In this document: positions 1 to 64,000 of the stretch, piece by piece
Position numbering within the stretch: the first letter of the stretch is position 1
How the letters are laid out: the number at the start of each line of letters is the position of its first letter
Assembly (NCBI GenBank): GCA_041653835.1
Contig: JBAZEP010000003.1
Coordinates: forward strand, 3,812-67,811
Direction of reading: 5' to 3'
Length of the DNA stretch: 64,000 bases
Origin: Candidatus Omnitrophota bacterium
Lineage (GTDB): Bacteria > Omnitrophota > Gorgyraeia > Gorgyraeales > Gorgyraeaceae
Translations under genes and position numbers: made by a program
The notes under the pieces: model-generated
Told to the model about the DNA's origin: nothing
What the model saw: the letters and a program-made list of their open reading frames with translations, nothing else
The model's database searches: none

Positions 1-1515
1 AGAAAAACAAAGAAAGAAGCAGCCATCAAAGAAAAAGATGATAAAAAGCAAACAGCCATAGAGAAAACTAAAGAGGCGCAAGATGCACTCACTAGTATTA
101 AAAATACTTTGAAACACACCCTTAACATTAACGACAAGATTAATTGGAATTCTTTATTGGATGAATCTAAATACCCTAAGAACAAGCCTAAAAGTCCAGA
201 ATTATTTACCATGCCAATTGAGCCCCAGAAAAATGACAAAGAATTTACGCCCAAAATAAACTTTATTATATCGTTGTTTTCTAGTTTAAAACAAAAAAGA
301 ATTGGAGAGGCGAATTGTTTATTCGAACGAGCCTATTCTGAATGGAAAATAAAAAAGAACAGTACGGAAGAAAATAATAGAAAATTACTCGAAAAGTATG
401 AAGAAGAAAGTTTGAAATGGCAAGAAGAGGAGAAAAAATATATTGTAAAGAGAGAAGAGAAAAATAAACGAATTTTAGAAAAAAAGGAAAAGTATTTTAG
501 AAAAGATCCAGCTATGATCGCAGAGTATTGTGAAATGATCTTGTCGAATTCGCAATATCCTGATACCTTTCCGCAGGAATTCGATGTTGAATATATACCC
601 GAATCTAAGATTTTGTTAGTAGATTATTTTCTACCAAGCATAGAAGATTTGCCGACATTAAAGGAAGTCAAATATAACATTTCACAAGACCAATTCAAAG
701 AAATACAAATTTCTGAATCAGATTTAAATAAATTATATGATAGCCTCTTATATCAAATAACACTCAGGACAATGCATGAGTTATATGAAGCAGATGTGAT
801 TGATGCTGTCGCCTCAATTATATTCAATGGATATGTTAGATTCATAGATAGCGGCACAGGAAAAGAAGTTTGTGCCTGCATTCTTTCAATTCAAGTGCAA
901 AGAGAAGATTTCTTAAATATTAATCTTGAGAATATTGAACCTAAAGCTTGTTTTAAAGCTTTAAAAGGCATAGGGAGCAGCAAACTTCACGGACTTGCAC
1001 CAATAGCTCCGATTATGAAACTGAACAAAGAAGATAAAAGATTTATAGTGCCATATGAAGTAGCGGGCAAAATTGATGAAGGAACAAATATTGCGGCAAT
1101 GGATTGGCAAGATTTTGAAAACTTAATTAGAGAACTATTTGAAAAAGAATTTGTTCCCGAAGGAGGAGAGGTAAAAATAACTAGAGCAAGTCGAGATGAA
1201 GGTGTAGATGCGGTAATATTTGATCCTGATCCGATTCGTGGTGGCAAGATTGTGATACAGGCTAAAAGGTATACTAATGTAGTTGGGGTTTCAGCTGTTC
1301 GCGATTTATATGGCACAGTTCTTAATGAAGGAGCGATGAAAGGTATTCTTGTTACCACAGCTGATTATGGTCCTGATTCCTATAAATTTGCCCAAGATAA
1401 ACCAATAACTTTATTAAATGGTAACAACCTTTTGCATCTATTGGAAAAGCATGGTCATAAGGCTAAAATTGATATAAGAGAGGCAAAGAAAATTTTAGGT
1501 AAAAAGGTAACTTGA
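1..1515 (+). CDS. Mrr-type restriction endonuclease catalytic-domain protein. A Lys/Glu-rich coiled-coil N-terminal region is fused to a C-terminal Mrr_cat PD-(D/E)xK nuclease domain. The gene is probably 5'-truncated by the window edge.
   Basis: The frame is open from nt 1, and the ORF track starts at TTG 109. The C-terminus (WQDFENLIRELF...GVDAVIFDPD...IVIQAKRYTNVVGVSAVRDLYG...GILVTTADY) matches the Mrr_cat restriction-endonuclease domain pattern (D..D...QCKRY...V..L.G......GI.VTT..F). The gene is AT-rich. Confidence 0.6.
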   Translation, partial: RKTKKEAAIKEKDDKKQTAIEKTKEAQDALTSIKNTLKHTLNINDKINWNSLLDESKYPKNKPKSPELFTMPIEPQKNDKEFTPKINFIISLFSSLKQKRIGEANCLFERAYSEWKIKKNSTEENNRKLLEKYEEESLKWQEEEKKYIVKREEKNKRILEKKEKYFRKDPAMIAEYCEMILSNSQYPDTFPQEFDVEYIPESKILLVDYFLPSIEDLPTLKEVKYNISQDQFKEIQISESDLNKLYDSLLYQITLRTMHELYEADVIDAVASIIFNGYVRFIDSGTGKEVCACILSIQVQREDFLNINLENIEPKACFKALKGIGSSKLHGLAPIAPIMKLNKEDKRFIVPYEVAGKIDEGTNIAAMDWQDFENLIRELFEKEFVPEGGEVKITRASRDEGVDAVIFDPDPIRGGKIVIQAKRYTNVVGVSAVRDLYGTVLNEGAMKGILVTTADYGPDSYKFAQDKPITLLNGNNLLHLLEKHGHKAKIDIREAKKILGKKVT

Positions 1516-1755
1516 TAATGGTAAATATGGACATGTCAAAAAGGGACACACCTATTTGAAGAGTGTCCCCAGATGACACGTCCCCCATAAGTCCCATCTG
1601 GACATCCCTAGTTAGCAAAACGAGTTTCTCGAGATTTCCTTGAGAAAAAGGCTAAGGGCATATTGATTTCATTGAAAGTTGAAAAAGAACATTCCGCTAA
1701 TAGTTGTTAATAGTAACTTCGCTTGTTTTACCTAACAAATTGTATATTTTTTGCT

Positions 1756-1784
1756 TGACATATTAACAATCATTTGCTAAAGTT
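1756..1784 (+). promoter_or_regulatory. sigma70-like promoter TTGACA-N17-TAAAGT upstream of the HTH paralog array
   Basis: Consensus -35 hexamer and a TAnnnT -10, about 40 nt upstream of paralog 1. Confidence 0.5.
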
Positions 1785-1823
1785 TATAGATAATCAAATG
1801 AGATTATAATAAGGAGGGTGCAA

Positions 1824-2105
1824 ATGGAAAGAATATTGCAAAGAATCGATAATAATTTGAAAATTATATTATCAATTCTACTGGAAAAGAAAATAAAGGA
1901 AGGCAACCTTTCGGACCAACAGCAAGTATCTTTTCTTCAGGAAAGAGGATTAGGGATAGCAGAGATAGCTATGGTGCTAGGTAAAACGTCAAATGCTGTG
2001 CGTATTTTACTCACTCGTTTGCGCAAAAAAGGTCAGAAGATTCCTAAAGGAGGAAATCAATGTCAGAAAAAATTCAAGAAAATCAGGAGATACTTAAGAG
2101 ACTAG
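1824..2105 (+). CDS. small HTH protein (sigma-70 region-4 / resolvase-HTH-like), paralog 1 of 5 tandem copies
   Basis: The RBS AAGGAGGG sits 6 nt upstream of the ATG. A C-terminal HTH (GLGIAEIAMVLGKTSNAVRILLTRLRKK) is shared by the four downstream paralogs. The 3' tail overlaps the start of paralog 2. Confidence 0.55.
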   Translation: MERILQRIDNNLKIILSILLEKKIKEGNLSDQQQVSFLQERGLGIAEIAMVLGKTSNAVRILLTRLRKKGQKIPKGGNQCQKKFKKIRRYLRD

Positions 2106-2287
2106 ATATTATTATTAGATTGCTATTGCGGAATATGAAGTCAAAAGAGAGTAATTTATTATTTATGGAACAGATTGGATTGTTAAAGGAGATAGGTTTA
2201 TCTACAGCAGATATCTCTAAAATAACTGGGAAACCGTCAAATTATGTTAGTTCAGTTATTAAGCATTTATCTAAAAAAAGGGGTTAG
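2060..2287 (+). CDS. small HTH protein, paralog 2 of 5
   Basis: RBS AAAGGAGGA; same L.rLD.iI.LL...G....dIA.ilG...n.V pattern as its neighbours. Confidence 0.55.
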   Translation: MSEKIQENQEILKRLDIIIRLLLRNMKSKESNLLFMEQIGLLKEIGLSTADISKITGKPSNYVSSVIKHLSKKRG

Positions 2288-2292
2288 TAGAC

Positions 2293-2499
2293 ATGGAAGA
2301 AAAAAGCCTTTCAGATTTAAGCAAGAAGGTTGATATGGTAATAAAATTAATGATTGCAGGTTTGACTGCGGATAAACAGTTGACTGACCAAGTAAAAATT
2401 CTTGCTTTGGCTGGAATCAAACCTAAAGATATTGCAGATATTCTAGGAACTACTCCAAATACGGTTAGTGTTCTATTGTCAAGAAACAAGAGAAAGTGA
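2293..2499 (+). CDS. small HTH protein, paralog 3 of 5
   Basis: RBS AAAGGGG; HTH motif IADILGTTPNTVSVLLSRNKRK. Confidence 0.55.
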   Translation: MEEKSLSDLSKKVDMVIKLMIAGLTADKQLTDQVKILALAGIKPKDIADILGTTPNTVSVLLSRNKRK

Positions 2500-2508
2500 G
2501 AGGAGAAT

Positions 2509-2763
2509 ATGGAAAAGAAAAAGCCTAAAAGTAATCCGCAAGATGATTCAGTAGATATGACTAAAGTGCTTCTTGAACGATTGATAGTTATTAGTGAAAA
2601 CTCAATGATCGTAAATCTTGCCCTAAAGGGTATTCCTCATCAACAGATCAGAAAAATGGCACAATGCGATATGCGACGAATAACAAGATTATTAAAACCA
2701 GTTAATAAATATATTAAGAAATTTGTTGCCGAGAACGGGACTATAATAGATAAGGAGAAATAA
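2509..2763 (+). CDS. small HTH-like protein, paralog 4 of 5 (most divergent)
   Basis: RBS GAGGAG. It shares the N-terminal L..LI.I and Q.I.....G pattern, but the HTH is degenerate. Confidence 0.5.
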   Translation: MEKKKPKSNPQDDSVDMTKVLLERLIVISENSMIVNLALKGIPHQQIRKMAQCDMRRITRLLKPVNKYIKKFVAENGTIIDKEK

Positions 2764-2764
2764 T

Positions 2765-2980
2765 ATGTCTAAAGATGATGAAATATTACAAAAGTTAGAT
2801 TTGGTCATCAAATTGTTAGGGATAATAGCCACACAGGCAGATCTGTCAAAAAAACTACAACGAGAACAAATTGTTATCCTGGATAAGCACGGTTTTAGAA
2901 ATAAAGATATTGCAAATATTTTTGGGATTAAAGCACAACAAGTAAACAATGCATTATTAGGTAATAAAAAAAGAAAATGA
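2765..2980 (+). CDS. small HTH protein, paralog 5 of 5
   Basis: RBS AAGGAGA; LQKLDLVIKLL...KDIANIFGIKAQQVNNALLGNKKRK. Confidence 0.55.
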   Translation: MSKDDEILQKLDLVIKLLGIIATQADLSKKLQREQIVILDKHGFRNKDIANIFGIKAQQVNNALLGNKKRK

Positions 2981-4038
2981 TTTTTAAGGGGAAAAAATAT
3001 AAAATTGCAATGCTATTAGGCGCTGGAGCGACTAGGGGAGCATTGAGGGGTGTGTCAAGGCCAGTTATAAGAGCCCCATTAAATAAAGATTTTTTTGAAG
3101 TCGCTAAGAGATTTATTTCTTGCCCAGAAGGTAGAAGATATAAAAATTGTTTTATTCGTGTAAGCAAATTTATTTCTGATCAAATGATGCCGTTTAACAA
3201 AAGGCATCCAACTATGGAAGAAGTTTTTAGCACACTTTTTATGTCTAAAGATTTGCCTGTTATCTTTAAAACAGGAAGGGGTAGAATAAGGAAGGAAGGT
3301 TTTAGGCCTGAAATTAGAGATTTTTTAGTTTTGCTAATTGCTATATTTAGATTTCTTCAAATGAATTTAAAACACAAAGATAACATAGACCATTATGCAA
3401 GATTAGTTGCAAAGTTGGAAGAGGGAGATAGCATTATTACTTTGAATTATGATACTTTAGTAGATAATGCCTTGTTGGGTGTTGGATGGAGACCAGAAAA
3501 TGGCTATGGATTCAACGCTTCTTCTAAAATAATCTATAGTAATTTAAGGGCTGTGAAAAGAAGATTTAAAAATGTTTATCTTTTAAAACCACATGGGTCT
3601 CTAAATTGGTTTGCAAGAGGTAAAATTTCTAATCTTGAAGAAACATTGAGTAGGAAAAATGTTTCAAGGATTGATATTGCAAATGCTCCGCGGCTATATA
3701 CTTTAAAGCAAGATAAGTATGTAAGATTTTTTATTCCCCCTCTTTATACAAAATTTTTCAATAATGATTTCTGGAGATATCTTTGGCATGAATCTTATTT
3801 GAGATTAAAGAATTGTAATTGTTTAATAATAATAGGTTGTTCGTTGATTACAACTGACTATCATTTACGAGCGATACTTTCAAAAGTATTAAAAAGTAAG
3901 AAAAAGTTTAAGAAAATTATCATAGTTGACAAAAATCTAAAAGTAGTGGGTAACCTAAAGAAATTTTTTAGAGGTGCTAGTTTTTCTGGTTGTGAAACAT
4001 ACAATACATTTACGGAATACATAGAAAGTTTAAATTAA
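2977..4038 (+). CDS. SIR2-like (SIR2_2/DUF4020-type) domain protein, candidate NADase defence effector
   Basis: Motifs LLGAGATRGA (glycine-rich NAD-binding), TLNYDTLVDN (TNYD motif) and LLKPHGSLNWF (HG catalytic motif) match defence-associated SIR2_2 proteins. Its start overlaps the stop of HTH paralog 5. Confidence 0.6.
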   Translation: MIFKGKKYKIAMLLGAGATRGALRGVSRPVIRAPLNKDFFEVAKRFISCPEGRRYKNCFIRVSKFISDQMMPFNKRHPTMEEVFSTLFMSKDLPVIFKTGRGRIRKEGFRPEIRDFLVLLIAIFRFLQMNLKHKDNIDHYARLVAKLEEGDSIITLNYDTLVDNALLGVGWRPENGYGFNASSKIIYSNLRAVKRRFKNVYLLKPHGSLNWFARGKISNLEETLSRKNVSRIDIANAPRLYTLKQDKYVRFFIPPLYTKFFNNDFWRYLWHESYLRLKNCNCLIIIGCSLITTDYHLRAILSKVLKSKKKFKKIIIVDKNLKVVGNLKKFFRGASFSGCETYNTFTEYIESLN

Positions 4039-4067
4039 CCAAGTTTATAAAGAATTATGTTAATTTT

Positions 4068-4769
4068 TTGCAAATGCCCAAGAACAGATTAAGCAAAAAA
4101 CTTTTATTAAAAGTTGCTAGTAAGTCTAAACATAAACTTAAATACGTAAGAGAACAAATAAGTAAACGAGCGAGTAGGTTGAGCATTAATGCAGAAGCAG
4201 CTCTGATCCTTTGGGCAAAAGAATTAGGCATAGGGACAGCCGCATTTCAACATTCTTTACCTCCTCATATCCAGTTAGACATTAGAAATAGTTTGTCATC
4301 ACCAGCTGGGCATATTAAGAGCGGGAGAGTATTAAAATCAAAGCGTAATTTAAATATGGTATCCAGTAAATCATTGATTAATATAGACGACTTAATTCAG
4401 GATGATGAGCTTCGCAATAGATGCAAAGATTTATTAATGGCTAAAGATAAGTTTGATCGAGTGATTAGAGAAGCAACGACAGTATTAGATCATCGAATTA
4501 AAAAGGCGGGAGGTTTGAAAAATATAAATCCAGTAGATGCTGTTGGTAAAGTATTAAATCCAGATCCCAATAAAGCCATTCTTAAAATAAGTGAAGAAAA
4601 GTCCTTACAGGAAGGGTTCTTTTCTATATGCAAAGGGCTAATGTTGGCTTTCCGTGATCCAGCACATCATGAGATTACTGATAATTTTAGCAGGGAAGAG
4701 GCAATAAAGTTTTGTGGTTTAGTAGATATTGTTTTGGGAGCTATCTCGAAATCAAGTAAAATAACTTAA
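4068..4769 (+). CDS. HEPN-like (TIGR02391/Abi-type) domain protein
   Basis: The C-terminal region carries an Rx4H-type motif (FRDPAHHE) in a helical context resembling Abi/HEPN RNase families. The gene sits immediately downstream of the SIR2 gene in the AT-rich island. Confidence 0.45.
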   Translation: MQMPKNRLSKKLLLKVASKSKHKLKYVREQISKRASRLSINAEAALILWAKELGIGTAAFQHSLPPHIQLDIRNSLSSPAGHIKSGRVLKSKRNLNMVSSKSLINIDDLIQDDELRNRCKDLLMAKDKFDRVIREATTVLDHRIKKAGGLKNINPVDAVGKVLNPDPNKAILKISEEKSLQEGFFSICKGLMLAFRDPAHHEITDNFSREEAIKFCGLVDIVLGAISKSSKIT

Positions 4770-5001
4770 TGGTTCTGTAGATATGAACTTAAAACTTCAG
4801 CAGTTCCGCAGGTTTTGATTTCGATGTTTTACCAGCCCTAGCAGGTTTGAGAAAAGCTTTTTGTTTTGCGGGACATAAGATATTGCATTGCTGGGATGTT
4901 GCCTGTCAAAACAAAACAGAGCGAAGCCCACATTACCAAATAATCCATCTTTTGGTTGAGCGTCTTTTCGAAAGCCTGACAGGGATGGCAAAAACACCTT
5001 A

Positions 5002-5044
5002 ACCGCGTAGGATGCCTACGGTAACCTACGCGGTTTTTCTTTTT
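5002..5044 (+). terminator. intrinsic terminator (10-bp stem ACCGCGTAGG/CCTACGCGGT + TTTTCTTTTT)
   Basis: Perfect stem with a 13-nt loop and a T-run, in the non-coding zone after the AT-rich island. Confidence 0.75.
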
Positions 5045-5153
5045 CATTGACACTTTTATAATTTCTGGTAAGATATAGGTACAATTTACTTCAAAAGCGC
5101 GACTGGCGATGCATGCATGGGAAACCATGAGGGAGCGCGAATACGCAAAATCG

Positions 5154-5192
5154 AACGCCTGGGTTTTAAGAATCCAGGCGTTTATTGTTTTT
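5154..5192 (+). terminator. intrinsic terminator (9-bp stem AACGCCTGG/CCAGGCGTT + TATTGTTTTT), 3' end of a candidate small RNA
   Basis: Hairpin plus T-tract about 100 nt downstream of the promoter-like TTGACA at 5046. No ORF lies between them. Confidence 0.65.
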
Positions 5193-5211
5193 GGCCCTTG
5201 ACATTTTGCCC

Positions 5212-5490
5212 ATGAATTCAGGATATTACTTTTATATCTTAGTATGTAGCGATGGTTCTAAATATTATGGCCATACAAATAATTTAGCGAAACGTTTTTC
5301 ATATCATTCAAAAGGATGTGTTTCCTCTACAAAAAGCAAGCGGCCGGTAAAGTTGGTTTATTATGAGGAATTTAATTCCCGGCCAGAAGCTTTTAGAAGA
5401 GAAATGCAGTTTAAAAACGGCAGGACAAGAAAAGAGACTATAGAAAACCTAATAAACTCTTTCGACATGGGCAAAATGTCAAGGGTTTAA
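5212..5490 (+). CDS. GIY-YIG nuclease superfamily protein (YhbQ/UPF0213-like), copy 1
   Basis: [30 protein letters not shown]...[11 protein letters not shown]...[11 protein letters not shown] matches the GIY-YIG motif. The track ORF starts at TTG 5185; the ATG is at 5212. Confidence 0.7.
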
Positions 5491-5566
5491 TTCGCAGACG
5501 GCCTTCGGCCTACAAGTTACGTCGCTACGCTCCATAACTTGTCTGCTCATTAAAGGAGACTATTAT

Positions 5567-7777
5567 ATGTTCACACGCGGACGTTGGGACAAAACAATAG
5601 ATATAAGGGATTTTATTAATAGGAATTATAAGCCGTATGACGGGGATGAGTCATTTTTGTGCGGGCCTACAGCCAGGACCAAAAAACTCTGGCAGGAATG
5701 CCTTACGCTTTTCAAGAAAGAGCACGATAAAGGCGGGGTTTTTGATATCGACGTATCAACTGTATCGACTATCACAAGCCACAAGCCCGGTTATATAGAT
5801 AAGAAGCTTGAGATCATTAAGGGACTGCAGACCGATAAGCCGCTTAAAAGGGCGATAAAGCCGCTGGGCGGCATACGCATGGTGGAGCAGGCCTGCGAGG
5901 ACTATGGGTATGAACTGGATAATAAGATCAAAGAGATATATTTAAAATATCGCAAGACGCATAATGACGGTGTGTTCGATTCTTATACCACGGATATATT
6001 AAGGGCCAGGCGCACAGGACTTATTACAGGCCTGCCGGATAATTATTCAAGGGGAAGGATAATAGGCGATTATAGACGCGTGGCGCTCTACGGCATAGAA
6101 AAGCTTATTAAAGCGAAAAAACATGATAAGGAGCTATTAGAGGATTATTCTTCCCAGGAGGCAGTAAAGTTAAGGGAAGAGATAGCTGACCAGATAGGAG
6201 CCTTGGAAGATATTATAAAATTAGGTAGCTCCTACGGCTTTGACCTGACAAGGCCGGCGGAAGACGCGAAAGAAGCTTTCCAATGGGTTTATCTGGCTTA
6301 TCTCGCGGCCATAAAGGAACAGGACGGGGCAGCAATGAGCCTTGGAAGCGTGAGTAATTTCTTTGATATATACATTGAAAGAGATATTAACCTGGGAAAA
6401 TTGACTGAAGAAAAGGCTCAGGAACTGGTGGATGACTTTGTGATAAAACTGCGCATGGTGCGGCACTTAAGGCCAAAATCATATGATGAGATATTCGCGG
6501 GCGATCCGGTATGGATAACAGAGAGTATAGCGGGGATAGGTATAGACGGCAGGCACAAGGTCACAAAGACATCTTACAGGTTCTTACAGACTTTATACAA
6601 CCTGGGGCCTGCTCCTGAGCCGAATCTTACGGTTTTGTGGTCATCCCGGCTTCCTGAGAATTTTAAGAGATTCTGCGCGAAAGTTTCCATTACCACGAGC
6701 TCTATCCAGTATGAGAATGATGACCTGATGCGCTCCATAGGCGGGGATGATTACAGTATTTCATGCTGTGTGTCGCTTTTAAAGAACGGAAGTGAGATGC
6801 AGTATTTCGGGGCGAGATGTAATCTCGCGAAGGTATTGCTCTACGCGCTAAATGAGGGAAGGGATGAGATCACAGGAGAAACAGTTGTCCCGGGCATAGC
6901 GCCTATAAGTTCTGAGCCACTAGACCATGATGAGGTAAAAGAGCGTTTTATGCAGGTCCTGCGCTGGACCACGAGGACATATGTCCAGGCGCTTAATATC
7001 ATCCATTCAGTGCATGATACGTATTATTACGAACGCTCGCAGATGGCTTTACTTAATACGGAACTCACGCGTTATATGGCATTCGGCATAGCCGGCTTGT
7101 CTGTAGTGGCTGATTCTTTAAGCGCTATACGTTACGCCAAAGTCAGCGCTATACGCAATAATAAAGGCCTTACAACGGATTTTAAGATCAAGGGAGATTT
7201 TTACGCATTTGGGAATGATGATGACAGGGTGGATGGGAGAGTCGTGGACCTCGTTACCACGTTCCTCTCTGAGATCAAAAAACATAAATTTTACAGGGAT
7301 TCTCTTCCCGCGGTTTCTATCCTTACAATTACTTCGAACGTAATGTATGGCAAGAAAACAGGCGCTACCCCTGACGGAAGGAAAAAAGGCGAACCTTTTG
7401 CCCCAGGCGCGAATCCCATGCACGGCAGGGATAAAAACGGGATAGTGGCATCTTTAAATTCCGTAGCGAGTATCCCTTATTCCGAATGCAGGGATGGTAT
7501 ATCGAACACATTTACCACTGTGCCGGATACATTGGGGAAGACTAAGGACGAGCGGATAACGAACCTCGCGGGTTTACTCGAAGGATATTTTATTAAAGGC
7601 GCACAGCACTTGAATGTCAATGTGATAGATAAGGCGACGCTTAAAGACGCGATGAAGCATCCGCATAAATATCCGCAGTTAACTATCCGCGTGTCAGGAT
7701 ACGCTGTTCATTTTAATAAGTTGTCAGGTGAACAGCAGAGAGAGGTCCTGGCAAGGACATTTCATGAAAGCATGTAA
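5567..7777 (+). CDS. pflB: formate C-acetyltransferase (pyruvate formate-lyase)
   Basis: The N-terminus ([20 protein letters not shown]) and the C-terminal glycyl-radical motif (RVSGYAVHF) are both present; the protein is 736 aa. Confidence 0.95.
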
Positions 7778-8504
7778 GAAAAACTCTATAGCTGGAAGGG
7801 TCCATTCAATAGAAAGTTTCGCGACACAGGATGGGCCGGGCATACGTTTCCTTGTGTTTTTGCAGGGATGTAGCGCAAGGTGCCTTTATTGCCAGAATCC
7901 TGATACTTGGGAGCTGAAGTCCGGGTTTGATATGAGTCCGGAAGAGGTGCTTGAAAAAGTAAAGCGCTGTATGCCGTATATAAGAGCATCCAAAGGAGGC
8001 ATTACTGTTTCAGGAGGGGAGCCGCTTTTACAAATAGATTTCTTGATAAAACTGTTTAAACTCTGTAAACTGAATGATATTCATACAGCGGTTGATACGA
8101 GCGCTTTTTTTAATAAGCCCGACAGGAAACTTGTAGAAAAACTCATCGCGCTTACAGACCTTTTTATCGTAGATATAAAGGCCGCGCGCGCGAGTCTCCA
8201 TAAAAAGATAACATCAAGAGAATTAAGCGAGGTCATGGAGTTTTTAAACATCCTTGAGTCAAAGAAAACGCATTACTGGTTAAGGTATGTGCTTGTGCCG
8301 AAATTAAATGATTCAAAAAAAGATATGGAGGCGCTAAAAAAGATCCTCGCAAGGCTAAAGTTTTGCGAAAAATTCGAATTCCTTCCATATCATACTCTCG
8401 GCAAACATAAATGGGAATATATGAAACTCAAATATCCCTTGCGCAATACGCGTCCGGCAACTTCGCAGGATATAAAAAGAGCTCAACTCGCGTTAAATAA
8501 ATAG
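7764..8504 (+). CDS. pflA: pyruvate formate-lyase activating enzyme (radical SAM)
   Basis: [11 protein letters not shown] radical-SAM CxxxCxxC motif is present. The gene overlaps the pflB stop codon. Confidence 0.9.
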
Positions 8505-8515
8505 AAAGGATAATT

Positions 8516-10210
8516 ATGAAAAGTGATATCGAGATCGCCCGTGAAGTGAAATTAACGCCGATTGTAAAAATCGCCAAGAAAATAGGTATCCGCGAGGATG
8601 AACTGGAACTTCATGGTAAGTTTAAGGCAAAGGTGGAACTTTCTATTTTAAAGCGTACGAAGGATAGGCGTGACGGTAAATATATAGATGTCACCGCTAT
8701 AACACCTACGCCGCTTGGCGAAGGTAAGACCGTTACTACGATCGGTCTATCATTAGGATTAGCCAAAATAGGTAAAAAGGTTTCTACCTGTATAAGACAG
8801 CCGTCTTTGGGGCCTGTATTCGGTATAAAGGGCGGTGCTGCAGGCGGCGGACATTCCCAGGTGGTGCCAATGGAAGATTTTAATCTGCATTTGACAGGCG
8901 ATGTGCATGCCGTAGGCCTGGCGCATAATCTCTGCGCGGCATTCCTGGATAATTCTCTTTTCAGGGGAAATAAACTAAATATAGACCCTGCGGCTATACT
9001 CTGGAGAAGGGTGGTTGATGTGAGCGACAGGGCTTTACGCAATATTACTATAGGCCAGGGGTCCAAGGATGATGGTATCCCGCGCCAGACAGGTTTTGAT
9101 ATTACAGTGGCATCCGAAGTCATGGCGATCCTTGCACTTGCGAGCGACCTAAAGGATCTGCGTGAACGTTTAGGCAGGATAGTAGTGGCTTTTACCCGGG
9201 AGGGGAAGCCTGTTACTACCGAGGACCTGAAGGTAGCCGGGTCAATGGCAGTGCTTTTAAAGGATGCTATTAAGCCTACGCTAATGCAGACAACCGAACA
9301 CACTCCGTGTTTTGTGCACGCGGGCCCCTTCGCTAATATCGCGCATGGGAATAACTCTATTATCGCGGACAGGATCGCTCTTAAACTGAGCGATTATGTG
9401 GTTACTGAAAGCGGGTTCGGCGCTGATTGCGGGGCTGAGAAGGCATTTGATATTAAATGCCGTATCGGCGGCCTGGTGCCAAACGCAGTGGTAATTGTAT
9501 GTTCCATCAGGGCGCTAAAGATGCATAGCGGGAGGTTTAAGGTAGTGGCTGGAAAGCCTTTGAGTGAAGATCTATTAAAGGAAAATATAGAAGCGATCGA
9601 ACAGGGCGCGGTAAACCTGGAAAAACATATTGAGAATATAAGCTTATTCGGACTGCCTGCCGTAGTAGCGATAAATAAATTTACTACTGATACTGATAAA
9701 GAAATAGAAGCAGTGAAGAAAAAGGCCTTAGCCGCGGGCGCTAGTGACGCTGTAATAAGCGATGTGTGGCTAAGAGGCGGAGAGGGCGGAAAAGACCTTG
9801 CCAGGGCAGTAGTAAAGGCCGCGGAGAAGCCGTCTAATTTTAAATTCCTATATTCGCTGGATGAACCGATCACGCAAAAAATAGAAAAAATAGCCACGAA
9901 GATTTATGGCGCCGCAAAGGTTGAGTATCTGCCTGAGGCGGCAAAAAAGTTAGAACTTTATACTAAACTTGGCTATGATAAATTACCTATCTGTATGGCA
10001 AAGACGCATTTGTCTCTTTCCCATGACCCGCTTTTAAAAGGCAGGCCAACAGGATTTACCCTTCCTATCCGCGATATACGCGTGGCAGCCGGGGCAGGGT
10101 TTTTATATCCATTATGCGGTGAGATGCGCACCATGCCGGGGCTCCCCTCGGAACCCGCAGGAACACATATTGACTTAGATGAAAATGATAATGTCATGGG
10201 ATTATTTTGA
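8516..10210 (+). CDS. fhs: formate--tetrahydrofolate ligase
   Basis: TPLGEGKTVTTIGL P-loop with a length and sequence typical of FTHFS. Confidence 0.95.
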   Translation: MKSDIEIAREVKLTPIVKIAKKIGIREDELELHGKFKAKVELSILKRTKDRRDGKYIDVTAITPTPLGEGKTVTTIGLSLGLAKIGKKVSTCIRQPSLGPVFGIKGGAAGGGHSQVVPMEDFNLHLTGDVHAVGLAHNLCAAFLDNSLFRGNKLNIDPAAILWRRVVDVSDRALRNITIGQGSKDDGIPRQTGFDITVASEVMAILALASDLKDLRERLGRIVVAFTREGKPVTTEDLKVAGSMAVLLKDAIKPTLMQTTEHTPCFVHAGPFANIAHGNNSIIADRIALKLSDYVVTESGFGADCGAEKAFDIKCRIGGLVPNAVVIVCSIRALKMHSGRFKVVAGKPLSEDLLKENIEAIEQGAVNLEKHIENISLFGLPAVVAINKFTTDTDKEIEAVKKKALAAGASDAVISDVWLRGGEGGKDLARAVVKAAEKPSNFKFLYSLDEPITQKIEKIATKIYGAAKVEYLPEAAKKLELYTKLGYDKLPICMAKTHLSLSHDPLLKGRPTGFTLPIRDIRVAAGAGFLYPLCGEMRTMPGLPSEPAGTHIDLDENDNVMGLF

Positions 10211-10303
10211 TACAAGAGTTGGCTGAGAAATATTCCTTGTGGTATAGGAAGTTGGGCTGTTTTTTCCATTGTTTTAACCCGTCATAAGGTTATAATATAT
10301 CTA

Positions 10304-11317
10304 ATGGTTAAGACTAAAATAATCTGCACTATCGGCCCTTCAAGCCGGAATTATCCTGTCCTGAGAAAAATGATGCTTAGCGGCATGGACGTTTCAAGGC
10401 TTAATTTTTCCCACGGGTCTCTCGCGGAGCATAAAAAATATCTGGATACGATAAATATCCTGAATAAGAAATATTCCAGGCATATAAGGATCCTCGGCGA
10501 CCTGGAAGGTTACAGGATAAGGATAGGAAAGCTTAAAAAAGAGCTCCCCCTGAGGAAAAAACAAACGCTTCTATTGACCAATGATCCGGACGCCCGGGCG
10601 CGGGAAGCGATACCATTTGATTATAAAGGGCCGCTGGGCGATATAAAGAAAGGTTGTTTCATATATATCGACGACGGTAATATAGCGCTTAAGGTCACTT
10701 CCGTTACTAAACAATACCTGGTAACGGAAGTAACGGCGCCCGGCATACTCAAAGAACACAAGGGCATGAATATACCTGATATCAGGCTTAAGTTCAGGGG
10801 CTTGACTGATAAAGACAGGCTGGGTATAAAATTCAGCGTGGAAAATAAAATAGATTATATTGCCCAGTCATTCGTGAGGTCTAAACAGGATATCCTTTGT
10901 TTCAGGGATATGGTTAAAGACGCCCTTCCCGGATGTAAGATTATCGCCAAGATAGAAAACCGGCAGGGCATCAGGAATATAGACGAGATAATGGCGGTTT
11001 GCGACGGGATAATGGTGGCCAGGGGAGATATGGGCGTGTCACTGCCTATCTACGAGATAGCCATAATACAGAAGATGATAATCAGGAAATGCAACGCCAT
11101 GAAAAAATTCGTTATTACCGCTACCCAGATGCTCGAGAGCATGACCGAGAACCCGAGGCCTACGCGCGCTGAGGTCACGGATGTCTCGAACGCTATATTC
11201 GACGGTTCTGATTTCCTGATGCTTTCAGGAGAGACCGCGGCGGGGAAATATCCTGTTGAGTCTGTGGATATGATGAATAAGATCATTAAATTTACCGAAA
11301 GCCACATAAATGATTAA
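10304..11317 (+). CDS. pyk: pyruvate kinase (short form lacking C-terminal regulatory domain)
   Basis: [12 protein letters not shown]...[11 protein letters not shown] matches the pyruvate-kinase N-terminal signature; the protein is only 337 aa. Confidence 0.8.
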
Positions 11318-12353
11318 AAATACGCCGAAAGAATATGAGATAGGGGATAAAGCGGCGGATGACCTGATAAGCGGACTTGCCGCGAGATCAGGTTCCCTTG
11401 ATACAGAGTCTTTACTGCGCGAGATACTTACGACAGCTGTCAAGCTGGGCATGGAATCCGGGGACAGGGGAGACCTTAAACTTGTAAATAACGCGCTGAA
11501 AGAACTGCGGTATTCTTTCAAGATATTCTCCCCTTACAGGAATGTCAAAAAAGTGATAATCTTCGGTTCCGCCCGGTCGAAACCCGGCTCCGGCGAATAT
11601 AAAATGGCGGAGGAATTTTCCAGGAAAATGGCGGGAAAAGGGTATATGATCGTGACAGGCGGCGGCCCGGGAGTGATGGAAGCGGGCAATAAAGGCGCCG
11701 ACGGAAAAGATTTCGCGCTCAATATCCGCCTTCCCCACGAGCAAAAGCCCAACCCGTATATAAACGAGAAAAACAGGATAATTAATTTTAAATATTTTTT
11801 CACCAGGAAGTTGATTTTTATAAAAGAGACGGACGCGACCGCGCTTTTCCCGGGCGGATTTGGCACTAATGATGAGGGATTCGAGGCGCTTACCCTGATC
11901 CAGACCGGTAAATCCAGGCCGAGGCCTGTAGTCTTGATGGAACCGAAAGGCTCAAGCTACTGGGCTGATTGGAAAAAATTCCTGGATAAACAGATGGTCG
12001 GGAACGGTTACATAAAAAAAGAAGATTGCGATCTTTTTTATATCGCGAAAAGTCCCGGCGAAGCGATCAGGTATATAGAAAATTTTTACAGGGTTTATCA
12101 CTCGATAAGGTATGTCTCGGGCACGACCGTATTAAGGCTGAACAGGAATATCTCCGGAAAAACATTGGATCTTATAAACCAGGAATTCAAAGATATCCTC
12201 GCGAGCGGCAGGATAACGCTTTCGCCTCCCCTGAAAGAGGAGGCCCAGAAAAAAGAATATCTCGATCTCCCCCGTCTTGTCATGGACTTTAATCTCCGGG
12301 ACTATGGCAGGCTCTGCAAATTGATCCGCGCCATAAACGAAGATCCCTCGTAG
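11310..12353 (+). CDS. LOG-family / PpnN-like nucleotide 5'-monophosphate nucleosidase
   Basis: VIIFGSARS...[22 protein letters not shown]00730 motif with PpnN-like N- and C-terminal extensions. Confidence 0.75.
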
Positions 12354-12436
12354 TAGAGAAAAGTCAGAAAAAAACAGAATAACTCCATTCACAGGTTATC
12401 AGCCTTGTGCAATAATGTGTAAAAAAGGGGGTTTAC

Positions 12437-12874
12437 ATGTTTACTAAAATATTTGTATTAGCGTGCGCGGTTACGTTATTGTGCGCGGGTACCGGGCTCT
12501 GCGGTGTTTATTCGGATATCGCGGATGAGGTTGAAGCGAAAAACGGGGTAAAAGAAATAACTTATGACCAGTTCATGGACATAAGGGATTCCGGGGAAGA
12601 TTATAAGCTTCTCGATGTGCTTGCCGGGGAAAGTTACAATGAAGGGCACATAGAAGGCTCGCTGTCATTTCCCCTTGATGAAATAGATGAGGCAACAGCC
12701 GCGGAACGCTTATCCATGGACGATAATATAATAGTGTACTGCGGCAGTTTCCAGTGCACAGCTTCTACCGCTGCCGCCCAAAAATTATCCGAATTGGGCT
12801 ATAACGTGCTTGATTATAAAGGCGGGCTCCAGGAATGGCAGGAAAAAGGCAATGAACTTATTTCCGGGATGTAA
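12437..12874 (+). CDS. secreted rhodanese-domain protein
   Basis: A signal peptide is followed by a rhodanese fold with a CGSFQC active-site loop. Confidence 0.8.
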   Translation: MFTKIFVLACAVTLLCAGTGLCGVYSDIADEVEAKNGVKEITYDQFMDIRDSGEDYKLLDVLAGESYNEGHIEGSLSFPLDEIDEATAAERLSMDDNIIVYCGSFQCTASTAAAQKLSELGYNVLDYKGGLQEWQEKGNELISGM

Positions 12875-12903
12875 ACTTAGCTTATATTGACAAAGCAGGA
12901 AGC

Positions 12904-13050
12904 ATGGTATTGATCAATAAAAGTATAGGCACGGATGAAAAACTTGATATATTGTCGCGTGATTCCAGGTATGACCTTGCCTGCGCCTGCGCAACGCGCA
13001 ATGGATCCCAAAGAGGCATGGGCAAAGCCGCCCCATATCTTGTATTTTAG
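12904..13050 (+). pseudogene. N-terminal remnant (48 codons) of a radical-SAM DNA modification/repair protein (TIGR03916-like)
   Basis: An unlisted short ORF, MVLINKSIGTDEKLDILSRDSRYDLACACATRNGSQRG..., resembles the conserved N-terminus (EKLKILSDAAKYDVSCSSSGS) of that family, then hits a stop. The rest of the gene is absent. Confidence 0.35.
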
Positions 13051-13086
13051 CTATGTTATTTTTATGGAAAATGGTATGATGAAAGC

Positions 13087-13899
13087 ATGAAGTATTTATT
13101 TTCTCAATTGGACAAGTTAAAAGATGTATTGGAAAAGAGGCCTGTTTTTCTCTTCCTGGACTATGACGGTACATTGGTGCCTATAGCCCAGCGGCCGGAT
13201 AAAGCGGTTATTTCCGGGAACGCGCTGAAGGCGCTCTCGGGTTTGGCGAAAAATCCGGATTGCAGGGTGGCTGTCATAAGCGGGAGGTCTTTGAAAAATA
13301 TAAAGGATATGGTAAACTTAAAAGACATAAGCTATGCCGGTAACCACGGCCTGGAAATAGAGGGCGCGGGCATTAAGTTCAAGACGCCTGTTTTGCCGGG
13401 ATATAAACTTGCGCTCAGAAAGCTCAAAACCATCCTGAAAAAAAAATTGTCTGTTATCAGGGGGGCTATTGTAGAAGATAAGGGCCTGACATTAAGCGTC
13501 CATTATCGTCTTGTTGAAGCTAAAAAAATACCTGCCCTGAAAACCATTTTTTATAAGACAGCGGAGCGTTACGGCGTTCCCGCGGGAATAAAGATAACGA
13601 CGGGTAAAAAGGTGCTGGAGATAAGGCCTGATTTGAAGCAGGACAAAGGCAGGATCGTCCTGTGGCTGTTATCGAAGGTGAAAACCAGAGCGGGTAAAAA
13701 GCCAAGCCTGCCTGTTTATATAGGAGATGACGTTACGGATGAGGACGCGTTCAGGGCGCTGAGAGGCAGGGGGCTGACGGTGTTCGTCGGGAAACCCGGA
13801 AGGTCTTCGGCGGAATATTTCGTCAGGGGCACAGGAGAAGTGATAGATTTTTTAAAAGAGGTTTTGAAGATAAAGAACGGGGCTGTATGCAGGAATTGA
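13087..13899 (+). CDS. otsB: trehalose-6-phosphate phosphatase (HAD family)
   Basis: FLFLDYDGTLVPIAQRPD and the downstream HAD motifs are typical of OtsB. Confidence 0.85.
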   Translation: MKYLFSQLDKLKDVLEKRPVFLFLDYDGTLVPIAQRPDKAVISGNALKALSGLAKNPDCRVAVISGRSLKNIKDMVNLKDISYAGNHGLEIEGAGIKFKTPVLPGYKLALRKLKTILKKKLSVIRGAIVEDKGLTLSVHYRLVEAKKIPALKTIFYKTAERYGVPAGIKITTGKKVLEIRPDLKQDKGRIVLWLLSKVKTRAGKKPSLPVYIGDDVTDEDAFRALRGRGLTVFVGKPGRSSAEYFVRGTGEVIDFLKEVLKIKNGAVCRN

Positions 13900-14561
13900 C
13901 CAAAGCCAAAGAACCTTTCAAGTTTTTCACAAGGCTGCATCTCTCGGAATTGACCGGCCTTAGGGCGTCGAATCTCAGCCAGTTGTCGAAAATACTCAAA
14001 GATATTTCCGGCTCGTCTATATATCACCACACGCACAGGTTTTTACAACAGCACCAGTACCTTTCCCCTGAGCCCCCCAATGATTTTGCCTATTGGGTAA
14101 GTAATGTCCTGGGCGAGAATGAACTGGGCGAAAGGCTGGCCAGCATAGATACCGTCCGGTTTTCCACTATCCGCGGTATCAGGGACAAGATTACCTCCAC
14201 CATAGATGGTTATCTTAGAAAGAATCCATTGGCCAGGTTAAGGTTCGCCGGCGAAGGCGGCGAGTTCCATTTTATAAAATCCGTAAGTTTTATTTTACCT
14301 ACCGAACATATAGCGTATGACCTGAGAGAGTTCAGTATTATCATGAGCAAGGTAACGATAGATTCCATATATTTTCACATATTCGAGGCGCGTTTGAGGC
14401 TTGAGAAAAAAACAAATGATTTTTCAGCCTGGATAGAGACATCCATCGGGGACAAGGAACTCGCGGACAGGATCTCGAGGCTGGACCCCTATACACATAC
14501 ACTCGAGGAATTAAGAAGGACTATCATCCAGATAGTGGGACAGAGATTAAAGGGCGGATAA
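13887..14561 (+). CDS. conserved hypothetical protein co-operonic with otsB and treT-like gene
   Basis: No recognisable catalytic motif. It is translationally coupled on both sides. Confidence 0.5.
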   Translation: MQELTKAKEPFKFFTRLHLSELTGLRASNLSQLSKILKDISGSSIYHHTHRFLQQHQYLSPEPPNDFAYWVSNVLGENELGERLASIDTVRFSTIRGIRDKITSTIDGYLRKNPLARLRFAGEGGEFHFIKSVSFILPTEHIAYDLREFSIIMSKVTIDSIYFHIFEARLRLEKKTNDFSAWIETSIGDKELADRISRLDPYTHTLEELRRTIIQIVGQRLKGG

Positions 14562-15778
14562 TGGGCAGTATAAGCATAAAAGATTATATACCTATAGCAG
14601 GGAAATCCACCATAGATGATTTGTTTTTGCTGGCGGAAAGGCTTAAAGGAAAGGTTATCCAGCATGTCAATTCTACCGCGGTCGGAGGCGGGGTCGCCGA
14701 GATACTCAGCCGCATGACGCCCCTGCTTAAGCAGTTGGGCGTGGACAACAAATGGGATGTCATAAAGGGCGGCGCCAGGTTTTTTGAGGTGACAAAGAAA
14801 TTCCATAACGCTTTGCATGGAAAACGCGAACAGATAACCCGGAACGATTTCGATATATTCGTGGAAACCAGCCGGGAAAATATAAAGGCGCTGGATACGT
14901 ACGGCGACATAGTGTTCGTGCACGACCCCCAGCCCATAGCGCTGGTAAAGAAGAGAGCCGGGAATAAATGGCTCTGGCGCTGCCATGTCGATGTGTCCGA
15001 TCCTGATAGGCGGGTATGGAGATTCCTGGAAAGTTTTATAACAGATTATGACGCCGCGGTATTTTCCGCGCCCAACTTTTCGCAGAAGCTGTCCATAAGG
15101 CAGTTCCTGATATCACCGTCCATAGACCCCCTGAGCGATAAGAACAAAGAACTGCCGCAGGAGGTAGTAGATTCGGTGCTTGAAAAATACGGCATCAAAA
15201 AGGATAAGCCGATAATCACGCAGATATCCCGCTTTGACCGCTTGAAGGACCCTATCGGGGTTATCGAGGCGTACAAGGGCGTAAAAAAATATATAGACTG
15301 CATGCTTATACTGGCCGGGGGAGGCGCGTCGGATGATCCAGAGGGCGTGCAGGTACTGGAAGAGGTTATGGAGCGCTCGAAGGACGATAAAGATATCCAT
15401 GTATTATTATTGCCGCAGGATGATATAATCATCAACGCGCTGCAGCGCGCCTCCGACGTGATAATACAAAAATCTCTGAAAGAAGGCTTCGGCCTTACCG
15501 TATCGGAGGCGTTATGGAAAGCCAAACCGGTAGTGGCGTCAAATGTGGGAGGCATCCCCCTCCAGGTAAAACATAAATATTCCGGCTTATTGTGCCATTC
15601 AATAGACGGCGCGGGATTTGCCATCAAACAATTGCTGGCGAACCCGGCATACGCTAAAAAATTAGGAGAGAACGGCAGGGAGCATATAAGGAACAACTTT
15701 TTGATCACACGCCATATCAGGGAATACATGTTATTATTCCTTTCGTTATATCACGGTGAGGATGTGGTATATTTATAA
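14561..15778 (+). CDS. GT4 glycosyltransferase resembling trehalose glycosyltransferring synthase TreT
   Basis: The N-terminal NSTAVGGGVAEIL...W.VI.G...FF.VTK.FHNALHG pattern is characteristic of TreT-type enzymes. The gene is adjacent to otsB. Confidence 0.65.
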   Translation: MGSISIKDYIPIAGKSTIDDLFLLAERLKGKVIQHVNSTAVGGGVAEILSRMTPLLKQLGVDNKWDVIKGGARFFEVTKKFHNALHGKREQITRNDFDIFVETSRENIKALDTYGDIVFVHDPQPIALVKKRAGNKWLWRCHVDVSDPDRRVWRFLESFITDYDAAVFSAPNFSQKLSIRQFLISPSIDPLSDKNKELPQEVVDSVLEKYGIKKDKPIITQISRFDRLKDPIGVIEAYKGVKKYIDCMLILAGGGASDDPEGVQVLEEVMERSKDDKDIHVLLLPQDDIIINALQRASDVIIQKSLKEGFGLTVSEALWKAKPVVASNVGGIPLQVKHKYSGLLCHSIDGAGFAIKQLLANPAYAKKLGENGREHIRNNFLITRHIREYMLLFLSLYHGEDVVYL

Positions 15779-15796
15779 ACAAAAGGAGAGGCGCGT

Positions 15797-16483
15797 ATGA
15801 AAATTTTAATTTTTGTCATAATAGCTGTCCTGGTAGTAATCGCATTCAATATGTTTACGCATGCTCAGCCGGTAAAGACAGCTGAAAAAGCGCCGATACC
15901 TTCCGCATCCCGTATCCAGACAAAAGATTTTTCCGGATTGCTCGGGATGAGCGGATTCAGCGACACGCTTCTCGGCGATCATTTCAAGCTTTACCAGGGC
16001 TATATAAAGAACACCAACGCTATTTTTGAAAAACTCGATATCCTGTCCAGCGAAGGGAAGGACCGTACCCCTGAATACGCGGAGTTAAAACGCAGGCTCG
16101 GATGGGAATTCAACGGCGCGCTCCTGCACGAATATTATTTCGAGAACCTCGGAGGTAAAGAACCTCTTGACCCTGGAAGCGCCTTCTATAGGAAAATCGC
16201 CGCGGATTTCAAGAGTTTCGACGACTGGAAAAAGGATTTTATTTCCACGGGTATGATGCGCGGTATCGGCTGGGTCGTGCTTTACCTGGAACCTAAAACA
16301 GGGAAGCTCGTGAATTCCTGGATAAATGAGCATGATACGGCGCATATCGCCGGAGCGACGCCACTCTTGGTAATGGACGTATTCGAGCACGCGTATATGA
16401 CAGACTATCAGCTTGACAGAGAAAAATATATCGACAGCTTTTTCAGGAATATAAACTGGAAAACCGTTTCAGCGCGTTTCTAA
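15797..16483 (+). CDS. sod: Fe/Mn superoxide dismutase with N-terminal signal/anchor
   Basis: C-terminal domain motifs (DVFEHAYM, WVVLY) are present, preceded by an N-terminal hydrophobic segment. Confidence 0.85.
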   Translation: MKILIFVIIAVLVVIAFNMFTHAQPVKTAEKAPIPSASRIQTKDFSGLLGMSGFSDTLLGDHFKLYQGYIKNTNAIFEKLDILSSEGKDRTPEYAELKRRLGWEFNGALLHEYYFENLGGKEPLDPGSAFYRKIAADFKSFDDWKKDFISTGMMRGIGWVVLYLEPKTGKLVNSWINEHDTAHIAGATPLLVMDVFEHAYMTDYQLDREKYIDSFFRNINWKTVSARF

Positions 16484-16524
16484 GTTGACAATCGCGCTTT
16501 AAAATGATTTAATAAGATAAATAA

Positions 16525-16664
16525 CGGGGAGGCCGCTGGATCGCGGCCTGAGAGTTCCGTGGAGCGAACGGATTACCCTTTGAACCTGAACTGGATAATG
16601 CCAGCGTAGGGAAAGATGTTAATTGTTCCGGCCCTTACGCGTTGTGTGTAAGGGTTATTTTTTT
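16525..16664 (+). promoter_or_regulatory. TPP (THI-box) riboswitch with intrinsic-terminator expression platform
   Basis: The conserved CUGAGA and ACCCUUUGAACCUGA.CUGGAUAAUGCCAGCGUAGGGAA core is present. It is followed by hairpin CCCTTAC...GTAAGGG plus a T-tract at 16632-16664, directly upstream of thi4. Confidence 0.85.
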
Positions 16665-16684
16665 ATACTGGAAAGGGGGCGCAA

Positions 16685-17458
16685 ATGCAATTGGATGAGA
16701 TCAAGATATCTAAAGCCATTATCGAATCCTACAGCAAAAAATTAATAGATTCGCTGGATGTCGATGTGGCGATCGTAGGGGCGGGGCCCGCGGGCATGGT
16801 ATGCGGTTATTATCTCGCGGCGGCAGGGAAAAAAGTGGCGCTTTTCGAGAGGAAACTTTCGGTCGGGGGCGGGATGTGGGGCGGCGGTATAATGTTCAAC
16901 GAGATAGTGGTCCAGGACAAAGCTAAAGCTATTTTGGACGAGTTCGATATCAGGTACAGGCCTTATGAAGAAGGTTATTACCTCGCGGATTCAGTGGAGT
17001 CGGTTTCCACTATCTGCTCTAAGGCAATGAAAGCCGGGTTGAAAATATTTAACCTTGTGAGCGTCGAGGACGTGATGGTGCGCGATAAAAGAGTGACGGG
17101 GCTGGTGCTGAACTGGACCGCGGTCGAGATGGCGCATCTGCATGTGGACCCTGTTACCATGCGCGCCAAATTTGTGGTGGACGCCACAGGCCACCCCGCT
17201 GAAGTGGCGCGGATAGTCGAGAGAAAATCCGGCATCCCCCTTAATACGAAGACAGGCAAGACCATGGGCGAGGAATCCATGTGGGCGGAAGTAGGGGAAG
17301 ATACCATCGTGGATAATTCGAAAGAGATCTGCCCGGGCATGTATGCCTGCGGCATGTGCGCCAACGCGGTATTCGGCGGCCCGCGCATGGGCCCGGTGTT
17401 CGGCGGCATGCTTCTCGCCGGAAAAAAAGTGGCGCGGGACCTGATTAAAAAACTTTAG
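16685..17458 (+). CDS. thi4: thiazole synthase Thi4 family (thiamine thiazole biosynthesis)
   Basis: [20 protein letters not shown]...GGGMWGGG matches the Thi4 family pattern. Confidence 0.85.
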
Positions 17459-17459
17459 G

Positions 17460-17487
17460 TTTACAAATCCTTTTAACGTGGTATAAT
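17460..17487 (+). promoter_or_regulatory. promoter TTTACA-N16-(TGg)TATAAT for the DEAD-box helicase gene, followed by about 180-nt 5' UTR
   Basis: Consensus extended -10 is present. Confidence 0.55.
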
Positions 17488-17670
17488 AAAACAACTAGTA
17501 AAAAGGACTAAAAAGTCAGGAGTTATCATCAAGAAAATAAGGACATCTGCCAAAGGCAGAAAATGTAAGTACCTGCATTGCAAGCATACCCTGAGTATCT
17601 ACAATCACGAAGACTATTGCCATGTTCACCAAGGGCTATTAGTGCAGGAATGCGCTTGCAGAGGCTCTAA

Positions 17671-18918
17671 ATGACTATGATAGAAAATCCCGCGCAAAGT
17701 TTTTACGGATTGGGCATAGCTCCGAAGATATTGGATATACTGGAGCGCATAAAATTCAAAACGCCCACGCCTATCCAGCTCAAAGCTATACCGCTGGCGA
17801 TCGCGGGCAAGGATATCGTAGGGATCGCCCAGACAGGTACGGGCAAGACGCATTCCTTTGCCATACCTATGATCCAGATACTGGCCCAGAAAAAAGGCAT
17901 AGGCATGGTACTGGCGCCTACGCGCGAGTTAGCCATTCAGATCGACGAGGCGTTCCAGCCGATAGTCAGGCAGTTCGGGATACGCACGGCTTGCCTTATA
18001 GGGGGCGCCCCCATGGGCCCGCAGATCAAGGCGCTTAATAGTAAACCGCGCGTGGTGATCGCGACCCCGGGCAGGCTTATAGACCACATGACCCACTGGA
18101 ACATAATGCTCGACGACGCGGTAATGCTGGTAATCGACGAAGCCGACCGTATGCTTGATATGGGTTTTGCCCCCCAGGTGGAAAAGATCCTGCGTTTTAT
18201 GCCCAAGGAAAGACAGACAATGCTTTTTTCGGCTACCATGCCAAGGGAGATAATGGAGATAGCCGCCAAATATATGAAACTTCCGGTCAGCGTGGAGATA
18301 GCCCCTTCCGGCACCGTCGCGGAAAAAGTGACCCAGGAAGTATTCGTGGTCAAAAAAGATTCCAAGCTGCGCCTCCTTGACAGCCTTTTGAAACAATATC
18401 ACGGGCCGGTCCTTTTATTTTCCCGCACAAAACATAATGCCAGAAAGATCACGCGTTCGATCAGGGGTATGGGGCATAACGCCGCGGAAATACATTCCGA
18501 CCGTTCCCTGGGCCAGCGCCGCGAGGCGTTGTCCGGGTTCAAGTCCGGAAAGTATAAAGTGCTGGTCGCTACCGATATAGCGGCGCGGGGCATAGACGTG
18601 ACAGGGATAGAACTGGTCATCAACTATGACCTTCCGGACGACACGGAAAATTACGTGCACCGCATCGGCCGCACAGGCCGGGCAGGCCATAAAGGCCACG
18701 CGATATCTTTCGCTACGCCCGACCAGAAAAACGATATACGCGATATAGAGAAACTCATGAGGGCATCCCTGCCTATTTCAAAACATCCGGATGTCTCGCA
18801 TGAACAATTCAGCCAATCCTCTTCCCAGCAGTCCCCGGATAAAAGATACCAAAAAAACCATTACAGGCAGAAGAACCACGCGCCGCGCCGCGGCAATGGC
18901 AATAGATACTACCGTTAA
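17671..18918 (+). CDS. DEAD-box ATP-dependent RNA helicase
   Basis: Q-motif, AQTGTGKT, DEAD and SAT motifs are present, with a basic RG-rich C-terminal tail. A long 5' UTR follows a strong promoter. Confidence 0.9.
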   Translation: MTMIENPAQSFYGLGIAPKILDILERIKFKTPTPIQLKAIPLAIAGKDIVGIAQTGTGKTHSFAIPMIQILAQKKGIGMVLAPTRELAIQIDEAFQPIVRQFGIRTACLIGGAPMGPQIKALNSKPRVVIATPGRLIDHMTHWNIMLDDAVMLVIDEADRMLDMGFAPQVEKILRFMPKERQTMLFSATMPREIMEIAAKYMKLPVSVEIAPSGTVAEKVTQEVFVVKKDSKLRLLDSLLKQYHGPVLLFSRTKHNARKITRSIRGMGHNAAEIHSDRSLGQRREALSGFKSGKYKVLVATDIAARGIDVTGIELVINYDLPDDTENYVHRIGRTGRAGHKGHAISFATPDQKNDIRDIEKLMRASLPISKHPDVSHEQFSQSSSQQSPDKRYQKNHYRQKNHAPRRGNGNRYYR

Positions 18919-18920
18919 AC

Positions 18921-20030
18921 ATGAAAGTGTTGATCCAGTTCGAAAAAAAGCCGCTTCTTTTCGAGGATCCGGAATTTATAATAACGTGTTTTGACCCTTC
19001 CTTGTTCGCCGCTTGTTTCAATGATATAGAGAACGCGCTTAGGCGCGGGTATTATCTGGCGGGCTTCGTGTCTTATGAAGCGGGGTATTGCTTCGAAGAA
19101 AAACTTCGGGAAAACAAAAAATACGATTTTCCTCTCATCTGTTTCGGGGCTTATAAGCGTCCCGCCGGGCGCGGGCTCAAACCGCCCGCCGGCCTTTCCC
19201 TTGATACCTTTAAAAACCTCAGGTTAAATATCACACAGGATGATTATTTTTCGAATATAAATACCATACGCGATTACATAGCCGCGGGAGAGGTGTACCA
19301 GATTACCTATTGCGTAAAATTGCTGTTCGAATTCAGGGAGGACCCGTTCTCTCTTTATAACCTGCTTTTAAGGGAACAGCGCGTTCCTTATCCCGCGTAC
19401 ATAGAATCCGATAGCTTTCATATCCTTTCATGTTCACCGGAAATGTTCATCAAAAAAGAATCCACAAGGGCGATAACAAAGCCCATGAAGGGGACATGGC
19501 GCCGCGGCAATAACGCGATCTCCGATATCGCCTCGCGCGTGCGCTTTCAATACGACTCCAAGAATAGGGCGGAGAACGTAATGATAGCCGACCTTTTAAG
19601 GAATGACCTCGGCAGGATCGGTTCAGGTATAGATGCGCCCCGGCTTTTTGAAGTGGCGGGGTATAAGACATTGTTCCAGATGACATCCACTGTTACGGGC
19701 AGGCTGGAGAAAGACATAAACATTTACAAGCTGTTCGCGTCGCTTTTCCCCTCCGGCTCTGTTACAGGCGCGCCCAAGATACGCGCGATGCAGATTATAA
19801 AATCACTCGAGCGGGAAGAGCGCAGGATATATACGGGCGCTATCGGCTATATCACGCCCGCGAGAGACCTTTTCTTTAATATACCTATCCGCACCCTCTT
19901 GCTCCGCTCCGGGCATGGAGAGATGGGCATAGGCGGGGGCATAGTATGGGATTCCACCCCGGAAGGCGAATGGGACGAAGGTATGCTTAAGGCCAAATTT
20001 CTGATTGCATTAAAACCCGGGATGCTGTAA
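18921..20030 (+). CDS. pabB: chorismate-binding enzyme, aminodeoxychorismate synthase component I-like
   Basis: The chorismate-binding C-terminal domain (SPEMFIKK...GTWRRG...SGSVTGAPK...YTGAIGY) is present. Confidence 0.75.
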   Translation: MKVLIQFEKKPLLFEDPEFIITCFDPSLFAACFNDIENALRRGYYLAGFVSYEAGYCFEEKLRENKKYDFPLICFGAYKRPAGRGLKPPAGLSLDTFKNLRLNITQDDYFSNINTIRDYIAAGEVYQITYCVKLLFEFREDPFSLYNLLLREQRVPYPAYIESDSFHILSCSPEMFIKKESTRAITKPMKGTWRRGNNAISDIASRVRFQYDSKNRAENVMIADLLRNDLGRIGSGIDAPRLFEVAGYKTLFQMTSTVTGRLEKDINIYKLFASLFPSGSVTGAPKIRAMQIIKSLEREERRIYTGAIGYITPARDLFFNIPIRTLLLRSGHGEMGIGGGIVWDSTPEGEWDEGMLKAKFLIALKPGML

Positions 20031-20049
20031 AATTTATACATTCGACGAT

Positions 20050-20439
20050 ATGGCAGCACATTACATAGAAAAAAAGATATATTATCACGACACTGACGCG
20101 GGAGGCGTGGTCTATTACGCCAATTACCTCAGGCATCTTGAAGAAGCGAGGTCGGAATTCTGCCTCTCGAAAGGCGTAGATATCCCGGTTTACAGCCGCG
20201 AGGGCGTGCTGTTCCCGGTCGTGCGCGTGGAGATAGATTACAAGTCGCCCGCCAGGTACGGGGATGTCATCAGGATTTTTACCGCGATTGAGAAAATAGG
20301 TTTTTCCTCGATACGTTTCAGGCAGGAGATAAAAAAAGGGGAACTTACCCTGGTGAACGCGATGACGGTATTGGCGTGTGTCAACGAGGCAATGAAACCC
20401 ATAGCCATGCCGGACAGGATAAAAAAGGAGCTCGCATGA
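20050..20439 (+). CDS. acyl-CoA thioesterase, YbgC/4HBT family
   Basis: YYHDTDAGGVVYYANYLR hot-dog thioesterase motif. Confidence 0.8.
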   Translation: MAAHYIEKKIYYHDTDAGGVVYYANYLRHLEEARSEFCLSKGVDIPVYSREGVLFPVVRVEIDYKSPARYGDVIRIFTAIEKIGFSSIRFRQEIKKGELTLVNAMTVLACVNEAMKPIAMPDRIKKELA

Positions 20440-20909
20440 ACATATTCAATATATCGGAAATAGTGGAACTCGGGATAGAGAAAGAGAAGAAGAGAAGGGA
20501 TTTTTACAGCCTTTGCGCGGAGAGATTCAAGGGAAATAAAGAGATAGGGGAACTCTTCGGTAAATTAAGGGATTGGGAAGAAACTCACATCGAAAAATTC
20601 AGCGGCATAAAGGCTTCCATAAAAGAAGCGCCTGAGACAGAGAGTTATGAAGGCGAGATGAGTTCTTATATGCAGGCGCTCCTGGACGACAAGCTTTATA
20701 AAGAAGTCTCTCCTGAGAGATTCAGCGCCAGCGTAAAGACGGCGCTGGACGCTATTTCATACGGCATAGGGTTCGAGAAGGATTCCATTATATTTTTTAA
20801 CGAGTTGATAAATTTTACAGCGGACTCCAGGAAAGAGATCGTAAAGAAACTTATAGACGAGGAGAAACAGCATATTATCTATCTCGCGCTTTTGAAACAA
20901 AAGATATGA
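20436..20909 (+). CDS. ferritin-like/rubrerythrin-like domain protein
   Basis: Helical EExH-type spacing; this is a weak family call. The ATG at 20436 follows an AAGGAG RBS. Confidence 0.45.
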   Translation: MNIFNISEIVELGIEKEKKRRDFYSLCAERFKGNKEIGELFGKLRDWEETHIEKFSGIKASIKEAPETESYEGEMSSYMQALLDDKLYKEVSPERFSASVKTALDAISYGIGFEKDSIIFFNELINFTADSRKEIVKKLIDEEKQHIIYLALLKQKI

Positions 20910-22243
20910 AAGATCTGATCTGGAGATTTTTTAAACTCAAGGAGCTGGGCACTAATATACGCGTGGAGGTGGTGGCGGGCATCACCACTTTTATGACAAT
21001 GGCGTATATAATATTTGTGAACCCGGCCATGATCTCGCAGACAGGCATGGATTTCGGTTCAGCCATGGCAGCGACCTGTGTATCAGCCGCCATAGCCACT
21101 ATTATAATGGGATTGTACGCCAACTATCCTATCGCGCTCGCTCCGGGTATGGGTGAAAACGCGTTCTTTACCTACACCGCGTGTATTACGATGGGCATCC
21201 CGTGGCAGACCGCGCTCGGATGCGTTTTTATAAGCGGGCTCGTTTTTATAATATTGACGCTGGTCAGGATGAGGCAGTTATTGATCGAAGCGATACCCGC
21301 CTCTATGAGATACGGGATCGCGGCCGGCATAGGCCTGCTTATCGCTTTTGTCGGGCTTATGGATGCCGGGTTTGTCAAGGCGCATCCCGCGACCCTGGTC
21401 ACAATGGGCGATATCACAAGCCTTCCGTGTATCCTCGCGATGGCAGGGCTCGTGGTAACAGCTACGCTCCTGATCAAAAAGATCAAAGGGGCGATATTAT
21501 GGGGGATATTGATTACGGCGCTTATAGGCATGTTCCTGGGGGTGGTAAAATACCAGGGTGTTGTATCCGCCCCTCCTTCGATGGCTCCTACTTTTTTAAA
21601 AATGGACATCGCGGGGGCGTTCAACATGGGCCTTTTGTCCGTGATATTCATATTCTTGTTTATGGATCTTTTTGATACCGTAGGTACGCTCGCGGGCGTG
21701 GCGGAGATAGGCGGTTTTATGAAGGCGGGTAAACTGCCGCGCGCGGGAAAGGCATTGCTCAGCGACGCGGTAGGCACATGCGTGGGCGCGGCGTGCGGTA
21801 CTCCCACAGTAACGAGTTATGTCGAAAGCGCGTCAGGCGTAGCGAGCGGCGGCCGTTCAGGGCTGGCGAATATCGTGACAGGCATGGCGTTCCTGGCGGC
21901 TTTATTTTTCTTCCCGCTTATAAAAATGATAGGCGGCGGATATGTTACGAATAGCGGGGGGCTTCTCCACCCGGTTACCGCGCCGAGCCTTATAATAGTC
22001 GGAAGCATGATGCTGCGCTCGATAAATAAGATCGATTGGCATGATTACTCGGAGTCTATACCGGCGTTTTTGGTAATTTTGATAATGCCTTTCACTTTCA
22101 GCATCGCCACAGGCGTCGCGTTCGGTTTTATAAGTTACAGCGCCCTTAAGTTATTCACGGGCCGCGGCAGGGAAGTATCATGGTTTGTGTATCTTTTATC
22201 GGCGTTATTCATCCTGAGGTTTTTTTATCTAAAGTCTTTATGA
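20906..22243 (+). CDS. NCS2-family purine permease (AzgA/PbuG-like adenine/guanine/hypoxanthine permease)
   Basis: The N-terminus (ELGTNIRVEVVAGITTFMTMAYIIFVNP) and multi-TM topology fit the family. Confidence 0.8.
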   Translation: MKDLIWRFFKLKELGTNIRVEVVAGITTFMTMAYIIFVNPAMISQTGMDFGSAMAATCVSAAIATIIMGLYANYPIALAPGMGENAFFTYTACITMGIPWQTALGCVFISGLVFIILTLVRMRQLLIEAIPASMRYGIAAGIGLLIAFVGLMDAGFVKAHPATLVTMGDITSLPCILAMAGLVVTATLLIKKIKGAILWGILITALIGMFLGVVKYQGVVSAPPSMAPTFLKMDIAGAFNMGLLSVIFIFLFMDLFDTVGTLAGVAEIGGFMKAGKLPRAGKALLSDAVGTCVGAACGTPTVTSYVESASGVASGGRSGLANIVTGMAFLAALFFFPLIKMIGGGYVTNSGGLLHPVTAPSLIIVGSMMLRSINKIDWHDYSESIPAFLVILIMPFTFSIATGVAFGFISYSALKLFTGRGREVSWFVYLLSALFILRFFYLKSL

Positions 22244-22255
22244 GGAGGTGTTGAG

Positions 22256-22885
22256 ATGGGAATGTTCCAGTTGATTTCTAACGGCGGCGTCACAATGTAT
22301 GTCCTTATATTGTGTTCAATAATATCCATAGCCATTATAATAGAGAGGGTCTTGTATTATAACAGGCGGTCCAGGGTCAGGAGGGAAGATTTCATGACGG
22401 ATGTCAAGAACCAGCTGGCCCGGGATAATATAAGGCACGCGATGACCATGTGCGCGGGTATGTGTACCGACGCGAATACGCCGTTCGCCAATGTGATGTG
22501 CGCCGGCCTGAACGCTTACGGCAGGGGGGAGAAAGAGATATCGAGCGCCATGGAGAGGTGCATTGTCGTGGAGACTAATATGCTGAGCCGTTTCACGTCG
22601 GTAGTCGGCACCATAGGAAGCACCGCTGTCTATATAGGGCTTTTCGGCACGGTGCTCGGGATAATAAGGGCTTTTCATGACATCTCAAGGGCAGGTTCGG
22701 GCGGCATAAGCGTGGTCATAAACGGCATATCCGAGGCGCTGATATGTACCGCCGCGGGTTTATGCGTCGCGGTGCCCGCGGTTATCGCGTATAATTATTT
22801 TATAAAAAAGATAGATAATTTTGTGGCGGACATGGAGTTGTGCGCTTCCGAGACGCTGGATATTATTTCCAGCAAACAAAAATGA
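22256..22885 (+). CDS. exbB: MotA/TolQ/ExbB proton-channel family protein
   Basis: Three TM segments and a conserved C-terminal TM region (GLFGTVLGII). Confidence 0.8.
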   Translation: MGMFQLISNGGVTMYVLILCSIISIAIIIERVLYYNRRSRVRREDFMTDVKNQLARDNIRHAMTMCAGMCTDANTPFANVMCAGLNAYGRGEKEISSAMERCIVVETNMLSRFTSVVGTIGSTAVYIGLFGTVLGIIRAFHDISRAGSGGISVVINGISEALICTAAGLCVAVPAVIAYNYFIKKIDNFVADMELCASETLDIISSKQK

Positions 22886-23289
22886 ACACACGCCCTGCAA
22901 GACAAAGAGTGGTATCCGAGATAAACATAACGCCTTTTACCGACGTCATACTCGTTTTGTTGATAATATTCATGATAACCACGCCCCTGATCCTCCAGTC
23001 CAGCATAAAAGTGAATCTCCCTGAGGCGGCAAGCGGAAAGCCTTTTACGGGCGCCAGGCAGATAAACATAACCATCTCGAACGATAACGCGGTATATCTC
23101 GACAATAAACTTGTTACGAGAAAACAACTGCGCTCGGCTGTTGCGGCCGCCCACAAGGATAATCCTAACCTTGAGGTTATACTCTTTTCGGATAAGATGG
23201 TAAAATTCAGGAATATCGTGTCTGTTCTGGACGACCTTAATGAGTTAGGTATAAAGAACCTTAATATAGCCGCGAAAGTGGAACAATAG
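22882..23289 (+). CDS. exbD: ExbD/TolR biopolymer transport protein
   Basis: ITPFTDVILVLLIIFMITTP N-terminal TM segment. The gene overlaps the exbB stop codon. Confidence 0.8.
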   Translation: MNTRPARQRVVSEINITPFTDVILVLLIIFMITTPLILQSSIKVNLPEAASGKPFTGARQINITISNDNAVYLDNKLVTRKQLRSAVAAAHKDNPNLEVILFSDKMVKFRNIVSVLDDLNELGIKNLNIAAKVEQ

Positions 23290-23300
23290 GAGACATTGCC

Positions 23301-23579
23301 ATGAAAAAAGAGCTATCCTTTATAACGGTAATAGGCAAGGACAAAAAAGGCATTGTCGCGAAGATATCCAATCTTTTGTACAGGAATAATATAAATATCG
23401 AGGATATAAACCAGAAGGTAATAGAAGGACTTTTTGTGATGACTATGCTCGTGGATGTCGCCGGGTATAAACGTTCCATGCGGGAATTGAATTCGGCGCT
23501 CGAAAGAATAGGGAAAGAGCTGAAACTTAAGATACAATTACAGCACGAGAATATCTTTAAAATGATGCACAGGGTATGA
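23301..23579 (+). CDS. ACT-domain protein (UPF0237 family)
   Basis: ITVIGKDKKGIVAKIS ACT fold. It is paired with the UPF0210 gene downstream. Confidence 0.7.
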   Translation: MKKELSFITVIGKDKKGIVAKISNLLYRNNINIEDINQKVIEGLFVMTMLVDVAGYKRSMRELNSALERIGKELKLKIQLQHENIFKMMHRV

Positions 23580-23583
23580 TGAT

Positions 23584-24942
23584 ATGGCTATAACGGTAGA
23601 CGAGGTTTTTGAGACTTCCAGGATGATACTTTACCAGAACCTTGATATCAGGACGGTTACGCTTGGTATTAACCTGAAAGACTGCGTGGATTCCGATTTC
23701 AGGGCATTCAAGAAAAAGGTATATACCAAGGTCCTTAAAAACGGCTCTGTCCTGCTCAAGCAGGCGGAAAAACTGGAATTGAAATACGGTATCCCTATCG
23801 TGAATAAGAGGATATCCGTTACCCCCGTGAGTCTTATCATGGAGGCCCACCTGCGCAAAGACAGGTTTCTGGAGATGGCGCTTACGCTTGACAGGGCCGC
23901 GGATAACGCGGGCATTGATTTTATAGGAGGTTTCGGGGGCCTTTGCCAGAAAGGCATTACGCGTTCGGATAAAATGTTGCTCGAAGTCTTGCCGGATGTT
24001 TTGTCGAAGACGAGGCATGTATGTTCTTTCCTCAATGCCGGCTCGAACGTAAGCGGCATGAATCTAGACGCCGTGAACCTGCTGGGAGCGATGCTTAAAA
24101 AAACAGCGGCGAAGACCAGGAACGGTTCGGGCTGCGCGAGGTTTGTGGTGTTCGTGAACGCGCCCGAGGACAATCCTTTTATGGCAGGCGCTTTTCACGG
24201 CGTGGGGGAAGGGGATTTCGCCCTGAACATAGGCATAAGCGGCCCGGGCGTGGTAAGAAGCGTCGTGGAAAAAAACAAGGACTGCGGCCTGACAGAATTG
24301 TCCGAGGTGATAAAGAAGACGGTTTTCAAGATAACGAGGGCGGGCGAGCTCATCGGCAGGGAGCTCGCGGCGAACCTTAAAATCCCATTTGGTGTTGTGG
24401 ATATTTCACTGGCATCCACCACGAATAAAGGCGATTCCGTGGCGGATATAATAAAGGCGTTCGGCATCGAGAGTATAGGCGCTCATGGCTCCACGCTGGC
24501 GATAGCGCTGTTGATGGACGCCGTAAAAAAAGGCGGTGCAATGGCGAGCGGGAATGTGGGAGGCCTGAGCGGCACGTTCATACCTGTAAGCGAGGACATG
24601 GGCATGGTGGAAGCGGTAAAAAAGAAATCCCTCAGCCTGGATAAGCTGGAGGCCCTTACCGCTGTCTGTTCAGTAGGCCTGGACATGGTGGCGATACCCG
24701 GGGATACGCCGGAAGAAACCATAAACGCCATAATCGCGGATGAATTAAGTATAGGTATAGTGAATAATAAAACTACGGCTGTAAGGCTTCTGCCTATGCC
24801 CGGGAAAAAGCCCGGGGATGTGGTGAAACTCGGGGGCCTCCTGGGCGAGGCGCCTGTAATGAGCGTAAATAAATATTCTTCGAAGGATTTTATGAAAAGG
24901 GGCGGCAGGCTTCCCGCGCCTGTCACTAGCCTCCGCAACTAA
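23584..24942 (+). CDS. UPF0210 (DUF711) family protein
   Basis: The size and conserved N-terminus (NLDIRTVTLGINL) fit the family, and it is classically paired with UPF0237. Confidence 0.7.
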   Translation: MAITVDEVFETSRMILYQNLDIRTVTLGINLKDCVDSDFRAFKKKVYTKVLKNGSVLLKQAEKLELKYGIPIVNKRISVTPVSLIMEAHLRKDRFLEMALTLDRAADNAGIDFIGGFGGLCQKGITRSDKMLLEVLPDVLSKTRHVCSFLNAGSNVSGMNLDAVNLLGAMLKKTAAKTRNGSGCARFVVFVNAPEDNPFMAGAFHGVGEGDFALNIGISGPGVVRSVVEKNKDCGLTELSEVIKKTVFKITRAGELIGRELAANLKIPFGVVDISLASTTNKGDSVADIIKAFGIESIGAHGSTLAIALLMDAVKKGGAMASGNVGGLSGTFIPVSEDMGMVEAVKKKSLSLDKLEALTAVCSVGLDMVAIPGDTPEETINAIIADELSIGIVNNKTTAVRLLPMPGKKPGDVVKLGGLLGEAPVMSVNKYSSKDFMKRGGRLPAPVTSLRN

Positions 24943-24944
24943 CC

Positions 24945-24985
24945 CTAATGTCACATTTAAGACAGTGTCTTAAATGTGACATTAG
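24945..24985. repeat. 41-nt perfect palindrome (REP-like element), copy 1
   Basis: CTAATGTCACATTTAAGACA-G-TGTCTTAAATGTGACATTAG. It lies between convergent genes, 3 nt after the UPF0210 stop. Confidence 0.9.
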
Positions 24986-26773
24986 CTACCATTTTACAGT
25001 TACGCCTCCCTGTATCCACCTGCCGGGCTGTATGACGCCCGCGACTTCGCTGTAATCCGTATCCGTAAAATTATCTATTTTTATAAAAGGCTCTATGGTA
25101 GTTTTATTGTTTTTAAGCGCCCTGGAGATATGGATATTTCCTATGAAATATGTTTCCCCGAATTTTCTTTCGTTGTAGGAGAATTGCCATCCTATATTTA
25201 CGCCCCTGACCTCGTGCCCGAGCTCGAGAGTCAACTGGTGTTTTAAGATATCAAGGCCGTATTTAGACAGGAATCCCTCGTTATCTTTATCCGCTTCCAT
25301 GTAGGTATAAGAAAAAGAGGTTTCTTTGACGCATGCCCTTAATTCCACGCCTTTAAAATCCACCCTGCCGATATTGGATGCCTGCCAGACATCATTAGTG
25401 GTCGGTCTTGTATAATCTATAAGATTTTTAACCCTGCGCGTAAAGGCGTCGCATTCGATCTTGATGTTATCGCGGACAGCCGCCTCGAATCCGGCGCTGT
25501 AACTGTCTGATTTTTCAACCTCGAGATTGGGGTTTCCTTTATTGGCGGGGTCGGAATAATATAATTCGGTAAAACTAGGCCCCCTGAAGGCATGGCCGAA
25601 GGAAGATTTTATTTTAAGTTTATTGTCTATCAGCCAATAACCCAAGCCCGCGTCAAAAGAGTTCTGGTATGACCAGTTCTGGAAATGGTCGAGCCTGAAC
25701 CTGGCGGATGGCTCGAACTTATTGCCCGGATATGGGGCGAAACCCGCGAAACAGGCCTCGTTCATTCTCGTATTTTTGCCGAGGTTCGTGGAGTTTATCG
25801 TGTCCCTGGCTATTTCGAATCCGCTTTGTATCTCGCCGTATGTCATCGGCAAGTTTATCCCGGAATGGAACCCGTATGAATAAGAGGTATGCGTATTGCG
25901 GGAGAATTCAGGTTCATTTCTTTTCAGGATGAATTTATCATGGTGCCTGCGCAGGAAAACAGAATTTTTAAGGCCGTAAGAGCACATGTCCGAATCAACG
26001 CCTGTTTTTATAAATAATGTTTTGGTGTGTTCTTCCTCTTCATTGAAAAGATTGGAATAAAAACTGTCCGCCCCATAGTCTTTATCCTGGTAACCGGCTA
26101 AGAGGTCGAATGAATTATCCTGCCAGTCTTTATTGAACATATATGAATAGGTCTGGTAATCGAAGTCTGTATTGGGCCTGGCGCCGTTCGATGTCTTGTG
26201 CTCGAACGAGAAATTGCTGAAATGGTCTTTTTCCGGCATCGCGCAGGAAAACGCCTGCCCGTACAGCGCGTGTTCCCCGGCCAGTGTTTTTATAATCACG
26301 GATTTTTTTAAAGGCTTTTTGGTGACGATATTTATACCGCCTGCCAGCGCGCCCGCGCCGTACATAGAGGAAGAACCCTGCTTCATTACCTCGATCCTTT
26401 CTATATCCAGGCTGGTGAGGGGGATGTCCAGGTTGTAATGGCCTGTCTGCGGGTCGTTTATCCTTATGCCGTCTATGAGGATGGCTGACTGTTCGTAAGT
26501 GGCGCCTCTTATGGAGAGGTCTCCCTGCAGTCCGGAAACACCGCGGTAGCGGAGATCCACGCCCGGAACGCACTTTAAAATATCAGGAAGGGAGTCCGCG
26601 TGTTTTCCGGCGATGTCCTGGCTGCGTAGTGTCTGGCAGGGGTAGTTCCGGTTTTCATTCGCGGCGGGACCGCCCGTTACCACTATCTTTTCCAGTGTAT
26701 AGTCCTCGTCAGCGAAACAAGAGAGGCAGAATATCAGGTTTATCCCCGTTATAATAATCAGTCTCATGTCCAT
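24986..26773 (-). CDS. TonB-dependent outer-membrane receptor
   Basis: Signal peptide, plug domain (DSLPDILKCVPGV...IRGA) and beta-barrel repeats are present. Confidence 0.8.
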   Translation of the reverse strand: MDMRLIIITGINLIFCLSCFADEDYTLEKIVVTGGPAANENRNYPCQTLRSQDIAGKHADSLPDILKCVPGVDLRYRGVSGLQGDLSIRGATYEQSAILIDGIRINDPQTGHYNLDIPLTSLDIERIEVMKQGSSSMYGAGALAGGINIVTKKPLKKSVIIKTLAGEHALYGQAFSCAMPEKDHFSNFSFEHKTSNGARPNTDFDYQTYSYMFNKDWQDNSFDLLAGYQDKDYGADSFYSNLFNEEEEHTKTLFIKTGVDSDMCSYGLKNSVFLRRHHDKFILKRNEPEFSRNTHTSYSYGFHSGINLPMTYGEIQSGFEIARDTINSTNLGKNTRMNEACFAGFAPYPGNKFEPSARFRLDHFQNWSYQNSFDAGLGYWLIDNKLKIKSSFGHAFRGPSFTELYYSDPANKGNPNLEVEKSDSYSAGFEAAVRDNIKIECDAFTRRVKNLIDYTRPTTNDVWQASNIGRVDFKGVELRACVKETSFSYTYMEADKDNEGFLSKYGLDILKHQLTLELGHEVRGVNIGWQFSYNERKFGETYFIGNIHISRALKNNKTTIEPFIKIDNFTDTDYSEVAGVIQPGRWIQGGVTVKW

Positions 26774-26777
26774 TCCT

Positions 26778-26816
26778 TAAGGGAACATTTATGACAGTGT
26801 CATAAATGTTCCCTTA
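26778..26816. repeat. 39-nt perfect palindrome related to the REP-like family (ATGACAGTGTCAT core), copy 2
   Basis: TAAGGGAACATTTATGACA-G-TGTCATAAATGTTCCCTTA. It overlaps the RBS region of the receptor gene. Confidence 0.85.
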
Positions 26817-26863
26817 TTATATATGGCAGGGTGTATATTGTAAACTTAATTTTATATAGTAGT

Positions 26864-28033
26864 TTACAATTGCTTCTTTTCCAGGAACGCCAGAGTTTCT
26901 ATGTGAGGGGTATGGGGGAAAAAGTCAAAGGATTTGAGAGACTTTAAGGTGTATGACGCGTTCAGTATCTTTAAATCCCGGCTGAGGGTGGCGGGGTTGC
27001 AGGAAAGGTATAGTATCTTTTTTATGGGGCTGAGAAGGATCTGTTGGCAGAGCATATTATCCAGGCCTTTTCTCGGGGGATCTACTATTAGCGTATCGAT
27101 ACCGCGGGCCTGGGCGGAAAAGAATAACTTTTCGCAAGGGCCTTCGTAAATCCTGAAATTCCCGATCTTGTTAAGTTTCAGATTGCCCTTCAGGAAAGAT
27201 ATATTCGCGGGGTCGGATTCTATCCCGATAATTTCTTCAGCAAAATCACTTAACGATATCCCGAACGTGCCTATGCCGCAATAAAGGTCGGCTATAATTT
27301 CTTTTTTATCCCGGGACAGATATTTTCGCGTCTCTTTGAGGACGATATCGAGCATCGGGATGTTTATCTGAAAGAACGAACCAGGGCCTATCCTGAAAGT
27401 TTTCCCTGAGATTGTTTCTTCGATATACGGTTTACCCTGTATATTTTCTATTTTTCCAGGAGCATATGCCGTGGCCATCGTGTCTTTTGTGGTATGACTT
27501 TCCCTTATCTCTATTTCCTCGATAGAATCTAAATTGTCTCTATTGATTTTTTCGATAACCGATACAAGAAGGCCGTTGACGTTACGGCTGACAAGAAGGC
27601 ATTCGTTGCCCCATTCTATGAATTTATCCTGTGTTTCAGGCGCGTGATACGCGAGAGAAGCGCGCTTATCTTTCCGGATAACGCTCAGCCTGATCTTATT
27701 CCTGTATCCCCAGATCTCAGGAGAAGGCGTGATGGTAATGGGCATATCCGGAAAAATTTCTTTTAACTGCGATTCCTTGATAGAGAGCTGTGCTTTATAG
27801 TCAATATATTGATAAGGGCCGCATGATTTATAATGGCCGCAGCGGGGGACTGCCCTGAGGGGAGAAGGTTTTATTATTTTTACGGTCTTCGCCTCGATAT
27901 AGTTTTTCTTTTCTTTGACAATTTTTGCTTCTACGATTTCATTCGGGAGCCCTTCATCCGTTAGTATAGTTTTATTGTTTAGGACAGCCAGACTTTTGCC
28001 TGGATAGATGATTTTTTGGATAGTTATTTCCAT
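26864..28033 (-). CDS. rlmD: 23S rRNA (uracil-C5)-methyltransferase RlmD/RumA family
   Basis: TRAM-like N-terminus and SAM-methyltransferase motifs (DLYCGIGTF, VDPPRKG, LSCNPATLSRD). Confidence 0.8.
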   Translation of the reverse strand: MEITIQKIIYPGKSLAVLNNKTILTDEGLPNEIVEAKIVKEKKNYIEAKTVKIIKPSPLRAVPRCGHYKSCGPYQYIDYKAQLSIKESQLKEIFPDMPITITPSPEIWGYRNKIRLSVIRKDKRASLAYHAPETQDKFIEWGNECLLVSRNVNGLLVSVIEKINRDNLDSIEEIEIRESHTTKDTMATAYAPGKIENIQGKPYIEETISGKTFRIGPGSFFQINIPMLDIVLKETRKYLSRDKKEIIADLYCGIGTFGISLSDFAEEIIGIESDPANISFLKGNLKLNKIGNFRIYEGPCEKLFFSAQARGIDTLIVDPPRKGLDNMLCQQILLSPIKKILYLSCNPATLSRDLKILNASYTLKSLKSFDFFPHTPHIETLAFLEKKQL

Positions 28034-28107
28034 AACTGTTTAATATACCATAATTTGCTTTTATATAGAATAGATATATAGTAGAATAGAAAAAAACGGA
28101 GGCGGAT

Positions 28108-28404
28108 ATGAAAAAATGTCCTTTTTGCGCGGAAGAGATACAAGATGATGCAATAAAATGCAGGTATTGTGGAGAAAACCTGGAGAAGAAAAAAGGCAAA
28201 TGGTATTTTAGCATAACGACTTTTATCATAGCGCTTCTTTGCGTCGGGCCTTTTGCCCTGCCCCTATTATGGTTTAATCCGAAGTTTACACTGGTTAAGA
28301 AAATAGTCATAAGCGTCATAATCCTTATCCTGACCTATTTTTTAGCCGTTATGACGGCGCACAGCCTGACTTCTTTAAAGAATTATTATCAGTTGGTGCA
28401 ATGA
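28108..28404 (+). CDS. zinc-ribbon membrane protein
   Basis: CPFC...CRYC zinc ribbon followed by two TM helices. Confidence 0.5.
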
Positions 28405-28429
28405 GGAGCAAAGCGGCGAATAACTAATT

Positions 28430-28504
28430 GCGCCTGTGGCCTAATGGATAGGGCACCAGCCTCCGGAGCTGGTCGTGCAGGTTCGATTCCTGCCAGGCGC
28501 ACCA
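28430..28504 (+). tRNA. tRNA-Arg (anticodon CCG), CCA encoded
   Basis: Cloverleaf with GCGCCTG/CAGGCGC acceptor stem, anticodon loop CTCCGGA and GTTCGATTC T-loop. Confidence 0.85.
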
Positions 28505-28537
28505 TGTAAGCTATGCATGCAGTGGCTGGAATAACGC

Positions 28538-28643
28538 AGGAATCGAAGGGAGACTGATAGATGCGACAAACAGGAGCATCTGCTTATCAGTCGAGTGGCC
28601 GACCCGCCGCAGGCGGGCGCCGATTCCTGCCAGGCGCACCATG
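28538..28643 (+). repeat. tRNA-associated conserved element ending in a 23-nt direct repeat of the tRNA-Arg 3' end
   Basis: CGATTCCTGCCAGGCGCACCATG occurs at 28484-28506 and again at 28621-28643. The upstream part aligns with the element at 43181-43298 (TCGAAG.GAG...ACGAC.AACAGGAG...GAGTGGCCGACCCG-hairpin-GGGCGCCGA). Confidence 0.8.
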
Positions 28644-28658
28644 AAGGAGAATTCTCAA

Positions 28659-30131
28659 ATGCAATATATACTCTCCATCGACCAGGGCACGACGGGAAGC
28701 AGGGCTGTTATTTATGATAAGCGCGGCAGGATAATAACAAGCGCGTACGAAGAATTCCCGCAGTATTTTCCAAAACCCGGATGGGTAGAACATGACCCTG
28801 AAGAGATATGGAAAAGCGTTAATAATTCTATCCAGAAAGTACTCAAAAAAATTCCAGCGGACAATATCAAAGGTATCGGCATTACAAACCAGAGGGAAAC
28901 AACGGTTTTATGGGACAGGGAATCCGGCAAGCCTGTTTATAACGCTATTGTATGGCAGTGCAGACGGACGGCTTCGAGATGCGAGGGGTTGAAAAGAAAA
29001 AGCGCCTTTTTCAGGAAAAAGACAGGCCTCCCCGTAGACGCGTATTTTTCGGCAACCAAGATAGAGTGGATATTAAAGAATGTAAAAGGGGTTTCGGAAA
29101 AAGCCAGGGCAGGGAAAATATTATTCGGCACGACCGACAGCTGGCTCTTGTGGAAACTTACCGGCGGAAAAGCCCACGCGACTGATTACACCAACGCGTC
29201 CCGCACAATGCTTTTCAATATCAAGGAGATGAAGTGGGACGCTGGAATATTAAGAGAATTTGAAATCCCGAAGCAGATCCTGCCCGAAGTCAAAAGCTCA
29301 TCGGGCATCTTCGGTTATACTGTAAGAACGGGAAGGCTCTTGGCCGGCATTCCCATATCGGGCATTGCCGGGGACCAGCAGGCGGCTTTGTTCGGCCAGG
29401 CATGCTTTGAGCCGGGCACCATGAAAAATACATACGGGACAGGATGTTTTATTTTGTTGAATACAGGCGCCAGAAGGATTATTTCGAAATACGGGCTTAT
29501 CACTACCCTTGGATGCGGAAATAACGGGAAGCCTGTCTATGTATTGGAAGGGTCAGTATTTATCGCGGGCGCGGCCATACACTGGATCAGGGACGGGCTT
29601 AAGCTTTTATCATGCGGATGCGAGTCCGAAAAGATGGCGCTTTCAGTCAAGGATAACGCGGGCGTTTATTTTGTGCCCGCTCTTACAGGGCTCGGCGCGC
29701 CTTATTGGGACCAGGACGCGCGCGGCGCCATATTCGGGATCACAAGAGGCACCAACGGGAATCATATTGTGAGAGCGGCGCTCGAAGCGATGTGTTATCA
29801 GACCCGCGATGTCCTGGAAGCCATGCGTAAAGATTCAGGGTTAAAAATAAAAAGCCTTAAGATAGACGGCGGCGCGTCCGCGAATGATTTTCTGTGCAGG
29901 TTCCAGGCGGATATACTGAGGATCAATGTAGTGAAGCCCAGGGTAACGGAAACTACGTCCCTGGGCGCGGCGTATCTTGCGGGCCTCGCGCTTGGATATT
30001 GGAAAGATACCAGCGAGATCAAGAGACTCTGGAAAAAAGACAGGGTTTTCATGCCTGAAATGTCAGGGGAAAAAGCGGATTCCCTATATAAAGGCTGGCT
30101 TGACGCTGTCAGGCGCACGCTTACTAGATGA
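28659..30131 (+). CDS. glpK: glycerol kinase
   Basis: YILSIDQGTTGSRAVIYD...GWVEHDPEEIW matches GlpK. The ATG at 28659 sits 8 nt after a GAAGGAGA RBS. Confidence 0.9.
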   Translation: MQYILSIDQGTTGSRAVIYDKRGRIITSAYEEFPQYFPKPGWVEHDPEEIWKSVNNSIQKVLKKIPADNIKGIGITNQRETTVLWDRESGKPVYNAIVWQCRRTASRCEGLKRKSAFFRKKTGLPVDAYFSATKIEWILKNVKGVSEKARAGKILFGTTDSWLLWKLTGGKAHATDYTNASRTMLFNIKEMKWDAGILREFEIPKQILPEVKSSSGIFGYTVRTGRLLAGIPISGIAGDQQAALFGQACFEPGTMKNTYGTGCFILLNTGARRIISKYGLITTLGCGNNGKPVYVLEGSVFIAGAAIHWIRDGLKLLSCGCESEKMALSVKDNAGVYFVPALTGLGAPYWDQDARGAIFGITRGTNGNHIVRAALEAMCYQTRDVLEAMRKDSGLKIKSLKIDGGASANDFLCRFQADILRINVVKPRVTETTSLGAAYLAGLALGYWKDTSEIKRLWKKDRVFMPEMSGEKADSLYKGWLDAVRRTLTR

Positions 30132-31567
30132 AGACATACGATGTAACGATAATCGGCGCGGGCGTGATCGGCACATCTATAGCCAGGGAACTCTCCCGCT
30201 ATAAATTAACCGTCGCGCTTATTGAAAAAGAAGAAGAACCTGCCTTTGGGGTCTCAAAATCGAATTCAGGCATTATCCATCCCGGGACGCAAAATCCTTC
30301 GCGTTCTTTAAAGGGAAAACTTTGCGTCAGCGGAAATTTTCTTATCAGGAGGATATCAAAAGAATTAGGATTGGATTTCAAGGAGACCGGAGAATTAATA
30401 ACGGCGTTTGACGAACCCGAGGCAAGAGAACTCCTGCGGATAAAAAAAGAAGCCGAGCTCCTCGGCGTGGCGGGACTGAAGATCGTTGACAGGGCGTGGC
30501 TCAGTGACAATGAGCCCAACCTGAATAAAGAAGCCTTTCGCGCGCTTTACGCGCCCTCAGCCGGGATAATAAGCCCTTACAGGCTTGTGTATACCCTGGC
30601 TGAAAACGCTGTTCGTAACGGCGTTGATATTTATACCGGCGCCACGGTAGAAAATATAATACGCGCAGGAAATGGTTTTGAGATAAATACCCCAAAGGTT
30701 TCCATCAGGTCCAGATATGTGGTTAATTCAGCGGGCTTGTTCGCGGATAAGATATCCGGCATGCTCGGGATAAATGATTTCAAGATCATGCCGCGTAAAG
30801 GCGAGGAGTTTATCCTGGACAAGAAAAAAGAAAATATCACAAGGCACCTTATTTTCCCTTTGCCGTCTAGGGTATCGAAAGGCGTTTTGATAATAAGGAC
30901 CGCGGACGGCAACCCCATGATAGGGCCTACCGCGGAAGATATCGATGACAAAGAAGACGTTTCTACCTCAGACGCGGGTTTCAGCAAAGTCCTGTCGGCT
31001 GCCAGGCGGCTGGTGCCGTCGATAAACGATAAGGATATAATAGCTTATTTCGCGGGCTTAAGGCCTGTAGCGGGAGATGATTTTATCATAAGGAACGAGG
31101 CTAAAGCAAAAGGATTTATAAATACCGCGGGTATCCAATCCCCCGGCCTGACAGCCGCTTCCGCTATAGCGCTTATGGTCGCGGGCATACTCAGGGATAA
31201 CGGCCTCGCGCTCAAAAAGAAATTGATATTCCGCGGCCATCGGAGAAAAACGGTCCATCTGCACGACATACCGTTTTCAAAAACAAAACACCTTATAAAA
31301 AAAGATCCCGCTTACGGTGACATTGTCTGCAGGTGCGAGATGGTTTCCGCGAAAGAGATCAGGGATGCCGTGAAGCAGGGAGCAAGGACAATGGATGGGA
31401 TAAAGTTCAGGACGCGCGCGCAGGCTGGAAGATGCCACGGCGCGTTTTGCACAAGCCGGATAATGAAGCTCCTTGCCGAAGAAACAAAAACACCCATTAC
31501 CGCCATAACAAAAAGAGGTAAAGGGTCGGAGATAGTAAAAATGAATAGAGGTTCAGCGGATGATTAA
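30128..31567 (+). CDS. glpA: FAD-dependent glycerol-3-phosphate dehydrogenase (anaerobic GlpA-like) with C-terminal BFD-like [2Fe-2S] domain
   Basis: YDVTIIGAGVIGTSIA FAD fold and a C-terminal CRCEMVS...CHGAFC motif. Confidence 0.8.
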   Translation: MKTYDVTIIGAGVIGTSIARELSRYKLTVALIEKEEEPAFGVSKSNSGIIHPGTQNPSRSLKGKLCVSGNFLIRRISKELGLDFKETGELITAFDEPEARELLRIKKEAELLGVAGLKIVDRAWLSDNEPNLNKEAFRALYAPSAGIISPYRLVYTLAENAVRNGVDIYTGATVENIIRAGNGFEINTPKVSIRSRYVVNSAGLFADKISGMLGINDFKIMPRKGEEFILDKKKENITRHLIFPLPSRVSKGVLIIRTADGNPMIGPTAEDIDDKEDVSTSDAGFSKVLSAARRLVPSINDKDIIAYFAGLRPVAGDDFIIRNEAKAKGFINTAGIQSPGLTAASAIALMVAGILRDNGLALKKKLIFRGHRRKTVHLHDIPFSKTKHLIKKDPAYGDIVCRCEMVSAKEIRDAVKQGARTMDGIKFRTRAQAGRCHGAFCTSRIMKLLAEETKTPITAITKRGKGSEIVKMNRGSADD

Positions 31568-32501
31568 GCGGGATTTGATTATAGTCGGAGGAGGGCCGGC
31601 AGGCATGGCCGCGGCGATCTCGGCACACGAGAGCGGCGTAAAGGATATACTGCTTATCGAGAGAGACCAGTATCTCGGCGGGATATTGAACCAGTGTATC
31701 CATACCGGGTTTGGCTTGAGTTATTTTAAAGAGGTTTTGACCGGCCCCGAATACGCGGCGCGATTTATCAAAAAGATCGAAGATATGGATGGGATAGATA
31801 TCAGTTTGAGATCAATCGCGGTTAAGCTGACTTCGGATAACGTACTTACATTCCTGAAGCCCGGCAGGCTGGAAGAAGTAAAGGCAAAAGCGATCATCAT
31901 GGCAACGGGCTGCAGGGAAAAAACAAGGGAGATGGTCCATATACAGGGTACAAGGCCGGCGGGTATTTTTTCAGCGGGCCTGGCGCAAAAATTAATGAAC
32001 ATAGAAGGCCTCCTGCCAGGCAGGGAAATAGTGATCGTGGGATCCGGGGATATAGGGCTTATTATGGCGAGAAGGTTTACGCTGGAAGGGGCGAAGGTAA
32101 AGGCTATCATAGAGATACGCAAAGAGACCAGGGGGCTTTTGCGCAACATGGCGCAGTGCGTGGAAGATTTTGACATACCTGTTTATTTTAATCATAAAAT
32201 TTCCAGGATTTACGGAAAAGACAGGGTGGAAAAAGTAAGCGTGATAAAAGTAGACGCGGATTCCAGTGAAATACCCGGCTCTCTGTTCGAGATAAAATGC
32301 GATACCGTGCTCGTATCTGTGGGGCTTATACCCGAGAACGAGCTTATAGAAGCCGCCGGGGTAAGGATAGAGGGGGACAGGACCTCGGCGCCCGGGATTT
32401 TTGTATGCGGGAATTCATTTAAGATATATGATATAGTGGATTCCGTGACCGAGGACAGTTTTTTGGCGGGCAAACTCGCCGCAGATTATATCCTAAAGTA
32501 A
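31560..32501 (+). CDS. NAD(P)/FAD-dependent oxidoreductase (GlpB-like partner of GlpA-like dehydrogenase)
   Basis: IVGGGPAGMAAA and a second Rossmann motif, IVGSGDIGL. Confidence 0.7.
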   Translation: MIKRDLIIVGGGPAGMAAAISAHESGVKDILLIERDQYLGGILNQCIHTGFGLSYFKEVLTGPEYAARFIKKIEDMDGIDISLRSIAVKLTSDNVLTFLKPGRLEEVKAKAIIMATGCREKTREMVHIQGTRPAGIFSAGLAQKLMNIEGLLPGREIVIVGSGDIGLIMARRFTLEGAKVKAIIEIRKETRGLLRNMAQCVEDFDIPVYFNHKISRIYGKDRVEKVSVIKVDADSSEIPGSLFEIKCDTVLVSVGLIPENELIEAAGVRIEGDRTSAPGIFVCGNSFKIYDIVDSVTEDSFLAGKLAADYILK

Positions 32502-32534
32502 GATTTAAGACAATGTCTTAAATCTTACTTTAGG
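32492..32534. repeat. 43-nt perfect palindrome, REP-like family variant, copy 3
   Basis: CCTAAAGTAAGATTTAAGACA-A-TGTCTTAAATCTTACTTTAGG. It overlaps the stop codon of the upstream gene. Confidence 0.9.
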
Positions 32535-32546
32535 TAGGGAAAGAAT

Positions 32547-32906
32547 ATGACAACAAAAAAAATTACATGCATAGAATGCCCTAAGGGATGCGTGTTGGGC
32601 GTAGATATAGAGAATTGCAGGGTAGTAAAGGTCACGGGAAACGAATGCCCTAAAGGCGAAAAATACGCTGTTTCCGAGGCTGAGAATCCCATGAGGATAC
32701 TGACTGCCGTTGTCCGGGCCGCCGGTCTGGAATTAAAGATGATACCTGTAAGGACAGACAGGCCCATACCGAGATCCAGGATATTCGAGGCAATGGATGA
32801 GATCAAAAAACTCAAAGTAAACGGCCCATTAAATACAGGCGATGTTATTGTTAAGAATTTTATGGGCTTAGACGCGGATCTTATCGCTACGAGGAAAGTA
32901 AAATGA
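32547..32906 (+). CDS. DUF1667 domain protein (third component of the glpA-like cluster)
   Basis: The conserved Cys pattern CIECPKGC...CPKG is typical of DUF1667. Confidence 0.7.
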   Translation: MTTKKITCIECPKGCVLGVDIENCRVVKVTGNECPKGEKYAVSEAENPMRILTAVVRAAGLELKMIPVRTDRPIPRSRIFEAMDEIKKLKVNGPLNTGDVIVKNFMGLDADLIATRKVK

Positions 32907-33340
32907 ATAAAGAGTTTTCCGCCGGAGCTGTTATTTTCAAAAGAGAGGCAGGCGATATATTATTCCTTGTTGTATACAGCGCCAGGAATAAGATATGGGG
33001 CTTTCCGAAGGGCCATATAGAGGCGGGCGAGACGGCGGAAGAGGCGGCTATGAGGGAGATAAAAGAAGAGACCGGGCTCAAAGATTTAAAATTTACGGAA
33101 GGGTTCGAAGGAAAGGTCGTGTACGAGACAATAAGCAAAAGGCCGCCATTTGAAGGCGAAAGGATAAAAAAATACGTGACATATTTTTTGTGCGGGATAC
33201 AAAATAAGGATATAATAACGGATGGCGCTGAAATAACAGATTTCAGGTTCGCGCCTTTAAACGAGGCAATCGGGCTTATCGGGTTCACGGACCTGGGCGG
33301 CATATTAAGGAGCGCTTATGATTTTTTGCAAAAGGCATAA
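32903..33340 (+). CDS. NUDIX hydrolase
   Basis: GHIEAGETAEEAAMREIKEETG Nudix box. Confidence 0.8.
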   Translation: MNKEFSAGAVIFKREAGDILFLVVYSARNKIWGFPKGHIEAGETAEEAAMREIKEETGLKDLKFTEGFEGKVVYETISKRPPFEGERIKKYVTYFLCGIQNKDIITDGAEITDFRFAPLNEAIGLIGFTDLGGILRSAYDFLQKA

Positions 33341-33899
33341 GTTTTTGATACTGGTCTTATCCGTTGTGTTTATGGGAGGATGTTCTGTCGCCCATGTGGC
33401 AGGGACCGCTGTAGGCGTGGCAGGCAAAACAGTTTATACGACAGCCAGGATTGTATGCAAGACCGCAGAACTCACCGGCAAAGGCGCCAAGACAGTGGTC
33501 AACATGGCGTCCGGCAGGCATATAGTAAGGCTTGCCAGGCGCGGGACCAGCCTTACGACGGGTGTCCTGCTGAACAGAAGGGTCATGACGGATCTGATAA
33601 TCGATACAGGAGCGGGCGAAACTGTAATATCCGCCGCGATTGCCAGAAAATTAGGAATACGCCTTAATAACTGCCGGACCGTACAGTGCCAGGTGGCTGA
33701 CGGCCGCACAGTGAACGGCAGGCAGGTAAATATAAGGGAAGTAAAGGTGGGAGGGGCAAGGGTCTCTAATGTACAGGCTGTTGTGCTGGATTCCGAGGAA
33801 ATGGGCAATGCCCCCGGCCTATTGGGAATGTCCTTTTTAGATAATTTCGTGTTCAAGATAGATACAGAGAAGCAGCTGCTGGTCCTTCAGAAAAGATAA
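33318..33899 (+). CDS. retropepsin-like aspartic protease lipoprotein (clan AA)
   Basis: Lipoprotein signal (LSVVFMGGCS) and IIDTGAGETVIS D-T-G-A motif. Confidence 0.65.
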   Translation: MIFCKRHKFLILVLSVVFMGGCSVAHVAGTAVGVAGKTVYTTARIVCKTAELTGKGAKTVVNMASGRHIVRLARRGTSLTTGVLLNRRVMTDLIIDTGAGETVISAAIARKLGIRLNNCRTVQCQVADGRTVNGRQVNIREVKVGGARVSNVQAVVLDSEEMGNAPGLLGMSFLDNFVFKIDTEKQLLVLQKR

Positions 33900-33916
33900 T
33901 AAATCACACCAAGTTC

Positions 33917-33980
33917 TTGACTCTTCCTTTAAATATGGTATATTAATAGTAGTTGATAGTTAACTACCATTAACTATTAA
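33917..33980 (+). promoter_or_regulatory. promoter (TTGACT-N16-TGgTATATT) and palindromic operator TAGTTAACTA upstream of marR
   Basis: A sigma70-like -35/-10 pair with an extended -10 is followed by a 10-bp perfect palindrome at 33957-33966 and a TTAACTAT repeat. Confidence 0.55.
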
Positions 33981-33991
33981 GGAGGTTTATT

Positions 33992-34447
33992 ATGAAGGTT
34001 TCCCTGCAGGATTTTTCCGAGCGCATAAACGACATTTTACCGATAATCATAAAAGAATTCACAAAACGCCAGCTCAACGAACTTTCCAAAGGCAGGATCA
34101 CGCTTCCTCAGTTCCTGATACTTGATTTCCTGGAAAGGAACGGGGAAGCGAAAATGAGCGCGCTGGCGCGTTTTATGTCCGTAAGCACCGCGGCAATGAC
34201 AGGCACGATAGACAGGCTTGTGAAACACGGGTGCGTCACAAGAGACTCGGAAAATTCCGACAGGCGTATAGTAAAGATCAGGCTCATGCCGAAAGGGTCG
34301 AGCATCATAAAAAAAATAAACAGCCAGCGCAGGCACATGATCATCGATGTGTTCGGCAGGGTTTCGGAGCGCGACAGGTCGGACTACCTCAGGATCTTGA
34401 CCAATATAAAAGAAGTATTATCCGAGAAAAATTATAAGGTAACATGA
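33992..34447 (+). CDS. marR: MarR family transcriptional regulator
   Basis: Winged HTH (LPQFLILDFLERNGEAKMSALARFMSVSTAAMTGTIDRLVKHG). Confidence 0.85.
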   Translation: MKVSLQDFSERINDILPIIIKEFTKRQLNELSKGRITLPQFLILDFLERNGEAKMSALARFMSVSTAAMTGTIDRLVKHGCVTRDSENSDRRIVKIRLMPKGSSIIKKINSQRRHMIIDVFGRVSERDRSDYLRILTNIKEVLSEKNYKVT

Positions 34448-35994
34448 AAAACATCATAGTTGTTTTATTAATAGCTGCTTTTTTACCGGCGTCCAACGGG
34501 ATCTCCTTTGCCTCGGATGTGAAAATGGACAGGGAGATGTCGGCGGCGGCCGACAGGCTTCTTTCTATCGCCTCGGGCGGCCAGAAGACTACACTGAGGA
34601 TGACCCTGGTGGACGTGATCGCTTATGCCCTGAAAAGCAACTCCGAGATAAAAATAGAAGGCATAAATCCCAGGCTTAAGAAACTCGACGTAAGCGTGGC
34701 AGGCGCGGATTTCGAGCCGGAGTTCAACGCGGAATATATGATGCATTATAACGCGGAAACAGCCACGTCCGGCCTGGCGGGAGCGGCTGTTTCCAAGATG
34801 AGGGACATAGATCTTTCAGCCGGCCTTTCCGGTAAACTTGTCACTGGCACGGAATACGCGCTGGAATTCATCGGAGAAAGATACAAAACCAATTCCAGCT
34901 ACCAGTCCATTAATCCGTATTACGCGTCCGAACCAAAGCTTACGATCACACAGCCTGTTTTAAAGGACGCCGGGATAGCGGTAAACAAGGCTGATATAAT
35001 GATCGCGCAGAACAACGAGACCCTCTCGGAGCAGTCATTTAAGAATACCGTAATGGATATCGTGACAAAGGCAAAGTCAGCTTATTATAATTATATTTAT
35101 TACAGGGACAATTATTCTATCGCAGCTTCTTCCCTGAAAAGGGCAAAAGACCTCGCCGCTATAAATAAACTAAGGTATGGCAAAGGGTTGATCAGTTCCG
35201 TGGACTTATTGGAAACGGAAACAGCCGTATCCCAACGAGAAAAGGCGCTCATTTCCGCGGAATCCAGCCTTAAAAAAGCTGAAGACGAATTAAAGGTGGT
35301 CACCAATATAGTGGATGACCCGTTCCTGTGGAACGCGGAGATAAAGGCGCTGGATATGCCGGAATATAAAAAAGAAAACCCCGACCTGGTGGCCAGCCTC
35401 CAGAACGCTTTTATCGCCAGGCCTGATTATCAGCAGGCGCGGCTCGATTTGAAAAACAGGGATATAAGGATAACTACGGCTAAAAACGCGCTTTATCCCG
35501 AGGTCGATCTGGTAGGAAGTTTCGGCATGAACGGGCTTGGCGGAGATTATCAGGAGTCGCTGGATAAGATAGGGCCCGAGTATAAGGACTGGAGCCTCGG
35601 GGTAAAATTCAGCATGCCGTGGGGCAGCGGCGATAGGGCAAAATATGAGCAGGTCCAGCTGGAAAAGGCGCAGGCATTGATCGCTTTTAAAAGACTGGAA
35701 CAAAATATAATTTTGGATGTAAGGGACAAGGTAAGGGAAGTGGATATCCAGTACAGGCAGGTCGCGGCTTCAGAACTTTCTATGGATAAGGAAAAAACGA
35801 ATTATGAAGCGCAAGAGGAGAGATACGCCGCGGGCCAGGTTTCCACGCACGACATGCTTGATTACCAGGATGCCCTCGCGCAGGCGGAACTGGATTACAC
35901 AAAGGCATTGATAGATTACAATATAGCCGGCATCAACCTTGAAAAGGCGGAAGGCTTGACATTGGAGAGGAACGATATTATATTGCAGTTATAG
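34444..35994 (+). CDS. TolC-family outer membrane efflux protein
   Basis: Signal peptide and two OEP repeats. It is translationally coupled to marR. Confidence 0.8.
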   Translation: MKNIIVVLLIAAFLPASNGISFASDVKMDREMSAAADRLLSIASGGQKTTLRMTLVDVIAYALKSNSEIKIEGINPRLKKLDVSVAGADFEPEFNAEYMMHYNAETATSGLAGAAVSKMRDIDLSAGLSGKLVTGTEYALEFIGERYKTNSSYQSINPYYASEPKLTITQPVLKDAGIAVNKADIMIAQNNETLSEQSFKNTVMDIVTKAKSAYYNYIYYRDNYSIAASSLKRAKDLAAINKLRYGKGLISSVDLLETETAVSQREKALISAESSLKKAEDELKVVTNIVDDPFLWNAEIKALDMPEYKKENPDLVASLQNAFIARPDYQQARLDLKNRDIRITTAKNALYPEVDLVGSFGMNGLGGDYQESLDKIGPEYKDWSLGVKFSMPWGSGDRAKYEQVQLEKAQALIAFKRLEQNIILDVRDKVREVDIQYRQVAASELSMDKEKTNYEAQEERYAAGQVSTHDMLDYQDALAQAELDYTKALIDYNIAGINLEKAEGLTLERNDIILQL

Positions 35995-36018
35995 CGATAA
36001 ACGAAAAGGAGAGTTTTT

Positions 36019-36885
36019 ATGTCCAGATATATTTACCTGTTGTTTTTTATAACTATTTTTTCTGTTTCAGGGTGCGGCGAAAAAATAAAAGCCGCGAAAG
36101 AAGAAGCTATCCCTGTCAGGGCGGAAAAAGTGGCGCTGAGGGACATTCAGACGACCCTTGATTATTCGGGAAACATAAAAGCGCAGGAAGAGGCCGCTGT
36201 GTATCCGAAGGTAAGCGGCAAGATCCTGGAAAAAGTCAAAGAAGAAGGCGCTGTCGTGGAAAAAGGGGACATTGTCGCTTATATAGACAGGGATGAAGTG
36301 GGGTTTAAGTTTGAAAAAGCCCCTGTCGAGAGCCCTCTTACAGGGATCATCGGAAGGGTTTATGTGGATATAGGGTCCAGCGTCAGTCCCGCGACACCGA
36401 TCGCGCTCGTGGTCTATATGGATAATGTAAAAATAAGCCTTGATATCCCGGAAAAGTATTTGTCCAAAATTATGCTTGGCCAGTCCGCCGAGATAAATGT
36501 TGACGCTTACCCGGCCGAAACATTTAAAGGCGAGATCTCTAAGATAAGCCCTGTTGTGGATCAGGATACGCGGACAGCGCCTATTGAAATAAACATCAAG
36601 AATAAAGAGCATAAGCTTAAATCAGGCATGTTCGCCAGGGTTTCGCTTGTGATAGACGAACGAAAATCCGTTCCCGCTATATTAAAGGAAGCGATTATAG
36701 GCAGGGAACCTGATACGTATGTATATACCGTGCGGGAGGGGAAGGCGTTTTTAAAAAAGGTTTCACTTGGCTTGAGGCAGGACCAATATGTTGAAGTAAA
36801 AGAAGGGCTGGGGCAGGGTGAAGAGGTTGTGGTAATGGGCCAGCAGAGATTAAAAGACGCTGTCAGCGTAAAAACGGAAGAATAA
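36019..36885 (+). CDS. efflux RND transporter periplasmic adaptor subunit (membrane fusion protein)
   Basis: Lipoyl-like and beta-barrel domains. The lipobox is FSVSGC. Confidence 0.85.
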   Translation: MSRYIYLLFFITIFSVSGCGEKIKAAKEEAIPVRAEKVALRDIQTTLDYSGNIKAQEEAAVYPKVSGKILEKVKEEGAVVEKGDIVAYIDRDEVGFKFEKAPVESPLTGIIGRVYVDIGSSVSPATPIALVVYMDNVKISLDIPEKYLSKIMLGQSAEINVDAYPAETFKGEISKISPVVDQDTRTAPIEINIKNKEHKLKSGMFARVSLVIDERKSVPAILKEAIIGREPDTYVYTVREGKAFLKKVSLGLRQDQYVEVKEGLGQGEEVVVMGQQRLKDAVSVKTEE

Positions 36886-36895
36886 GGGGTCTATT

Positions 36896-39800
36896 ATGAA
36901 TTTTCCGGAATTCGGGGTAAGAAAACCTGTCACGAACCTGATGATATTTTCGGGCATCCTGGTCATCGCTTTATACAGTATTACGAAACTCGGCGTGGAT
37001 TTTTACCCGGAGATCGAGCCTCCCTCGATATCCGTTATCATAACTTATCCCGGCGCCAGCCCCGCGGACGTGGAAACCAAGGTTACAGAGCCGCTCGAGA
37101 ACCAGCTGGGTACTACCCCGGGACTTGAAAAACTTACTTCCCGTTCCATGGAAGGGATAGCGATAATAACCTGTAAGTTCATATGGGGCACCAAACTTGA
37201 CGAGGCATCCAATGACATACGGGACAGGATAGAGCTGGCAAAACGGTTCCTGCCGGATATACCGGACGAGATAGATAATCCTTATATATTCAAGTTTAAT
37301 ACCGCCAATATACCTATAATATTCCTCGGCTTCACCGCCAAAGAGTCTTTTCCTGATCTTCACGACATGATAGATAACAGGATCGGCGATGCCCTGCGCC
37401 AGCTGCCGGGCGTCGGCACTGTGCAGATCCAGGGCGGCGGGCTCGAGAGGCAGATAAATGTCTGGTTTGACAGGCAGAGGCTGGAAGGCTACGGCCTTTC
37501 CATACTTGATATCCAGGCCGTCCTTAAACGTGAGAACATAACTCAGCCCGTAGGGCGTATAAAAACAGGGCTTACGGATTATCTACTGAGGCTGCCTGGA
37601 GAATTCGAGAACCCTGAGGAATTAAATTCCGTTCTTATAGGCAAGGGCCAGGATAAATATGTTTATTTGAAAGATATCGCCAGGGTGGAGGATGGCTTTA
37701 AAGAAGTCACTTCTATTGTCAGGGTGAACAAGAGCCGCGGCATAATGATGTTTGTCCAGAAACAGTCCGGCACGAATACGGTTGAGGTGGCGGCAAGGGT
37801 AAAGAAAAAACTGGCTGAGCTCGAAAATGCCCTGCCAAGCGACGTAAAATCGGTACTGATATTCGATACATCAAAGGATATTATAAATTCTCTTAATTCC
37901 CTGAAAGGAAATATCTGGAGCGCCATAGCGCTCGTAATACTTGTTGTCTGGTTTTTTCTGCGGCAGGCCACGCCCAGCATGATAATAGCGCTTACCATCC
38001 CTTTTTCTCTGCTTATCAGTTTTATTTATCTTTTCCTGTCCGGAAGGACCATGAATATCATAAGCCTTTCAAGCCTGGCGATAGCGAGCGGTATGGTGGT
38101 CGATAACGCCATAGTCGTGGTGGATAATGTCCACAGGTATATACAACGGGGCACAAGGCCCGCGGAGGCATCCATATACGGCACATCCGAAATGTTCCTT
38201 TCAATAGCGGCGTCCACCCTTACTACCATAGTTGTTTTTATCCCGATGCTTTTTGTCGCGGGCGTAGTGGGAATAATGTTCAAGGAACTAGCCGTGATAA
38301 TTATAGTGACGCTTCTCGCGTCATTATTCACAGCCGCGACTTTTTCGCCTATGCTGTGTTCCAAATGGATGAAGCCCGGCGGCGGAACGAAAAAAGTGTT
38401 TCTCCGGAAGTTTTACAACTTATCCGAAAAGATGTTCGGATCATGGGAAAATTTTTACAGCAGGAGCCTGGCGTGGTGCCTGGGCCATAAAAAGACTGTC
38501 ATCCTTGGTTTTTCCGCGGTTTTTATCGCGAGTTTATTTCTGATGCCTTTTATAGGCAACGAATTCTCGCCGGAAGAGGATTCCGGGGATGTCAGGGTAA
38601 ATGTCGAACTTCCCATAGGTACAAGGCTTGAAGAGAGCGATAAGCTGGCGGGCATAATCGAGGATATTTTAGAAAAGGATGTCCCGGAGAAAGTTTATTA
38701 TTATGTGAGAAGCGGGGATGTCCAGGGCATAGGCAGGACCTTTGGCAATGCTTCCGGGAGCCATGTAATCGCGTCGGGAGTGAAACTTGTGCCTAAGACG
38801 GAACGAAAACGGTCTGTCAAGGACGTGGCGCAGGCCTTAAGAAAAAAGATAAGCGCTTTGCCGGGAGTGGTTAAGACAGACGCTTCAACAGGCACTCCCC
38901 TCGGCAGGATCATATCCGGGATGGGGGGCAAGGCTGTCCAGGTGGAGATTGTCGGCAACTCATTCGAAAAAACAGATAAGGCCGCGGCTGATATAAAAGC
39001 CATAATGGAGAAAGTCCCCGGCGCTGTAGACATTACGATATCAAGGGAATTGAGGAGGCCTGAGCTCAGGATGAAGGTTGACAGGGAAAAAGCCGCTGGA
39101 TTAGGGCTTGATATGAATACCGTTGCATCCAGCCTGAAGAGTTATATAGAAGGCTCCACAGCCACGCGATACAGGGAAGGAGGCGAGACATATGATATAC
39201 ATGTCAGGCTCGAAGAAGCTTCTCGTTCAAGCGTGGAAGACATCGAAGATCTTTTTATAGTTTCGCCATATACCAAAAAACAGGTCAGGTTCGGGAATAT
39301 CGCGGATGTCTATGAGACAAAAGGCCCTGTTGAAATAGAACGCCTGAACCGGGAAAGAGTGGTAAGGGTGGAGTGCAATACCTACGGCCGTTCAACGGGA
39401 AAGGTAGTGGAGGATATAAAGGAAAGGCTCAAAGGCATGTTGTTGCCGTCGGATGTAATGATAAATTTCGGAGGGGATGTCGAGGAGCAGGCAAAGGCGT
39501 TCAGGGACCTGTTGTTATTATTGATACTCGGGATAATGCTTGTTTATATGGTCATGGCGGCGCAGTTCGAATCCCTGAGAGACCCTTTTATCGTCATGTT
39601 CAGCATACCCTTTACTTTTACCGGCGTCCTGGCGGCTTTTTTTCTGACAAGGACTACGCTCAGCATTATAAGTTTTTTAGGCATGATAATGCTTATGGGT
39701 ATAGTGGTAAATAACGCCATAGTCCTGATCAGTTATATAAACATTTTACGCGCGAGAGGATTGGCGGTAATGGACGCGGTTACGCTTGCCGGCAAAGAGA

Positions 39801-40030
39801 GGCTCAGGCCTGTGCTCATGACTACTATTACCACGATGGCAGGGCTTCTGCCCCTGGCAATGTCAAGGGGCGAAGGCTCAGAGACGTGGAATCCGCTCGG
39901 TATCACGATGATAGGCGGCCTGACGGTATCCACTTTTGTTACCATGCTTTTTGTCCCTACACTCTACGCGATTTTTGAAACGAGGCTTGGAAAAAGAAAG
40001 GCAAAGAAAGCGGAAGAGAGGCCGTCATGA
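36896..40030 (+). CDS. efflux RND transporter permease (AcrB/CzcA family)
   Basis: 1044 aa with 12 TM segments and two large periplasmic loops. Confidence 0.9.
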   Translation: MNFPEFGVRKPVTNLMIFSGILVIALYSITKLGVDFYPEIEPPSISVIITYPGASPADVETKVTEPLENQLGTTPGLEKLTSRSMEGIAIITCKFIWGTKLDEASNDIRDRIELAKRFLPDIPDEIDNPYIFKFNTANIPIIFLGFTAKESFPDLHDMIDNRIGDALRQLPGVGTVQIQGGGLERQINVWFDRQRLEGYGLSILDIQAVLKRENITQPVGRIKTGLTDYLLRLPGEFENPEELNSVLIGKGQDKYVYLKDIARVEDGFKEVTSIVRVNKSRGIMMFVQKQSGTNTVEVAARVKKKLAELENALPSDVKSVLIFDTSKDIINSLNSLKGNIWSAIALVILVVWFFLRQATPSMIIALTIPFSLLISFIYLFLSGRTMNIISLSSLAIASGMVVDNAIVVVDNVHRYIQRGTRPAEASIYGTSEMFLSIAASTLTTIVVFIPMLFVAGVVGIMFKELAVIIIVTLLASLFTAATFSPMLCSKWMKPGGGTKKVFLRKFYNLSEKMFGSWENFYSRSLAWCLGHKKTVILGFSAVFIASLFLMPFIGNEFSPEEDSGDVRVNVELPIGTRLEESDKLAGIIEDILEKDVPEKVYYYVRSGDVQGIGRTFGNASGSHVIASGVKLVPKTERKRSVKDVAQALRKKISALPGVVKTDASTGTPLGRIISGMGGKAVQVEIVGNSFEKTDKAAADIKAIMEKVPGAVDITISRELRRPELRMKVDREKAAGLGLDMNTVASSLKSYIEGSTATRYREGGETYDIHVRLEEASRSSVEDIEDLFIVSPYTKKQVRFGNIADVYETKGPVEIERLNRERVVRVECNTYGRSTGKVVEDIKERLKGMLLPSDVMINFGGDVEEQAKAFRDLLLLLILGIMLVYMVMAAQFESLRDPFIVMFSIPFTFTGVLAAFFLTRTTLSIISFLGMIMLMGIVVNNAIVLISYINILRARGLAVMDAVTLAGKERLRPVLMTTITTMAGLLPLAMSRGEGSETWNPLGITMIGGLTVSTFVTMLFVPTLYAIFETRLGKRKAKKAEERPS

Positions 40031-40323
40031 TGAAGATGGTAATGGTAGTTTACAACGAAATAATGGACATGGAAGTGATGGAGGCGCTGGATAATTGCGG
40101 GGCGAAGAATTATACCAAGGTTACCGGCGCTTTAGGCAAAGGCGTTACTTCCGGCACTCATCTGGGAAACGACATCTGGCCCGGGAAAAATAATATCCTG
40201 TACGCGGCATGCGATAGCGCGGCGGCGGACAAACTATTCTCCTGCGCCGGAGAATTACGCAAAAAACTTGGCAGGGAAGGCATTAAGGCATTTAGCTGGG
40301 AATTGGACAGGGTAACGGAATAA
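40027..40323 (+). CDS. P-II-like small protein (DUF3240-type) linked to RND pump
   Basis: About 98 aa, overlapping the RND gene stop. This is a family guess from size and context. Confidence 0.45.
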   Translation: MMKMVMVVYNEIMDMEVMEALDNCGAKNYTKVTGALGKGVTSGTHLGNDIWPGKNNILYAACDSAAADKLFSCAGELRKKLGREGIKAFSWELDRVTE

Positions 40324-40366
40324 TTTTCTCGCCTTGCCCTGCGTTTTATGATATAGTCATAACATT

Positions 40367-40903
40367 GTGGATATTCAGGATAGCTGGGAAAAAGCGTTAA
40401 AATACACAAAGATCATAAGGCCGAGGCCGAAGGACCTGCTGACATTCGAACCTACGGATGTGCCTTACCTGTTCCTGGCGGAATCGTCTGTCAATCTGGG
40501 CGATACCGTGGTCAGGAAAGGCGAGGTGCGCGTCGAAAAACCAAACATAATCCTCCCGTCTAATATGCCCCAGTTCGAGGGTTTTGATTTTGACAGGGAA
40601 TTCCAATACGGGCAGGATACGATATTGAACTTTCTTCTTGTCAGGGGCGTCTCATTCCCCTCCCTTAAGTATAACAATAAAACTTCTTCGCTCGATATCT
40701 ATGAGGGCCATCTCGAAAAGGCCGTCGGTTATTATCGCGATAAATTGGAAAGAGGAGAAGATGTCCACAGGGGGCTGGTTACCGGCCCGGAAGACTCCTG
40801 GCAGTTTTCCGTCCTTATCTTTATAGCCTCCCAGATAATACGCTCGGCAGACGGCGATATAAAAAGATTATTGGAACGGTTCAGGGAAGATCGGGATAAT
40901 TAA
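40367..40903 (+). CDS. hypothetical protein
   Basis: 178-aa ORF with no recognisable motif, followed by a strong hairpin. Confidence 0.4.
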   Translation: MDIQDSWEKALKYTKIIRPRPKDLLTFEPTDVPYLFLAESSVNLGDTVVRKGEVRVEKPNIILPSNMPQFEGFDFDREFQYGQDTILNFLLVRGVSFPSLKYNNKTSSLDIYEGHLEKAVGYYRDKLERGEDVHRGLVTGPEDSWQFSVLIFIASQIIRSADGDIKRLLERFREDRDN

Positions 40904-40952
40904 GGTTGAACCTTTGATGCCTTGTTTCCATGGCAAAGGTTCAACCTTAATT
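40898..40952 (+). terminator. long hairpin (19-bp stem AATTAAGGTTGAACCTTTG / CAAAGGTTCAACCTTAATT), probable terminator
   Basis: Perfect 19-bp inverted repeat with a 17-nt loop immediately after the stop codon; the downstream T-tract is weak. Confidence 0.6.
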
Positions 40953-40956
40953 ATTT

Positions 40957-41991
40957 GTGCCCATGCAGAAAAAAGATATCAAAAACCTCACGCTCGAAGA
41001 ATTAAAGGAAGAATTCGGCAGGATTTCCGAGCCTTTATACAGGGCGGCGCAGGTATTTTCCTGGGTCTATAAAAAAGGCGCGGCTGATTTCAGCGCCATG
41101 AATAACCTTCCAAAGGCATTGCGGGATAAGCTGGCGCTGCATTTTTGTATCGGCGCCATAAAACCCCTGAGGCATCTCAAATCTATTGATAAGGCGGAAA
41201 AAGTCCTTTTTCAGCTTACCGACGATAATAAGATAGAAACAGTCCTTATTCCCGCCGCCAGGAGGAATACTCTCTGCGTATCTACGCAGGCGGGCTGTAA
41301 ATACGCGTGCTCTTTCTGCGCGAGCGGCATGAATGGTTTTAAAAGGAACCTCACAACGTCGGAAATATTAAGCCAGGTGTTATTTATGAAGTATAACCTG
41401 AAACACGATCTGACGAATTTTGTTTTTATGGGCATGGGCGAACCTTTTGATAATTATGAAAATGTAGTTAAGGCGATAAGGATAATGAATTCACCCGGGG
41501 CATTGGCGATAGCCGCCAGGAGGATAACTGTTTCCACCTCCGGGATAATACCGGGTATAGAAAAATTCAAAGAATTAGGATTGCAGGTCAATCTTTCCAT
41601 ATCCCTGCACGCCGCGGATAACGCGCTCAGGGATAGATTGATGAGTGTAAATAAAAAATACCCTCTTGAAGAACTCTTAAAGGCTTGCGAAGGTTATATC
41701 AGTTTCGGCGGCAGGATGATCACGCTTGAGTATATAGTAATCAAAGGCGTTAATGACTCTCCGCGGGACGCGGGAGGGCTGGCGCGGATAGCGAAAAGGC
41801 TGAAAGCAAAGGTAAATCTTATAACTTACAGCGATACAGGAATAGCTGATTTTCAGGCCCCTATTAAAGAGGATGTGGAAAGTTTTAAAGATAGTCTTAT
41901 CGAAAAGGGAGTTAACGCGACCATAAGGGAATCCAAGGGCAAAGACATAATGGCGGCATGCGGCCAACTCGCCGCTAGCCCCGTGTCCTAA
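40957..41991 (+). CDS. rlmN: 23S rRNA (adenine2503-C2)-methyltransferase, radical SAM
   Basis: STQAGCKYACSFCASG radical-SAM motif, and the C-terminal MAACGQL catalytic Cys region. Confidence 0.9.
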   Translation: MPMQKKDIKNLTLEELKEEFGRISEPLYRAAQVFSWVYKKGAADFSAMNNLPKALRDKLALHFCIGAIKPLRHLKSIDKAEKVLFQLTDDNKIETVLIPAARRNTLCVSTQAGCKYACSFCASGMNGFKRNLTTSEILSQVLFMKYNLKHDLTNFVFMGMGEPFDNYENVVKAIRIMNSPGALAIAARRITVSTSGIIPGIEKFKELGLQVNLSISLHAADNALRDRLMSVNKKYPLEELLKACEGYISFGGRMITLEYIVIKGVNDSPRDAGGLARIAKRLKAKVNLITYSDTGIADFQAPIKEDVESFKDSLIEKGVNATIRESKGKDIMAACGQLAASPVS

Positions 41992-42028
41992 TGTCACATT
42001 TAAGACACTGTCTTAAATGTGACATTAG
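41988..42028. repeat. 41-nt REP-like palindrome, copy 4
   Basis: CTAATGTCACATTTAAGACA-C-TGTCTTAAATGTGACATTAG. It supplies the rlmN stop codon. Confidence 0.9.
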
Positions 42029-42046
42029 AGAATTAAGGGAGAGGCA

Positions 42047-42730
42047 ATGATAAAAATCGGCATAAAAAAATGGCCGAAGGACGAGAGGCCCAGGGAAAAA
42101 CTCTTTAAATACGGGGAGCACACGCTGACCAACGCGGAACTCCTGGCGATATTATTCCGTTCGGGCGTAAAAGGCGCGAGCGCGGTGGATTTGGCAAGGC
42201 AGGTGATGGCGCACTTCAAGACTTTCAGGAACATGAGCCATACTGATATTTCCGAGATGAAGAAGTTTAAGGGCCTGGGAGAGGCGAAGATAGCGCAGTT
42301 AAGGGCGAGTTTTGAAATAGCGAGGCGGTTTATGTCCGAGCCCAAAAAGACATCAGGCTCGATAAAATCCCCGAAGGACGCTATTGAGCTTTTTATGCCG
42401 AGATTAAGGGATATCAAAAAAGAGGTGTTCCAGGTACTGCTGTTGAACAGCAAAAATAATATAATAGAAATAGCCGAGATAGAGGAAGGGACTGTTGACC
42501 AGGCAAACCCGCAGATAAGGGAGATAGCTTTAAAGGCGCTTCAAAAATTCGCGGTAAGTATAATAGCGGTACATAATCATCCATCAGGGGATCCTGAGCC
42601 GAGCAGGGAAGATGAGGCGTTTACGAGAAATCTCGCGACAGCCTGCAGGGCATTGCAAATAAACGTCCTGGACCATATAATAATAGGAGATAATAGGCAT
42701 TACAGTTTCGCGGAACATAAGCATCTGTAG
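42047..42730 (+). CDS. radC: RadC-family (JAMM-like) DNA repair protein
   Basis: LTNAELLAILFRSG HhH region and the HNHPSGDPEPSREDEAFT motif. Confidence 0.85.
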   Translation: MIKIGIKKWPKDERPREKLFKYGEHTLTNAELLAILFRSGVKGASAVDLARQVMAHFKTFRNMSHTDISEMKKFKGLGEAKIAQLRASFEIARRFMSEPKKTSGSIKSPKDAIELFMPRLRDIKKEVFQVLLLNSKNNIIEIAEIEEGTVDQANPQIREIALKALQKFAVSIIAVHNHPSGDPEPSREDEAFTRNLATACRALQINVLDHIIIGDNRHYSFAEHKHL

Positions 42731-42807
42731 GCGCCCGTAGCTCAATTGGATAGAGTGGCTGGCTTCGAACCAGCAGGTTGGGTGTTCGATTCACCCCGGG
42801 CGCACCA
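42731..42807 (+). tRNA. tRNA-Arg (anticodon TCG)
   Basis: Cloverleaf with anticodon loop CTTCGAA. CCA is encoded. Confidence 0.8.
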
Positions 42808-42820
42808 TGCCTAAATATTA

Positions 42821-42849
42821 TTGACGGATTTTTTAACCTGTGATATCAT
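42821..42849 (+). promoter_or_regulatory. promoter TTGACG-N17-(TGa)TATCAT for the tRNA Lys-Leu-Gly cluster
   Basis: Near-consensus -35 and an extended -10, 27 nt upstream of tRNA-Lys. Confidence 0.55.
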
Positions 42850-42875
42850 TTAATCTTAACATCTGAACTAAGAGT

Positions 42876-42951
42876 GCCCCCATAGCTCAGTTGGTAGAGC
42901 ACCTGACTCTTAATCAGGGTGTCACAGGTTCGAGCCCTGTTGGGGGTACCA
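42876..42951 (+). tRNA. tRNA-Lys (anticodon CTT)
   Basis: Anticodon loop CTCTTAA. CCA is encoded. Confidence 0.8.
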
Positions 42952-42952
42952 C

Positions 42953-43037
42953 GCGAGGGTGGCGGAATTGGCAGACGCGCTAGCCTTAGGAGCTAGTGGG
43001 GAGACCCCTGAGGGTTCGACTCCCTCCTCTCGCACCA
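42953..43037 (+). tRNA. tRNA-Leu (anticodon TAG), long variable arm
   Basis: Anticodon loop CTTAGGA with an extra arm; 85 nt. Confidence 0.8.
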
Positions 43038-43091
43038 AATGTGCTGTATGCTTCTAACCTGGTTAGAAGTAGATGAGAAGTAGATGTGTAC

Positions 43092-43166
43092 GCGGGAGTA
43101 GCTCAGTGGTAGAGCTTCTCGTTGCCAACGAGAAGGTCGCGGGTTCGAACCCCGTCTCCCGCTCCA
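43092..43166 (+). tRNA. tRNA-Gly (anticodon GCC)
   Basis: GCGGGAGTAGCTCAGTGGTAGAGC...TTGCCAA...GGTTCGAAC. Confidence 0.85.
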
Positions 43167-43180
43167 TTGTTTTAGCAGTA

Positions 43181-43298
43181 GGGGTTCGAAGAGAGCCCTG
43201 TTTTGAAATACGACGAACAGGAGGATTTCAAGGGCGAGTGGCCGACCCGTAGTCCGCCGTTAGGCGGACGAAGGGCGCCGAACCCCGTCTCCCGCTCC
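43181..43298 (+). repeat. tRNA-associated conserved element ending in a 20-nt direct repeat of the tRNA-Gly 3' end
   Basis: CGAACCCCGTCTCCCGCTCC occurs at 43146-43165 and again at 43279-43298. It shares GAGTGGCCGACCCG...GGGCGCCGA and upstream blocks with the element at 28538-28643. Confidence 0.8.
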
Positions 43299-43371
43299 GA
43301 GTTCCGCCGAAGGCGGAACGAGTCCCGAGCAGCAATTTAGCTTGAAGATAGCTGCGAGGGACAAGATAAAA

Positions 43372-43632
43372 ATGTGGTATTTATATATAGTAAAGTGTAA
43401 GGACAGTTCTTTATATACCGGCATATCTAAAAATGTTAAAGATAGAGTGTTGGCGCATAATAACGGCAAAGGTTCAAAGTATACTAGGAATAGAAAACCC
43501 GTAGAGTTAATATATACAGAAGAATTTGGAACCAAGAGTGAGGCATTAAAAAGGGAAATAGGAATAAAAAAGCTTAGCGCCAAGAATAAAGATAGATTAG
43601 TACGGAAAAAAGAAAAATATAGATTAGGCTAG
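43372..43632 (+). CDS. GIY-YIG nuclease superfamily protein (YhbQ/UPF0213-like), copy 2
   Basis: WYLYIVKCKDSSLYTGISKNVKDRVLAHNNGKGSKYTRNRKPVELIYTEEF...ALKREIGIKK. Confidence 0.7.
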   Translation: MWYLYIVKCKDSSLYTGISKNVKDRVLAHNNGKGSKYTRNRKPVELIYTEEFGTKSEALKREIGIKKLSAKNKDRLVRKKEKYRLG

Positions 43633-43716
43633 CAAGCAAATAGGTCCCTCGCCGCCCGATGGTAAAAACTATAGCGGCTCGGGATCGAATTTGCTTCGCA
43701 AATTCGGGAGGAACAG

Positions 43717-44187
43717 ATGCACATACTTGATTTTTTGAATGAAAAGGCGGTATCGGCTGACCTGAAATCACAGGATAAAAACAGCGCCATAAAAGAGCTC
43801 ACGGATCTCTTGGTAAAATCAGGCCAGTTAAAGCCTAAAGACCGGGACTCCGTCGTCAAGGTGCTTTTGAACAGGGAAGCCCTTGGGTCGACCGGCATCG
43901 GGCAGGGCGTCGCCATACCGCACGGGAAATGCGAATATGTGAATGAACTCATAGGCGCTTTCGGGGTGTCCAAGGCCGGCATAAAGTTCGATTCGCTGGA
44001 CGGAGAGCCTGCCTATATATTTTTCCTGCTATTGGCCCCTGTAGAATCATCAGGACCTCATCTAAAGGCGCTGGCGCGTATCTCAAAATTATTAAAAGAT
44101 AAGTACTTCAGGGATTCGTTGAAAAAATCAGACAGCGAAAAAGCGCTGATCAAGACCATAAAAGAAGAAGATCAAAGAAGGGCATAA
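43717..44187 (+). CDS. ptsN: PTS IIA-Ntr type nitrogen-regulatory protein
   Basis: PTS EIIA type-2 fold with the GIGQGVAIPHGK active-site His region. Confidence 0.8.
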   Translation: MHILDFLNEKAVSADLKSQDKNSAIKELTDLLVKSGQLKPKDRDSVVKVLLNREALGSTGIGQGVAIPHGKCEYVNELIGAFGVSKAGIKFDSLDGEPAYIFFLLLAPVESSGPHLKALARISKLLKDKYFRDSLKKSDSEKALIKTIKEEDQRRA

Positions 44188-44193
44188 AACTAT

Positions 44194-45438
44194 ATGAGAA
44201 GGTTTAAATGGCTTTATCCCGGGATGAAAATAAAGCGCTGGATATTTACATCTTCCACCGGCGTTTTACTTGTAGCCATAGGTTCTATCATATGGATGCT
44301 TAAAAAATTCCCGGATTCCAGGATCATAGGCATTTCCATAGCCATTCTCGGCGCCCTCGTAGTCATATACGGCATGAAGAGGATGCTGAAATCGTTCGTC
44401 GCGGTCTTTCTCCCGCAAAGAGAAAAAGAGCTTGTCGATATAATGTATCATTACCGGCAGCTTGAAAAAGGTCCGAAGATAGTGGTAATAGGGGGAGGCA
44501 CAGGGCTTTCTACCATACTCCACGGTTTAAAGGAACAGACAAGCAATATCACCGCAATAGTAACAGTCGCGGATGACGGCGGGTCTTCCGGCAGGTTGCG
44601 GGAGCAGTTTGACATACTTCCCCCCGGGGATATAAGGAACTGTCTTGTCGCGCTGGCGGACGCGGAACCGTTAATGAGAGAACTGTTCCAGTTCAGATTC
44701 GGCGACGGGTCGGAATTAAAAGGGCATAGTTTCGGGAATTTATTCATAACCGCGATGTGCAAGGTTACGGGAGATTTCGAAAAGGCGATAAAAGAATCCA
44801 GCAAAGTCCTCGCGATAAGGGGGAGGGTCATCCCGTCCACGTTCGAGAAAGTAAAACTCGTCGCGGAGTATGTCAATGGCCAGAAGACCGTGGGCGAGAC
44901 AAAGATAGGCAAGCAAAATGCGCCGATAAAAAAGGTCTACCTGGATCCTTTGCATTGTAAAGCCAGCGGGGAATCTTTCGAAGCGATAGCCGAGGCGGAT
45001 ATAATAGTGCTCGGGCCGGGCAGTCTTTATACAAGCGTTATACCCAACCTGCTGGTAGACGGCATCGCGGAAAAGATAGCGTTGTCCAGGGCGCAGAAGG
45101 TTTACGTGTGTAACGTCATGACCCAGGCGGGAGAGACGGATAATTATACGGCGTTTGATCATATGAACGCGCTTATAACGCATACAAGGCCCGATATAAT
45201 AAATTATTGCATAGTAAATACCGGAAAAGTCCTCAAAGAACTCCTTAAAAAATATGAAGAAGAAGGCGCTTATCCCGTGGTGGCCGATTCGGATAAGATC
45301 ATCGAGAACGGTTACAACGTGATAGAGGGCGACGTCGTGAATATCCAGAATTACGTGAGGCACGACGCCAAAAAACTCTCAAAGATCATTATAGACCTTA
45401 CCCTCAAGACAAAAGGCAAAAAAATATCCATTGATTAG
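44194..45438 (+). CDS. yvcK: gluconeogenesis factor / UPF0052 YvcK family (CofD-like) with N-terminal TM anchor
   Basis: KIVVIGGGTGLSTIL...VADDGGSSGRLR motif. Confidence 0.85.
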   Translation: MRRFKWLYPGMKIKRWIFTSSTGVLLVAIGSIIWMLKKFPDSRIIGISIAILGALVVIYGMKRMLKSFVAVFLPQREKELVDIMYHYRQLEKGPKIVVIGGGTGLSTILHGLKEQTSNITAIVTVADDGGSSGRLREQFDILPPGDIRNCLVALADAEPLMRELFQFRFGDGSELKGHSFGNLFITAMCKVTGDFEKAIKESSKVLAIRGRVIPSTFEKVKLVAEYVNGQKTVGETKIGKQNAPIKKVYLDPLHCKASGESFEAIAEADIIVLGPGSLYTSVIPNLLVDGIAEKIALSRAQKVYVCNVMTQAGETDNYTAFDHMNALITHTRPDIINYCIVNTGKVLKELLKKYEEEGAYPVVADSDKIIENGYNVIEGDVVNIQNYVRHDAKKLSKIIIDLTLKTKGKKISID

Positions 45439-45448
45439 GTGATTTGCC

Positions 45449-45712
45449 ATGTTGATAGAAAAAAAATTAACGATCCGGAATGAACAGGGGCTCCACGCGA
45501 GGCCGGCCGCGATATTCGTCCAGATAGCCAATAAATACGAGAGCGATATCATCGTAAAAAAAGGCAGGCAGGGCGTTAACGGGAAATCTATCATGGGCCT
45601 CCTGACCCTGGCCGCGGAAAAAGGCGCTGTGCTCCATATTAAGGTAAACGGCGCGGACGCCAAGGAAGCCATCGAGGAACTTGAAAAGGTAATATTGGGA
45701 GAAATGCCATAA
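45449..45712 (+). CDS. ptsH: phosphocarrier protein HPr
   Basis: GLHARPA His-15 region and the GKSIMG Ser-46 region. Confidence 0.85.
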   Translation: MLIEKKLTIRNEQGLHARPAAIFVQIANKYESDIIVKKGRQGVNGKSIMGLLTLAAEKGAVLHIKVNGADAKEAIEELEKVILGEMP

Positions 45713-47463
45713 TGTCATTAAAAGGTATACCCGCTTCGCCCGGCATAGCCGTAGGTAAGGCATTTTTATTCGATACAAGGCAGTTTATCGTGACCGAAAA
45801 AGCGATCAAGCAGGAGCTTGTTCCTTCCGAGATCATCCGTTTCGAAGAAGCCCTCATAAAGACACGTTCGGAAATACTCGCTATACAAAAAAAGATCTCG
45901 CATGAAATGGGAGCGCAGCACGCGGAAATATTCAACGCCCATTTGCTCGTCCTGGAAGACAGGATGCTGATAGAAGAGGTCATTGAAGGCCTCAAAAAAG
46001 AGCACAAATGCGTGGAATATATATTTTCTAAGGTCATCGAGAAATACATCAAGGTCTTTTCCAGGATGAATGACGAATACCTGAAAGAAAGGACCAGCGA
46101 CATAGAGGATGTAGGCAAGAGGATATTGAAAAATCTCATAGGCGTCCAGGAAAAAACCCTCAGCGATCTGAAAGAAAGAGTAATAGTGGTCGCTTACGAT
46201 ATTTCGCCTTCCGAGACCGCCAATATGCACAAGCAGAATGTCATAGGTTTTGTCACGGACATAGGCGGCAGGACATCCCATACCGCTATCATGGCGAAGT
46301 CTCTCGAGATCCCGGCTGTGGTAGGGCTTGAGAAAGCTACCAGCAGGATAAAGAGCGGCGATACCCTGATCGTGGACGGCGAGGACGGGGTAGTAATAAT
46401 AAATCCGGACAAATCGGTCATAAAAAAATACGAGGCAAAACAACAGAAGTTCGTCGAGTTCGAGAAGATACTCCTTGATTTTAAAGATACGCCGGCCTCC
46501 ACTATCGACGGCCATCGGGTAGAAGTATCGGCGAATATAGAATTGCCTGACGAGGTTGATTCAGTTATCGCGCATGGGGCTGAGGGCATAGGGCTCTACC
46601 GCACCGAATTCCTTTACATGAACAGGAATGACGTGCCCGACGAAGAGGAACAGTTCGAGGCGTATAAAAAAGTGGCGGTCAAGCTTTCCAAGGGCCCGGT
46701 AATAATACGTACCCTGGATATCGGCGGGGATAAATTTTTATCCCAGCTCAAGGTTCCGCAGGAGATGAACCCGTTCATGGGATGGAGGGCTATAAGATTC
46801 TGCCTTGCCAGGCCCGAGATATTCAAGGTCCAGTTAAGGGCTATACTTCGCGCGAGCGTATTCGGGAACATCAAGCTTATGTTCCCCATGATATCCGGCC
46901 TGGGGGAACTCAGGCAGGCCATAAAGGTCCTGGAAGAGGCGAAGCATGAGTTGAAAAATAGAAAAATGAGCTTTAACCAGGACATAGAAGTCGGGGCAAT
47001 GATAGAGATACCGTCAGCCGCCCTTACGTGCGACCTGCTGGCAAAAGAAGTGGACTTTTTCAGCATAGGCACAAACGATCTTATACAATATTCGCTGGCG
47101 GTGGACAGGGCCAACGAGAAGATAGCGTATCTCTACAGGCCGACCCATCCCGCGGTGCTCAGGCTCATAAAAAATATAATAGATTCCGGGCATAAAGAAA
47201 ATATATGGGTAGGGCTGTGCGGAGAGATGGCCGCGGAATCGGGTTTCGTCCTTATACTGTTGGGCCTCGGCCTGGATGAATTCAGCATGAGCCCTGTAGT
47301 TGTCCCGGAAATGAAATATGTCATAAGCAACGTGAAGTTCGAGGACGCCAAAAAAGTCGCGGAAGAGGCAATGAAACTTTCCACGGGCGAAGAGGTGGAG
47401 ACGTTTACCAATAAGCGGCTGAACGAGCTTGTACCTTTGTTAAAGAAGATCAGGAAGAAGTAA
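45712..47463 (+). CDS. ptsI: phosphoenolpyruvate-protein phosphotransferase (PTS enzyme I)
   Basis: GGRTSHTAIMAK active-site His region and the PEP-utilising TIM barrel. Confidence 0.9.
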   Translation: MSLKGIPASPGIAVGKAFLFDTRQFIVTEKAIKQELVPSEIIRFEEALIKTRSEILAIQKKISHEMGAQHAEIFNAHLLVLEDRMLIEEVIEGLKKEHKCVEYIFSKVIEKYIKVFSRMNDEYLKERTSDIEDVGKRILKNLIGVQEKTLSDLKERVIVVAYDISPSETANMHKQNVIGFVTDIGGRTSHTAIMAKSLEIPAVVGLEKATSRIKSGDTLIVDGEDGVVIINPDKSVIKKYEAKQQKFVEFEKILLDFKDTPASTIDGHRVEVSANIELPDEVDSVIAHGAEGIGLYRTEFLYMNRNDVPDEEEQFEAYKKVAVKLSKGPVIIRTLDIGGDKFLSQLKVPQEMNPFMGWRAIRFCLARPEIFKVQLRAILRASVFGNIKLMFPMISGLGELRQAIKVLEEAKHELKNRKMSFNQDIEVGAMIEIPSAALTCDLLAKEVDFFSIGTNDLIQYSLAVDRANEKIAYLYRPTHPAVLRLIKNIIDSGHKENIWVGLCGEMAAESGFVLILLGLGLDEFSMSPVVVPEMKYVISNVKFEDAKKVAEEAMKLSTGEEVETFTNKRLNELVPLLKKIRKK

Positions 47464-47474
47464 AAACTCCCGGC

Positions 47475-48542
47475 ATGAACAAACTGGACAATTTGAAATC
47501 GATAAAAAAGCTGGATCGCTCGGACATGCTGAAGTTCATTTCAGGCTTGCCGGAACAATGCCTTGACGCCTATGGCGCGGGCATGTCTTCGGACATAACC
47601 AAACCCCCGGTAAAAATAAACAATATAGTCTTCGCCGGGATGGGAGGATCGGGCATAGGGGCCGAGCTCGTCAAGTCTTGCCTGGAGCGCGAGTTATCCG
47701 TGCCTATGTCGATATGCCGCAGCTATGCCCTGCCGGGTTTTGTAAAAGACGATACGCTTTTATTCTGCTCGAGTTATTCAGGCAATACGGAAGAAACGCT
47801 TTCATGCTTTGAGGAAGGCGTAAGAAAAAAAGCCTTTATAGTGACCCTTGGGACGGGCGGAAAATTAAAAGAGCTGTCGTCCGCGAATAAGTGCGTGCAT
47901 ATCCCGGTCCCGCCGGGCTATCCTCCCAGGACAGCGGTAGGTTATATGTCGATAATACTGCTCGGCGTTTTAGCGGCGCTCGGCTTTGTAGAAGACAAGA
48001 AAAAAGACGTGGACGAACTTTATTCCGCGCTTTCGGGTATCAGGGATAAGGAGGCGGGGTTTGATGTCCCGGCGCGGGAAAATATCGCCAAACAGATAGC
48101 CGCCAAGCTTTACAAAAAATATCCCGTGCTCTACGGCACGGCCGGCTCGACCGAGGCTGTCAGCGCCAGGTGGAGGGGGCAGATCGCGGAGAATTCAAAA
48201 GCGCTTTCGTCTTCCGGCGTCCTGCCCGAGATGGACCATAACGAGATAGTAGGCTGGAGATTTCCGGAAAAACTTCTCAAGGACTTTAAGGTCATAATGC
48301 TTTGCGATAAAGGCGACGATGAACGCGTGAGAGAACGCGCCCGGATCACCGTAAACGTCATAAAAAAATCAAAGGCAGAGGTGATCACGCTGGAAAGGAA
48401 CGGCTCTTCCAGGCTCGCGAGGCTCTTTTCCCTTATGTACATAGGCGATTTTACAAGTTTTTATCTCGCTATCCTCAATGGCATCGATCCGACCCCGGTG
48501 GACAGCATAGATTATCTAAAAAAAGAATTGGGGAAAATATAA
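47475..48542 (+). CDS. bifunctional phosphoglucose/phosphomannose isomerase (SIS-domain, archaeal-type)
   Basis: FAGMGGSGIGAEL and a second SIS half. Confidence 0.7.
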   Translation: MNKLDNLKSIKKLDRSDMLKFISGLPEQCLDAYGAGMSSDITKPPVKINNIVFAGMGGSGIGAELVKSCLERELSVPMSICRSYALPGFVKDDTLLFCSSYSGNTEETLSCFEEGVRKKAFIVTLGTGGKLKELSSANKCVHIPVPPGYPPRTAVGYMSIILLGVLAALGFVEDKKKDVDELYSALSGIRDKEAGFDVPARENIAKQIAAKLYKKYPVLYGTAGSTEAVSARWRGQIAENSKALSSSGVLPEMDHNEIVGWRFPEKLLKDFKVIMLCDKGDDERVRERARITVNVIKKSKAEVITLERNGSSRLARLFSLMYIGDFTSFYLAILNGIDPTPVDSIDYLKKELGKI

Positions 48543-48633
48543 TGGAAGTTCTCGACTCTCCGCCTGCGGCGGATCGCTCGAACAATATTCTTCGAGCGAG
48601 CGACCGAAGGAAGTGAGTCGAGAAGTGAAAAAT

Positions 48634-49383
48634 ATGAAAATATTATTGCTGGCGGCCGGATACGCCACCAGGCTGTATCCGTTGACCCTGAATACCCCAA
48701 AACCGCTTCTCCCCGTAGCCGGAAAAACCGTCATGGCCCATATATTCGATATCATCGAGCCGCTGAAAGCCGCGGACGAAGTTTTTGTCGTGACAAACGA
48801 CAAATTTTACCGGGATTTCGAGGATTGGAAAAAAACCTTCAAGAGCTCGAAAAAAATAACCATAATAAATGACGGTACGTTATCCAATGAGACAAGGCTC
48901 GGCGCCACCGGGGACATAGAATTCGTCATAGAGAAAGAAAATATAAAAGACGACCTGCTGGTTCTGGCGGGGGACAATCTTTTCAAGGCTGACCTTTCCG
49001 TATTTTCGGATTTCTGCTCTTCGAAAAGGCCGTCTATCACAATAGGCCTTTACGATATAAAAGACTTGCTTCTCGCGAAGAATTACGGTATAGTATCCGT
49101 TGATAAAAATAATAAAATAACGGATTTCATGGAAAAACCATCCGCTCCTCCTTCTACGCTTGCTGCAATGTGCCTTTATTTTTTTCCAAAAGAAAGACTG
49201 GGCATAATGAAGGAATACCGCGGGACAAATACCGCGAAGGACGCGCCCGGTTATTTCCTGGAATGGCTTTACAAGAAAGAAGAGGTATTCGGGTACGTAT
49301 TTAAGGATGAAAAGTGGTTTGACATAGGGGATAAAAAATCGCTGGAAGAAGCGGACAAAGAATTTAGAAAGGAGAGAAAGTAA
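48634..49383 (+). CDS. sugar-phosphate nucleotidyltransferase
   Basis: [18 protein letters not shown]...KPLLPV NTP-transferase signature. Confidence 0.75.
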
Positions 49384-49385
49384 AA

Positions 49386-51811
<2,426 letters not shown>

Positions 51812-51830
51812 CCTTAACCTTCAAACCTTC

Positions 51831-51875
51831 CCCAAACCCGCATCGGGGAGTCCCCGATGCGGGTTTGGGTTTTTG
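51831..51875 (+). terminator. rho-independent terminator after ahcY (about 19-bp GC-rich stem + T-tract)
   Basis: CCCAAACCCGCATCGGGGA / TCCCCGATGCGGGTTTGGG followed by TTTTTGGG. Confidence 0.8.
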
Positions 51876-51877
51876 GG

Positions 51878-52972
51878 TTAATTCCTTATCAGTATTATCC
51901 CCACAGATCCGAATATTATATTTGCCAGATGGGCTGAAAGAAAAGGCGGGAGCGCCCCGCTTTTGCCGAGCGCGATGAAACTTGCCATAAACGCGTAGTA
52001 AATAAATCCTATCACGATACTCATACCTATCCCGACCAGCGCCGAGGCCCTGCCTCTCTGTCTTATCTTTAAAGCGAAGCCCGCGCCTATCAATATTACC
52101 ACGAGGCTGGCGAACGGGAGGCTTATTTTCTGATGCAGGTCCACGTGAAGCCTGGCTATTAATTTAGGCGATGTCTCCGAAAAGTTCTTTATATAGTTCG
52201 AGAGGTCCATATAGCTCATATATTCGTAATTCGTGCCTTTGGATATAAGGTCTTCCGGGCTTTCCATGTCCAGGACCCTTTTTTGGAAGAATTCCGGCGA
52301 ACCGACCACTGCGCCTTTTCTGTCCAGCTTGTACGCGAGCACGCTCGAGAAAAGCCATTTTCTGCCCGCCCATCTCGCTTCATGGGCATTTATTTTTAGC
52401 GACACATTGTCTCTTTTGTCCTGCTGGAGTATAGTGATGCCGTAAGCGGTTTTGGATGACGGGTCGAAATTGTCTATGAATATAAGGCGGTTATTTTTGC
52501 CGTAGAGCGCGATATTGGATATATTTTTCCTGGCGGCGGATGTATTTTTATCCACACTGTCCATGTAATTTTCTTTTATCGATTCCGCTTTTCTCATGCT
52601 TTGCGGGAGTATCCTTTCGGATATGCCGAACATGATTATTGTCACCGCTATCCCCACACATATGAACGGCGCCAGTATCCTGTATATACTTATACCCGCG
52701 GCGCGCATGGCGGTGATCTCACCGTATTTATTGAGCGAGCCCAGGACATATATGGAGGATATCAGGCTCGCCACGGGCGCGGTCTGCGAGACGATAAGGG
52801 GTATCATCGACAGATAGTATTCCCATAATATCCCGATGTGTATATTTTGTTTCAGGACCTCGTCCAGCCTGCCGAAAAGGTCGATGATGACATAAAGGAT
52901 GACAAATACCAGGAGGCAGTATATAAGAGGCAGTATAAAATATTTAGCTATGTATTTGTCCAATATTCGCAT
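51878..52972 (-). CDS. lptG: LptF/LptG family LPS export permease
   Basis: YjgP/YjgQ topology. It is adjacent to its paralog. Confidence 0.75.
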   Translation of the reverse strand: MRILDKYIAKYFILPLIYCLLVFVILYVIIDLFGRLDEVLKQNIHIGILWEYYLSMIPLIVSQTAPVASLISSIYVLGSLNKYGEITAMRAAGISIYRILAPFICVGIAVTIIMFGISERILPQSMRKAESIKENYMDSVDKNTSAARKNISNIALYGKNNRLIFIDNFDPSSKTAYGITILQQDKRDNVSLKINAHEARWAGRKWLFSSVLAYKLDRKGAVVGSPEFFQKRVLDMESPEDLISKGTNYEYMSYMDLSNYIKNFSETSPKLIARLHVDLHQKISLPFASLVVILIGAGFALKIRQRGRASALVGIGMSIVIGFIYYAFMASFIALGKSGALPPFLSAHLANIIFGSVGIILIRN

Positions 52973-52975
52973 GAT

Positions 52976-54073
52976 TTAAGCTTCTATGGTTTTACGCAAC
53001 AATATTATCCCTGCCATGCCTACGATCAAATTAGGCAGGTACATCCAGAATGCCGGGCTCAACACGCCTTTCAGGGATAACGCTATGCTTAAAGCCATCA
53101 ATAGATAGTATAATACGATAAGCCCCAGCGCCACGGCGAATTGGATGGTCTTTTCCCCGCGCCGTGTATATATCCCCAGCGGGATCCCTATGATCATGAA
53201 GACCAGGCTGGCGAAAGACATGGATATCTTCCTGTGGAATTCCGTAACGAGGTTCGGAGTATCCACGTGATACCTGCCAAGTTTTTTGATCTCGTTTTTT
53301 ATTTCCCTGAAATTCATCTCTTTGGGTTTTTTTTCCGTATAGCCGCTGGACGCTATGGATTCATCCACATTCAGGGTCAGGTAATATGTCTTGAAATTCA
53401 GTTTATAGAAATTTACGGGATTCTTCGGGTTAGGTTCGTCGCTTGTGCCGTTTGTAAGTTTTAATTTTACCGCGTTCTGGTTGTCGAGCGTTATGAATTC
53501 CCCTCTTTCCGCTATGATGGTCCTGGTGGAATGTTCGTCCTGCGGCTGGTATATGCGGACGCCCTTCAGCCTATTGCCGTTTATCTCATGGATGAATATT
53601 ATGTAGCCTTTGAAACTTTTTATGAATGTCCCGGGTTCAAGGTACGCGGCAGGGGTCTTTACCCCGATATTCCTTACGATCTTTCTGGACTCGAAATGCA
53701 TCCCGGGTATTATATCGTTATTCAACATCACCGAGATAAGGCTGAACGAGAGACCCAGGATGACCAGTGGAAGAGCCAGCCTGTAAAGATTTATGCCGCT
53801 TGAGCGCATGGCGGTAATCTCGTTGTCCCCCGAAAGCCTGCCGAATACAAGGAGCGTGGAAGTCAATATGGACATCGGTATGGTATAACTCAGCAGGAAT
53901 GGTATAAGATAAAGGAACAGCCTGCCCACAAGCCTTATATCCACGCCTTTATTTATCACGAGCTCCGCGAGCCTTATTATATTACCTATTACGAGGGTAA
54001 AGGTGAATATCGCCAGGGAAAAGAAAAACATGGTAAATATCTCTTTTATTATATATCTGCGCAGTATTTTCAT
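52976..54073 (-). CDS. lptF: LptF/LptG family LPS export permease
   Basis: YjgP/YjgQ topology. Confidence 0.75.
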   Translation of the reverse strand: MKILRRYIIKEIFTMFFFSLAIFTFTLVIGNIIRLAELVINKGVDIRLVGRLFLYLIPFLLSYTIPMSILTSTLLVFGRLSGDNEITAMRSSGINLYRLALPLVILGLSFSLISVMLNNDIIPGMHFESRKIVRNIGVKTPAAYLEPGTFIKSFKGYIIFIHEINGNRLKGVRIYQPQDEHSTRTIIAERGEFITLDNQNAVKLKLTNGTSDEPNPKNPVNFYKLNFKTYYLTLNVDESIASSGYTEKKPKEMNFREIKNEIKKLGRYHVDTPNLVTEFHRKISMSFASLVFMIIGIPLGIYTRRGEKTIQFAVALGLIVLYYLLMALSIALSLKGVLSPAFWMYLPNLIVGMAGIILLRKTIEA

Positions 54074-54849
54074 AGGTCATTTCCCCGGGCGAGCGTTATT
54101 ACCTCCACATATCCCGCGCCTGACTCCTTGAGGAGCCTCGAGCATTCATTGACGGTAGAGCCCGTGGTGAAAAGGTCGTCCACGAGCAGGATATTTTTAC
54201 CCCGGACGGATGAGCCGCTCTTCAAAGAAAAGCTGGAGCGGAGATTTTTTACTCTTTCCTGTCTTTTAAGCTTGCTCTGGGGCAGGGTGTCTTTTATTTT
54301 CCTGAGTGTGTTTCCATAATAAGGTATTCTCATTTCTTTCCCTAATTTACGCGCCAGGATGCCGGAATGATTGATTTCCCTCTCGAATAACCTGGCGGGA
54401 GACATCGGTACGGGTAATATCATCCCGCACTTCCTGCCTACGCCGTATTTTTTCATAAAACCCGCCATCAGCGTAGTAAAGTCCGAAGACAGGGAAGTTA
54501 TTTTCCTGTATTTAAAATCATGTATAAGGCCTTTCAGCGGGCCGTCATAATGGAATGCCGACCACGCGCGGTCAAAATACGGCTCATCTTTTTTGCAATC
54601 CGCGCATACATTTACCTGCTCAGGATCGCCTTCGAGCCGCCTGCCGCATCTCGCGCAGAAGGGAGGGAGCCTTTCCTTTATGCTTTTGGCGCACGCGGGG
54701 CAGACATTGCGGTTGTATTTGTCCGTCCTCCCGCCGCACACCCTGCACAGGACGGGATAAAGCAGATTTACCACGGTTTTCAGCATAGGATAAATATAAC
54801 ACAACGGGTAATTAAATGCAAAGCTTTCAATTAAACAAAATTCCTTCAC
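54070..54849 (-). CDS. comF: ComF-family phosphoribosyltransferase-domain protein
   Basis: N-terminal double zinc-finger Cys pairs and a C-terminal PRTase motif (LLVDDLFTTGST). Confidence 0.8.
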   Translation of the reverse strand: MKEFCLIESFAFNYPLCYIYPMLKTVVNLLYPVLCRVCGGRTDKYNRNVCPACAKSIKERLPPFCARCGRRLEGDPEQVNVCADCKKDEPYFDRAWSAFHYDGPLKGLIHDFKYRKITSLSSDFTTLMAGFMKKYGVGRKCGMILPVPMSPARLFEREINHSGILARKLGKEMRIPYYGNTLRKIKDTLPQSKLKRQERVKNLRSSFSLKSGSSVRGKNILLVDDLFTTGSTVNECSRLLKESGAGYVEVITLARGNDL

Positions 54850-54881
54850 ATTATTATATTTTTATGCTATATTGTTCAAAT

Positions 54882-55613
54882 ATGGCGGATAATAATATAG
54901 ATAATATAGAAGAAAAAATGAGGAACCTTGAGGATTGGAACAGCGAACGCGCCAGGATTAAGCCGGTCCTGGAAGTGGCTGTCGATTTCCATAATAAAGC
55001 GCGGCGCGAAAGGTACTGGAAAAATTTCGAAAAGGCCTCGGAGTTCTACGTGCAGGCTATCGCGAACTACAGAAGCGCGCTCAAGCTGGATCCGAGGTAT
55101 TACCTGCAGGATATTGTAGAAAGAGTGGATTCCGTCATAGAAGAGCATGTGAATAATATGTTTAACCTTAAGGTAAGCGGGGACAGGTTAAAGACCGTCC
55201 AGGGCGTCAAAGAATTTATGGAGTTTGTGGAAGGCCTTAGTGCCGACGAAAAGAAATATGTGGACCGCTATGAGATAGCGTCGACTTATTTCAAAATAGG
55301 CGAACTGTATCTGGGGGACGGGGATATAGACAGGGCATATGAATTTTTTAATAAAGTAATAGATATGGAATGCAACAGGCCTTTCCTTAACAGGGATACA
55401 TATTTAAATATAGGCAGGATACAATTCGATAAGAAAAGATACAAAGAAGCCCTTGTGAGTTTTGTTTCCATGCTTTCTTTTGACAGGGGTAACGCGGATG
55501 CCGTAGTTTATCTCGACATGTGTTTAAAGGAATTAAAGATATTCGAACACAGGTTCAAATTTTTATCCGCGGCGCCGAACGAGGCTAAAAAACTTATAAT
55601 GGAGGTATTATGA
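54882..55613 (+). CDS. TPR-repeat protein
   Basis: Helical repeat content. The start is chosen at the first ATG that does not overlap comF. Confidence 0.5.
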   Translation: MADNNIDNIEEKMRNLEDWNSERARIKPVLEVAVDFHNKARRERYWKNFEKASEFYVQAIANYRSALKLDPRYYLQDIVERVDSVIEEHVNNMFNLKVSGDRLKTVQGVKEFMEFVEGLSADEKKYVDRYEIASTYFKIGELYLGDGDIDRAYEFFNKVIDMECNRPFLNRDTYLNIGRIQFDKKRYKEALVSFVSMLSFDRGNADAVVYLDMCLKELKIFEHRFKFLSAAPNEAKKLIMEVL

Positions 55614-55990
55614 TCAATGATTTTTTTGCGGAGAAAAGGAGGTATCCCAGGATCGAGTTGAGCCTGGACGCCAAGTATAAGATACTGGATTATGAGCAGG
55701 TATATCAGTACGGCAAGACCCAGAATGTATCCGCCGAAGGCGTGTGTTTCGCGTCCGGCGAGCCTTTGAAGTCGGGGGTTTATGTCCAGCTCGAGGTGGA
55801 CATAAAGGACGGATATCCGCCTGTATCCATGGTAGCCGAAATAAGGTGGACCGGCGACGTTAAGGCCGGCAGGGACAAAAAATATATAAACGGCGTCAAG
55901 ATCGTAAATATGCCGGCGAAGGATGAGGCGAGGTTTTTGAAATATTATTGCGATAAAATAGTGGAAAAATTATCAGCTTACCTTAAATAA
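55610..55990 (+). CDS. PilZ domain protein
   Basis: RRYPRIEL...NVSAEGVCF PilZ c-di-GMP-binding motifs. Confidence 0.7.
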   Translation: MINDFFAEKRRYPRIELSLDAKYKILDYEQVYQYGKTQNVSAEGVCFASGEPLKSGVYVQLEVDIKDGYPPVSMVAEIRWTGDVKAGRDKKYINGVKIVNMPAKDEARFLKYYCDKIVEKLSAYLK

Positions 55991-56005
55991 AACAGGAGGG
56001 GCAAT

Positions 56006-56398
56006 ATGGTAATACGTTTATTGTTGGTTCTCGCGCTGGTGTTCGGCTTAACGGGGTGCCTTAAAAAGGCTTCGGACGAGAGCATGTCCACGGACGCGGG
56101 TGTTATGGAAGAAAATATGACCGGAGCGGGCGAAGAAACGATGGACCAGGGGAAGAGCGTATCAGTCGAAGCAGATTTCAGCCAGCCGTCTTCGATGGAA
56201 AAGCCGACCGTTCAGGATATCCAGGAGGCCTTGAAGAGCGCGGGCCTTTACCAGGGCAGGATAGACGGCATACTTGGGCCCAACACCAGGAAGGCCATAG
56301 AGACTTTCCAATTGCAGAATGATTTGAAAGTGGACGGCAAGGTCGGCCCCAAGACATGGGAAAAATTGAAAGAATACCTGGATAGAAATCCGGAATAA
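56006..56398 (+). CDS. lipoprotein with peptidoglycan-binding (PG_binding_1) domain
   Basis: Lipobox LTGC and a C-terminal LYQGRIDGILGPNTRKAIETFQ. Confidence 0.7.
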   Translation: MVIRLLLVLALVFGLTGCLKKASDESMSTDAGVMEENMTGAGEETMDQGKSVSVEADFSQPSSMEKPTVQDIQEALKSAGLYQGRIDGILGPNTRKAIETFQLQNDLKVDGKVGPKTWEKLKEYLDRNPE

Positions 56399-56406
56399 CG
56401 TTCAAA

Positions 56407-57066
56407 ATGAATCCGGACGACAGTAAAAAAAGATACAGCATAGTCCACGAAGACGAATACCTGATCATAGTAAACAAACCTTCCGGGATGCTCGTTGTCC
56501 CGACCCCTAAAGGGGAAACCAACACGCTCACGGACCTTTTGAATCTGGAACTGGACGGCCGCGGCGTTACGGTCAACGCCTACCCCTGCCACAGGATCGA
56601 CAGGGAAACCTCAGGCCTTGTTATTTACGCCAAAGGTAAGTCCATCCGGGATGCCATGATGGACCAGTTCAAGAAACGCCTCGTGAAAAAGACCTATATC
56701 GCGTTTGCCCATGGCGTTGTGCGGAAAGACTCCGATACCCTTAAAGGCGAGGTGTACAGCCGCAAAAAACGTAAATCCGAATTCATGATCACGAAATACA
56801 GGGTCATTGAGAGAAGACGGGATTTTACGATAGTGGAAGTAGCGCCCCTTACAGGCAGGACAAACCAGATCAGGCTCCATTTCAAGGCACTCGGCAATCC
56901 TCTCGTAGGAGAGAGCGTATACGCCTTCAGGAAAGATTTTAAACTGAAATTCAAAAGAACGGCGCTGCACGCGAAGGCGCTGGAATTCAACCACCCTGTC
57001 ACGGGGAAGAGGATGGCTTTTAACCTGCCTTTACCCGATGATATGGCGGACTTTATCAAAAGATGA
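56407..57066 (+). CDS. RluA-family pseudouridine synthase
   Basis: HRIDRETSGLVIYAK catalytic Asp motif. Confidence 0.85.
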   Translation: MNPDDSKKRYSIVHEDEYLIIVNKPSGMLVVPTPKGETNTLTDLLNLELDGRGVTVNAYPCHRIDRETSGLVIYAKGKSIRDAMMDQFKKRLVKKTYIAFAHGVVRKDSDTLKGEVYSRKKRKSEFMITKYRVIERRRDFTIVEVAPLTGRTNQIRLHFKALGNPLVGESVYAFRKDFKLKFKRTALHAKALEFNHPVTGKRMAFNLPLPDDMADFIKR

Positions 57067-58067
57067 AAATAATATTGGAATTGATATTGCTTGTAATATT
57101 ACTCTTGATAGGCGCGCTTACCGCCGCGTCCGAGACGTCTATTATCGCGGCAAGCATTGTAAAACTGAGGCGTCTGGCGGCTGACGGGTCAAAGCCCGCG
57201 AAGATGATATTGAGGATACTTGAGGCGCCGGAGAAATTTTTCGGCACCATGGTTGTTTCGAACAATATAGTGAACTCATTTATAGCCGCTATCATTACAG
57301 CTATAATAATATCTTTTATGGGCGAAAACACGCGGAGCGTGCTGGTAGCGACTTTAATATCGGCGTTTCTTATAATAGTTTTTGAGGTTGCGGCCAAAAC
57401 ACTATCTGCCGGCAGTCCGATAAGAATATCCCTGGCGCTCGTCAGGATGGTGAAGACCCTGATATTCATATTCTCGCCCGCTGTCAGGGCGCTTTCCGTG
57501 ATAACTAATTTTATAGTAAATCTCCTTGGCGGGAAAACCAAAGGCAAGGCCTCTCTTGTGGTGGAAGACGAGATAAAAGCCCTTATCAGGATAGGCGAGG
57601 AAGAAAGCCCGCGCCATAAAGATAAATACAGGATGCTTTCGAAGATATTCGAATTCAGCAATACCGTGGTGAAAACCGTGATGGTGCCCAAGGACAGGAT
57701 GATGTCTATAAATATTGATAACAATATAGATGATATACTTGACTTTGTCCTGGAATCGGGTTATTCCAGGATCCCTGTCTATAAAGACAGGCCGGACAAC
57801 ATAATCGGCGTCATAAATATGAAGGACCTGCTGAACCTGTCCGTGAACAGGGACCTTGTGATCCTGCAGGATGTTATCTATCCTCCCATATTTGTCACGG
57901 ATTCAAAAAATGTAACGGAACTGTTGAAGGAATTCCAGAAGGGCCATACGCATCTCGCTATCGTGGTCGATCCCACGGGCAAGATCCAGGGCCTGGTAAC
58001 CCTGGAAGACCTGCTTGAAGAAATAGTCGGGGAGATAGAGGACGAATCCGACATCCGCAATGCGTAA
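57063..58067 (+). CDS. HlyC/CorC-family transporter (DUF21 + CBS pair)
   Basis: N-terminal DUF21 TM domain and CBS domains. Confidence 0.85.
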   Translation: MKIILELILLVILLLIGALTAASETSIIAASIVKLRRLAADGSKPAKMILRILEAPEKFFGTMVVSNNIVNSFIAAIITAIIISFMGENTRSVLVATLISAFLIIVFEVAAKTLSAGSPIRISLALVRMVKTLIFIFSPAVRALSVITNFIVNLLGGKTKGKASLVVEDEIKALIRIGEEESPRHKDKYRMLSKIFEFSNTVVKTVMVPKDRMMSINIDNNIDDILDFVLESGYSRIPVYKDRPDNIIGVINMKDLLNLSVNRDLVILQDVIYPPIFVTDSKNVTELLKEFQKGHTHLAIVVDPTGKIQGLVTLEDLLEEIVGEIEDESDIRNA

Positions 58068-59253
58068 ATTCGATACTATAGTTATAGGGGGCGGCGCGTC
58101 AGGCATAATAGCCGCTATCAGCGCGCGCCGCAACGGCAGGAATGTTATGATCTGCGAACGGATGAACCGTCTCGGGAAAAAGATACTTGTTTCAGGAGGC
58201 GGCCGGTGCAATATCTCGAACGCGGACCTGAGCGAAGCGCGTTATAATACCGGGGCGCGAGAGCTTGTAAAAAATGTATTTTCCAGGTTTGGCAAAGAAG
58301 ATATAGAAAAGTTTTTCAATGAAATCGGATTAAGGGTTTATCCGGAAGGGGACAGACTTTTTCCCGTCACTAACCAGGCGGCAAGCGTTTTGAAAGTTTT
58401 AGAGGAAGAGCTCAAGAGGCTGAAAATACCGGTAGAATCCGGTTTTAACGCGGCAGGTATCGCGGCGCGGCCTGACGGCAAAGGATATTTGGTAAAGTTC
58501 GGAAGCGGCGATGTTATATCCGCGGATTCCGTTATAATAACCGGCGGGGGCAGGAGTTATCCGAGCCTTGGTTCAGACGGGAGTTGCTATGGCCTGGCGC
58601 GTTCATTAGGCCATAAGATCATAGAACCTGTGCCGAGCGCTGTCCCGCTTTTGTCTAAAGACAGGTTCTGCCATTTTCTCCAGGGCCAGAGAATACAATG
58701 TTCCGCGAAAAGCGTTATAGAGGGTAAAATAAAAAAAGAGGCAAAAGGAGAATTGCTTTTCACGAAATACGGATTATCAGGCACCGCTATCCTGGATATA
58801 AGCGAGGACATCTCGATAGCCCTGAACAGGCTCGGGGACAAGGCCGCGGCTGTTTTGATAGACATGGTGCCTTTCATGAGCGCCGTGGAGATCGAAAAGG
58901 AAATAGAGAAGAGGATCCAAAAAGGTATCGCGCCGGAAGACCTGATGACGGGGCTCTTGCCGAATAAATTCAGCCTTGTTTTCAGGGACTTGTTCAAGGG
59001 TTTAAACGCCGGGGAAATAACAGGACTGTTAAAAAACAAAAGATTTGATATAATAGGTACCAGAGGCTGGAACGAAGCAGAGTTCACGGCAGGAGGTGTG
59101 GATACGCGGGATGTAAGGGAAGATACCCTTGAGTCAAAATTAAAAAAAGGCGTTTATTTCGCGGGAGAGATCCTGGATGTAAACGCCGGACGGGGCGGAT
59201 ACAATTTAGCCTGGGCATGGGCATCAGGCTATATAGCAGGTTTAACAAAATAG
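58060..59253 (+). CDS. NAD(P)/FAD-dependent oxidoreductase, HI0933/BaiN-like
   Basis: FDTIVIGGGASGIIAA and ILVSGGGRCN motifs. Confidence 0.8.
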   Translation: MRKFDTIVIGGGASGIIAAISARRNGRNVMICERMNRLGKKILVSGGGRCNISNADLSEARYNTGARELVKNVFSRFGKEDIEKFFNEIGLRVYPEGDRLFPVTNQAASVLKVLEEELKRLKIPVESGFNAAGIAARPDGKGYLVKFGSGDVISADSVIITGGGRSYPSLGSDGSCYGLARSLGHKIIEPVPSAVPLLSKDRFCHFLQGQRIQCSAKSVIEGKIKKEAKGELLFTKYGLSGTAILDISEDISIALNRLGDKAAAVLIDMVPFMSAVEIEKEIEKRIQKGIAPEDLMTGLLPNKFSLVFRDLFKGLNAGEITGLLKNKRFDIIGTRGWNEAEFTAGGVDTRDVREDTLESKLKKGVYFAGEILDVNAGRGGYNLAWAWASGYIAGLTK

Positions 59254-59261
59254 GAGGTAAC

Positions 59262-59495
59262 ATGCCGTACGATGCGAGTCTTGATAAAGAAATATTTGCC
59301 AAATCTTTCGAAAATGATGACGGAAAGATCACAGTCAGTGTCCATTCATACAACAATGGCCCCAAAAAGATACAGATAGTCAGGGAAAACAGGGACCAGG
59401 AAGGCGCCCTCAGGTTCGCCAAGCTCGGAAGGATGACCAAGGACGAACTCCAGGCAGTCCTGCCTTTTATCCAGGAAGCCCTTTCCAGTATGTAA
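59262..59495 (+). CDS. PC4/YdbC-like small ssDNA-binding protein (tentative)
   Basis: 77 aa; AGGAGGT RBS. The KITVSVHSYNNGPKKIQIVRE pattern resembles bacterial PC4-like proteins. Confidence 0.45.
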   Translation: MPYDASLDKEIFAKSFENDDGKITVSVHSYNNGPKKIQIVRENRDQEGALRFAKLGRMTKDELQAVLPFIQEALSSM

Positions 59496-59505
59496 TCCGG
59501 TTACG

Positions 59506-60699
59506 ATGAAAATTTTTATTCAGACCTTCGGGTGCCAAATGAATGAGCATGATTCCGAGAGAGTAAGGGACATGCTTGTCCAGGGAGGGTATGCCCTCGC
59601 GGAAAAGATCGAGGACGCGGATATTGTAATTTTCAATACCTGCAGTGTAAGGGCTCATGCCGAAGCGAGGCTTTACGGCAAGATAGGCACCCTTAAGGAT
59701 GTGAAGGCAAAAAAGCCGGGCCTTATTATAGGTGTGATCGGATGTATGGTTGAGGCGCAGAAACAAGAGATTTTCAGGAGACTGCCGCATGTAAATTTTT
59801 TGTGCGGGCCCGCGGACCTGGACAGGATCCCTGAAATATTGGATAAGATACAGGCCGGCGCCGGGCAAATCGCTTATCTGGAGGCGTATAAGCTGAAAAA
59901 GATCCCCGCGTTTTCAAAAGACAGGAACGCGGGCCATGCCGGCTTCGTCAAGATAATGGAAGGCTGTGATAATTTCTGCTCATATTGCATTGTGCCCTAT
60001 GTACGCGGAAGGGAAAGGAGCAGGCCTTCGAAAGAAATTTTGCAGGAAATAGAAGACCTGATAAAAAAGGGCGCCAAAAATATCACGCTTTTAGGCCAGA
60101 ACGTGAATTCATACGGCAAAGGCCTTAAAGAAAAAATCGATTTCGTCTCGCTTTTGACAAAAATAGACAAATTAACCTCCATCCTGCCCCACCCCTGGGG
60201 TGCCACCCCAGGGGTGGCACCCCAGGGGTGGGGAAGCGGTAAGGAAGTTAAGATAAGTTTTATGACCAGCCATCCAAAGGACGCCGGCCCGGAATTATTC
60301 AAAGCGATAAGGGATCTAATATCGGTTTCAAAGAATCTGCACCTGCCTCTCCAGTCCGGTTCGGATAAAATCCTCAAAAAGATGAACCGGAAATACACCG
60401 CGGCAAAATATAAAAAACTCGTCAAGGATTTCAGGAAGATCGTCAAAAACGGCACTGTCACGAGCGATATCATCGTAGGTTTCCCAGGGGAAACCAAAAA
60501 AGATTTCAATGACACTTTAAAGATGGTCAAAGAACTAAGATTTGGCGGCGCCTATATCTTTAAATATTCCCCGCGTCCTCTAACCAAAGCCTTTGGATTC
60601 AAGGATAATGTCAGCCTTAAAGAGAAAGAGCGTCGCCACTCCATACTTTTAAAACTGCAAAAGGAGATGTCTAATGCCACATTTAAGACAGTGTCTTAA
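59506..60699 (+). CDS. miaB: tRNA-2-methylthio-N6-dimethylallyladenosine synthase (MTTase), carries an in-frame 14-aa repeat-encoded insert
   Basis: FGCQMNEHDSE and CDNFCSYC radical-SAM motifs. The TSILPHPWGATPGVAPQGWGSG segment is encoded by a 3x14-nt palindromic repeat. The 3' end runs into REP-like palindrome copy 5. Confidence 0.85.
   Translation: MKIFIQTFGCQMNEHDSERVRDMLVQGGYALAEKIEDADIVIFNTCSVRAHAEARLYGKIGTLKDVKAKKPGLIIGVIGCMVEAQKQEIFRRLPHVNFLCGPADLDRIPEILDKIQAGAGQIAYLEAYKLKKIPAFSKDRNAGHAGFVKIMEGCDNFCSYCIVPYVRGRERSRPSKEILQEIEDLIKKGAKNITLLGQNVNSYGKGLKEKIDFVSLLTKIDKLTSILPHPWGATPGVAPQGWGSGKEVKISFMTSHPKDAGPELFKAIRDLISVSKNLHLPLQSGSDKILKKMNRKYTAAKYKKLVKDFRKIVKNGTVTSDIIVGFPGETKKDFNDTLKMVKELRFGGAYIFKYSPRPLTKAFGFKDNVSLKEKERRHSILLKLQKEMSNATFKTVS
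60190..60230. repeat. three tandem 14-nt units of palindromic CACCCC(T/A)GGGGTG inside miaB
   Basis: Units at 60190-60202, 60204-60216 and 60218-60230. Unit 1 is the reverse complement of units 2 and 3. Confidence 0.9.
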
Positions 60700-60711
60700 A
60701 TGTGGCATTAG
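60671..60711. repeat. 41-nt REP-like palindrome, copy 5 (compensated C/G variant)
   Basis: CTAATGCCACATTTAAGACA-G-TGTCTTAAATGTGGCATTAG. It supplies the miaB stop codon. Confidence 0.9.
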
Positions 60712-60716
60712 GGAAT

Positions 60717-61592
60717 ATGCCGGTCATATTTTTAGTCGGTCCTACAGCTTCTGGCAAAACAAAACTTTCCATTAAACTGGCGGGAAAACTGAACGCCGAG
60801 ATAGTATCCTGTGACTCTATGTGTGTCTATAGAGGCATGGATATACTTACCTCAAAACCTTCGAAGGCCGAGTTGAGAAAGGCGCGCCACCATCTTATAG
60901 ATATAATTTCCCCGTCAAAAGAATTCAGCGTTGCCGAGTACCGCAGGATGGCGCTTGAAAAGATAGAAGATATCCTGAAGCGCGGCAAGACCCCATTATT
61001 CGTGGGAGGCAGCGGTTTATATGTGAAGGCTGTGATAGACGGTTTATTCCCTTCGGCGGAGAAGGACCTGAAATTCAGGAAAGAACAGGAAACGCTCGCG
61101 GAAAAATACGGCAAAAGGTATTTATACAGAAAATTAAAAAAAATAGACGCGAGCCGCGCCGCGAAGATACATCCCAATGACATGAGGCGTGTCATTAGGG
61201 CGCTCGAGATCTACCATACGGAAAAGAAAAAACCTTCGGAACTTAGCAGGGCTACGGAGCCGCTGAAATACGGCTTTAAGATATTCGGCGTCAGCCTGGA
61301 AAGGGACGCGCTTTACAGGAATATAGATAAAAGGGTTGAGGAGATGTTCGAAAAAGGCATTGTGAAGGAAGTAAAGAAACTTTCACGGAAAAGGCTCAGT
61401 ATGACCGCGAAAAAGGCATTGGGGTATAACGAGGCGCTGGGTTATTTAAAGGGCAGGTATTCCCTGGAAGACGCCAAGGCGCTTCTCAAAAAAAATACCC
61501 GTCATTTCGCCAGGAGACAGCTGACCTGGTTCCGTCCTGACTGCCGCATCCGCTGGCTCTCGCTCCACCAACTGGAAAAATATAATGGGTAA
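60717..61592 (+). CDS. miaA: tRNA dimethylallyltransferase
   Basis: IFLVGPTASGKT P-loop. The adjacent MiaB acts next on the same nucleotide (i6A37 to ms2i6A). Confidence 0.9.
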   Translation: MPVIFLVGPTASGKTKLSIKLAGKLNAEIVSCDSMCVYRGMDILTSKPSKAELRKARHHLIDIISPSKEFSVAEYRRMALEKIEDILKRGKTPLFVGGSGLYVKAVIDGLFPSAEKDLKFRKEQETLAEKYGKRYLYRKLKKIDASRAAKIHPNDMRRVIRALEIYHTEKKKPSELSRATEPLKYGFKIFGVSLERDALYRNIDKRVEEMFEKGIVKEVKKLSRKRLSMTAKKALGYNEALGYLKGRYSLEDAKALLKKNTRHFARRQLTWFRPDCRIRWLSLHQLEKYNG

Positions 61593-62706
61593 AAATAAAT
61601 TCGAACGCCATCCGCTGATAACGATCTCGATCTTTATCCTGACAGTTATTTTTACGCTGGATTTTTTGAGCGCTAATATTTACTCATTGATAAACAGATA
61701 TCCTTTTTACGCGAGAGGGCAGAAGAAAAAAGAGGAGATGGACAGGGTTTATCATGTAAGGTCTGCGATATATCACCATGATCTGGCGAGAAACAAGGCT
61801 GTCGATTACGGCGCGCGGGGCAATTACAGGCATATAGTTTACACCAACTCGCTGGGTTTTAAAGATAAGGCATGCGGGGATGTTCCTCTTATTTCGGATA
61901 AATACCGCGTGCTTTTTATAGGAGATTCCTTTGTGGAGGGCATAGGATTCAATTACGAGGATACATTCGTCGGCTTGATAGGCGCGGAATTGGCAAAAAA
62001 AGGAATAGAAGTGCTAAATGCCGGGGTCATATCGTATTCTCCTGTAATTTATTGGAGAAAAATTAAATATCTTCTGGAAGATACGGGGTTAAAGTTCGAT
62101 GAGGTAGCGGCTTTTATAGATATCTCCGATATAGAAAATGAAGCGGTCGATTATTATCTGGACACGAACGGCAACGTAGCAGGATCCGGTGTCAGCCGCA
62201 AGATATACTGCGAAGGAACAGATGGTTTAAGCGGCCTTAAAACATTGATAAAAAATAATTCTATATTTATATATTCTATGCTCTATAACCTGGACAAAAT
62301 ATCGAAATTAAGAGGGAACATTAATATCAAAAGGGCCCGCTGGACGATCGACAGGAATATCTATAATGCCTACGGCGAAAAAGGCCTCGAGACAGCAAGT
62401 CTCCATATGGATAATCTGCGCGAATTACTTGATAAACACGGGATAAAGCTTACCGTGGCGGTATATCCATGGCCGGATCAAATCATCAACAGGGATTTGG
62501 ATTCTATCCAGGTCTTATACTGGAAAGACTGGTGCGATAAACGCGCCATACCTTTTATAAACTACTTTCCGTATTTTATAAACGGAAGGACTAAAAAAGA
62601 GCTGAAGGATACGATAAATAAATATTACAATGCCTATGATATACATTGGAATCAAAATGGCCATAGATTGATCGCGGATGTTTTTCTGGATTTTTATAGA
62701 AAGTAA
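61585..62706 (+). CDS. membrane-anchored SGNH/GDSL-type hydrolase domain protein
   Basis: N-terminal TM segment and an FIGDSFVEG GDS(L) motif. Confidence 0.55.
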   Translation: MGKNKFERHPLITISIFILTVIFTLDFLSANIYSLINRYPFYARGQKKKEEMDRVYHVRSAIYHHDLARNKAVDYGARGNYRHIVYTNSLGFKDKACGDVPLISDKYRVLFIGDSFVEGIGFNYEDTFVGLIGAELAKKGIEVLNAGVISYSPVIYWRKIKYLLEDTGLKFDEVAAFIDISDIENEAVDYYLDTNGNVAGSGVSRKIYCEGTDGLSGLKTLIKNNSIFIYSMLYNLDKISKLRGNINIKRARWTIDRNIYNAYGEKGLETASLHMDNLRELLDKHGIKLTVAVYPWPDQIINRDLDSIQVLYWKDWCDKRAIPFINYFPYFINGRTKKELKDTINKYYNAYDIHWNQNGHRLIADVFLDFYRK

Positions 62707-62747
62707 AATAACAGGAAAGTTGATTTGTAATATTTTCTGGGAAGGTT

Positions 62748-64000
62748 ATGGAAAAGGCCGTATTAGTAACAGTTGATCTGGGTGAAAAAGGCGAGTGGCC
62801 GCTTAAAGATAGGGCCATGGAATTGAAGGAACTCGCGCGATCGAGCGGGGCATCGGTCGAGGCCGAGATATTGTGCCATAAAGAAAAACCTTCCCCTGAT
62901 CTATTTATAGGCAAAGGCAAGTTCGAAGAATTGCGTGGCATTGTCCAACAGAAAAAAGCCGGCCTTGTGATTTTCAATAACGATCTTACTCCTACCCAAC
63001 TAAGGAATATAGAACACGGGCTCGAGGGTATAAGGGTCATTGACAGGACCCAGCTTATACTGGATATCTTTGCGAGGAACGCCAGGAGTGTGGAAGGCAA
63101 GGTCCAGGTAGAGTTGGCGCAATTGGAATATCTATTGCCGCGGCTTACCGGAAAAGGCATCCAGCTTTCAAGGCTCGGAGGAGGCATAGGTACCAGGGGG
63201 CCGGGAGAAAAGATATTGGAATATGACCGCCGGAGGATCAGGGACCAGATTACGAGGTTAAAGGAAAAATTGGAGGATATAGGCAAAAGGCGGTTGGCTT
63301 TACGCAAGAGAAGGGCTGACGCGTTTCTTACCACCATAGCTATCATAGGTTATACCAATGCCGGCAAGACCACGCTCCTTAACCGGCTCACAGGCTCTAA
63401 AAAATTGACCGCGGACAAACTTTTCAGCACCCTTGACCCTGTCGCGAGAAGCTACAAGCTTCCGAATAACCAAAAGGTCCTATTCCTTGATACAGTTGGA
63501 TTTTTGCATAACCTGCCGCATCATCTTGTGGAGGCTTTTAAATCCACGCTTGAGGAAGTCAGGATGGCGGATATACTTTTGCATGTGCTGGACGCTTCGA
63601 ATGAAAAGGTCCGAGAGCAGGACGAAGCCGTATATAAGGTATTGAAGGAACTTGGCGCGGAAAACAAGATAATCATCGATATCCTCAATAAAACAGACCT
63701 TATCAATGACCCTGACCGGGTATGGCGCCTGAAAAAAGATTTTAAAAATCCTGTCCTGGTATCAGCGCTTACAGGCGAAGGCATAACCGGCCTTGTGGAC
63801 GAAATATCAGAGCTTTTGTCCGGCCTTGTCACGGAAGTCAAAGTAGCGATACCTAATAACAGGATGGATATGGTGAACTTGGTTTACGAGAACGGCAAAG
63901 TTATCCACAGAGAAGACAGGCCTGGCTCGGTTTACCTGGAAGCGATTATTCCCGCACGTTTAAAAAACTCGCTCTCTAATGTCACATTTAAGACACTGTC
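62748..64000 (+). CDS. hflX: GTPase HflX (3' end beyond window; reads through REP-like copy 6)
   Basis: HflX N-domain, G1 GYTNAGKTTL, DTVGF and NKTD motifs. There is no stop before the window end. Confidence 0.85.
   Translation, partial: MEKAVLVTVDLGEKGEWPLKDRAMELKELARSSGASVEAEILCHKEKPSPDLFIGKGKFEELRGIVQQKKAGLVIFNNDLTPTQLRNIEHGLEGIRVIDRTQLILDIFARNARSVEGKVQVELAQLEYLLPRLTGKGIQLSRLGGGIGTRGPGEKILEYDRRRIRDQITRLKEKLEDIGKRRLALRKRRADAFLTTIAIIGYTNAGKTTLLNRLTGSKKLTADKLFSTLDPVARSYKLPNNQKVLFLDTVGFLHNLPHHLVEAFKSTLEEVRMADILLHVLDASNEKVREQDEAVYKVLKELGAENKIIIDILNKTDLINDPDRVWRLKKDFKNPVLVSALTGEGITGLVDEISELLSGLVTEVKVAIPNNRMDMVNLVYENGKVIHREDRPGSVYLEAIIPARLKNSLSNVTFKTL
63976..64000. repeat. REP-like palindrome copy 6 (truncated by window end)
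   Basis: CTAATGTCACATTTAAGACACTGTC matches the left arm of the family. Confidence 0.7.

Follow-up and report, generated by a model that had tools for sequence, protein, structure and literature searches.

Positions 1824-4769 of the window (the whole 64,000-nucleotide stretch of Candidatus Omnitrophota DNA that was analyzed) hold what we consider, with somewhat better than even confidence, to be one operon uniting two related modules from an apparently undescribed family, in which an array of small HTH genes is combined with a toxic effector to form an autorepressed, toxin-antitoxin-like abortive-infection system with swappable effectors. The SIR2-type module consists of HTH5 translationally coupled to SIR2, and the HEPN-type module consists of HTH1-3 (subfamily h0), ORF4 (subfamily h1) and an adaptor-domain-HEPN protein (Table 1). 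Judging from sequence comparisons, the operon is probably composite, with the former module nested between ORF4 and the HEPN gene of the latter. The conserved unit is thus a small sigma-region-4-like HTH array plus one effector, rather than the combination of Mrr, SIR2 and HEPN genes; the role of the HTH array as the conserved core with interchangeable effectors was overlooked in the original prediction.

Table 1. Features of the AT-rich island and its right flank (positions in the window)
Feature	Position	Strand	Evidence or remark
Mrr-type (type IV, modification-dependent) restriction endonuclease gene, 3' part	1..1515	+	Pfam, PADLOC
Operon leader and promoter, conserved	1615..1823	+	Promoter scan, inverted repeat, comparison with L089
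Inverted repeat arms	1696-1712 and 1761-1777		Right arm within promoter spacer
-35 element TTGACA	1755-1760		Promoter scan
Operator half-site ATCATTtG	1769-1776		One mismatch to family operator
Extended -10 element (TG)TAAAGT	1778-1783		Promoter scan
RBS GGAGG	1813-1817
HTH1 (h0), 93 aa	1824..2105	+	Family HMM E 8e-14 to 2e-19; dN/dS 0.23
HTH2 (h0), 75 aa	2060..2287	+	Family HMM E 7e-17; dN/dS 0.21
HTH3 (h0), 68 aa	2293..2499	+	Family HMM E 1e-18; dN/dS 0.17
ORF4 (h1), 84 aa	2509..2763	+	Iterated family HMM E 3.7e-12; dN/dS 0.15
HTH5 (h0), 71 aa	2765..2980	+	dN/dS 0.21
SIR2_2-family protein, 353 aa, predicted NAD+-consuming effector	2977..4038	+	Pfam SIR2_2; dN/dS 0.10
Two-domain effector (HEPN), 231 aa, predicted RNase	4074..4769	+	Hypoth_Ymh
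ZMP/ZTP riboswitch	5089-5171		Sole flank terminator-like site, 5153-5183, is its expression platform

The operon shares one horizontally acquired, AT-rich island with the Mrr-type restriction gene. As had been proposed by eye, the island is compositionally foreign: GC content is 0.326 in 1-4800 against 0.470 in 4801-64000 (272 other 4.8-kb windows: mean 0.473, sd 0.011, minimum 0.446), and its tetranucleotide usage correlates with that of the remaining window at 0.41, compared with 0.87-0.96 for other 4.8-kb blocks. The right edge had been described as an insertion boundary marked by a GIY-YIG gene and a terminator-rich stretch, a description that we do not retain. A count of three terminator-like sites in 1-5700 compares with 3.1 expected, and the only one in the flank belongs to a ZTP riboswitch leader that serves the host GIY-YIG/pflB/pflA/fhs genes, the GIY-YIG gene itself lying beyond the AT-rich block. 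The small-HTH/SIR2/HEPN module follows Mrr in the window and a tRNA gene on contig L089, its closest relative, and homology between the two stops at the HEPN stop codon; together with the foreign composition, this suggests that the module is mobile.

The Mrr gene contains a complete Mrr_cat domain (Pfam, E 2e-29) and matches the PADLOC model mREase_IV PDLC03663 over 372 positions (160-531 of 544; E 2.4e-60). Since its reading frame is open from base 1 of the window, the product is longer than 468 aa, and on contig L184 it measures at least 585 aa. Although incomplete here, the gene shows no notable difference from type IV modification-dependent restriction enzymes. It has no counterpart upstream of the operon in L089. 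Considering that it is absent from the closest relative and that, by itself, it aligns with a model of a full-length type IV restriction enzyme, Mrr is an ordinary, separate type IV restriction system within the same island.

Both effectors of the operon have intact catalytic motifs, and the original domain calls (Mrr_cat, SIR2_2 and HEPN) all held up in Pfam and PADLOC searches. The SIR2 protein scores 28.8 bits against Pfam SIR2_2 (gathering score 24.5) and has domain-level PADLOC matches to SIR2 and Aga_SIR2 (E 1e-9), while its motifs GxGA, N36xD38, N157-Y-D-T and H206-G-S are invariant across 30 homologues. The nearest solved sequences are two entries named 'SIR2-like domain-containing protein', 8w9l and 8j4u (E 0.003), which we take to be SIR2-HerA entries. 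In the HEPN protein, aa 1-78 form a helical adaptor domain at the N terminus, and a disordered linker connects it to a HEPN domain of the Ymh family (Hypoth_Ymh, E 6.9e-13), whose Rx4H motif, R196-x4-H201, is invariant in the family alignment. The adaptor domain also occurs elsewhere in fusions with Ymh-HEPN, Swt1-HEPN, either of two TIR types or the pPIWI-associated nuclease pP_pnuc_1, and every one of these variants stands behind the same HTH genes. One could still read the locus as having nothing to do with genetic conflict, its parts being an ordinary transcription-factor cluster, a metabolic sirtuin and a conserved hypothetical protein unrelated to them, given that the SIR2 family includes housekeeping deacetylases and that HTH proteins are generic. 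We find this hardly credible, as the match is to SIR2_2 rather than to the sirtuin deacetylase family, the island is foreign in composition, the module changes its genomic context, and TIR, nuclease and HEPN domains can replace one another as its effectors.

The five tandem small ORFs, originally called as mini-HTH paralogues, are real genes of one HTH family, with dN/dS values against a relative of 0.15-0.23 that indicate purifying selection (0.10-0.23 across all seven operon genes). Four are sigma-r4-like h0 members, and ORF4 represents the divergent h1 subfamily, its membership being recognized only after profile iteration; a Pfam search with ORF4 gave no match. HTH1 overlaps HTH2 by 46 nt because a stop codon has been lost relative to L089. 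The small genes sort by effector. For ORF4, every best match comes from a HEPN-only locus; in 44 of 58 loci the gene that directly precedes HEPN is of the h1 type, and h1 is confined to loci whose effector bears the adaptor domain, being absent from SIR2-only loci; ORF4 is therefore the probable HEPN-specific partner gene. HTH1-3 likewise have their closest relatives mostly within HEPN-only loci (for HTH1, seven of the eight best outside matches among those listed). HTH5, by comparison of sequences, appears to be the cognate partner of SIR2: its best outside matches, at 52-59% identity, come from HTH genes that directly precede SIR2 in the SIR2-only loci L001, L009 and L015, and in these as in the window the HTH stop and SIR2 start codons overlap (ATGA).

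What the small proteins do is a separate question, and they could serve as sensors or decoys instead of antitoxins, mimicking the host transcription module or binding invading DNA, such that phage take-over proteins (for instance, anti-sigma factors targeting region 4) or foreign DNA bind them and release or assemble the effector, with several diverged paralogues widening the trigger range. The predicted fold of HTH3, a long N-terminal helix followed by a three-helix HTH (AlphaFold2, pLDDT 87), has ECF sigma region 4 among its best Foldseek matches, alongside CRP- and LuxR-type HTHs, and profile searches gave weak sigma70-ECF and Sigma70_r4_2 matches (the latter for HTH1, E 3e-4). However, none of the structural matches is significant (E >= 0.48), and the Pfam matches fall below the gathering score. 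Each array holds 2-5 paralogues at 20-43% identity, which fits multiple recognition modules better than a single antitoxin, and sensor-effector immune systems typically swap effectors. On the other hand, the small proteins are conserved like the effectors and under purifying selection, with no arms-race diversification seen, and a conserved operator in the promoter spacer argues for ordinary DNA binding and autoregulation. We therefore regard a sensor or decoy role as quite unlikely. Two features do count against our preferred toxin-antitoxin-like reading: 2-5 small HTH genes per locus exceed the need of a classical toxin-antitoxin system, and in proteins of this size (60-95 aa) a distinct toxin-binding domain is not apparent.

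That the array and one effector form the conserved unit follows from their linkage. The same HTH family adjoins the effector in 19 of 19 SIR2-family loci and in 39 of the 42 HEPN-family loci with adequate flanks, and each of the 242 HTH-family ORFs in ~1.3 Mb of retrieved loci has an effector within 2 kb. The original prediction had instead joined the three adjacent effectors in one locus around a conserved SIR2-HEPN pair, for example with a SIR2 product activating HEPN in an integrated multi-effector system, with or without Mrr. It is true that a single promoter drives the co-transcribed genes, none of which is more than 35 nt from the next, and that L089 retains the layout at 84-93% protein identity. 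Nevertheless, apart from the window, SIR2 and HEPN occur together on no contigs but the near-identical L088, L089 and L184; SIR2 was found in 0 of 80 other HEPN-family metagenome loci, and HEPN in 0 of ~23 SIR2-family loci. A cognate small gene of its own accompanies each effector, and in L089 a tRNA gene takes the place of Mrr. Integration of the effectors is thus very improbable, and of the proposed candidate defense locus a plausible role in conflict or defense remains, together with the absence of a match to any named system in PADLOC, Pfam, NCBIfam and the literature searched, but not the idea of a single Mrr/SIR2/HEPN unit.

The leader block in front of the array is kept in L089, while sequence farther upstream diverges. 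In relatives, the family operator CTAATG/CATTAG is 18-fold enriched upstream of the arrays (3.14 copies per kb within 200 bp of the array, compared with 0.17 in other sequence), and in many of them it forms an inverted pair inside the promoter spacer. The window represents this operator only by the one-mismatch half-site, which is not significant alone and counts against the autorepressed reading. In some loci (L090, L124, L136 and L150) h0 genes are divergently transcribed, so h0 proteins may be regulators only, a further point against the favored reading.

Among known systems, the operon resembles three-component type II toxin-antitoxin systems such as omega-epsilon-zeta and paaR2-paaA2-parE2, in which one autoregulated promoter drives translationally coupled genes for a small repressor that binds DNA, a distinct small cognate partner and, directly after it, a toxic enzyme. 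It differs in that the small proteins, 2-5 per locus, all belong as paralogues to a single sigma-r4-like HTH family, and in that the toxins they would neutralize are SIR2, HEPN, TIR or nuclease proteins; similarity of the small proteins to omega, epsilon, PaaA or PaaR was not detected. In Xre-RES, an HTH antitoxin is paired with an NAD+-degrading toxin that causes NAD+ depletion and growth arrest, and by analogy the same outcome would be expected of the small HTH gene beside SIR2. The toxin fold is SIR2_2 rather than RES, however, several HTH genes are present, and profile searches with the sigma-r4-like HTH proteins gave no Xre/HTH_3 match. The Rossmann domain of SIR2_2 type keeps the catalytic Asn and His, as in Thoeris ThsA, DSR1/DSR2, SIR2-HerA and the short-pAgo system SPARSA, but the protein is minimal (353 aa, without SLOG, sensor, APAZ or STAND), its partner is a small HTH protein, and no TIR, HerA or pAgo partner gene was found in 1-5600. 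With its invariant Rx4H and a score exceeding the Pfam threshold, the C-terminal domain of the HEPN protein belongs to the Ymh family (PF09509/TIGR02391), which has been described as solo or fused (to paraMORC, AbiJ-NTD1 and AbiTii) in R-M neighborhoods, with a predicted RNase activity in defense (Anantharaman et al. 2013, PMC3710099); the passages on Ymh in that paper do not mention the adaptor-type N-terminal domain or small-HTH arrays. Finally, the HEPN domain weakly matches PADLOC PD-Lambda-3_B (positions 144-256 of 270, E 1.7e-5), a domain-level similarity that leaves the N-terminal part of the model unmatched, and no PD-Lambda-3_A homologue was found among the nine ORFs scanned.

The genomic context of the family bears on whether the modules defend their host or are purely selfish addiction (toxin-antitoxin) cassettes that stabilize the island, without a role against phages. 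A small HTH gene followed by a toxin with overlapping start and stop codons, an apparently autoregulated promoter and a mobile island with tRNA-adjacent insertion in L089 would all suit addiction, as would the many loci that lie among housekeeping genes rather than in defense islands, an observation that also counts against our preferred reading. Yet R-M families are the commonest neighbors, in a sample of 109 flanking proteins that is small and relies on crude gene calling; L004 is flanked by GmrSD and type I R-M, L006 by type I R-M and an integrase, and L089 by AbiJ. Moreover, the effector set of SIR2, TIR, HEPN and pPIWI-associated nuclease is the typical anti-phage repertoire known from Thoeris, DSR, Pycsar and Abi systems, and no relative was found on the 72,556 plasmids of PLSDB, where addiction modules are common. 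We consider pure addiction unlikely. Searches of IMG/VR viral contigs also found no relatives, and like the absence from plasmids this agrees with the abortive-infection reading; that no member was found in a cultured organism counts against it.

For the abortive-infection operon that we favor, we propose the following scheme. One or more h0 proteins would repress the single promoter via the operator in the -35/-10 spacer, and the small protein encoded beside each effector would keep that effector inactive, like the antitoxin of a three-part toxin-antitoxin system. The HEPN protein would be restrained by ORF4 through its N-terminal domain, and SIR2 by HTH5. When a phage infects the cell or the element is lost, the small proteins may be perturbed, upon which the freed SIR2 would deplete NAD+ and HEPN would cut RNA, arresting the cell and aborting the infection. 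No published description of a family of small-HTH arrays with effectors was found in the literature searched. The family is widespread, was met here only in uncultivated microbes, and is to all appearances a new candidate for an anti-phage or toxin-antitoxin system.

The left end of the window proved to be AT-rich and foreign to the remainder, as the original prediction had claimed: the GC content of positions 1-4800 is 0.326, against 0.470 in the other 59 kb, and none of 272 other windows of 4.8 kb (mean 0.473, sd 0.011) fell below 0.446. Tetranucleotide usage in this island correlates with that of the rest of the window at r = 0.41, compared with 0.87-0.96 for other blocks. By part, GC is 0.332 in the Mrr-type ORF, 0.347 in the intergenic leader and 0.321 in the operon that follows, and then 0.427 in 4770-5184. 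To the right, a ZMP/ZTP riboswitch (pfl motif) and the stretch from the GIY-YIG gene to the formate-tetrahydrofolate ligase gene are DNA of host composition. This flank had been described as terminator-rich, but it holds a single terminator, which is the expression platform of the riboswitch. A GIY-YIG gene is unusual as the first gene behind a ZTP riboswitch. Further features of the window, among them a TPP riboswitch and several tRNA genes, are included in the table.

Features of the island, its right flank and the rest of the window (window positions)
Feature	Position	Strand	Details
Mrr-type ORF	1-1515	+	frame open at base 1
Block kept whole in L089 (closest relative)	1615-1790		sequence farther upstream differs
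Inverted repeat	arms 1696-1712 and 1761-1777		right arm inside promoter spacer
Promoter ahead of HTH1	1755-1783		sigma-70-type: TTGACA, 17-nt spacer, TAAAGT with upstream TG
HTH1	1824-2105	+	small ORF
HTH2	2060-2287	+	small ORF, 75 aa
HTH3	2293-2499	+	small ORF
ORF4	2509-2763	+	small ORF
HTH5	2765-2980	+	small ORF
SIR2	2977-4038	+	353 aa
HEPN	4074-4769	+	231 aa
Promoter-like site of ZTP riboswitch	5047-5074
ZMP/ZTP riboswitch (RF01750)	5089-5171		45.6 bits vs 39
Terminator	5153-5183
GIY-YIG small ORF	5185-5490		first gene after ZTP riboswitch
pflB, pyruvate formate-lyase	5567-7777
pflA, activase	7728-8504
Formate-tetrahydrofolate ligase	8516-10210
TPP riboswitch (RF00059)	16515-16629		61.6 bits
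tRNA-Arg-CCG	28430-28504		separate from the cluster
Four-tRNA cluster	42731-43166		Arg-TCG, Lys-CTT, Leu-TAG, Gly-GCC

The Mrr-type ORF matches Mrr_cat over profile positions 2-115 of 115 (E 2e-29) and the PADLOC model mREase_IV over 372 model positions (E 2.4e-60), and the catalytic residues GVDAV...IQAKRY are readable in its translation. These matches bear out the predicted nuclease and, with a PD-(D/E)xK domain and similarity extending beyond it, identify a putative Mrr-like type IV restriction gene. Its placement within one defence locus did not hold: in L089, the contig of the closest relative, an identical module is preceded by a tRNA gene (Rfam 36.3 bits; partial at the contig end) in the place of Mrr, which rules out Mrr as part of the small-HTH/effector system. 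Homology between the window and L089 stops at the HEPN stop codon. The L089 context and these limits of homology indicate that the module is mobile and spans approximately 1615-4769, with Mrr excluded. All seven operon genes have dN/dS values of 0.10-0.23 (compared with L089, at protein identities of 84-96%). In the Aenigmatarchaeota contig L009, an Mrr_cat-domain gene (1378-2304) lies directly upstream of an HTH-HTH-SIR2 module; its similarity to the window Mrr is confined to the catalytic domain (E 1e-12), and we take this adjacency as a defence-island coincidence. Downstream of the operon, the context in L089 (3399-4898) and the near-identical contig L088 (1009-2786) differs from that of the window, with two small genes (144 and 70 aa) and, past these on the opposite strand, an AbiJ-like gene (AbiJ_NTD5 + Abi_C) and an Xre-type HTH gene.

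The five tandem paralogous HTH genes that had been predicted are real genes of one family, judging from profile iteration and dN/dS. HTH1, HTH2, HTH3 and HTH5 align with 21-43% identity and have in common the helix ILxKLDxxIKLL at the N-terminus and, at the C-terminus, an HTH with the sigma-70 region 4.2 pattern GxxxxDIAxILGxxxNTV, while ORF4, which has no database match by itself, enters the family upon profile iteration (E 3.7e-12). In Pfam, the matches to Sigma70_r4_2 (20.7 and 20.3 bits) stay under the gathering score of 25.7, those to HTH_23 are also below threshold, and no sigma region 2 is found in these proteins of 68-95 aa. HTH3 is predicted by AlphaFold2 to form a long helix followed by a three-helix HTH (pLDDT 87), and a Foldseek search with this model gave generic, non-significant HTH matches only, with ECF sigma region 4 among the best. 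For all their resemblance to sigma region 4, the small HTH proteins are not sigma factors. Clustering separates the family into two subfamilies: h0, which is sigma-region-4-like and is present in both SIR2 and HEPN loci, and h1 (~60 aa; consensus ELLxDLLIxxLxxAGVxQxxIRKIVGCDMxRVxRI), which is restricted to HEPN-type loci and, in 44 of 58 loci, is the direct upstream neighbour of HEPN. The linkage is specific: across ~1.3 Mb of fetched DNA, every small-HTH ORF (242/242) lies within 2 kb of an effector. In L089, HTH1 ends ...KGGN-stop just ahead of the HTH2 start; this stop is lost in the window, which adds ~16 codons (2052-2105) and creates a 46-nt overlap with HTH2. The HTH2 product (P0241) comes from Logan and ENA only, with no NCBI source or name, whereas NCBI names exist for the other four small genes; this suggests that the NCBI record lacks an annotation for HTH2.

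Both effector domains that had been called from motifs were recovered by profiles, and their active sites are intact. The SIR2 protein matches SIR2_2 (PF13289) at residues 152-317 with 28.8 bits, above the gathering score of 24.5, and GxGA, N36xD38, N157-Y-D-T and H206-G-S are invariant in 30 homologues; with its conserved Asn and His it is a member of the SIR2_2 superfamily. Its homologues are uniformly 342-368 aa long and were found only in metagenomes and metagenome-assembled genomes of many phyla (Omnitrophota, Acidobacteriota, Planctomycetota, Verrucomicrobiota, Nitrospirota, Chloroflexota, Clostridia and Aenigmatarchaeota). In every close-family locus, at least one small-HTH gene adjoins SIR2: relatives of ~50% identity have 1-3 HTH genes upstream, the last overlapping the SIR2 start, and those of 35-43% identity have a single HTH gene immediately downstream. 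This latter clade (L011-L030) carries an extra conserved winged-HTH gene of 100-130 aa directly upstream of SIR2 (for example L012 7672-8004 and L027 7702-8004), with the pattern ...AFNLCDGT..Q.EIAKK...GNLSR...W...G..F..G.G..ARLLHIYP, so that two distinct small DNA-binding proteins are likewise part of the minimal SIR2 system. Genes similar to this winged-HTH gene precede the array in loci L004 and L093. The HEPN protein matches Hypoth_Ymh (E 6.9e-13), the Ymh HEPN family of Anantharaman et al. 2013 (PMC3710099). Its R196-x4-H201 motif is invariant across 30 homologues, and with the profile match, a four-helix fold and the Rx4-6H motif it belongs to the HEPN superfamily (Ymh, PF09509). The HEPN family occurs in candidate-phylum-radiation bacteria, Bathyarchaeia and Woesearchaeota; we fetched 80 metagenome loci, of which 42 have sufficient flanking sequence, and two to five small-HTH genes are present in 39 of these.

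The original prediction of a defence locus therefore stands for its domain calls and foreign composition and falls for the membership of Mrr, and it also falls for the conservation of a SIR2-HEPN pair. A co-occurrence check ruled out such a pair: SIR2 is found in 0/80 HEPN loci, HEPN is found in none of the SIR2-family loci, and both are present only in the window and in the near-identical short contigs L088, L089 and L184. By subfamily, the window order reads h0 h0 h0 h1 / h0 SIR2 / HEPN. In a best-hit analysis, HTH5 is closest to the genes that adjoin SIR2 in SIR2-only loci (52-59% identity), while the best outside matches of ORF4 are all, and those of HTH1-3 mostly, in HEPN-only loci. That SIR2 and HEPN form a truly integrated system is unlikely; the simplest reading is that an HTH5+SIR2 module became nested between the h1 gene and HEPN of a HEPN-type operon. 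The window locus is a natural two-effector composite and could show how such modules fuse.

In the HEPN protein, residues 1-78 make up a helical domain of their own, after which comes a disordered linker. Homology of this domain to the small HTH family was considered and is unsupported (hhalign probability 0.65%). With a profile of the domain, a search of 1.84 billion proteins yielded no more than 162 cluster representatives, none longer than 276 aa; in the longer ones the C-terminal part is a CAP12/Pycsar-type TIR, TIR_2, HEPN_Swt1 or pP_pnuc_1 (a predicted pPIWI-associated nuclease domain) rather than Ymh (contigs L177-L183; proteins P0275, P0271 and P0323). In each of the contigs encoding a TIR, nuclease or Swt1 variant, h0 and h1 genes lie directly upstream, and the TIR example adjoins a type III R-M system. 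With variants surveyed as reached through the N-terminal domain, at least five effectors are interchangeable: SIR2, Ymh-HEPN, Swt1-HEPN, TIR and the pPIWI-associated nuclease. The 78-aa domain appears to be an undescribed candidate adaptor domain. A constant adaptor domain with exchangeable toxic domains is the usual mark of conflict systems.

In the 200 bp ahead of the first array gene, 69 non-redundant loci contain the hexamer CTAATG or its complement at a density of 3.14 per kb, compared with 0.17 per kb elsewhere. In many HEPN-type loci this operator sits in the spacer from -35 to -10, and a second copy in inverted orientation follows ~11 nt downstream (for example cttgacacaatctcCTAATGatttagcataaCATTAG in locus L122). 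This enrichment and position in the promoter spacer strongly suggest that one of the HTH proteins represses its own operon; the window itself has, at the corresponding position, a one-mismatch half-site only (1769-1776), non-significant alone and chance-like in AT-rich DNA. In type II toxin-antitoxin systems the antitoxin binds its toxin, neutralises it and represses the operon; the gene order, the ATGA overlap of HTH5 with SIR2 and the operator motif in the promoter spacer of relatives indirectly make the operon a candidate of this kind. We propose that it may act as an autorepressed three-part toxin-antitoxin-like abortive-infection module, in which an h0 protein would be the repressor and the small protein adjacent to the effector would be the neutralising partner, h1 for adaptor-bearing effectors and HTH5-type h0 for SIR2. 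The toxic outputs would be NAD+ depletion by SIR2 and RNA cleavage by HEPN. Of this proposal, the linkage, specificity, coupling, operator and intact active sites are observed, and what we infer is the neutralisation, the trigger and the effect on phage. Pure addiction modules are a less likely alternative.

As had been predicted, the operon corresponds to none of the named systems compared. In Thoeris, a TIR protein (ThsB) stands beside ThsA, whereas none of the nine ORFs of 1-5500 has a TIR match in Pfam, PADLOC or NCBIfam; ThsA carries SLOG or Macro fused to SIR2, whereas the window protein has a SIR2_2 match only, and its Rossmann motif starts at residue 15, which leaves no space for a second domain. 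At 353 aa the SIR2 protein also differs from DSR1/DSR2, single large proteins of ~1000 aa in which the SIR2 domain comes first and a long sensor region makes up the C-terminal part. No HerA-type ATPase, as in SIR2-HerA, is encoded in 1-5500 or adjacent to the module in L001, L004 and L006; the short pAgo + APAZ of SPARSA has no counterpart (no PIWI/APAZ match; only a domain-level Aga_SIR2 match, E 1e-9); the MNT antitoxin of HEPN-MNT is missing, with no nucleotidyltransferase match among neighbouring ORFs; and for PD-Lambda-3, which has full-length A and B, there is a partial B match only (E 1.7e-5) and no A. For neither the small proteins nor the adaptor domain is there a model in PADLOC, Pfam, NCBIfam or PHROGs. 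The architecture was not found described in the literature covered, which mostly lies outside subscription journals; this amounts to absence of evidence and no more. While the effectors and the toxin-antitoxin-like logic belong to kinds already known, novelty appears to lie in the small-HTH array, in the adaptor domain and in the swapping of effectors behind the array.

Among 109 proteins flanking ~60 loci, R-M components are the most recurrent families (N6_Mtase 6, Methylase_S 5, Eco57I 5, N6_N4_Mtase 3, ResIII 2), followed by Schlafen/AlbA_2 (2) and Fic (2), and the others are housekeeping singletons. Single loci adjoin GmrSD with type I R-M, type I R-M with an integrase, or AbiJ. Other module loci lie between housekeeping genes. 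A function outside genetic conflict is a remote alternative, against which the exchangeable toxic domains speak. A phage or plasmid origin was also considered, and no family member was found: IMG/VR viral contigs (searched with SIR2, HEPN and HTH profiles) gave only SIR2 proteins at 23-26% identity, PLSDB plasmids (tblastn) gave no relatives, and PHROGs gave no significant match for the operon proteins.

Less probably, the small HTH proteins are sensors or decoys, an idea that fits their likeness to sigma region 4; the CTAATG operator speaks against it. In its most specific form, which we regard as a long shot, the stand-alone sigma-region-4-like arrays would be decoys of host transcription, bound by phage proteins that hijack or inactivate region 4, which would free the SIR2, HEPN, TIR or nuclease effector. 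To our knowledge, no guard-type strategy of this sort is on record for prokaryotes; if true, it would represent guard-type immunity in a family that has so far turned up only in uncultivated bacteria and archaea. For the autorepressed toxin-antitoxin-like module that we prefer, the CTAATG operator offers an immediate experimental handle. Since every member seen comes from an uncultivated organism, culture-based screens would miss this family. If our inference holds, these operons would constitute a new, widespread family of prokaryotic conflict systems, with an array of tiny paralogous HTH proteins as its unusual organising principle.

Follow-up and report, generated by a model that had tools for sequence, protein, structure and literature searches.

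Tandem genes for small helix-turn-helix proteins ahead of SIR2 and HEPN effectors in an Omnitrophota genome: a candidate control module that recurs before interchangeable effectors

Close to the start of a 64,000-nt stretch of a Candidatus Omnitrophota bacterium genome (contig JBAZEP010000003.1; this entire stretch is referred to below as the window), five consecutive small genes lead directly into the genes of a SIR2-family protein and a HEPN protein, and the question raised by this arrangement is what a series of diverged, DNA-binding-type proteins of about 70 residues could be doing in front of two putative effectors. The sequence-only reading of the locus had described the five products as paralogous mini-proteins with a helix-turn-helix (HTH) of the sigma-4 or resolvase type, and had offered three functions for them: regulators of the adjoining defense genes, decoys of sigma factors, or a diversifying specificity module. 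In the literature, we found no description of such mini-HTH arrays. In the sections below, we consider first the genes and their setting, then the family to which their products belong and the effectors with which related arrays are associated, and finally the reading that we prefer and those that compete with it.

The five small genes and their operon-like setting

The features of the locus on which the argument rests are as follows.

1614 to 4755, forward strand: conserved module (promoter region, five mini-HTH genes, SIR2, HEPN), a BLASTN block of 3.1 kb with 89.7% identity to positions 217-3369 of the variant contig L002
1696 to 1777, forward strand: inverted repeat, candidate operator, with 17-nt arms at 1696-1712 and 1761-1777 that are 82% complementary
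1755 to 1783, forward strand: predicted sigma-70-type promoter-like site, TTGACA, 17-nt spacer, TG-extended TAAAGT, scoring 10/12 in a consensus scan
1824 to 2105, forward strand: o1, mini-HTH protein, 93 aa here and 78 aa in L002; family HMM E 4e-24; dN/dS 0.23
2060 to 2287, forward strand: o2, mini-HTH protein, 75 aa; family HMM E 3e-26; dN/dS 0.21
2293 to 2499, forward strand: o3, mini-HTH protein, 68 aa, the most conserved of the types
2509 to 2763, forward strand: o4, divergent mini-HTH subfamily, 84 aa; dN/dS 0.15
2765 to 2980, forward strand: o5, mini-HTH protein, 71 aa, overlapping the SIR2 start; family HMM E 1e-25; dN/dS 0.15
2977 to 4038, forward strand: SIR2-family protein, 353 aa, putative NAD-consuming effector; Pfam SIR2_2 E 1.5e-6
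4074 to 4769, forward strand: Ymh-type HEPN protein, 231 aa from ATG (TTG at 4068 is also possible); Pfam Hypoth_Ymh E 7e-13

The layout proposed by the sequence-only reading was found to be accurate in each of its particulars: the five ORFs lie on the same strand and are closely packed within 1824-2980, every ATG has one of the quoted ribosome-binding strings (AAAGGGG, GAGGAG, and AAGGAGA among them) 3-9 nt 5′ of it, the intergenic distances from o1 to o5 are -46, +5, +9, and +1 nt, and the array ends by sharing 4 nt with the SIR2 start (ATGA, 2977-2980). These five small genes are real and under constraint. Their dN/dS values of 0.15-0.23 against the 90%-identical contig L002 indicate purifying selection on all five, independent contigs also have all five called as genes, and orthologs of single types are found elsewhere, namely of o1 in L006 (944-1168, E 1e-18), of o2 in L003, L005, and L006, and of o5 in P0012-P0016. 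The dN/dS values were computed on orthologs rather than between the paralogs, since synonymous sites are saturated at the 23-45% identity that separates the latter. Purifying selection together with conservation excludes chance ORFs and pseudogenes. All five products are basic, with pI values of 9.6-10.5; o2 has no NCBI accession, and IMG calls a 50-aa version of it.

The 46-nt overlap between o1 and o2 is confined to this strain. In L002, o1 stops at a TGA that overlaps the o2 ATG, and the window has CAA in its place, with the result that the stop is lost and 15 codons are added to o1; a programmed overlap, which was considered, is ruled out by this loss of the stop codon in one strain alone.

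Co-transcription of the array with the effectors, which had been proposed from the tight spacing, is predicted also by a single promoter-like site upstream, by genes that overlap or nearly abut, and by the absence of any terminator-like site between 1824 and 4769. Both promoter hexamers are kept in L002, where the -10 reads TAAAAT, and the surroundings of the -35 form a near-identical block. The downstream arm of the inverted repeat begins just 3′ of the -35 hexamer and has one mismatch in L002, and the upstream arm lies within an identical block of 23 nt; at only 82% complementarity, however, the repeat could be of chance origin. When the regions upstream of 81 non-redundant arrays were searched by k-mers for a shared operator, nothing rose above the shuffled-sequence level.

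The module has traveled as a whole into different surroundings. Its neighborhoods in the window and in L002 differ on both sides, with a type IV restriction enzyme adjoining it in the former and AbiJ in the latter, and its GC content looks foreign, at 28-36% as against 44-48% in the adjoining core genes.

Paralogy and predicted fold of the small proteins

The claim of five paralogs holds clearly for o1, o2, o3, and o5, which match one another pairwise (BLASTP E 1e-3 to 4e-13) and give full-length matches to the family profiles A3, A6, and A7 at E 4e-24 to 3e-28. For o4 it holds in a weaker form: no match to the other four was obtained by pairwise BLASTP or with family HMMs, and o4 emerges as a remote paralog only in profile-profile comparison, in which a 78-sequence o4-type profile aligns with the family profile over 53 columns (hhalign probability 95%, E 3.4e-8). 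The view that o4 is unrelated, suggested by a 3-sequence profile with a probability of 5%, was overturned by the larger profile. The family, as delimited by profiles A3, A6, and A7, comprises proteins of about 65-115 aa with a long N-terminal helix followed by a tri-helical HTH; a representative library (clusters at 50% identity) holds 1,483 members at E ≤ 1e-10, mostly of 65-115 aa, and two-unit fusion proteins of the family also occur (P0162 and P0188).

An HTH fold is predicted, as had been expected. In the AlphaFold 2 (AF2) model of o3 (pLDDT 89), a tri-helical HTH follows the long N-terminal helix and superposes at about 1 Å on the HTHs of NarL, resolvase, and sigma-4, and the o4 model, of lower confidence (pLDDT 75), has its helices (17-39, 44-51, and 55-76) in the same order. 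The predicted fold places the small proteins in the simple tri-helical class that includes the sigma-4, LuxR, and resolvase HTHs. With sigma-70 region 4, LuxR-GerE, and resolvase HTH_7 they share the core and the motif L..aG....eIA..LG.s..tV, but they differ in being stand-alone proteins of about 70 aa with an extra long N-terminal helix, in having only sub-threshold Pfam scores, and in carrying no sigma region 2, receiver, or recombinase domain. Pfam and NCBIfam scans detected no sigma region 2 in o1-o5, which are single-domain proteins of 68-93 aa, and a recombinase domain was found neither in the five proteins nor anywhere in positions 1-5500 of the window; the Pfam family PF02796 (HTH_7) matches o3 alone, at 18.6 bits and thus below its gathering threshold of 23.8. 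Scans of o1-o5 against PHROGs, NCBIfam, and PADLOC returned sub-threshold generic HTH matches only.

Recurrence of the arrays before interchangeable effectors

Arrays of one to five such genes occur in many uncultured bacteria, with orthologous types, a conserved order, and swappable effectors at their 3′ end. The effectors belong to the Ymh-HEPN, Swt1-HEPN, and CAP12-type TIR classes, to a family C of about 290 aa with no function assigned, and, in the present lineage, to SIR2. At least two adjacent members are present in 15 of 26 genome loci, and one of four effector families lies downstream in 16 of the 26. When the association is viewed from the effectors, it is tighter still: of the 57 metagenomic Ymh-HEPN loci whose upstream sequence is long enough, every one is directly preceded by one or more array members and 49 by two or more, and the match rate of small ORFs near Ymh-HEPN is 63% within 1.2 kb upstream as opposed to 3% downstream. 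In 56 of 67 Ymh-HEPN loci, the end of an o4-type ORF lies fewer than 400 nt 5′ of the effector; most of these o4-type genes overlap the effector or leave a gap of no more than about 65 nt to the HEPN start. Closely orthologous arrays are followed by different effectors, namely family C in L035 and L040 and Ymh-HEPN in L039. Recurrence beside SIR2 or HEPN genes, which the sequence-only reading had put forward as a check, was borne out widely for HEPN and, for SIR2, in this lineage only (the window, equivalent to L001; L002; and L122, where the order is o4-like, o5-like, SIR2, without o1-o3). Related loci were found in genomes by a search with an o3-group alignment, which found nothing in viral contigs, and no match to plasmid or phage collections was obtained by tblastn with an o3-type protein.

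The SIR2 protein exceeds the Pfam SIR2_2 cutoff (28.8 versus 24.5 bits), matches generic SIR2 models of PADLOC at about 1e-9, and has a dN/dS of 0.10; its family membership suggests NADase activity. The HEPN protein has the RDPAHH (Rx4H) motif and, at its N-terminus, a helical domain of about 60 aa that is common to the Swt1-HEPN and CAP12-TIR effectors (hhalign, 73% for Ymh/Swt1 and 95% for Swt1/TIR). This common domain of the Ymh-HEPN, Swt1-HEPN, and TIR effectors could be a docking site; family C and SIR2 are without it, so that one docking mechanism cannot cover all cases.

Existing defense models recognize the effectors rather than the arrays. In PADLOC, SIR2 and HEPN of the window match generic domain models only, and behind related arrays the Swt1-HEPN effector matches PDC-M34B (the B subunit of the candidate system PDC-M34; E 5e-48) and the CAP12-TIR effector matches PDC-S35 (E 4e-18). 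Neither candidate lies within this window, both are defined by the effector domain, and the mini-HTH array belongs to no PADLOC model: in PADLOC-DB 2.0, o1-o4 have no match and o5 has chance-level matches only, and related small proteins elsewhere have only weak, HTH-level matches to CasR, Csa3, and CARF3. The presence of these arrays before interchangeable toxins in many bacteria points to an apparently undescribed modular system of anti-virus defense or toxin control.

A candidate control module and its rivals

Among the three functions first offered, regulation of the defense genes fits best, with a mechanism that is inferred. Positions 1614-4769 are best explained as a single operon, acquired horizontally, that belongs to a conserved and apparently undescribed modular system; in it, the array is most likely a multi-subunit HTH control module that serves as repressor and/or antitoxin-like partner of abortive-infection effectors; we assign this proposal, taken as a whole, a probability of about 0.5. 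One promoter would drive the five paralogous basic proteins and, after them, the NAD-degrading SIR2 enzyme and the Ymh-type HEPN RNase. The small proteins, as distinct and ancient subunit types in fixed order, would act jointly, possibly as hetero-oligomers, in binding DNA, probably with their own promoter region included, and would restrain the effectors, whether through repression of the operon or through direct binding of the antitoxin kind, for which the o4-type with the HEPN N-terminal domain and o5 with SIR2 are the likely pairs. Phage infection would relieve this control, and the ensuing NAD depletion and RNA cleavage would lead to abortive infection.

Known systems offer partial parallels. 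The three-part PaaR-PaaA-ParE system is an example of a type II toxin-antitoxin operon in which an HTH antitoxin or regulator is encoded upstream. As in type II toxin-antitoxin and Abi operons, one or more small basic HTH genes come first here and are tightly coupled to a toxic enzyme at the 3′ side, with o5 overlapping SIR2 just as a small gene is coupled immediately 5′ of a type II toxin, the location is a defense island, and the HEPN and SIR2 chemistry is typical of abortive infection; unlike in type II systems, which have one HTH gene, there are two to five distinct paralogous ones in conserved order. To our knowledge, a classical antitoxin is encoded by one gene and no known case requires five, which counts against the proposal, as do the lack of a shared operator motif among the 81 arrays and the existence of arrays with no recognizable effector adjoining (L010 and L027). 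BrxR/CapW (WYL-type) and CapH-CapP are regulators common to many defense systems, made up of one or two larger proteins whose domains sense a ligand or damage; the array resembles them as a constant DNA-binding control cassette placed before different defense effectors, but it is a multi-gene array of another family and has no sensor domain. PD-lambda-3, whose B protein is weakly matched by the window HEPN, has been shown by experiment to be an abortive-infection system (PMC13190303), which speaks for the proposal; the present locus differs from it in that its small proteins match no PADLOC model and that the PD-lambda-3_B match of the window HEPN (PADLOC, E 1.7e-5) is confined to the HEPN domain.

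Should the array prove to be a module of control or sensing, it would define a family of defense or toxin systems that escapes present annotation tools: PGAP left one of the five genes uncalled, and the small proteins have neither a PADLOC model nor an above-threshold Pfam match. It would also account for the silencing and later triggering of stand-alone SIR2, HEPN, and TIR effectors that lack sensor domains, and would provide a rare instance in which several one-domain DNA-binding proteins, all ancient paralogs, act as an ordered set. At 3.1 kb, the module is compact and self-contained, and therefore easy to clone and to test. A bolder version of the proposal, which we advance tentatively and consider doubtful, would have up to five mini-HTH subunits joined via their N-terminal helices as a hetero-oligomer on DNA, and would make this assembly the infection sensor of a new and widespread modular abortive-infection class, gating HEPN, TIR, SIR2, and a nuclease-like family through cognate subunits (for example, the o4-type and the shared effector N-terminal domain).

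An unlikely alternative is a sensor of DNA occupancy: the small HTH proteins would coat the chromosome as nucleoid-associated proteins do and, when released or relocated because a phage degrades or remodels the host DNA or because phage DNA enters the scene, would attach to the N-terminal domain of the effectors and activate them. A precedent is PANGU, in which a YejK-like nucleoid-associated protein gates diverse, swappable effectors that are activated on its release from DNA (bioRxiv 10.64898/2026.04.06.716658). As in PANGU, small basic proteins of DNA-binding type are the constant part here and the effectors are interchangeable, although the sensor role is conjectural for the array; no sensor domain is present in the effectors themselves, save the small shared N-terminal domain, and the absence of a common operator motif fits non-specific binding. 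There is, however, no sequence relationship between the two, YejK being a single gene with a larger and different fold, and the YejK-like family is absent from the Pfam, NCBIfam, and PADLOC matches of all module proteins. A small gene that comes first and overlaps the toxin start is, moreover, more typical of neutralizing partners, and non-specific coating of DNA needs no five distinct conserved types.

Quite improbable, in our judgment, is that the small proteins are plain transcription factors of a mobile island, which regulate the island or genes outside it and are not directly linked to the effectors at the protein level. The predicted HTH fold, the inverted repeat close to the promoter, the recombinase or integrase that adjoins some arrays (L003 and L005), and the few arrays without a recognizable effector would all suit such a role; yet many islands consist of array and effector alone, set between housekeeping genes without an integrase, the link to the array is near-obligatory when seen from the effectors, and the small genes are as a rule translationally coupled to the effector start.

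The second function first offered, that of sigma-factor decoys, here taken as sigma-4 mimics which phage anti-sigma or sigma-appropriating proteins would bind and thereby trigger the effectors, is very improbable. The best Pfam and NCBIfam matches are indeed to sigma-70 region 4 and ECF sigma factors, and some homologs outside the window bear a precomputed match to PF08281 (Sigma70_r4_2), but every window protein falls below the Pfam cutoff (20.7 bits for o1, 20.3 for o3, and 13.4 for o5 against a PF08281 gathering threshold of 25.7, with no match for o2 and o4), regions 2 and 3 are absent, and the HTHs of LuxR/NarL, resolvase, DeoR, and DnaA match the fold equally well or better. The types are also conserved across very different phyla with differing sigma factors and phages, and no phage partner is known.

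The third, a diversifying specificity module in which a fast-changing set of recognition helices widens the range of targets, is contradicted by the data and scarcely credible: although identity among the tandem paralogs is only 23-45%, dN/dS between the window and L002 is low (0.15-0.23), the changes are few, largely conservative, and absent from the o3 HTH, every type has same-order orthologs in other phyla with conserved recognition helices, and the recognition helix, which had been thought to differ most among the paralogs, is no more divergent (identity 0.28) than the other long helices (0.29 and 0.28), the lowest conservation being found in the H1-H2 loop.

Layout of the operon and its mobile block

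The genes under study belong to a MAG of Candidatus Omnitrophota (GenBank accessions MFA5388313-17) and are arranged as follows:

109-1515, upstream of the array, Mrr-type type IV restriction enzyme (Pfam; PADLOC mREase_IV, E 2.4e-60)
1824-2105, + strand, mini-HTH gene o1, 93 aa
2060-2287, + strand, mini-HTH gene o2, 75 aa
2293-2499, + strand, mini-HTH gene o3, 68 aa
2509-2763, + strand, mini-HTH gene o4, 84 aa
2765-2980, + strand, mini-HTH gene o5, 71 aa
2977-4038, + strand, SIR2_2-family protein (Pfam), directly after o5
4074-4769, + strand, Hypoth_Ymh (HEPN) protein (Pfam), after the SIR2 gene

The sequence-only reading had described five tightly spaced small ORFs, each with its own ribosome-binding string, and all of this is present: Shine-Dalgarno strings lie 3-9 nt 5' of the ATG in all five, the intergenic gaps are -46, +5, +9 and +1 nt, and the proposed overlap of the array end with the SIR2 start is seen as 4 nt of o5 covering the SIR2 ATG. 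Co-transcription with the effectors also holds, given these tight or overlapping genes, a predicted sigma-70-like promoter 40 nt upstream of o1 (TTGACA at 1755, a 17-nt spacer, TG-TAAAGT), and the lack of any terminator-like site in the operon region before the one at 5153. An inverted repeat (arms 1696-1712 and 1761-1777), the downstream arm of which begins just past the -35 hexamer, is mostly kept in L002, a contig from a different sample; no motif common to the upstream regions of 81 arrays was found. The HEPN protein retains an intact Rx4H motif (RDPAHH).

The module recurs in L002, 89.7% identical in nucleotide sequence across window positions 1614-4755, in flanks unrelated to those of the window and with AbiJ downstream, which indicates that this 3.1-kb unit is mobile as a block. 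A 21-nt inverted repeat (1529-1549/1563-1583) lies 3' of the Mrr gene, and since both fall outside the shared block, we regard Mrr as a defence gene in its own right, within the low-GC island that also houses the module (28-36% GC in 1-4800 versus 44-48% in the adjoining pfl/fhs genes).

The five ORFs are real genes: all are called on independent public contigs, and dN/dS against L002 is low (0.23, 0.21, 0.17, 0.15 and 0.15 for o1 to o5, the SIR2 and HEPN genes giving 0.10 and 0.20). The amino-acid changes in o1-o5 are few and mainly conservative, with none in the o3 HTH; at dN/dS values of 0.15-0.23 the suggested diversification is not borne out. The claim that the paralogs differ most in the recognition helix does not hold either. 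The 46-nt overlap of o1 and o2 was considered as a designed feature and rejected, as it arises from a stop codon present in L002 (AAT-TGA-TG, stop overlapping start) and lost in the window (AAT-CAA-TG), so that o1 gains 15 codons. This overlap is also the likely cause of o2 having been skipped by annotation, there being no GenBank entry for it and only a 50-aa internal version (P0018) called by IMG.

Paralogy and predicted fold of the array proteins

The o1, o2, o3 and o5 proteins match one another by BLASTP (E-values 1e-3 to 4e-13), whereas o4 gives no pairwise BLASTP match to the other four and none with the family HMMs. An o4 profile of 3 sequences aligned to the family with an hhalign probability of 5%; an o4-type profile of 78 sequences from related loci aligned over 53 columns at 95% (E 3.4e-8), with a 9-residue deletion between helices one and two, and all five are therefore paralogs, with o4 a divergent subfamily. 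The AlphaFold2 model of o3 (77 homologs; pLDDT 89.4) has helices at 2-25, 30-39, 44-51 and 55-67, and that of o4 (pLDDT 75.4) at 17-39, 44-51 and 55-76, a modelled pattern consistent with the deletion having fused the first two helices.

These models, together with matches of the family profile to PDB sequences (CooA HTH, 5.5e-5; SigR region 4, 2e-4; NarL, 1e-3), support the HTH fold anticipated from the sequence, and the predicted structure is a long helix followed by a tri-helical HTH of the simple class found in sigma-4, LuxR and resolvase proteins. A specific sigma-4 assignment is unjustified, as CooA and NarL are matched too and every Pfam match of o1-o5 (Sigma70_r4_2, HTH_23, GerE, HTH_7) is sub-threshold; Foldseek searches with the tiny o3- and o4-type models gave no significant E-values. 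All five proteins are basic (pI 9.6-10.5).

Conserved arrays with exchangeable effectors

A profile search of 5.8 billion proteins returned 17 relatives, or 271 with a broader profile, all of 50-117 aa and nearly all metagenomic, and an exhaustive search of 1.84 billion representatives returned 5,955 at E <= 1e-3, of which 1,483 reach E <= 1e-10, the top-scoring ones being mostly full-length single-domain proteins of 69-115 aa. By reciprocal phmmer, o1 to o5 each pair with distinct orthologs at other loci, in the same gene order. Features of the related loci (L numbers) referred to below are:

L006 2566-2781 and 2781-2981, second mini-HTH pair
L006 3013-3519, second, shorter Swt1-like HEPN
L003 7002-7874, L008 5746-6633, L035 6187-7098 and L040 1920-2822, effectors of the uncharacterised family C
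Window 4074-4280, L011 5449-5660 and L019 1449-1660, ~60-aa N-terminal domain of effectors

The layout is a conserved one with swappable effectors, and array and effector nearly always occur together. L005 has o2-, o3- and o4-type genes and then Ymh-HEPN; L006 has o1-, o2- and o3-type genes, Swt1-HEPN, two small genes and a second Swt1-like HEPN, so that the whole system type looks to have been duplicated in tandem there (2566-3519); in L003 five small genes precede a ~290-aa protein and a wHTH-SLFN/AlbA_2 protein. A survey for the o3-type pattern, with one genome per GTDB species, yielded 26 loci in Actinomycetota, Planctomycetota, Verrucomicrobiota, Acidobacteriota, Chloroflexota, Sumerlaeota, Bathyarchaeota and Chelativorans. 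At least two strict family members are adjacent in 15 of these (four at most), more neighbouring small ORFs joining the family with iterative profiles, and one of four effector families stands directly downstream of the array in 16.

The effectors behind arrays are Ymh-HEPN, Swt1-HEPN (PADLOC candidate PDC-M34B), a CAP12/Pycsar-type TIR (PDC-S35) and family C. The last, of ~290-300 aa and without Pfam or PADLOC match, combines a winged helix at the N-terminus with a C-terminal domain bearing an invariant DWGGE...FKG...MGxNxDQxxRLF, for which a nuclease-like fold is our guess. The five-gene arrays of L035, L039 and L040 (~81, 77-85, 89-91, 62-66 and 61 aa, the fifth gene of L039 being shortened to 30 aa) consist of close orthologs, gene for gene, and are followed by family C in L035 and L040 and by Ymh-HEPN in L039; the array is thus the constant part and the effector the variable one. 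A ~60-aa helical N-terminal domain is common to the Ymh-HEPN, Swt1-HEPN and TIR effectors (hhalign 73% for Ymh against Swt1, 95% for Swt1 against TIR, 28% for Ymh against TIR) and absent from SIR2 and family C; it weakly resembles an archaeal RPA N-terminus (8aaj, E 4e-5) and part of DUF2240, and is a candidate docking surface.

The association was also examined from the effector side by scanning metagenome contigs with the Ymh-HEPN protein, 80 loci being kept, 57 of them with at least 1 kb of upstream sequence. A strict family member lies directly upstream on the same strand in 44 of the 57, and with an iterated profile all 57 have at least one array member (one, two, three and four members in 8, 13, 19 and 17 loci, respectively). 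As a control, the iterated profile matched 63% of the 50-130-aa ORFs lying up to 1.2 kb upstream of Ymh-HEPN, 3% of downstream ORFs and 0 of 72 far-upstream ORFs. In 56 of 67 loci an o4-type ORF ends less than 400 nt from the effector start, mostly within ~65 nt or overlapping it. Such arrays recur beside HEPN genes; SIR2 follows an array only in the window's own lineage. This restriction, with the order in L122 (o4-like, o5-like, SIR2, with o1-o3 absent), makes the window look like an o1-o2-o3-o4-HEPN system into which an o5-SIR2 pair was inserted before the HEPN gene.

Directly 3' of the mini-HTH/Ymh-HEPN unit of L005 (3342-7849) are two components of NTPase-based conflict systems, an ATPase_2 protein of 998 aa and one with a TCAD9 domain. 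Among the multi-unit proteins listed (P0145, P0150, P0160, P0173, P0162 and P0188), P0162 and P0188 each join two complete family units in one chain, and in some long proteins (246-903 aa) the HTH portion of the profile is repeated in tandem 5-12 times, so the array exists also as a single polypeptide.

Proposed control of the effectors and relation to known systems

We infer that the mini-HTH proteins bind DNA and act jointly as a control module, and the proposal that they regulate the defence genes holds in this sense. The set would repress the operon or hold the effectors inactive directly, the adjacent subunit being the putative cognate partner (o4-type for HEPN, o5 for SIR2). On infection the effectors would be set free to deplete NAD and cleave RNA. 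An abortive-infection frame is supported by the fit of the effector chemistry and by the defence-island setting (Mrr in the window, AbiJ in L002); abortive infection is also how PD-lambda-3 acts (PMC13190303), a system whose B protein weakly matches the HEPN domain of the window. In the main rival reading the sign of control is reversed: DNA-bound mini-HTH sensors would activate the effectors when displaced, as YejK-based sensors are reported to do in PANGU (bioRxiv 10.64898/2026.04.06.716658), which is unrelated to the mini-HTH proteins. Gene order and start-stop coupling lead us to favour neutralisation. The sigma-factor decoy idea found no specific support.

Defence islands are well known to hold systems of this general kind, in which one or more HTH control genes accompany a toxic effector; what appears to be new is a constant module made of two to five ancient paralogs in a set order. 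No PADLOC model matches the small proteins, their Pfam matches all stay below threshold, and phage collections, plasmid collections and viral contigs gave nothing. Text searches found no account of tandem mini-HTH arrays before HEPN, TIR or SIR2 in the open literature (subscription-only papers and the newest DefenseFinder models being outside this scope), and in the 2013 HEPN survey Ymh proteins stand alone or as fusions close to R-M operons, without a mini-HTH partner. The mini-HTH system is widespread, unannotated and easy to test.

Elsewhere in the window, a TPP riboswitch (16515-16629) and a four-tRNA cluster (Arg, Lys, Leu, Gly; 42731-43166) are ordinary features unrelated to the array. 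A ZTP (pfl-motif) riboswitch (5089-5171) with its terminator (5153-5183) is followed by a 101-aa GIY-YIG ORF (5185-5490) and then by pflB, pflA and formate-THF ligase. It is odd to find a GIY-YIG gene separating a ZTP riboswitch from its usual targets.

Follow-up and report, generated by a model that had tools for sequence, protein, structure and literature searches.

The seven genes considered here lie on the forward strand within positions 1614-4772 of the window, by which we mean the whole 64,000-nucleotide stretch of DNA that was analysed. Five of them are small ORFs (1824-2980) that were absent from the first-pass annotation. They stand between an Mrr/mREase_IV gene (type IV restriction) and the gene for a SIR2 protein (2977..4038), which is in turn followed by the gene for a HEPN protein of the Ymh family (4074..4769). 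By blastn, a sister locus, L182, matches the window from position 1614 exactly to the Ymh stop codon at ~90% nucleotide identity, and the flanks of the two loci differ on both sides of this common segment of ~3.2 kb. A truncated tRNA-like sequence is found upstream of the module in L182, in place of the Mrr gene. When compared with L182, all seven operon genes show dN/dS values of 0.10-0.23, i.e. they are under purifying selection. The island has a GC content of 28-36%, versus ~44-51% in the flanking core, and the Mrr gene adjoins it. On balance, we regard 1614-4772 as a discrete, horizontally mobile seven-gene operon, in which two cassettes of one widespread architecture are nested. It had been suggested earlier that the upstream Mrr-type protein might serve as a sensor; since the L182 homology begins past the Mrr gene, which is hence outside the conserved module, we reject this role.

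The left edge of the module, with its promoter and leader, covers 1614..1823 (+). A promoter scan returned two pairs of sigma70-like hexamers, TTGACA-17-TAAAGT at 1755-1783 and TTTATA-16-TATAAT at 1783-1810, and a Shine-Dalgarno sequence, AAGGAGG, is present at 1812-1818. Inverted 9-mers, TTGTTAATA and TATTAACAA, lie within the arms of an inverted repeat (1696-1712 and 1761-1777) and constitute a candidate operator; compared with L182, the repeat arms and the -35 hexamer sit in the best-conserved blocks of the leader. Downstream, beyond the segment common to L182, a GC-rich hairpin followed by a T-run is found at 5001..5035 (+). We tentatively assign it as the operon terminator, the call being tentative because the consensus terminator scan did not list this hairpin.

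The genes neighbouring related loci include those of type I R-M, AIPR, AbiJ and SoFic, and approximately half of the related loci are situated amid housekeeping genes and not in defence islands. Searches of IMG/VR viral contigs, PLSDB plasmids and PHROGs gave no close relatives, and carriage by a phage or plasmid was rejected on this ground. A role in conflict or of the abortive-infection type, as the first-pass annotation had suggested, is plausible given the low-GC island, the Mrr neighbour and the R-M and Abi genes near relatives; the two-gene system in which that role had been placed is not supported, for the reasons given below.

The SIR2 and Ymh-HEPN proteins

The SIR2 gene (2977..4038, +; dN/dS 0.10 versus L182) encodes a protein of 353 aa with the motifs GAGATRGA, TLNYDTLV and KPHGSLNW. 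It had been described as a minimal SIR2 protein consisting of the catalytic domain only, and this is borne out. SIR2_2 (PF13289) is the sole domain found, its 28.8 bits exceeding the cut-off of 24.5. With the glycine motif, the Asn/Asp pair and the His all conserved, the protein belongs to the SIR2_2 superfamily. Across 25 SIR2 homologs (36-67% identity), G15, G17, A18, N157 and H206 are invariant and D159 is nearly so. The full-length relatives are 342-368 aa long, and the family therefore has no room for an extra domain. The protein is thus a predicted NAD+-consuming effector, with N157, D159 and H206 as its putative catalytic residues. Degraded copies of the gene (a frameshift in L030, fragments in L035 and L036) are consistent with one that is costly to its host. 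A sequence search of solved structures with the SIR2 protein returned nothing meaningful.

In its SIR2_2-type Rossmann domain, its GAGxS/T, N...D and H motifs and its lack of a zinc ribbon, the protein resembles the SIR2s of defence systems (Thoeris ThsA, DSR1/DSR2, SIR2-HerA and SIR2-APAZ). Unlike them, it is a single domain of ~350 aa devoid of SLOG, C-terminal sensor or APAZ, and the conserved partner of its family is an HTH protein of 60-95 aa, in place of ThsB, HerA or Argonaute. The NCBIfam model SIR2_antiphage scores 19 bits against a cut-off of 500, and the PADLOC matches are partial, with an E-value of 1e-9 at best. Thoeris combines a SIR2 fused to a SLOG or Macro sensor with a gene for the TIR-domain protein ThsB; here, SIR2_2 is the only domain, PADLOC reports neither ThsA nor ThsB, and the operon has no TIR gene. 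DSR1 and DSR2 are proteins of ~1000 aa with an N-terminal SIR2 and a C-terminal sensor region, far from the size range of the present family. SIR2-HerA was dismissed as well, with no HerA-type ATPase gene in the operon or among the top families near relatives. As for the short pAgo SIR2 systems (SPARSA), the Aga_SIR2 match is partial (residues 125-320, E 1e-9), and no Argonaute ORF appears in the window operon or among the genes called next to relatives, which also disposes of the Argonaute association hinted at by the names of the PADLOC models. From the motifs, consumption of NAD+ is expected, as in DSR2 and related systems, for which NADase activity is described (PMC11263360, PMC11850899).

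The Ymh gene (4074..4769, +; dN/dS 0.20 versus L182) encodes 231 aa from its ATG; a reading from a TTG start (4068-4769, +) gives 233 aa, and public calls of the identical protein, at 231 aa, use the ATG at 4074. The gap to SIR2 is 35 nt, with no obvious Shine-Dalgarno sequence before Ymh. The protein had been recognized as a HEPN protein by its FRDPAHHE (Rx4H) motif, and the four-helix HEPN fold is now confirmed. It matches Pfam Hypoth_Ymh (PF09509) with an E-value of 6.9e-13 and belongs to the Ymh family of the HEPN superfamily, which is listed among HEPN families with a conserved Rx4-6H motif (PMC3710099). R196, H200 and H201 are invariant in 22 Ymh homologs, so that the motif residues of both proteins are conserved in alignments, as the first-pass annotation required. 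In the Ymh-HEPN protein, a predicted RNase effector, residues 10-77 form a conserved N-terminal domain of five helices, which a disordered linker (78-102) joins to the HEPN domain (106-227). With TIGR02391 it scores 32.5 bits versus a cut-off of 39.45 and falls outside that family; it should be noted that the NCBI name of the identical protein is 'TIGR02391 family protein'. Solved structures searched by sequence again gave nothing meaningful. The N-terminal domain is no fused copy of the small HTH proteins, as hhalign finds no relation between them, and its comparison with the N-terminal domain of the HEPN_Swt1 protein of L127 gives a probability of 4%.

PD-lambda-3 is a two-gene system in which component A reportedly has a PD-(D/E)xK nuclease domain, the other component being B. 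It was set aside: the B model covers the HEPN domain only (E 1.7e-5), no neighbour gave a PD-Lambda-3_A hit, and the Mrr gene matches mREase_IV instead. The conserved N-terminal domain distinguishes the window protein from the HEPN toxins of HepT-MntA, RnlA, AbiD/F and PD-lambda-3 B. Nor does it have the MNT, RnlB or PD-lambda-3_A partner of HepT-MntA, RnlA and PD-lambda-3; its partners are small HTH genes. Ymh has been described as solo or fused to pMORC, AbiJ-NTD1 or AbiTii in R-M contexts, and an arrangement with small HTH genes is not described there (PMC3710099).

The small HTH genes and their effectors

The five small genes belong to a family of 60-95 aa proteins, each an N-terminal helix followed by an HTH that resembles sigma70 region 4, with basic C-terminal tails; no Pfam model scores above threshold. 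The first (type E, 93 aa; 1824..2105, +) begins with an ATG preceded by the Shine-Dalgarno sequence and matches the family HMM with an E-value of 8.5e-20 and Pfam Sigma70_r4_2 at 3e-4, which is below the cut-off (dN/dS 0.23 versus L182). The second (type F, 75 aa, 'GKPxNYV'; 2060..2287, +; HMM E 1.2e-24; dN/dS 0.21) has its best matches among members of Ymh-linked arrays, and the third (type A, 68 aa, 'TTPNTV'; 2293..2499, +; HMM E 2.2e-22; dN/dS 0.17), with weak hits to HTH_23 and Sigma70_r4_2, best matches a Ymh-array member at position -2. The fourth (type B, 84 aa, 'CDxxRIxR'; 2509..2763, +; dN/dS 0.15) falls in a Ymh-linked cluster and best matches Ymh(-1) genes, type B being the one that usually directly precedes Ymh. 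Among the 72 members of this cluster, 69 lie at -1 to -3 before Ymh (68 of these at -1 or -2) and two have no assigned position; the gene in the window is alone in its position at SIR2. The fifth (type K, 71 aa, 'GIKxQQVxNAL'; 2765..2980, +; dN/dS 0.15) is SIR2-proximal, its stop codon overlapping the SIR2 start by 4 nt (ATGA). Its best matches are found in L002 and L013 (57-59% identity), in each case the gene that immediately precedes SIR2, and by these sequence relationships it is the cognate SIR2-proximal partner. Its AlphaFold model (pLDDT 83) shows a helix at 3-24 and then a three-helix HTH, for which the Foldseek matches, all weak, are to HTH domains of the sigma region 4, LuxR and resolvase kinds.

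Several identities were considered for these proteins and discarded. They are not sigma-70 factors: the Sigma70_r4_2 scores of 20.7 and 20.3 bits are below the cut-off of 25.7, and the proteins, at 68-95 aa, lack region 2. The long matches of an exhaustive search, screened as possible effector-HTH fusions, proved to be poly-HTH repeat proteins of a generic kind (HTH_23 and similar); fusions were seen only of the small protein with itself, in two units (P0395 and P0410). A type III (RNA-repeat) toxin-antitoxin system is likewise rejected, with no tandem DNA repeats within 1500-3000 and with small ORFs that are conserved as proteins (dN/dS 0.15-0.23). The family comprises at most ~1,900 clusters at 50% identity, an upper bound because generic HTH proteins are included.

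Across loci, adjacency between the small family and the effectors is conserved. In all 25 distinct loci with a close SIR2 relative (35-65% identity), which span Bacteria and a DPANN archaeon, SIR2 has a small-HTH gene as its immediate neighbour on the same strand. This gene is upstream of SIR2 in the clade at ~50% identity and downstream in the clade at ~39%, and in one clade a wHTH protein joins it as SIR2 partner. As for Ymh, the upstream sequence is long enough in 69 of the 80 loci, and 61 of these have one to five small-HTH genes within 400 nt, mostly with gaps of -20 to +50 nt. The effector-proximal gene and its effector are often translationally coupled through an overlap of 4 nt, the order varying between SIR2 clades. 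Other effectors also occur beside the family, namely HEPN_Swt1/PDC-M34B, DUF4062 (which we take to be a TIR-like NADase), SLFN_AlbA_2 (Schlafen/AlbA_2) and a PDC-M36A-like protein, as do a wHTH gene with a protein of 230-260 aa and a membrane protein.

Partner and effector co-vary. SIR2-adjacent small proteins best match other SIR2-adjacent ones (19/22), and Ymh(-1) proteins best match other Ymh(-1) proteins (44/57); in the window, four small genes have their best matches in or alongside Ymh arrays, and the fifth groups with SIR2(-1). The gene orders [J/F][A/H/G][B/D/I][C] then Ymh, 'L K SIR2' and 'wHTH SIR2 E' recur, and an array of the same types, F-A-G, stands before SIR2 in L006 and before Ymh in L151. 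The type of the SIR2-adjacent gene in L006 also occurs beside Ymh, and partner specificity is hence not absolute.

The first-pass annotation had suggested that SIR2 and HEPN might form a defined two-gene module, and a functionally coupled abortive-infection system, in which one protein senses for or activates the other or the SIR2 product activates the RNase, would agree with their co-transcription across a 35-nt gap, with the retention of the composite at 90% nucleotide identity in the second context of L182, and with PADLOC SIR2 and HEPN models that are both Argonaute-associated and that the window proteins match weakly. The neighbourhoods of the homologs largely refute it. The two genes are together only in the module copies L001 and L182 (90% identical). 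No Ymh gene is present at the 24 other distinct close SIR2 loci, and no SIR2 at 80 metagenomic Ymh loci or at L172, L173 and L176; L176, which has no SIR2 upstream, carries the Ymh that is most closely related (59% identity) beyond the module. The closest SIR2 relative, L175 (65%), is uninformative on the downstream side because its contig ends 63 nt past SIR2. Furthermore, each effector has its own cognate small partner: the conserved partners of both effectors are small HTH genes and not each other. We therefore consider such coupling extremely improbable as the general explanation. Nevertheless, the composite is intact in two lineages at ~10% nucleotide divergence, so there may be some functional synergy of SIR2 and Ymh inside this module.

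Nested cassettes and the proposed control of their effectors

The architecture that we see is an ordered array of stand-alone small sigma-region-4-like HTH proteins, followed by a swappable effector. The outer cassette reads as a canonical Ymh array, with types E, F, A and B followed by Ymh-HEPN; the inner cassette is the K-type gene, translationally coupled to SIR2 and inserted between the B-type gene and Ymh. In functional terms, we modestly prefer to read the mobile operon as a pair of cassettes, toxin-antitoxin-like or devoted to defence, in which the small HTH proteins would serve as cognate neutralisers and/or repressors. A type II toxin-antitoxin system would comprise adjacent, co-transcribed genes for a toxic protein and for a labile protein antitoxin that neutralises it by direct binding and autoregulates the operon; what is observed here is that the genes are adjacent and translationally coupled, that their order varies and that partner co-varies with effector. 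It should also be noted that three to five conserved paralogs per array exceed the needs of a simple toxin-antitoxin pair, which counts against this model.

For both cassettes, we infer enzymatic activities, toxicity, neutralisation, DNA binding and a trigger along the following lines. SIR2 would deplete or consume NAD+ and Ymh-HEPN would cleave RNA, and each by itself would arrest growth. The small protein nearest the effector, K in the case of SIR2 and B in that of Ymh, would act as cognate neutraliser and/or repressor, while the distal proteins E, F and A, whose types also precede other effectors, may form a common regulatory or sensing layer at the promoter-operator region (~1696-1777). 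Upon phage infection or loss of the element, the small proteins would be lost, titrated or inactivated, and both effectors would be freed in parallel.

CapH/CapP, BrxR/CapW and CapK/CapS are regulators found upstream of many immune operons. The small HTH proteins could likewise be purely transcriptional regulators of the operon that make no contact with the effectors, the toxic operon staying silent until a signal arrives and the effectors being active once made. Their HTH fold and basic tails, the conserved promoter-proximal inverted repeat, the divergent orientation of small genes around a common intergenic region in L008, L100 and L160, and the effector-agnostic distal members all fit such a role, and regulators tied to many different immune operons are a known class (PMC13373217). 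Like those regulators, the small proteins, which are predicted to bind DNA, stand beside many different effector operons; unlike them, they have no protease, kinase or WYL sensor domain, and they occur as several tiny paralogs per locus, the proximal ones co-varying with the effector. This tight co-variation, the frequent 4-nt overlaps, which are more typical of stoichiometric partners, and a gene order that flips between SIR2 clades as in toxin-antitoxin pairs all speak against regulation alone; besides, one repressor would do, yet three to five conserved paralogs are kept. We hold this explanation to be rather unlikely.

The weak likeness to sigma70 region 4 raises a different option. Region 4 of the RNA polymerase sigma factor is a host target of phage anti-sigma and appropriator proteins, and the small proteins might be decoys that mimic it and, unless bound by a phage protein, keep the effectors inactive, with an array offering several decoy specificities. 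The Sigma70_r4_2 matches (E 3e-4 to 4e-4), those to C-terminal regions of ECF sigma factors in NCBIfam, a Foldseek match to the SigL region-4 domain complexed with an anti-sigma factor, and the diversified paralogs of the arrays are compatible with this. However, none of these similarities reaches the family threshold, all being generic to HTH domains of three helices, there is no known phage partner, and the distal types are conserved across phyla where a decoy would be hypervariable. Such guarding thus appears very unlikely.

It is quite unlikely, too, that the cassettes are selfish addiction modules, i.e. toxin-antitoxin elements whose effect is to stabilise themselves or the island, with no part in phage defence. 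They are indeed compact, lack sensor domains, sit between housekeeping genes in many genomes and have spread widely by horizontal transfer; yet R-M and Abi genes are frequently adjacent, no relatives turned up on PLSDB plasmids or IMG/VR viral contigs, and the effectors are of types familiar from defence systems.

The cassette reading has its nearest parallels in Panacea/PanA, NetFlax and omega-epsilon-zeta, where one small partner family likewise serves many unrelated effectors; tight coupling, variable gene order and wide horizontal spread are documented for Panacea/NetFlax and tripartite systems (PMC8832971, PMC10440598). The partner in the window is a sigma-region-4-like HTH, unlike the DUF4065 of Panacea, and comes in ordered arrays of two to five paralogs in place of a single gene. 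SIR2 is not mentioned in the NetFlax paper, which states that multigene systems are beyond its prediction. The arrangement of small HTH genes with SIR2 or Ymh was not found described in the literature consulted, an incomplete set, on TIGR02391/Ymh, PD-lambda-3, SIR2 toxin-antitoxin systems, NetFlax/Panacea and DUF4062/SIR2/HEPN/HTH.

A bolder proposition, which we consider unlikely, is that a new and widespread class of modular immune systems in Bacteria and Archaea (CPR and DPANN included) uses ordered arrays of stand-alone sigma-region-4-like mini-proteins as its chassis for sensing and control, the mini-proteins being guarded decoys or multi-subunit DNA-bound sensors and not simple antitoxins. 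If so, SIR2, Ymh-HEPN, Swt1-HEPN, DUF4062, Schlafen/AlbA_2 and a restriction-endonuclease-like protein would be its plug-in effectors, and the window would hold a natural stack of two.

Taken together, the idea of an NADase-RNase pair gives way to a broader and testable one, that of a small protein family common to at least six effector types in many phyla. The adjacency of two effector genes at one locus can stem from the nesting of cassettes and not from functional coupling. With its defined borders, the 3.2-kb module is small enough for direct transfer into a test host. If the small proteins neutralise or sense, they would constitute a promiscuous control module of a new kind, serving SIR2 and HEPN effectors that here have no sensor of their own.

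The two predicted effectors

SIR2_2 domains in defence systems consume NAD+, and HEPN domains with an Rx4-6H motif cleave RNA. The first of the two genes, at 2977-4038 (+), is an ORF of 353 aa whose product matches a single Pfam family, SIR2_2 (28.8 bits, cut-off 24.5), and gives partial matches to the PADLOC SIR2 models. In its alignment with 25 relatives (36-67% identity), every sequence keeps the glycine motif, N157 and H206, and nearly every one keeps D159. Given that full-length relatives are 342-368 aa throughout, we conclude that this is a single-domain protein, as the first-pass annotation had proposed in calling it a minimal SIR2 protein.

The second gene (+ strand) runs to 4769 from a TTG at 4068 or an ATG at 4074; an identical protein in public gene calls has 231 aa, matching the ATG. 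Its product matches Pfam Hypoth_Ymh (E 6.9e-13), a family classed among the HEPN families with a conserved Rx4-6H motif (Anantharaman et al., PMC3710099), and R196, H200 and H201 of its FRxxxHH motif are invariant across 22 relatives. The earlier description of this protein as HEPN-like is thus borne out, and the motif residues of both proteins are kept in alignments. These residues are consistent with NADase activity for SIR2 and RNase activity for Ymh, as judged from sequence. Neither effector could be assigned to Thoeris, DSR, SIR2-HerA, short-pAgo or PD-lambda-3 when membership in each was tested; they are new members of known superfamilies.

Some related SIR2 genes look like decaying copies: that at L030:848-1989 is frameshifted into two pieces of 230 and 184 aa, and loci L035 and L036 retain C-terminal fragments only, one of them adjoined by a small-HTH match.

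Small HTH genes beside each effector

The first-pass annotation did not mention five closely packed ORFs of 68-93 aa at 1824-2980, after the Mrr-type gene and ahead of SIR2. Most have a Shine-Dalgarno sequence of their own, and the fifth overlaps the SIR2 start (ATGA). They are paralogs, each with an N-terminal amphipathic helix, a three-helix HTH and a basic tail; their scores against Sigma70_r4_2 and HTH_23 all stay below the thresholds. The fifth protein was modelled (pLDDT 83) as a helix at 3-24 followed by the HTH, and structure comparison of this model gave only weak, non-significant matches, to sigma region 4 and to the HTH domains of LuxR and resolvases. An exhaustive profile search (E <= 1e-3) returned 1,880 clusters at 50% identity; as these include generic poly-HTH proteins, the number is an upper bound. 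Among the proteins found, P0348, P0351, P0366 and P0372 (268-800 aa; 5-12 near-identical tandem repeats, e.g. ILELLEKGLSQKEVGEQLGVS...) are generic HTH_23/HTH_24 repeat proteins. The small-family matches returned by the indexed database carry no Pfam annotation.

Loci of SIR2 and Ymh relatives were fetched, and every ORF of 40 aa or more was scanned with HMMs built from the small HTH, SIR2 and Ymh alignments. Close SIR2 relatives (>400 bits, 35-65% identical) have a directly adjacent, same-strand small-HTH gene in 25/25 distinct loci, from Chloroflexota, Clostridia, Acidobacteriota, Verrucomicrobiota, Planctomycetota, Nitrospirota, Binatota and an Aenigmatarchaeote; no such neighbour stands beside distant SIR2 proteins (<130 bits) in the fetched loci. 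Similarly, of the 69 Ymh loci whose upstream sequence is long enough, 61 carry 1-5 small-HTH genes in the 400 nt before Ymh, mostly with gaps of -20 to +50 nt, and complete or long genomic contigs (e.g. Sulfurifustis variabilis) show the same pattern.

The two effectors themselves rarely meet. A Ymh gene is absent from the 25 close-SIR2 loci apart from the window, and SIR2 from all 80 metagenomic Ymh loci, 45 of which extend more than 1.5 kb upstream; outside the module, the nearest relative of Ymh (59% identity) is preceded by small genes, with no SIR2. Besides the window, only L182, a sister copy of the module, has both among the loci examined. The idea of a defined two-gene SIR2-HEPN abortive-infection module is not supported by these counts, and a functional coupling of the two is disfavoured, although the composite is stable in two lineages, which leaves room for some synergy. 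What the first-pass annotation observed stands, and its interpretation is only partly upheld.

A mobile unit and its surroundings

L182 carries the same seven genes as the window at 90% nucleotide identity, from exactly 1614 to the Ymh stop codon, and its flanks differ on both sides: a truncated tRNA-like sequence lies upstream, where the window has the Mrr gene, and other ORFs and an AbiJ-like gene lie downstream. From these limits we conclude that the module is a 3.16-kb mobile unit that excludes the Mrr gene, so the suggestion that the Mrr protein may serve as sensor falls away. Furthermore, dN/dS between the copies is 0.10-0.23 for all seven genes; given this purifying selection, the small ORFs are genuine genes.

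The module and Mrr gene have a GC content of 28-36%, the neighbouring core genes one of about 44-51%. The Mrr-like type IV restriction gene (1-1515; PADLOC mREase_IV, E 2.4e-60; Pfam Mrr_cat) continues past the left edge of the window, and locus L001 supplies its N-terminus (~550 aa in all); it is low-GC like the module, yet outside the shared unit. From the Ymh stop codon to a hairpin at 5001-5035, ~230 nt (4770-5000) of higher GC (~38%), not in L182, hold only doubtful minus-strand ORFs of 66 and 96 aa. A ZMP/ZTP (pfl-motif) riboswitch follows at 5089-5171 (Rfam 45.6 bits), and a terminator-like hairpin spans 5153-5183. The next gene is not pflB (start 5567) but a small GIY-YIG gene with a likely ATG at 5212 and its stop at 5490, bracketed by a perfect 20-nt inverted repeat (5195-5214/5466-5485; 0 matches expected by chance); the arrangement at 5089-5490 has the look of a compact GIY-YIG element sitting after the riboswitch and ahead of the pfl-pflA-fhs genes. 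A TPP riboswitch lies at 16515-16629 (RF00059, 61.6 bits).

Downstream of the L182 module, L182:3399-4898 is another defence-type neighbourhood, with ORFs of 144 aa (P-loop-like GKAKSGKS motif) and 70 aa; an AbiJ_NTD5/Abi_C gene and an Xre-type HTH gene are encoded there on the other strand. Near SIR2-family loci, type I R-M methyltransferase and specificity subunits each occur in 3-5 of 125 neighbouring ORFs (~22 loci), and SoFic, MADS components, AIPR and AbiJ are also found; housekeeping genes flank many related loci. The viral contigs, plasmids and PHROGs searched yielded no close relatives.

Array order and the small partner

Clustering of 177 non-redundant small proteins gave one large cluster of 72, of which 69 lie at -1 to -3 before Ymh (68 at -1/-2) and 2 have no assigned position; the window gene at 2509-2763 is its sole member at a SIR2 position. 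The best matches of SIR2-adjacent small proteins are other SIR2-adjacent ones in 19/22 cases, and those of Ymh(-1) proteins are other Ymh(-1) proteins in 44/57. At the level of sequence, this best-match analysis shows that the small partner co-varies with the effector.

Finer clustering revealed recurring orders: [J/F][A/H/G][B/D/I][C] before Ymh, 'L K SIR2' in the SIR2 clade with small genes upstream, and '[100-130 aa wHTH] SIR2 E' in the clade with the small gene downstream. One F-A-G array stands before SIR2 in L006 and before Ymh in L151, which suggests that distal members are effector-agnostic and proximal members effector-specific. The window, with the order E F A B, K SIR2, Ymh, reads as a Ymh array of canonical order into which a 'K + SIR2' cassette has been inserted, after the B-type gene and ahead of Ymh.

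The ~39%-identity SIR2 clade (L015-L034) has a three-gene unit of wHTH, SIR2 and small HTH; its conserved 100-130 aa winged-helix protein, directly upstream of SIR2 (e.g. L026:5638-5976, L034:5637-5975), has the motifs LLxCLxHVxGR...AFNLCDGT...GNLSR...RWVENG and weak HTH_47 and MarR matches. Proteins P0395 and P0410 (136-152 aa) each join two entire small-HTH units in head-to-tail fusion, suggesting that neighbouring array members may act together.

Small-family genes also adjoin other effector-like genes. Their products are a HEPN_Swt1/PDC-M34B protein in L127, a Schlafen/AlbA_2 protein in L176, a membrane protein in L143, a PDC-M36A-like protein in L171, where a MarR-like wHTH gene comes first, and a DUF4062 protein in L132, of a family recently reported as TIR-like NADases (bioRxiv 10.64898/2026.05.01.722283). 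L171:3369-4503, L174:5446-6538 and L184:2384-3527 share a cassette in which three small HTH genes are followed by a MarR-like wHTH gene (~124 aa) and then by a gene for a protein of 228-260 aa. Its last protein has no Pfam match; that of L171 has a PADLOC PDC-M36A match and a D...ExK-like motif, and in L183 the last gene seems absent.

The leader upstream of the module genes has sigma70-like hexamers and inverted 9-mers, TTGTTAATA/TATTAACAA, within the blocks most conserved between the two module copies; these 9-mers are a candidate operator. Models in which the small HTH proteins are regulators only, or decoys, are less probable alternatives. Since the partner is conserved, translationally coupled and co-varying, and gene order is variable, a cognate neutraliser and/or repressor fits best. 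In this the cassettes recall toxin-antitoxin systems of type II or of the tripartite kind, or a promiscuous antitoxin such as Panacea. The searchable literature yielded no description of ordered small-HTH arrays with swappable effectors. We read these arrays as cassettes of a toxin-antitoxin-like or defence type whose partner is promiscuous.

Follow-up and report, generated by a model that had tools for sequence, protein, structure and literature searches.

A 64-kb stretch of the metagenome-assembled genome of an uncultured Candidatus Omnitrophota bacterium (the window) contains 6 copies of a perfect palindrome of 39-41 nt, 5 of them complete and one clipped at the window end. These palindromes are probably a small mobile hairpin-forming repeat that inserted into tiny gaps at gene ends in this bacterium and in its relatives. 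In our assessment (probability of roughly 0.6), they make up a family of miniature hairpin-forming repeats that is non-coding, specific to the lineage, and similar to REP and MITE elements in behavior; the palindromes are a lineage-specific variant of a known REP/MITE kind, not a new kind of system. We infer mobility from the presence and absence of the element at the same gene junctions in different species, at 77-79% nucleotide identity.

Six perfect palindromes in the window

No match to the palindrome is expected by chance in 64 kb (0.00 in shuffled sequence compared to the 6 observed), and a covariance model of the palindrome family, when run on the window, retrieved exactly 6 copies and no degenerate ones. 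The first-pass annotation of this DNA, which reported four close copies and two arm variants, located all six correctly. The sequence of copy 1 recurs identically in independent JGI, ENA, and Logan assemblies (L009-L012), and hence the palindromes are not an assembly artefact.

Copy 1 (24945..24985) reads CTAATGTCACATTTAAGACA-G-TGTCTTAAATGTGACATTAG, a perfect palindrome of 41 nt with 20-nt arms and a 1-nt center. It lies between convergent genes, as originally noticed, with the stops of the DUF711 gene (plus strand) and of a TonB-receptor gene (minus strand) on either side: the palindrome begins 2 nt past the DUF711 TAA, and its other end abuts the TonB-receptor TAG. The RNA fold predicted for this copy has a free energy of -25.6 kcal/mol (z -9). 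Copy 4 (41988..42028; 20-nt arms) has the same sequence as copy 1 except for the C in the center, which marks the opposite orientation. The rlmN stop codon is the TAA at 41989-41991 within this copy, and the radC start is located 18 nt downstream.

In copy 5 (60671..60711; 20-nt arms, 1-nt center), a T>C change is mirrored by A>G on the opposite arm. The miaB-like ORF runs through the 5' arm and the center of this copy (..EMSNATFKTVS*) and terminates at the TAA of the 3' arm, followed by miaA. Copy 6 (63976..64000) consists of the left arm, the center, and 4 nt, with the rest located beyond the window end. The hflX ORF enters copy 6 in the same frame in which the miaB-like ORF enters copy 5, so that the element-encoded residues in the two copies read ..SN(A/V)TFKT(V/L)S, and the hflX stop would be found in the 3' arm of copy 6, beyond the window end, as it is in copy 5.

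The remaining two copies are arm variants. Copy 2 (26778..26816; TAAGGGAACATTTATGACA-G-TGTCATAAATGTTCCCTTA, 19-nt arms) falls within the 5' leader of the minus-strand TonB-receptor gene, with 4 nt left before the ATG and a distance of 47 nt from the preceding methyltransferase stop; it abuts a -10-like TATAAT and lies between this motif and the ATG. The FAD oxidoreductase gene has its TAA stop inside copy 3 (32492..32534; CCTAAAGTAAGATTTAAGACA-A-TGTCTTAAATCTTACTTTAGG, 21-nt arms), and 12 nt separate the end of this copy from the DUF1667 start codon. The early observation that the palindromes lie at or within stop codons, and often supply the stop, was thereby substantiated, with the stop supplied by the element in copies 3, 4, and 5.

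Additional copies in the same metagenome

Six additional copies were identified on 5 short contigs from the same metagenome (L013, L014, L016, L017, and L019). In L013, the stop codon of a gene falls inside the CTAA of the element. L014 carries two copies in the same spacer, one that abuts a stop codon (L014a) and another one 80 nt away (L014b). The L016 copy is located between groES and groEL, and the L019 copy between convergent genes; the L017 copy lies 13 nt past the 3' end of a tRNA, and its end overlaps the thrS ribosome-binding site. Altogether, the element overlaps a stop codon or is located no more than 3 nt away from one in 9 of the 12 window-family copies. These copy counts cover the 64-kb window and the sister contigs, and a genome-wide number or enrichment would be an extrapolation. 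The contigs L009 and L013 end at or inside a copy, as multi-copy repeats are expected to break assemblies.

A scan of metagenomes for the element yielded 6 contigs from the source sample and 2 chance matches, and a scan of a genome-contig collection yielded 8 unrelated singleton matches, approximately the chance level by a rough estimate. Among viral contigs, neither family variant had a match, and a phage or viral origin was rejected on this ground.

Empty and occupied junctions in related genomes

For comparison, we used syntenic loci from 6 related genomes (L020/L033/L034, which belong to one 833-kb contig; L022/L024; L026/L027/L036; L028/L029; L030/L031; and L032); judged by common gene order, L035 is probably close to L028/L029. 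The window genome shows 77-79% nucleotide identity in the DUF711 gene to the 5 relatives compared, roughly equal for all of them; the 5 are more similar to one another, which makes the window genome the outgroup. The genes that flank the palindromes are syntenic housekeeping genes in all relatives examined.

The DUF711/TonB junction is 43 nt long in the window compared to 1-2 nt in L020, L022, and L028. The sequence is AAC TAA CC (41 nt) CTA in the window, AAC TAA T CTA in L022, AAT TAG C CTA in L020, and AAT TAA TC TTA in L028. At the sequence level, this comparison shows copy 1 to be a 42-nt insertion without target duplication, and the empty sites of the relatives bear no footprint. At the rlmN/radC junction, L035 is empty: the rlmN stop is followed by 2 nt and the ATG, and the radC ribosome-binding site lies within the final codons of rlmN. 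In the window, the element is located upstream of the radC ribosome-binding site, and a new RlmN C-terminus ends at the element TAA; in L034 and L036, the same junction is filled by local variants. The copy-2 junction contains no element in L022, and the copy-3 junction contains none in L022/L024 (4 nt in the gene calls of L024); at each of these two junctions, L020, L026, and L028 carry variants of their own.

The ends of miaB and hflX show how coding sequences accommodate the element. In L033, no element lies between miaB and miaA, which share 10 nt, and the MiaB orthologs end in ..SSKKCQ*; in the window, these residues are replaced with element-encoded ones and the element stop. Only the last 7-8 MiaB codons are replaced by copy 5, and truncation of MiaB by this copy was rejected as an interpretation, given that TRAM-less proteins of 356-430 aa are usual among the closest 100-odd homologs. 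The hflX end contains no element in L033 and L032. At glpK/glpA, an element is present in L020, and the genes overlap by ATGA in the window and L022. Separately, L032 contains an unrelated 48-nt palindrome at the miaB/miaA point.

The first-pass annotation described the palindromes as positioned exactly at gene 3' ends. This holds for most of the window and sister copies, which are found at stops, but not for the wider family, whose members occupy gene junctions of all kinds, 5' UTRs and divergent promoters included. The 3'-end placement is mostly a consequence of insertion into a very compact genome in which the junctions are 0-4 nt long or the genes overlap.

Genome-specific variants of the family

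Three of the related genomes (L020, L026, and L028) carry their own variants of the element, whose outer stem (TAAGTTYACA) is either the same or mirrored. Most of these variants span 39 nt from TAA to TTA, and two L026 copies span 37 nt. The L020 genome contains 11 copies in ~59 kb, with the layout TAAGTTTACA + 19 nt + TGTAAACTTA, in which the 19-nt core is asymmetric, partly paired, and found in either orientation. The L026 variants have the form TAAG(G)TTACAC..TGACA-N-TGTCA.., and those of L028, AAACTTGACA...TGTCAAGTTT, form dimers at 2 junctions. The window-family variant in L017/L019 matches the L026 site-3 element at 16 of the 20 arm positions. The covariance model of the window family detects the L026, L020/L033/L034, and L028 elements with E values from 1e-14 to 0.3, and detects no element in the L022, L030, L031, L032, and L035 loci. 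As in the window, some copies in the relatives lie outside 3' ends, namely, in 5' UTRs and divergent promoter gaps, and the element at position 11942 of L033 is read through by miaA.

Different genomes use the same junctions. Those at copies 2 and 3 and rlmN/radC are filled in the L020 and L026 genomes as well, and the window and L026 genomes have 4 of 4 occupied junctions in common (hypergeometric P ~2e-4, calculated with our own rough count of 30 junctions). At the DUF711 end, the L026 variant is located ~7 nt off the insertion point in the window, and therefore, these two elements were acquired independently. Both ancestral copies that were homogenized within each genome and repeated hits on tolerated or preferred junctions seem to contribute to the same-junction occupancy; alternatively, the repeated occupancy could come from ancient orthologous copies homogenized by gene conversion, which would weigh against mobility.

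Mirrored variation between the arms

Alignment of the copies reveals a common arm layout: (C)TAA, a variable 6-mer (TGTCAC, TGCCAC, AGTAAG, GGGAAC, or GTTCAC), ATTTA(A/T)GACA, and one central base. Most copies keep the outer C-TA / TA-G, and conservation extends to the inner 10 bp (ATTTAAGACA) as well as to the outer TAA. Neither ATTTAAGACA nor the full arm occurs in the window outside the palindromes, so that there are no lone half-sites, and no single arms were found in the window or in ~240 kb of loci. The symmetric element contains stop codons (TAA, TAA, TGA, and TAG) in two of the three frames in both orientations.

Across the 12 copies (11 distinct), 99.1% of the cells are paired, and G.U accounts for only 3 of the 220 cells. 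Changes on both sides affect 9 of the 20 pairs (22 cells), a level that none of the 500 shuffles reached and slid registers fall far below. The compensatory pair originally noticed in copy 5 is thus only a small part of the compensation. Even the outermost TA is mirrored in L014a, as CA/TG, such that the outer bases behave as a stem rather than as a target duplication. One copy, L014b, carries a single unmirrored C>T. The center is G:C in 10 of the 12 copies and A:T in 2. The variation of the central base was initially taken to indicate an unpaired tip; this interpretation does not hold because the same G:C pair is seen in both orientations, so that G and C in the center are one pair read in two ways. 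The orientation of the elements relative to transcription shows no preference, whether judged by the G/C center of the window family or by the asymmetric loop of the L020 type, which occurs both ways.

The commonest alternatives among the paired changes, G:C<>U:A and C:G<>A:U, are double transversions that lack a wobble intermediate, which argues against stepwise compensation in RNA. Of the two explanations offered in the first-pass annotation, selection on the hairpin and half-site copying, the latter fares better. Together with the lack of orientation bias, the mirrored changes argue that symmetry is restored at the DNA level, with one arm apparently templating the other. Template switching at quasipalindromes is a documented process that makes imperfect inverted repeats perfect (PMC7202029); alternatively, one arm could be regenerated when the element is copied through a hairpin. 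In 5 of the 14 variant copies from the relatives, the stem runs 2-3 nt into non-conserved flanks (P ~0.001), and at L026 site 1, 4 flank bases are duplicated in inverted orientation. Such flank-extended stems are consistent with arm templating or with insertion into small palindromic targets, which has been described for some REPs (PMC3733652).

Comparison with known repeats

The palindromes share many features with the REP/REPIN elements of, for example, E. coli, Pseudomonas, and Stenotrophomonas, which are short (20-40 nt) multi-copy extragenic hairpin repeats located, mostly, just downstream of ORFs; in both cases, stop codons are often donated by the termini, a number of units are intragenic, insertion leaves no target duplication, the consensus is species-specific, and there are sub-families that differ by complementary stem residues. 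For REPs, stop-codon donation, species-specific consensus, complementary sub-families, and intragenic copies are all on record (PMC3733652). A canonical REP, however, has an unpaired GTAG or CGTC tag, a stem of 5-13 bp with frequent G.T pairs or bulges, and a loop of 2-20 nt (PMC3733652). In contrast, none of the 12 copies has a GTAG/CGTC tag, the ends, (C)TAA...TTA(G), are symmetric and all paired, the stems are 19-21 bp long and essentially all Watson-Crick, and the center is 1 nt. All 6 window copies are singletons, unlike REPINs and BIMEs, and the exceptions elsewhere are the L014 pair and the L028 dimers. REPs are mobilized by a RAYT, a Y1 HUH transposase (PF01797) whose gene is as a rule flanked by REPs. 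Thus, the first-pass assignment of the palindromes to the REP/BIME type is apt insofar as these are dispersed REP-like hairpin repeats, but not with respect to the tag, which is missing, the stem length of 19-21 bp, or BIME-like arrays, of which there are none in the window. With no tag and with stems far longer and perfect, the palindromes were rejected as canonical REPs by sequence definition. A full-text literature search for such elements in Omnitrophota returned nothing relevant.

Elements of the IS200/IS605 group (IS608, ISDra2) offer another parallel, with a recognizable hairpin, seamless insertion, no duplication, and footprint-free empty sites. However, members of this group require a fixed tetra- or pentanucleotide by the left end as a target, whereas the palindromes show only their own (C)TAA; furthermore, the IS elements have two different subterminal hairpins as opposed to one symmetric palindrome, and no TnpA was seen in the loci examined. 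No consistent fixed target tetranucleotide was detected in the flanks, which counts against mobilization of the IS200/IS605 type, and insertion 3' of a pre-existing CTAA or at a fixed tetranucleotide was rejected, given the heterogeneous flanks and the CC that follows TAA at copy 1.

Correia/NEMIS elements of Neisseria, RUP, ERIC, and mycobacterial MIRU are likewise small non-coding repeats that occupy intergenic positions in operons, and MITEs also give rise to RNA hairpins that are processed or alter mRNA stability. MIRU can carry stop and start signals that overlap the flanking ORFs. MITEs are usually at least 100 bp long and consist of terminal inverted repeats and an internal segment, with target duplications such as TA, whereas the palindromes have neither a duplication nor an internal segment, and no parent IS was found in the loci examined. 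Direct repeats were not found flanking any of the copies, and a classical MITE was rejected on account of the lack of target duplication, of an internal segment, and of a parent IS in the loci examined. Rickettsia palindromic elements (RPE) and intragenic REPs are comparable in being tolerated within coding sequences, as in copies 5 and 6, which add 9 residues in frame; RPEs, however, are 100-150 bp long, CGTC-tagged, and typically gene-internal, whereas the palindromes are located at the last codons. Quasipalindrome template switching, as studied with the E. coli thyA and lacZ reporters, can mirror arm changes and extend stems into flanks (PMC7202029), but this is a mutational mechanism that accounts for perfection and mirroring, not for dispersal to new loci.

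A possible mechanism and the competing explanations

We propose that movement or copying of the element proceeds through a single-stranded hairpin and is seamless, like the 'peel-and-paste' transposition by HUH enzymes of the IS200/IS605/RAYT type, with a mobilizing enzyme that would act in trans from elsewhere in the genome; the element would resemble IS200/IS605/RAYT systems without necessarily being one of them. Counting against this proposal, direct Pfam scans of the window ORFs and synteny with annotated loci detected no RAYT or other transposase in the window, in agreement with the first-pass annotation with regard to RAYT, and the Pfam lists for ~180 kb of loci from the relatives include no transposases except for one large serine recombinase in L032. 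Perfect palindromy would arise by one arm templating the other, through hairpin-templated repair or synthesis or through quasipalindrome template switching. Insertions would survive only where they are harmless, that is, in the last codons of a gene or in 0-4-nt gaps upstream of the next ribosome-binding site, and would be tolerated because the element brings stops in two of the three frames in both orientations. When transcribed, the element is predicted to form an RNA hairpin of 19-20 bp (-25 to -30 kcal/mol) where the upstream cistron ends, beginning at the stop codon or extending across it. Judging from E. coli REPs, such a hairpin could be expected to delay ribosomes during termination and/or to protect the upstream cistron from 3' exonucleases, rather than to serve as an intrinsic terminator. 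Stalling of ribosomes by REPs located within 15 nt of the stop codon is among the findings cited in PMC12306157, and effects of REPs on mRNA stability and translation termination have been proposed or shown at such distances (PMC3733652 and, in its citations, PMC12306157).

A bolder version of this mechanism, which we consider rather improbable, is a self-symmetrizing hairpin transposon of a fixed length of ~39 nt, moved seamlessly by a non-RAYT enzyme, that regenerates one arm in each copying event and homes repeatedly to the same stop-codon junctions. If real, such an element would explain why the palindromes are perfect and why double transversions and flank nucleotides are mirrored, and would rewrite gene C-termini and intercistronic signals.

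Under a different explanation, the palindromes are primarily functional RNA elements, such as terminators or attenuators without a U-tract, RNase III or exonuclease-blocking hairpins, or modulators of translation termination, and it is selection that accounts for their spread and for their location at stop codons. The high stability of the predicted hairpins (z -7 to -9), the proximity to stop codons (overlap or a distance of at most 3 nt in 9 of the 12 window-family copies), the presence of copies in important operons, such as groES/groEL and dnaK/dnaJ, the occurrence of elements at the same junctions in several species, and the two U.G pairs on the sense strand of the L026 site-3 copy are all compatible with this possibility. 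The minimal substrate of RNase III is a perfect stem of about 19-20 bp, which counts in favor as well. Nevertheless, a role in RNA as the primary cause is doubtful: there is no preferred orientation relative to transcription, the near-exclusive Watson-Crick stems with double transversions are not what stepwise compensation predicts, some copies are located in 5' leaders and divergent promoter gaps, the same junctions lack the element in close relatives in which the genes simply overlap, and there is no U-tract although the same genome has canonical terminators. Moreover, the identical sequence at unlinked loci would still need a copying mechanism.

Two other explanations invoke DNA and are far less probable. 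The palindrome could be a MITE reduced to the minimum and derived from an IS630/Tc1-like (or other DDE) IS, composed of back-to-back terminal inverted repeats at CTAG, with TA duplication. The conservation of the outer C-TA / TA-G in most copies, the composition of the element, which consists solely of two inverted arms, and the CTAG that is left when 'TA + element' is removed from copies 3 and 5 speak for such an origin. It is, however, quite unlikely: the cleanest empty site is TAA-N-CTA, with no CTAG, so that parsimony favors insertion without duplication; the TA/TA of L014a changed to CA/TG, a mirrored change rather than a direct repeat; neither lone arms nor an IS with such ends were found in the window and ~240 kb of loci; and mirrored variation of a 6-bp block is unexpected for inverted repeats that are bound by a transposase. 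To a similar or slightly lesser extent, one could credit the notion that the palindromes are DNA sites for a dimeric protein (a nucleoid protein, a regulator, gyrase, or IHF as at BIMEs) or pairs of uptake signals. This would fit the perfect two-fold symmetry, the conservation of the inner 10 bp and of the outer TAA, and the location of copy 2 between the promoter-like -10 and the start codon, but the half-site never occurs alone, mirrored changes would be needless in a non-contacted spacer, related genomes have a different inner half altogether but the same length and the same outer stem (or its mirrored version), and most copies are found at coding 3' ends rather than at promoters. The mobile hairpin-forming repeat remains our preferred reading.

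Implications

With these observations, the range of miniature repeats that resemble REP and MITE elements now includes Omnitrophota, a phylum of which little is known outside metagenomes. What is new here is the host phylum, the largely fixed 39-nt architecture, which is perfectly symmetric and includes a variable block that is mirrored, the lack of REP tags, the evidence of symmetrization at the DNA level, and the repeated occupation of the same junctions in different species. With its fixed length, perfect symmetry, and mirrored block, this unusually clean family is a natural system for the study of palindrome upkeep, in which templating of one arm by the other can be set against selection, and could reveal how repeats move without duplications. 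The elements also rewrite the last codons of the housekeeping genes rlmN, miaB, and hflX. For annotators, these elements matter in two ways: they break metagenome assemblies, and they cause gene callers to extend or fuse ORFs.

Other candidates and neighboring features

Several other assignments were tried and rejected. The palindromes are not intrinsic terminators: as originally stated, they lack a trailing U-tract, and with 24-37% G+C and no T-run on the transcribed strand, they look different from the canonical terminator of the same genome (51831-51876), in which a GC-rich stem is followed by TTTTT. Integron attC sites were discarded because inspection of the alignment found no RYYYAAC/GTTRRRY core sites and the neighbors are syntenic housekeeping genes, and DNA uptake sequences (DUS/USS) because the half-site occurs only within the palindromes. 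The arm is not a mini-REP (TGTC...GACA), given that the inner repeat is missing from the variant arms, nor is there a CRP-like or other operator (TGTCACA...TGTGACA), this block being the variable one. Rfam produced 0 matches at any copy at the gathering score, and a permissive search produced only generic miRNA-hairpin matches far below the threshold. The low-GC first 5 kb of the window was considered as a possible location of a transposase, and this was rejected in the absence of any mobile-element gene there; the region is a defence-type island that encodes Mrr_cat, SIR2_2, Hypoth_Ymh, and GIY-YIG domains.

Palindromes, genome assembly and gene prediction

The contigs L009 and L013, which carry copies of the AT-rich palindrome family of the window and come from independent assemblies, break off within a palindrome copy or right at its end. 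Thus, these repeats fragment the metagenome assemblies of this lineage. Gene prediction is affected as well. In the related genome that includes the L020, L033 and L034 loci and has its own variant of the element, gene callers run miaA and rlmN through the stop-free frame of the element (L033 11942-11980 and L034 9951-9989); this read-through adds C-terminal residues, spurious or real, to the called proteins.

A second palindrome family, which is G+C-rich (CTCYCCGTTCGCCGAACGG...CCGTTCGGCGAACGGRGAG; L026 10449-10496, L031 6097-6144 and L030 8348-8387), occurs in two relatives, where it separates the glpA-like gene from the FAD oxidoreductase gene. In L031, the palindrome keeps the reading frame, and gene calling joins the two genes in a single ORF of 811 aa.

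Palindromes within and next to miaB

Palindromic sequence is found also inside a gene of the window. In the miaB-like gene, the part that encodes the radical-SAM domain holds, in frame, a G+C-rich palindromic repeat (60184-60236; CCCCACCCCTGGGGTGCCACCCC A GGGGTGGCACCCCAGGGGTGGGG) with 26-nt arms that are 96% complementary and encoded residues including LPHPWGATPGVAPQGWGSG. Some orthologues have a similar insert at this position, and others have a different insert or lack one; the repeat has the appearance of a palindromic element that was inserted into the gene long ago. In another relative, a composite palindrome of 48 nt (L032 3198-3245) occupies the junction between miaB and miaA and encodes the C-terminus of MiaB. 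This palindrome consists of two shorter ones of 15 nt each, CAAGACC-W-GGTCTTG, and its AAGAC...GTCTT core resembles the center of the window family.

Possible progenitor and relic sequences

Two sequences in the window could bear on the origin and loss of the AT-rich elements. The inverted repeat at 26833-26866 (TTGTAAACTTAAT...AGTTTACAA), which lies downstream of a methyltransferase gene and overlaps the -35 element of a promoter-like site of the TonB receptor gene, is conserved at the corresponding place in five loci of related genomes (L020, L022, L026, L028 and L030). The segment TGTAAACTTA within this repeat is identical to an arm of the L020-type element, so that the repeat could be the progenitor of the palindrome family, or else the identity could be a coincidence. 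A lone half-arm at 12870-12880 (TGTAAACTTAG), which overlaps the stop codon of a rhodanese-domain gene and exactly matches a half-arm of the relatives' variant, might be what remains of a lost copy, or it might match by chance.

Other features of the window

A perfect hairpin whose 21-nt arms enclose a loop of 17 nt (40896-40954; ATAATTAAGGTTGAACCTTTG...CAAAGGTTCAACCTTAATTAT), the only one of its kind in the window, encompasses the TAA stop codon of the 178-aa gene immediately upstream of rlmN. This hairpin shares TAAGGTT with the variant found in L026 and is not present at the equivalent junction in the related loci L034, L035 and L036. Between convergent genes, at 51831-51876, lies a canonical intrinsic terminator, a perfect 19-bp stem (-42.6 kcal/mol) followed by TTTTT, which, being G+C-rich, contrasts with the AT-rich palindrome family.

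The first 5000 nt of the window (1-5000) are probably an acquired defense island because their G+C content is low (32.5% vs about 47%) and they encode proteins with Mrr_cat restriction endonuclease, SIR2_2, Hypoth_Ymh and GIY-YIG domains. The Rfam matches in the window, none related to the palindromes, are a ZTP and a TPP riboswitch, upstream of a pyruvate formate-lyase-like gene and the Thi4 gene, respectively (5089-5171 and 16515-16629), and five tRNA genes (28430-28501 and 42731-43163).
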